Assembly (NCBI GenBank): GCA_964514585.1
Contig: CAZETU010000010.1
Coordinates: 1-11,589, forward strand
Direction: 5' to 3'
DNA length: 11,589 nt
DNA from: Candidatus Woesearchaeota archaeon
GTDB lineage: Archaea > Nanobdellota > Nanobdellia > Pacearchaeales > GW2011-AR1
Shown here: piece after piece, positions 1 through 11,589 of the stretch
Layout of the letters: every line of letters begins with the position of its first letter
Numbering within the stretch: position 1 is the first letter of the stretch
The notes under the pieces: model-generated
Database searches by the model: none
What the model was told of the DNA's origin: nothing
Seen by the model: the letters and a program-made list of their open reading frames with translations, nothing else
Position numbers and translations under genes: made by a program

Positions 1-1
1 T

Positions 2-418
2 TTTGTCAAACACAAATTAAAAATAAAATATTATGTTAGATATGTTGATGATTTTGTGATTCTTCATCAAAATAGAGAGCAACTTAATAAGTGGAAGAAG
101 GAGATTGAAAATTTTTTGGTAGAAAAACTAAATTTGGAGTTACATCTTCAGAAATCCAAGGTAGTTTCTTTATCAAAAGGCGTTGATTTTGTAGGGTTTA
201 GAAACTTTTATCACTTTAAACTTTTGAGGAAAAGAAACCTTAGAAGTATGCTAAAGAAAATTGATACTTATGGGGATAAGTTAGTCAGCAAAGAGAAGAT
301 GATGGAAATTTTTCAGGGATGGAATGCCTATGCAAAATGGGCTAACGCTTTCAAATTGCGGAAAAGTATTCTATCTAAAATAAATAAAATTCATATACTC
401 AATCTCGACAATACTTAA
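2..418 (+). CDS. Reverse transcriptase, DGR-type (C-terminal part, 5' truncated by window edge)
   Basis: Frame 2 is open from the window start and reads FVKHKLKIKYYVRYVDDFVILHQN (RT catalytic YxDD), then GVDFVGFR (motif 7) and a short thumb (GWNAYAKWANAFKLRK) before the stop at 418. This layout and motif wording are typical of DGR RTs. The ORF track start at 56 is an internal GTG. Confidence 0.88.
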   Translation, partial: FVKHKLKIKYYVRYVDDFVILHQNREQLNKWKKEIENFLVEKLNLELHLQKSKVVSLSKGVDFVGFRNFYHFKLLRKRNLRSMLKKIDTYGDKLVSKEKMMEIFQGWNAYAKWANAFKLRKSILSKINKIHILNLDNT

Positions 419-600
419 AAAGTCTGCCTGCCCAACAACAGCAACGATAAATAAATATTATCAAAATAAAAATTTGTCCCCTGACGATGCCAAGAGTGGA
501 TGGTCGACGGCGGGAGCATGATTTTTCCTTTAAAAACAAAATCCATTTTGTTGTCACCACTACTTCCTGACAGTAAACACAAAGACATAAAAACCAAAAA
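419..600. other. Non-coding stretch after the RT; candidate DGR template repeat or cis-acting RNA
   Basis: No credible ORF. Contains an AAC-rich run (cccaacaacagcaacgat), a GC-rich patch (about 478-520) and an inverted repeat aacaaaat-cc-attttgtt at 535-552. No matching variable repeat was seen in the window. Confidence 0.25.
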
Positions 601-614
601 GACCTTCTATAAAT

Positions 615-1574
615 ATGACACCAAAAACAGAGAATCCAAAAATCAACGATCTCATTTTCCGAGAATTAATTAAACGAGGATACTCCCTAGAAGGCAATAC
701 AAGAATATGGAACATCGCAGATTCAAAATTATGGTACCTAACTCCGGAGCAAGCTCAATCGTTCTTGGACCTAGAAGAAGAAGAAGAATACAAAAAAACT
801 GTAACCCAACAAGAGCTAGATTTAATTAGCAATAATATAGACGAAATTTTAGGAAAATTCGGGAACGAACCAATTAACATAATTGACATAGGCTGTGGAG
901 ATGGAAAGAAAGCTGCAATGTTAATTGAAAAATTCAAAGGAACAAAAATAAGATATTGCCCAATTGACATAAGTAGTTATATGGTAGAAAAAGCAATAAA
1001 GAGAGTAAATGAAATAAGCACAGTACAAGAAGTTGTAGAATTTCAATGGAATATTTCAGACTTTGAAAATATAGAAAACATTTCCATTTTATTAAGACAA
1101 GGAGAATACAAAAAAAATCTTTTCCTTCTATTAGGAAACACATTAGGAAATTTCGAAATCAATGAACTTCTTTATGAGATTAGAAGCTCAATGAAAGGCG
1201 GAGATTTTCTATTAGTAGGAAATGGACTAGATCATAGGAAGCCAGAGGCAATATTAAACTCATATAATACAGATCATTTCAATAGATTTTCAGTTCATCC
1301 ATTATTACAATTAGGATTAAACAAGGAAGATGTTGAATTCGGGGTCAGATTTAAAAATTCCCGTATAGAATCTTTTTATACAATCAAGGTTCCCAAAAAA
1401 ATATCCTTTTTAGGGAGATCAATGAAATTCGAGGCAGGAGATCAAATAATAGTAATAGTCTCATACAAATACAATAAAGAAGATTTCATAGGCTTTATGA
1501 ATCTTTATTTCGACGATGTTATGGCAAAAGTCTCAGAGGACGGATCATATGCCCTAGCTCTTTGTAAAAAATAA
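615..1574 (+). CDS. egtD: L-histidine N-alpha-methyltransferase family (EgtD-like) SAM-dependent methyltransferase
   Basis: SAM motif I IIDIGCGDGKK, PIDIS, LLLGNTLGNF and GDFLLVG match EgtD-family motifs. N-terminal SKLWYLTPEQAQSFLDLEEEEEY parallels the EgtD 'SKYFYD..GS.LFE.I...PEYY' segment. Substrate not proven. Confidence 0.75.
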   Translation: MTPKTENPKINDLIFRELIKRGYSLEGNTRIWNIADSKLWYLTPEQAQSFLDLEEEEEYKKTVTQQELDLISNNIDEILGKFGNEPINIIDIGCGDGKKAAMLIEKFKGTKIRYCPIDISSYMVEKAIKRVNEISTVQEVVEFQWNISDFENIENISILLRQGEYKKNLFLLLGNTLGNFEINELLYEIRSSMKGGDFLLVGNGLDHRKPEAILNSYNTDHFNRFSVHPLLQLGLNKEDVEFGVRFKNSRIESFYTIKVPKKISFLGRSMKFEAGDQIIVIVSYKYNKEDFIGFMNLYFDDVMAKVSEDGSYALALCKK

Positions 1575-1988
1575 TCACTCCAACCCCTTCTCATTCCAGT
1601 CAACCATTGTTCCATTCCGACCAGCATTCTTTTCGCTAAATCCTTCAGGATACCGCTTCTTCAATTTTTCAACATTACCATCCAAAATCTTCTGCATATC
1701 CCAATCGAAAAAATTGCAAATCATCGCAATGTACCACATCACGTCCCCAATATTTTCCTTTATTCCTTCCTTCTGATCATTATCATGCATAAACGTCTTC
1801 TTAATACAACTCGCAACATCCCCAGCCTCACCAGTAACGCCAAGTCCCCACGTCATTATCTCCTCCTTCGGCGTCTCAAAATCCTTCCGAGCAGTCATCT
1901 CACACGCCTCCTGATACTCCTTCAAGCTCCCAGAATCAACTTTCTCCAAAATCTCCTGTATCTTTTCGACCGCAGTCACCTTATCCAT
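1575..1988 (-). CDS. MazG-like nucleotide pyrophosphohydrolase
   Basis: GLGVTGEAGDV...KK...ENIGDVMWYIAMIC...NVEKLKKRYPEGF is the small MazG-like signature. A TATA box (TTATAAAG on the - strand) lies about 23 nt upstream. Confidence 0.85.
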   Translation of the reverse strand: MDKVTAVEKIQEILEKVDSGSLKEYQEACEMTARKDFETPKEEIMTWGLGVTGEAGDVASCIKKTFMHDNDQKEGIKENIGDVMWYIAMICNFFDWDMQKILDGNVEKLKKRYPEGFSEKNAGRNGTMVDWNEKGLE

Positions 1989-2033
1989 AACAACCCAAAA
2001 TATCTAAACTTTATAACAATTTATATTCTAAAA

Positions 2034-2420
2034 CTAGCATTTCTCAAAAAGCAATTTTGCCAAACCCCGAACATCAGAGAGTCCAAATGAATAAGAAAAA
2101 TCAAGATTGTCAATCAACGCATGGCCCAAAGAATTCTCATCCGCAAAACCATATACCTTATCCACAAATATACGAAACCCATCAATAAATGTCTGATTCC
2201 TAGCAAGCTGAATTCCAACAGGACAAATAATATCAGAGTCAGCAAATTTACCCGCATCAAGTTTCTCATCGGTTTTTAATTCATTCATAAGTCTATTCGA
2301 ATATCCAGAATCGCGACTAGTCCCAGCAACAGCTCCAAACGCAGACTCAATATCTTTTTTGTCCACTGAAATCACAGAGTAACAATCGTCTTTCTCGGGG
2401 ATCAATATTTTAGGTTCCAT
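2034..2420 (-). CDS. Hypothetical protein (128 aa)
   Basis: Open frame with native-looking codon bias. GGAGG lies just upstream of the ATG at 2420 (MEPKIL), so the start was moved from 2462. Confidence 0.65.
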   Translation of the reverse strand: MEPKILIPEKDDCYSVISVDKKDIESAFGAVAGTSRDSGYSNRLMNELKTDEKLDAGKFADSDIICPVGIQLARNQTFIDGFRIFVDKVYGFADENSLGHALIDNLDFSYSFGLSDVRGLAKLLFEKC

Positions 2421-2483
2421 AAAAATACCTCCAAAATTAGTTTTAAAAGAATTATACTCCAATTACAACCAAGGTACAGTTTC

Positions 2484-3665
2484 TCAACTAGTCATAATCT
2501 CAATCCCATCACGATGCTTCAGGGGATGGTCCTTACCAACGGGCTGCTTTGTTCTAACATCAATCGCCTTAACAAACTTATCCCCAATGTCTGTATGTAA
2601 ATGATACGCAAAATCAAGAGCAGTCGAGCCCTCGGCAAGCAAAAAACAATCCGGCAAAACATTACCCTTACTGTCACTCAACTTAGAGCCAGCCGGAAAA
2701 ATCGCAATATACCTCAACAAATCAAAAACAGCCTTATCCAAAACATCCTGAACGCCAGTCGACCCAAAAACCTTCAACACATTCTCCCTAATCGACTCTA
2801 AAGCCACCTTCTGCTTCTCATTAACCTTATCTTCATTAATAACAAAATCACTTGCCCCCTGAGTATACTCAATCATCCCAGCACCAGCAGCCTGCCTCAA
2901 AGAAAGCTCACTATCAGCCGAACAAGCAATCATCATAATATCAGGAAATTCAGCCTTCAACCTCTCAATATTTTCCTTAGCCCCAGACTTATCAATCTTA
3001 TTAGCCGCAATAACCATCGGCTTCGTAGAATGCCTAAGTGTCCGTGTAAAATTCGACAAATCCTCTTCGCTCCAAGTAGCCGGCTTTTCAGAATCCAACT
3101 TCAACTGTATCAAGACAGACTTAATATCTTCCTCACTAACTCTCAGTCCCGAAAACTGCTTAGAAACTGATTTCGCAAAATCCTGCTTCGTCGTCTGAAT
3201 CGTCCTAGAAAACTTATCCCAAACTTTCTCAAATATTCCACGATACCACTTGTTCAATTCATTCTCCAACATTTTCACATCTTCAACAGGGTCCCCAGTT
3301 CCTTCTCTTCCCTCAATATCCGTAGTCCCAGAAGCATCCACAACCTGAATAAACAAATCCGCCTGCCTCAAATTATCCAAAAACTTATTGCCCAAACCTT
3401 TTCCCTCACTAGCCCCCTCGACCAAACCAGCAACATCCATCAATTCAACAGGAACAAATCTAGTCTCTCCAGTACAAAACCCAGTTCTAGGGTTACACTT
3501 AACATTCAACTCTTTACAAAGAGAGTCAACCCTAACATATCCAATCCCATGATTAGGCTCAATCGTCGCAAACGGATAAGAAGCAATCAAAACATCCGAC
3601 AGCGTAGCTGCCTTAAACAAAGTCGACTTCCCACACGATGGTTTTCCTACTAATCCAAGCAACAT
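2484..3665 (-). CDS. ychF: Obg-family redox-regulated ATPase YchF, archaeal type with TGS domain
   Basis: G1 GKPSCGKS, G2 YPFATIEPN, G3 DVAGLV, G4 ANKID, and a C-terminal TGS domain (GSTALDFAYHLHTDIGDKFVKAID). Confidence 0.93.
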   Translation of the reverse strand: MLLGLVGKPSCGKSTLFKAATLSDVLIASYPFATIEPNHGIGYVRVDSLCKELNVKCNPRTGFCTGETRFVPVELMDVAGLVEGASEGKGLGNKFLDNLRQADLFIQVVDASGTTDIEGREGTGDPVEDVKMLENELNKWYRGIFEKVWDKFSRTIQTTKQDFAKSVSKQFSGLRVSEEDIKSVLIQLKLDSEKPATWSEEDLSNFTRTLRHSTKPMVIAANKIDKSGAKENIERLKAEFPDIMMIACSADSELSLRQAAGAGMIEYTQGASDFVINEDKVNEKQKVALESIRENVLKVFGSTGVQDVLDKAVFDLLRYIAIFPAGSKLSDSKGNVLPDCFLLAEGSTALDFAYHLHTDIGDKFVKAIDVRTKQPVGKDHPLKHRDGIEIMTS

Positions 3666-3758
3666 GTTACTAGTGAGAATAGGTAGTTTTTAAAAACTAA
3701 GGTTGGAATCATTGGTAACAATGTATGTACATTTTAATAAAATTTAGGCCCATAATTA

Positions 3759-4052
3759 TCAAAAAGAACGTGAAAGGTAATAAAAAAGCAATAAAACTAC
3801 TATTATCTTAAGAAGTTGTATAATTTGTTGGCTTTCAGTTAATGGTTCCTTGGTTTTTTTTGATTTACCCTTCTCTGTATTCTTAGAAATCTTTTTTGTT
3901 TTCTCTTTCATGCTTTCTCTCTCTATTAATTTTTTATATTTTTCTGGATTTTCTTGCATATCATCAAAACAAGTTCTACAATATTCTCCATCAAAATCTT
4001 CATAGCCCTCCAAAAATCCTAACTTCTTCTTACAGAATTTACAAATACCCAT
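3759..4052 (-). CDS. Small hypothetical membrane-anchored protein with N-terminal CxxC...CxxC Zn finger
   Basis: CKFC and CRTC pairs, a Lys/Glu-rich linker and a C-terminal hydrophobic helix (IIQLLKIIVVLLLFYYL). TTTTTATA lies about 23 nt upstream on the - strand. Confidence 0.6.
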   Translation of the reverse strand: MGICKFCKKKLGFLEGYEDFDGEYCRTCFDDMQENPEKYKKLIERESMKEKTKKISKNTEKGKSKKTKEPLTESQQIIQLLKIIVVLLLFYYLSRSF

Positions 4053-4090
4053 TCAACCAACAAGCTAAAAGACTATAAAAATTTTTAGCA

Positions 4091-4209
4091 TGAGCCTACG
4101 GAGATTTGAACTCCGGACCTCTGGCTTTCTTCGAGTGAAGAAACGATAAGATTCAATTGAATCTCACTCATATAAGACCAGCGCTCTAACCTGGCTGAGC
4201 TATAGGCTC
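4091..4209 (-). tRNA. tRNA-Ile(UAU) with 44-nt intron at canonical 37/38
   Basis: Minus strand reads GAGCCTA-TA-GCTC...GAGC-G-CTGGT-CTTATA|intron|A-GCCAG-AGGTC-CGGAG-TTCAAAT-CTCCG-TAGGCTC-A. The 7-bp acceptor stem is perfect, D, anticodon and T arms are intact, the discriminator is A, and no CCA is encoded. Confidence 0.92.
4127..4170 (-). other. tRNA intron with relaxed bulge-helix-bulge motif
   Basis: Outer helix GAGTGA/TCACTC, two 3-nt bulges, and central helix CTTA/GAAG (3 Watson-Crick pairs plus an A.G mismatch). Contains the perfect 16-bp palindrome agattcaattgaatct. Confidence 0.8.
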
Positions 4210-4230
4210 CCAAAACTAAACAAAGTCGAA

Positions 4231-4240
4231 GATATAAAAA
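4231..4240 (-). promoter_or_regulatory. TATA box of tRNA-Ile
   Basis: TTTTTATATC on the - strand about 22 nt upstream of tRNA position 1. Confidence 0.65.
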
Positions 4241-4274
4241 TCTATCTATGTCGTAAATAAAACATTAAGGTTAA

Positions 4275-4423
4275 AGTGAAGAAACGATAAGATTCAATTG
4301 AATCTCACCCATAAAATGAATTTCGGAACCCAATTTTAATTGGGCGAGAAGATTCGTTTTGTTAATTTTGTTAACAAAATTTAACATAAGACCAGCGCTC
4401 TAACCTGGCTGAGCTATAGGCTC
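4275..4423 (-). pseudogene. Duplicated tRNA-Ile(UAU) 5' half plus intron, with 73-nt insertion and no 3' exon
   Basis: 4386-4423 is identical to tRNA positions 1-36 (4172-4209). 4275-4308 is identical to intron sequence 4134-4167. An extra 73 nt occupies 4313-4385. No T arm or 3' acceptor strand follows. Confidence 0.75.
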
Positions 4424-4429
4424 CCAAAA
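4386..4429. repeat. 44-bp exact direct repeat of 4172-4215 (offset 214 bp)
   Basis: ataagaccagcgctctaacctggctgagctataggctcccaaaa occurs at both positions, with partial similarity (taaacaa, gatataaaaa) continuing at the same offset. Confidence 0.95.
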
Positions 4430-4444
4430 GTAAACAATAAATGA

Positions 4445-4454
4445 GATATAAAAA
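4445..4454 (-). promoter_or_regulatory. TATA box of the duplicated tRNA 5' half
   Basis: The same gatataaaaa as 4231-4240 at exactly the same spacing from the tRNA-like 5' end, although the intervening spacer has diverged. Confidence 0.6.
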
Positions 4455-4525
4455 GCTTGTTATCCTCGATGCAAAACCAACTAAATCATAGCAATTCATT
4501 TAAACCAACCAAACTAAATTTATAC

Positions 4526-4747
4526 ATGAGGTGTAACATAAAAGTACAGCCAAGTTCTGGAAGACAAGAAATCCAAAAATTCATAGACGGCAAAATCCAA
4601 AAAGTATTTCTGAAAAAACCAGCCAAAGACAACAAAGCAAATCAAGAGCTAGAAAAGTTTCTATCAAAGCACCTAAAGAAAAAAGTAATAATCATTAAAG
4701 GTCACACATCAAAAAATAAAACAATAGAGATACTAGATGCCAATTAA
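4526..4747 (+). CDS. DUF167 (YggU/UPF0235) family protein
   Basis: IKVQPSSGRQEI...VFLKKPAKDNKANQELEKFLSKHL...IIKGHTSKNKTIEI matches the family pattern. The start was moved to the ATG at 4526. Confidence 0.85.
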   Translation: MRCNIKVQPSSGRQEIQKFIDGKIQKVFLKKPAKDNKANQELEKFLSKHLKKKVIIIKGHTSKNKTIEILDAN

Positions 4748-5153
4748 ATATCACCAAGCCCCAGATATAAAAGAAATTTCCGAAGAAGTAGTTAAGAAAT
4801 TAGAATGGGACCACGTTCTTCTAGAGCACGTCGCTTTCATTAGAAGCACGGGCTCAAAAGCTAGAAGAACAATAGCAAGGTGTCACGCCCTCGGCAAAGC
4901 AATGCAAATAGGCATGGGCCGAAAAAAAGGATTCTATCTAATCGAAGTAATTTCAGAAAAATTCGACAAATTACCCGACGACGAACAACTAAAAGTAATA
5001 ATCCACGAACTAATGCACATTCCAAAATCCTTCGGCGGCGGGTTCATTCATCACGATAAAGTCCACGACGCATCAGTCGAACACGTCTTCAATCACTACA
5101 CAAAACTAAAAAGACAAGATAATCCTCTAAACGACGAAATAATATGGCTCTAA
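4737..5153 (+). CDS. Putative zinc metallopeptidase (HExxH, archaeal/phage-type)
   Basis: RSTGSKARRTIARCH...YLIEVISEKFDKL...VIIHELMHIPKSFGGG. Overlaps its neighbours as an operon. Confidence 0.8.
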   Translation: MPIKYHQAPDIKEISEEVVKKLEWDHVLLEHVAFIRSTGSKARRTIARCHALGKAMQIGMGRKKGFYLIEVISEKFDKLPDDEQLKVIIHELMHIPKSFGGGFIHHDKVHDASVEHVFNHYTKLKRQDNPLNDEIIWL

Positions 5154-5494
5154 AAAAAATCACCTACTACACTTACGGTAAAAAAAAGTCAATTAAAGTA
5201 GAACTTTGCGATACACCACTTAAAAAATTCTCAGGATTAATGTTCAGAAAAAACTCACCTCCACTACTATTCATCTTCAACAAGAATAAGAATCTCCAGA
5301 TTCATTCTCTCTTTTGTAAACCATTCAAGGCCATCTGGCTCGACGAAAAAATGCATGCAACCAAAATCACCGACGTGAAAAACTGGAAATTAAACATTTC
5401 AGGAAAGGGAAAATATCTTTTAGAGGTTCCAGCACTACCTAAAGATGACAAATCATCGACGGAAAGGCCTAGTGTCAATAACAGAAACATTTAA
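5144..5494 (+). CDS. DUF192 family protein
   Basis: VELCDTPLKKFSGLMFR...LLFIF...IHSLFCKPFKAIWLD...YLLEVP pattern. Confidence 0.8.
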   Translation: MALKKITYYTYGKKKSIKVELCDTPLKKFSGLMFRKNSPPLLFIFNKNKNLQIHSLFCKPFKAIWLDEKMHATKITDVKNWKLNISGKGKYLLEVPALPKDDKSSTERPSVNNRNI

Positions 5495-5553
5495 ATATAA
5501 AATTGCGTTAGGAAAACTAGGAGAGTTAAAAGAGGTAAAAAGGAGGTTAAAAT

Positions 5554-5751
5554 ATGGGAAAAGTAATTGTTAAGAGCGTTGTTGAGCGAAAACCTGGACA
5601 TTTGTATTATGTAGATGGAAAGGGAAACGTTTGCGAGGCTAAGATGGCTCGAGGTGGCAAGAAGAAAAAGAAAGCTGCTAAGAAACCGGCTAAAAAAGTA
5701 GTTAAGAAAAAGCCAGTTAAAAAGAAGCCAGTAAAGAAGAAAAAAAAGTAA
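5554..5751 (+). CDS. Small very basic putative chromatin/nucleoid protein with Lys-rich tail
   Basis: Strong SD AGGAGGT at 5541-5547 and TATA-like tttaaatata at 5490-5499. 25 of 65 residues are Lys. A compact core ERKPGHLYYVDGKGNV is followed by KKPA/KKPV repeats. Confidence 0.8.
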   Translation: MGKVIVKSVVERKPGHLYYVDGKGNVCEAKMARGGKKKKKAAKKPAKKVVKKKPVKKKPVKKKKK

Positions 5752-5787
5752 ATCTTCTTATATTATTTTTTTAATTTTATCATACTC

Positions 5788-5825
5788 AATGAACCTTCTC
5801 CGTTAGGGAGCTGGGGAGGTTCATT
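5788..5825 (+). terminator. Stem-loop downstream of the basic protein gene
   Basis: aatgaacct/aggttcatt (9 bp), extendable to about 13 bp with G-U pairs on the + strand, followed by a T-rich tract. Confidence 0.45.
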
Positions 5826-5905
5826 ATTTTATTATTCTAGCCCCTTTCCATTATCCACTTATTCACTATAACAATCTTTTTTAATTCATTTCTCTGTCTT
5901 TAATT

Positions 5906-6469
5906 ATGAGACAAAAATATTATTCTCTAAGAGAACTAGTTAACATGATAGACGAGCCGAATCAATCTTGTTGCAAGCACTTGTTAGACGACAATGAGGA
6001 TAAAATAAAAAACGCCAAGGGCTCAAAAACAAAACATCAATTCTGGAATGGCGGATACATCGGCCACTTAACCGAAACAATGAACATAGCAATTACAATT
6101 TTTAACTCGCTAAACTCAAACAGAAAATTAGGTTTCTCACTTCAAGATGTCCTTCTAGTTCTCTTTTTGCACGATTTAGAAAAACCCTGGAAGTATTCAA
6201 ACAACGATTCAGACGTCCAATTATGCAAAAGTTTTTCAAGCTCAGAAAAATTCAAAAAATCAATAATAGAAAAATTCAATTTTGAATTAACTGAAGAGTT
6301 ATGGAAAGGTCTAAAACATGTCCACGGTGAAATAAATGACTACGATTCTCACATAAAAATTCAAAGTCCCTTATCAGCCTTCGCACACATTTGTGACAAT
6401 ATCAGCGCAAGAATATGGTTTGACTTTCCAAACGATTCAGACGAGTGGTCTAAGAATCACTTCTCGTAA
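5906..6469 (+). CDS. HD-domain phosphohydrolase
   Basis: H...HD...H...D metal ligands: GGYIGHL, LFLHDLEK, HVHG, AHICDNISAR. Confidence 0.8.
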   Translation: MRQKYYSLRELVNMIDEPNQSCCKHLLDDNEDKIKNAKGSKTKHQFWNGGYIGHLTETMNIAITIFNSLNSNRKLGFSLQDVLLVLFLHDLEKPWKYSNNDSDVQLCKSFSSSEKFKKSIIEKFNFELTEELWKGLKHVHGEINDYDSHIKIQSPLSAFAHICDNISARIWFDFPNDSDEWSKNHFS

Positions 6470-6834
6470 TTCTCAATTGCCTTACCTAAGGCATCAGCCG
6501 CCAAATTAGAACAATGTATTTTTATTGGGGGAAGCTGACCCAAAGCCTTAGCAACATCCTCATTAGTAATCTTCTTCGCCTCATCTAAACTCTTCCCCTT
6601 GGCTAACTCAGTCGCCATTGATGAAGTCGCAATCGCCGCAGCACACCCCATCGTCTGAAACTTAATATCCTCAATCTTATCACTTTCAATCCTCAACATT
6701 ATTTTCATAACATCCCCACAACTAGGATTCCCAACGGTCGCCTCAGCATCAGGATTTTTCATCTCACCCATATTTCGCGGATTCCGAAAATGATCCATCA
6801 CATTCTCATTATAATCAACATTACCGACCATCAT
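6457..6834 (-). CDS. iscU: Fe-S cluster scaffold protein IscU/NifU-N (MisU-type)
   Basis: DHFRNPRNMG, GNPSCGD, GCAAAIATSS, LPPIKIHCSNLA with three conserved Cys. SD AAGGAG upstream. Confidence 0.95.
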   Translation of the reverse strand: MMVGNVDYNENVMDHFRNPRNMGEMKNPDAEATVGNPSCGDVMKIMLRIESDKIEDIKFQTMGCAAAIATSSMATELAKGKSLDEAKKITNEDVAKALGQLPPIKIHCSNLAADALGKAIENYEK

Positions 6835-7030
6835 TCAACTCCTTCAATAACTCATCAACGTCAACACCATGAGCTCTAGCCCCATCCTCAATCGTCTCAA
6901 ACTGCGCCATCGGGCATCCACCACAAAACAAACCACGCGAAGCCAATTTCTCAGCAGCTCCTCTATCTAGCTCAATCAACTCAGCAAAAGTCATTTCCTT
7001 ACTAATCTTCGTTTTCAATTTCTTCACCAT
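6821..7030 (-). CDS. DUF1858 domain protein (redox-disulfide/CxxC type)
   Basis: ISKEMTFAELIE...GLFCGGCPMAQFETIEDGARAHGVDVDELLKELN. Confidence 0.85.
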   Translation of the reverse strand: MVKKLKTKISKEMTFAELIELDRGAAEKLASRGLFCGGCPMAQFETIEDGARAHGVDVDELLKELNDGR

Positions 7031-7211
7031 CGTAGTGTGATTTCTCGGCTTTACCCAAAGTCAAACCTTCATCTTCAAGTTCTTCCTCGCATTCAGATTC
7101 ATTCTTGAATTCGCAACCGAGTTCTTCAAACTTATCTTCCACTGGACTATTATCGTCAAGCTTCTTAGGTTCAAAATCATCGTCAAGCTCTTCAACTTTA
7201 TCTTCCATCAT
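7002..7211 (-). CDS. Highly acidic small hypothetical protein
   Basis: 30 of 69 residues are Asp/Glu, with two Cys. SD GGGGAGGT precedes the ATG inside the iscS 3' end, and the ORF overlaps both neighbours. Confidence 0.65.
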   Translation of the reverse strand: MMEDKVEELDDDFEPKKLDDNSPVEDKFEELGCEFKNESECEEELEDEGLTLGKAEKSHYDGEEIENED

Positions 7212-8355
7212 TAACCTCCCCCAAATTTAATTTAAACGGACTAATCTCACGAAGCTTCTGGACATGCTCCCCAATCTTTAGGGCAACATAATCACAATCC
7301 TCCTCATTAATTTCAGGACCCAAAGTCAACCTCAAGCTCCCATGAACATACAACTCTTCAACGCCAATCGCCTTCAAAACATGACTCTCACTAAGCTTAG
7401 TCGAAGCACAAGCCGATCCAGTCGAAACAAAAATCCCATCTTTATCCAACATCAACATCAAACTCTCACCCTCAATCCCATAAAACGAAACATTAACATT
7501 ATTGCAAACACGCCTCTCCGTCGACCCATTAATCCGAGCCCCAGGAATTTTTAACAAACCCCGAGCAATCTTATCCCTCATCTTTTCAACCCTCATCTTT
7601 TCAACCTTAACATCCAAAGCCGCAGCCAACCCAATAATCCCAGAAACGTTCTCAGTTCCGCTTCTAAGCCCATTCTCCTGACCACCACCAGTCAAAATAG
7701 GAGAAATCTTAACTCCCTTTTTTACATACAAAAAACCAACACCCTTAGGCGCATAAACCTTATGTCCAGAAACAGACATTAAGTCAATATTTTTCAAATC
7801 AAGTTTAATCTTCCCAAATCCCTGAACAGCGTCAGTATGAAAATAAACATCTCTTTTCTTGCAAATCTTAGCAATTTCCTCAACAGGCTGGACAGTCCCA
7901 ATCTCGTTATTAACATGCATCACAGAAACAACCAAAGTATCTTCACGAATCAAACTCTCAATATCCAAAATATCAACAACCCCTTGCTCATCAACCTTAA
8001 CATAATCAACCTTATACCCATCTTTCTCCAAGTCCCTACAAGTTTCCAAAATACTAGGATGCTCAATCACCGAAGTGATAATATGCTTCTTATCAGGATT
8101 AGTTTTAGCAAGACCTCTCAACGCCAAATTATTAGACTCAGTCCCACCACTAGTAAAAACAATCTCATCACTATTCCCTCCAACAAACTCAGCAATCTTC
8201 TCCCGAGCCTTTTTCACTTCTTCATTAGCCCGCCGACCAACAGAATGCTGACTTGACGCATTCCCATAATTATCTAAAAAAAACTCATTAACTTTTTTCG
8301 CAACCCCGTCGTCAACCTTCGTAGTCGCAGCATTATCCAAATAAATCCCTTTCAT
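7198..8355 (-). CDS. iscS: Cysteine desulfurase IscS/NifS (MisS-type)
   Basis: IYLDNAATT, GGTESNN, HTDAVQ, SGHK (PLP Lys) and STGSAC (catalytic Cys, group I). ATG at 8355 preferred over TTG at 8361. Confidence 0.96.
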   Translation of the reverse strand: MKGIYLDNAATTKVDDGVAKKVNEFFLDNYGNASSQHSVGRRANEEVKKAREKIAEFVGGNSDEIVFTSGGTESNNLALRGLAKTNPDKKHIITSVIEHPSILETCRDLEKDGYKVDYVKVDEQGVVDILDIESLIREDTLVVSVMHVNNEIGTVQPVEEIAKICKKRDVYFHTDAVQGFGKIKLDLKNIDLMSVSGHKVYAPKGVGFLYVKKGVKISPILTGGGQENGLRSGTENVSGIIGLAAALDVKVEKMRVEKMRDKIARGLLKIPGARINGSTERRVCNNVNVSFYGIEGESLMLMLDKDGIFVSTGSACASTKLSESHVLKAIGVEELYVHGSLRLTLGPEINEEDCDYVALKIGEHVQKLREISPFKLNLGEVNDGR

Positions 8356-8357
8356 TC

Positions 8358-8723
8358 TCAATACTTAGGCTCGCAGTTGCAATAACCAAGGACCTCCTTA
8401 TTATACTTCTTGCAAACATCACAACTACATTTACGATCCTTCATGAACTTCAAAATCCTCTGAACCTCCCCAATCGCAGCCTTAGGATTCTCAACCAAAA
8501 TCTTCGCCGACTTAGCAACTTCCTTCTTCGTTTCACTATTTAACTTAATCTTATTCGCCCTCTTATTAGACAAATACTGAGAAATCGCAGCCTTACTAAT
8601 TCCCAAAATACCCCCAGCCTTATCATAACTCATGCCATGTTTCTTAGTCAACAATTTAGCAAATTCCTTTCTAATCGCCGGTATAATATACCAGACTTCA
8701 ATTTCCTGTGGTAGTAAGTACAT
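8358..8723 (-). CDS. HTH transcriptional regulator with Cys-rich C-terminus
   Basis: LPQEIEVWYIIPAIRKEFAKLL...SYDKAGGILGISKAAISQYL is an archaeal XRE-like HTH. The tail is CSCDVC-x10-CNC. Confidence 0.85.
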   Translation of the reverse strand: MYLLPQEIEVWYIIPAIRKEFAKLLTKKHGMSYDKAGGILGISKAAISQYLSNKRANKIKLNSETKKEVAKSAKILVENPKAAIGEVQRILKFMKDRKCSCDVCKKYNKEVLGYCNCEPKY

Positions 8724-8751
8724 GTTAACTATAGTTAACTCTACTTTATAA
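8724..8751 (-). promoter_or_regulatory. Promoter and candidate operator of the Fe-S operon
   Basis: TATA box TTATAAAG (8751-8744). The perfect palindrome gttaactatagttaac (8724-8739) abuts the ATG at 8723. Confidence 0.7.
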
Positions 8752-8823
8752 GAATTTCGGAAACAGGGTTAACAAATTCAAATTTATAAAAAAGATCAAA
8801 AACACAAAAACACAATTCAATAT

Positions 8824-9519
8824 ATGCCTAAAAAAATAAACATAAATTTAATAACAAACCAACCAAAAGAAAATAAAATTCATGAGTATAATCTTAAAAT
8901 AGATAAACTTTTTTATTTAAAAAAATTTCAAAGCTACCCAGGGGTCTTATCCCCAAATTTAATTACGGCAAGACTATTGGCAAAATATCTTTATCGCAAT
9001 AATGAATTTTATTTAAACAAAACAGTAATCGACATGGGCTGTGGCTCTGGCATTCAAGGCATAACAACTGCACTAAATGGAGCAAAAGAGGTATTTTTTT
9101 CAGATATATCAAAGCCAGCAATAAAAAACACAATTGCAAACATAAAACAAAACAAACTTTCTAAAAAAACAAAAGTATTTCAAGGAAATCTTTTTGAAAA
9201 AATAAAAATTAAAGCAGATCTAATAATTTTTAACCATCCATTTTTTGAAGACAAGCTTCCTAAAAACACAATTTCAGCTTCATTGGCAGACTCAAATGGA
9301 GGACTAATTAATATTTTCTTAGAAAATGCAAAATCCCATTTAAAGAAAAATGCAAAAATAATAATGCCTTATGATTTTTGTGCGGGAAATAAAAACTGCC
9401 CAAAAACCCAAGGACAAAAACATGGTTATGAAGTAGCACTCCGTTCTAAGTATAAAATAGACTCAATAATAAAAAAAGGAAACTTTTCTTACAACTTAAT
9501 TTATGAATTAAAACTGTAA
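8824..9519 (+). CDS. Class I SAM-dependent methyltransferase, HemK/PrmC-like
   Basis: VIDMGCGSGIQG, FSDIS, FQGNLF and IFNHPFF (NPPF-like motif IV). Markedly AT-rich relative to its neighbours. Confidence 0.8.
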   Translation: MPKKININLITNQPKENKIHEYNLKIDKLFYLKKFQSYPGVLSPNLITARLLAKYLYRNNEFYLNKTVIDMGCGSGIQGITTALNGAKEVFFSDISKPAIKNTIANIKQNKLSKKTKVFQGNLFEKIKIKADLIIFNHPFFEDKLPKNTISASLADSNGGLINIFLENAKSHLKKNAKIIMPYDFCAGNKNCPKTQGQKHGYEVALRSKYKIDSIIKKGNFSYNLIYELKL

Positions 9520-9708
9520 CTAACTAACACTAATCGCCCCAACCGGACATCCTGCCGCAGCGTCGTTCTCACAAGTAATTTTTTCAACTTCAGATTTTTT
9601 AGCCTTAGCCTTCCCGCCCTTCATCTCAAAACCATTCGGACAAGTCGCAGCGCAAGCCCCACACCCGATACACTTATTTTGATCAACTGATATTTTATGT
9701 GCCATCAT
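9520..9708 (-). CDS. Monocluster [4Fe-4S]/[3Fe-4S] ferredoxin
   Basis: CIGCGACAATCP plus a distal C...CP (CENDAAAGCPVGAI). Perfect SD GGAGGTGA upstream. The start may be 9708 or 9705. Confidence 0.92.
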   Translation of the reverse strand: MMAHKISVDQNKCIGCGACAATCPNGFEMKGGKAKAKKSEVEKITCENDAAAGCPVGAISVS

Positions 9709-9907
9709 TCACCTCCCTATTTACTTCATCACTATAATCAACTTCCTCAACAGGATTCATCTCAACATACTCATTTTCAACAGACATCTCCTGAACAGCC
9801 ATCCCAGTAATCACACTCCCCGTAACATTCCCAGAAAGAACAGCCCACGCCAAAGCAATAATCACAAGAACACCAATCCCAATCGCAACCTTTCTCCCAA
9901 GACCCAT
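9695..9907 (-). CDS. Small membrane-anchored protein with TGxVI-type motif
   Basis: Basic N-terminus, a hydrophobic helix, then NVTGSVITGMAV and an acidic tail. Overlaps the ferredoxin start. Confidence 0.7.
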   Translation of the reverse strand: MGLGRKVAIGIGVLVIIALAWAVLSGNVTGSVITGMAVQEMSVENEYVEMNPVEEVDYSDEVNREVNDGT

Positions 9908-9928
9908 ACAAGAAATAAGTCCCCAACT

Positions 9929-9936
9929 TTTATAAA
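9929..9936. promoter_or_regulatory. Shared palindromic TATA box between divergent genes
   Basis: tttataaa lies 21 nt from the start codon at 9907 (-) and 21 nt from the start codon at 9958 (+). Confidence 0.6.
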
Positions 9937-9957
9937 CTTAACTTCCCTAAAAAATAT

Positions 9958-10506
9958 ATGATACTCTGGATAACAATCGCAATAGTCGCAGTCCTAGCAA
10001 TAGTCTTCTTCGTCTACTACAACAAATTTATAAGACTAACACATCAAATCAACAACTCGCTAGCCCAAATCGACGTCCAACTAAGAAAAAGGTCAGACCT
10101 AATTCCAAACTTACTAGCTTCAGTAAAGGGCTATATGAAACACGAAAAGGGAGTAATCAAAGAAGTAATCGAAGCAAGAAAAGCCCTAATCGGAGCACAA
10201 GGAGTCGAAGCAAAAATGAAAGCAGGTAATCAATTACAATCAGCCCTAAAGTCAATCTTCGCAATCGCAGAAGGATACCCAGACCTAAAAGCAAACACAA
10301 ACTTCCTGCAAATGCAACAAGAGCTCTCAGCAATAGAAGACAAAGTAGCCTACGCAAGACAATACTACAACGACGGCATAATGTCCTACAATGTCATAAC
10401 AACAGTAATCCCAGGAGTATGGTTCGCAAAACTCTACGGATTCAAGAAAAGAGATTATTTGAAAATTCCAGAAGCAGCAAAAGCAGTTCCAAAAATTGAA
10501 TTCTAA
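9958..10506 (+). CDS. lemA: LemA family protein
   Basis: N-terminal TM, then QIDVQLRKRSDLIPNL, VKGYMKHE, EGYPDLKANTNFLQMQQEL and ARQYYND. Confidence 0.95.
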   Translation: MILWITIAIVAVLAIVFFVYYNKFIRLTHQINNSLAQIDVQLRKRSDLIPNLLASVKGYMKHEKGVIKEVIEARKALIGAQGVEAKMKAGNQLQSALKSIFAIAEGYPDLKANTNFLQMQQELSAIEDKVAYARQYYNDGIMSYNVITTVIPGVWFAKLYGFKKRDYLKIPEAAKAVPKIEF

Positions 10507-10551
10507 AATTGTTTACGTTATCTATAAAAAGTCCAAGTGATTTACATAAAT

Positions 10552-11202
10552 ATGGAAAGTAGAACAATAGATGTTTGGGAACAAACCACAAAAAATCATC
10601 CAAAAGAATACGAAGAATATTTTGTAAAAGAAAAAGAATTCTTAAAAGAAAATCTATCTGAAAGTTCAGTTGCCCTAGATATTGGATGCGGAATCGGTAG
10701 AACAATAAAAGAATTAGCGCCTTTCATTAAAAGATTCGTTGGAATAGACAATGATAGAACGGCAATAGAGAGCTCAGAGAGAAACCTAAAGAATATTAAC
10801 AATGTAGAAGTATTTTTTGAGGACGCGGAGAACATGAATTTTAAAGATCAAACATTTAATATTATTTTCATTGGATTAACTTTTTGTAATTTCGCCGAAT
10901 CGAAAGAAAACATCCTTTCAGAAATTAGAAGAATTTTAAAAGATGATGGATATTTGATATTTAGCGTATTCAATGAAGACTCTTTGGGTGTCAGAAAAAA
11001 AACCTATAAAGAGTACAAAGGAGGATATACAGTATTAGATGAAGAAAAAGGTAAGGTAAGGTTTGATGCCGATGGAGGAATCTCCGAACAATTTTCCAGA
11101 GAAGAAATAATTGACATTCTTCACAAGGCAAAATTTAAAATTATAGAAATAAAAAAGGATTCACTATCTTATCTAATTAAAGCTAGGAAATCCAACTATT
11201 AA
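10552..11202 (+). CDS. Class I SAM-dependent methyltransferase (UbiE-like fold)
   Basis: ALDIGCGIGR, GIDND, EDAENMNF, EIRRILKDDG. ATG at 10552 lies about 21 nt downstream of ctataaaaa. Confidence 0.82.
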   Translation: MESRTIDVWEQTTKNHPKEYEEYFVKEKEFLKENLSESSVALDIGCGIGRTIKELAPFIKRFVGIDNDRTAIESSERNLKNINNVEVFFEDAENMNFKDQTFNIIFIGLTFCNFAESKENILSEIRRILKDDGYLIFSVFNEDSLGVRKKTYKEYKGGYTVLDEEKGKVRFDADGGISEQFSREEIIDILHKAKFKIIEIKKDSLSYLIKARKSNY

Positions 11203-11203
11203 C

Positions 11204-11589
11204 ATGCAACAACAACCAAGACTATCATTCCACGAAGAAATCCGAAAAAACAAAATCCAATCTTTCTTCCTAATCGGAATCGTCCTCATCGTCCTCCTAG
11301 CCCTAGTCTACACAATCGGCCTCGTATTAGGCGGCGACTATTTCTTCTTCATATTAATAGCAGGTACGTGTATCTCAATCCTATACGTAGTCGGCGGCTA
11401 CTACAAATCTGCAGACCTAGCCATTAAATCAGTCAACGCCAAAAAAGCCTCACTATCAGAATATAAACAATATCACGACATAGTTGAAGGACTCTGCCTT
11501 GCCTCAGGCCTTCCAAAACCAAAACTCTACATCATGGACAACAAACAAATCAACGCATTCGCCTCAGGCCGAGACCCACAGCACGCAGT
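11204..11589 (+). CDS. htpX: HtpX-like M48 zinc metalloprotease (N-terminal part, truncated by window edge)
   Basis: My translation: MQQQPRLSFHEEIRKNKIQSFFL, two TM helices, then YHDIVEGLCLASGLPKPKLYIMDNKQINAFASGRDPQHA. This is the HtpX N-terminal pattern, and the gene lies near lemA. It is absent from the ORF track because there is no stop codon in the window. Confidence 0.9.
   Translation, partial: MQQQPRLSFHEEIRKNKIQSFFLIGIVLIVLLALVYTIGLVLGGDYFFFILIAGTCISILYVVGGYYKSADLAIKSVNAKKASLSEYKQYHDIVEGLCLASGLPKPKLYIMDNKQINAFASGRDPQHA

Follow-up and report, generated by a model that had tools for sequence, protein, structure and literature searches.

Split tRNA genes have been described in Nanoarchaeum equitans (Randau et al. 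2005, as recounted in bioRxiv 10.64898/2026.05.13.725050). In Caldiarchaeum subterraneum, a 5' fragment of tRNA-Thr(GGU), named tRNA-Thr-F, lies upstream of the intact gene and shows heterogeneity in the population (Sugahara et al. 2012, PMC3293823); it has been read as a product of insertion/recombination and as a possible stage on the way to split tRNA genes (PMC3293823). Partial tRNA genes also border integrated elements, where they form the att direct repeats of SSV-type and pNOB8-type integration (PMC9897764, PMC3293823). Finally, reused or putative mobile promoters have been reported in prokaryotes (PMC3575422). In current models of intron gain and splitting of archaeal tRNA genes, the starting material is a gene fragment next to an intact gene, and few cases show both alleles, with and without the fragment, in one natural population.

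The locus analysed here is such a case, in a DPANN lineage. The 5' half of a tRNA-Ile(UAU) gene stands upstream of the complete gene, and its distinctive features are that the break falls exactly at the anticodon/intron boundary and that the stranded half retains its promoter. Among the readings offered by the first-pass annotation, that of an att scar or a decaying tandem duplication is the one favoured by the evidence: the duplicate is absent from relatives, polymorphic within the species and located at an inversion breakpoint. The upstream half is likely to be a non-functional fragment that a recent structural event left at the only tRNA-Ile(UAU) gene in one species of Woesearchaeota-like (DPANN) archaea. 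Fragments of this kind are known, and the present one, recent and probably neutral, adds a new lineage and an unusual anatomy.

Anatomy of the locus

The window (the whole stretch of DNA that was analysed) is an entire contig of 11,589 nt from a MAG of 1.04 Mb in 18 contigs, 89.7% complete and with 37% G+C. A scan with Rfam models recognises a single tRNA in it, the complete downstream gene (copy B), while the upstream fragment (copy A) is unrecognised as a tRNA (Table 1). Copy B has the anticodon loop CU-UAU-AA and an intron of the canonical archaeal form, inserted at 37/38 with a 3-nt bulge, a 4-bp helix and a second 3-nt bulge. When paired manually on the sequence, its central helix consists of C32-G, U33-A, U34-A and A35xG, and its flanking helix of GAGUGAG/UUCACUC. 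Both helices show compensatory changes among relatives, since those with TCTAAGAAA have the A35-U pair restored, and a GAC/GUC compensation is seen in the flanking helix. ARAGORN finds no tRNA in the window by default and, when introns are allowed, calls copy B a tRNA-Ser(tga) with a shifted splice register. This identity was rejected, the variable region being only 5 nt long and the Ser register disrupting the bulge-helix-bulge motif; because of the Rfam match and the geometry of this motif, copy B is assigned to Ile(UAU). Since the other relevant tRNAs found in the genome by ARAGORN are two with CAU and one Ile(GAU), copy B would be the sole decoder of AUA. By the same program, five tRNA genes of this genome are predicted to have introns of 10-80 nt. 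There is a warning for annotation here, as a standard tRNA finder misses or misnames the intact gene and the fragment could pass for a split-tRNA half.

Table 1. Features of the tRNA-Ile(UAU) locus in window coordinates
Feature	Position	Strand	Remarks
Promoter and leader of copy A	4424-4457	minus	TATA box 4454-4446; leader of ancestral type (comparison with relatives)
5' exon of copy A, Sprinzl positions 1-36	4386-4423	minus	38/38 identical to copy B
Segment of the window allele missing from the single-copy allele	4172-4385	minus	Exactly 214 nt; comparison with contig L083
Insert between exon copy and intron copy	4313-4385	minus	73 nt; member of a two-hairpin element family; no match to copy B
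Copy of A37 and intron nt 1-37 (of 44)	4275-4312	minus	37/38 identical to 4171-4134; one A to G change
Filler between truncated intron copy and copy B TATA box	4244-4274	minus	31 nt; no match to copy B
Promoter and leader of copy B	4210-4243	minus	TATA box 4240-4232; derived block TCGACT in leader
Intact tRNA-Ile(UAU) gene (copy B)	4091-4209	minus	44-nt intron at 37/38; Rfam tRNA, 58 bits, E 1.2e-10
Intron of copy B	4127-4170	minus	44 nt, after position 37; canonical bulge-helix-bulge

Copies A and B align without gaps over 72 nt of the minus strand (4457-4386 versus 4243-4172), at a spacing of 214 and with 64/72 identical positions. The eight mismatches are all found ahead of the tRNA: one is at the edge, six form a block that reads CATTTA in copy A and TCGACT in copy B, and one is a G/C difference. 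The identity of the exons is part of an exact run of 44 nt that is common to both copies, and a repeat of this length within 11.6 kb is far above chance expectation. The TATA box TTTTTATAT is identical in sequence and spacing in the two copies, and in copy A its distance to +1 is that of the intact gene and of relatives. The first-pass annotation is thus borne out in describing a second copy 214 bp upstream, with unchanged tRNA positions 1-36, the same TATA spacing, a diverged spacer and no 3' exon. It was also right that most of the intron is retained, although it overlooked the 73-nt insert that separates the exon copy from the intron copy.

The 142 nt between the exon copy and the second promoter are made up of this insert, the 38-nt intron copy, which ends 7 nt short of the 3' splice site, and the 31-nt filler, after which come the copy B TATA box, the leader and the complete gene. 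Because the insert follows the exon copy, position 37 of copy A reads G. The filler bears no likeness to the upstream flank of copy A, to the rest of the genome, to 401 genomes of the order or to viral contigs. Nothing convincing as a donor for the filler, the copy B leader or the 5' half was found in 41 relatives, the 401 order genomes and viral contigs; one 31-nt, 87% match in a relative (G016) was rejected as a T-rich chance match with no tRNA nearby.

Alleles and relatives

An arrangement of this sort, in a short (11.6 kb) MAG contig of a species with a variant allele, might have been created by an assembler stitching two strain variants in tandem. Contigs from other samples were located through exact neighbouring proteins, and a count of junction strings covered 19 contigs. 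The duplicated structure is represented by all of its junction strings in 10 assemblies/samples from ENA and JGI, and the window is matched at 100% identity over 4040-4540 in six contigs that were compared directly. The exact exon-to-element junction string had no match in a search of JGI metagenome contigs, and protein-anchored look-ups then recovered the structure. Moreover, the two copies share exact runs of 44 and 34 nt, below the k = 141 given in the ENA contig names. Misassembly, a concern raised for this locus at the outset, is exceedingly improbable in the face of this recurrence.

A single contig of 631 nt carries the other allele (L083; ENA ERZ27315654, k141_85320). Its 559 nt of flank are 100% identical to window 4386-4944, and the next stretch corresponds to window 4171-4100, with the promoter, leader and exon of copy A running directly into a normal intron and 3' exon. 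This allele has one gene, under the A-type promoter. Since this contig is without exactly 214 nt while its flanks are identical, the tRNA-Ile(UAU) locus is polymorphic within one species. The boundaries of the extra segment may slide within the 44-nt identical core, and a contig of the L083 type could also arise by a secondary deletion through recombination in this core, or, being short, could be a minor chimeric path. The duplicated allele is seen in 10 complete assemblies and the single-copy allele in this one contig; however, because 100% identity fits one clonal population sampled repeatedly, the frequency of the duplicated allele says little about selection.

Outside this species, the duplicate is absent from all 17 relatives compared, 16 congeneric genomes and one metagenome contig (L072), which answers the question of its conservation raised by the first-pass annotation. 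A single tRNA-Ile(UAU) gene with the same type of intron is found at the 16 congeneric loci, in the closest genome (G043) and on contig L072, and the introns of the latter two are identical to that of copy B. Position 37 is A in 17/17 aligned genes, as against G in the upstream fragment. In the divergent leader block, relatives are CATTTA-like, as is copy A, and unlike the TCGACT of copy B; the copy A leader as a whole is also the closer of the two to the consensus of relatives. Because the leader block of relatives resembles that of copy A, it is copy A that holds the native promoter.

In relatives, the genes follow one another as MTase, tRNA, GTPase, DUF167 and metallopeptidase. The block from the tRNA to the GTPase is inverted in the window (615-5153 region), and the fragment consequently abuts DUF167 at the right-hand inversion breakpoint. 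Elsewhere, tRNA-Ile(UAU) lies between the methyltransferase and the GTPase in collinear order in L010, L013, L015, L021, L022 and L028, it alone is inverted in L011 and L017, and several congeners have extra genes inserted 3' of it. The tRNA-Ile(UAU) locus is rearrangement-prone. A 97-aa CxxC...CxxC protein without a Pfam match is encoded between the tRNA and the GTPase (window 3759-4052, minus strand); it has no tblastn match at the 16 congeneric tRNA-Ile loci or on L072 and recurs without change in 24 public contigs from the same species.

The insert and its two-hairpin element family

The 73-nt insert matches three places in another congener, and a covariance model (R1) was built from these three sequences and the insert itself. 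It scores the window copy at 89.7 bits (4303-4389, minus strand), which is the only copy of the element in the source genome, both with R1 and as a single nhmmer match. The model finds 14 copies in 7/49 congeneric genomes, a sporadic distribution. The element is ~85 nt long and consists of two covarying hairpins with the core ACGGAATCTTCTC ... TTCCGAAATTCATCTT-ATG. Compensatory changes are seen in 18/23 pairs, and 90% of cells in the alignment are paired compared to 24-48% when the partners are slid, although both figures come from an alignment fitted to the model, which biases them towards structure. In one genome two cores stand in tandem (L047, G043:C28:42843-43003).

All copies but one (13/14) end at an ATG, and in at least five this ATG starts a long ORF for an unrelated protein, e.g. 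TatD, a kinase, a GTPase, PolB or a membrane protein. Comparing filled with empty sites for two leaderless genes (TatD and a YlqF-like GTPase) shows that the element went in downstream of the native TATA box and upstream of the ATG. Most of the copies with a preserved ATG have an A/T run, e.g. TTTAAAA, as the loop of their second hairpin; it is located ~23-30 nt upstream of the ATG, the place of a TATA box, and the window copy has the A/T run AATTAAAATT 20-29 nt ahead of its ATG, near the TATA position of other copies. The two-hairpin element may be a mobile promoter cassette. At the tRNA locus, the ATG it precedes is made of A37 and the first two bases of the intron. At another site (L045/L107, G045:C2:140539-140633), the element stands after residue 212 of a YlqF-like GTPase ortholog and not before a start codon.

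Its two hairpins, and a YCAT that precedes every copy on the opposite strand, brought to mind a miniature derivative of IS200/IS605. This candidate was rejected for now, as TnpA, which is found in 12/49 congeneric genomes including the source genome, co-occurs poorly with the element (there is no TnpA match in 4/7 genomes that carry it) and the ends of the IS200 copies in the source genome are unrelated. The source genome has two IS200-type elements of 669 nt that are 99.7% identical (G000:C5:30963-31631 and 59408-60076); in both, the frame of the Y1 transposase is interrupted by one TGA and the ends are unrelated to those of the two-hairpin element. The latter has no Rfam match at E up to 1 and no match in viral contigs. 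A frame of 38 codons that runs across it (4388-4272) and is called as a gene in some assemblies is read as chance, because hairpin length and frame vary among copies of the element.

Splicing and possible functions of the fragment

Could the promoter-bearing half be put to use? At the 5' splice site of copy A, U36 is followed by G and the first hairpin of the element, without a bulge-helix-bulge motif, and the sequence after the half shows no complementarity to UUCACUC. The element is AT-rich and self-folding; a complementary leader or trailer for copy A was not found, and the element has no partner elsewhere in the genome. This bears on the proposal of the first-pass annotation that copy A is a 5' half of the Nanoarchaeum type, trans-spliced to a separately encoded 3' half, for which there is a 5' half with its own promoter in a group of archaea, the DPANN, that includes the classic split-tRNA organism. 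However, an intact cis gene lies 214 nt away, neither an orphan 3' half nor a third copy of the gene turned up in the 1.04-Mb, 89.7%-complete genome when searched to E 10, and what follows the half is an AT-rich element shared with promoters of protein genes rather than a GC-rich complementary leader. As an explanation of this locus, trans-splicing is scarcely credible.

A second proposal was that copy A serves as an alternative 5' exon, its transcript reading through copy B and the half being joined to the single 3' exon with the removal of ~259 nt. Thermodynamically this is possible: the promoter is intact, the exon with its part of the anticodon stem is identical, and in the minimum-free-energy fold of a 4423-4091 transcript the acceptor and anticodon strands of copy A pair with the 3' exon. 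Against it, the element after the 5' splice site cannot form the flanking helix of a bulge-helix-bulge motif, and the genome has a sole match for the tRNA-splicing endonuclease EndA (G000:C4:65505-66023), of 172 aa and with one catalytic domain, which by size would be of the alpha4 type; this type is reported not to cut non-canonical motifs (PMC5829648). The product would in addition have G37 where A37 is invariant in the aligned genes, and T-runs lie in the stretch from one copy to the other. The tRNA is already supplied by copy B, and the extra half can be dispensed with, as the single-copy allele shows. Use as an alternative exon is therefore very unlikely. A further scenario is that of a tRNA gene caught mid-split, in which the element struck the ATG at the anticodon/intron boundary and the 5' half, having kept its promoter, would be transcribed and still joinable to the 3' exon. 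The chances of this are slim, but if true the locus would show a natural population in which a living intermediate towards split tRNA genes of the Nanoarchaeum type is segregating.

The first-pass annotation also took the exact retention of exon and promoter as a hint of selection. The exon and TATA box are indeed intact, but the hint is weak, since the probability of no change in the exon is 0.018 if all nine mismatches are counted as independent and 0.18 if the 6-nt block is counted as one event. Selection might maintain such a fragment for an RNA that acts as a tRNA half or a decoy, or for an additional upstream promoter that serves the tRNA or the divergent DUF167 gene. This regulatory role would be in keeping with the intact TATA box, with an allele common enough to be present in at least 10 assemblies, and with the A/T run of the element at a TATA-like distance from the ATG. 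We regard it as unlikely, given that the fragment is unconserved outside this species, that a single-copy allele exists and that repeated sampling of one clone could make the allele look frequent. Altogether, as judged from sequence, a function of copy A is not supported by conservation, by the single-copy allele, by the splice motif or by the predicted type of EndA.

Origin of the duplicated allele

Our preferred reading, a non-functional fragment left by a recent structural event, would run as follows. Relative to the single-copy allele, the window allele would have gained 214 nt at the anticodon/intron boundary, consisting of the 73-nt two-hairpin element, the truncated intron copy, the filler and a second TATA box, leader and 5' exon. 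The promoter and 5' exon at the end of this segment would restore the essential gene downstream, as copy B; the original promoter and 5' exon would be stranded upstream, as copy A, without a 3' exon. Since tRNA-Ile(UAU) is the only AUA decoder found, we infer that an insertion here survives only with an intact copy kept. Transcription from copy A would yield either a tRNA 5' half with the element attached or a long 5' leader on copy B, to be removed by RNase P.

Three routes may be envisaged for the origin of the segment: (i) recombination with, or integration of, DNA of related or foreign origin that brought in a replacement for the 5' part, as occurs at att sites, (ii) tandem duplication of part of the locus, with later insertion of the element and the block substitution, or (iii) one complex event of template switching. 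That the element has been inserted elsewhere, as seen in the two comparisons of filled and empty sites, and is present only once in this genome supports a scar. No integrase or mobile-element body was found between the repeats or within ~1.5 kb on either side (from the MTase to DUF192, with unnamed ORFs), and viral contigs gave no matches. What counts against a pure scar is the intact TATA box of copy A at the right distance, the 44-nt identical run, the prevalence of the duplicated allele, the read-through fold that pairs copy A with the 3' exon and the lower of the two probabilities, obtained under independent mismatches.

Comparison with known systems

As in N. equitans, a stand-alone 5' half with its own promoter ends beside the anticodon in a DPANN archaeon; the present locus differs in having an intact cis gene, and neither a separate 3' half nor a complementary leader pair. 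The resemblance to att-type scars extends to a partial tRNA direct repeat, restoration of the intact gene on one side and an allele with an empty site, represented by L083 and by the single-copy relatives. Unlike in these scars, the repeats are neither separated nor flanked by an integrase or element body; they also take in the promoter, and a block substitution distinguishes the two leaders.

A further parallel is tRNA-Thr-F of C. subterraneum. In both cases, the 5' fragment and its upstream sequence form a direct repeat upstream of an intact, intron-bearing gene, and a single natural population contains both alleles that have the arrangement and alleles that lack it. In tRNA-Thr-F, however, 1.8 kb including a recombinase gene separate the fragment from the gene, whereas here there are 142 nt and no recombinase gene; the break is at positions 24-27 in the former and at the anticodon/intron boundary in the latter, where part of the intron has been duplicated too.

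The insert has its own counterpart in the mobile promoters mentioned above (PMC3575422), with which it shares the occurrence of near-identical short sequences upstream of unrelated genes and a sporadic distribution among genomes. It differs from them in that its family has two hairpins kept by covariation, is confined to Woesearchaeota/Nanoarchaeota genomes and, in leaderless archaeal genes, ends exactly at the ATG. It opens a separate and possibly newer topic, that of a structured insertion element placed precisely before the start codons of unrelated genes.
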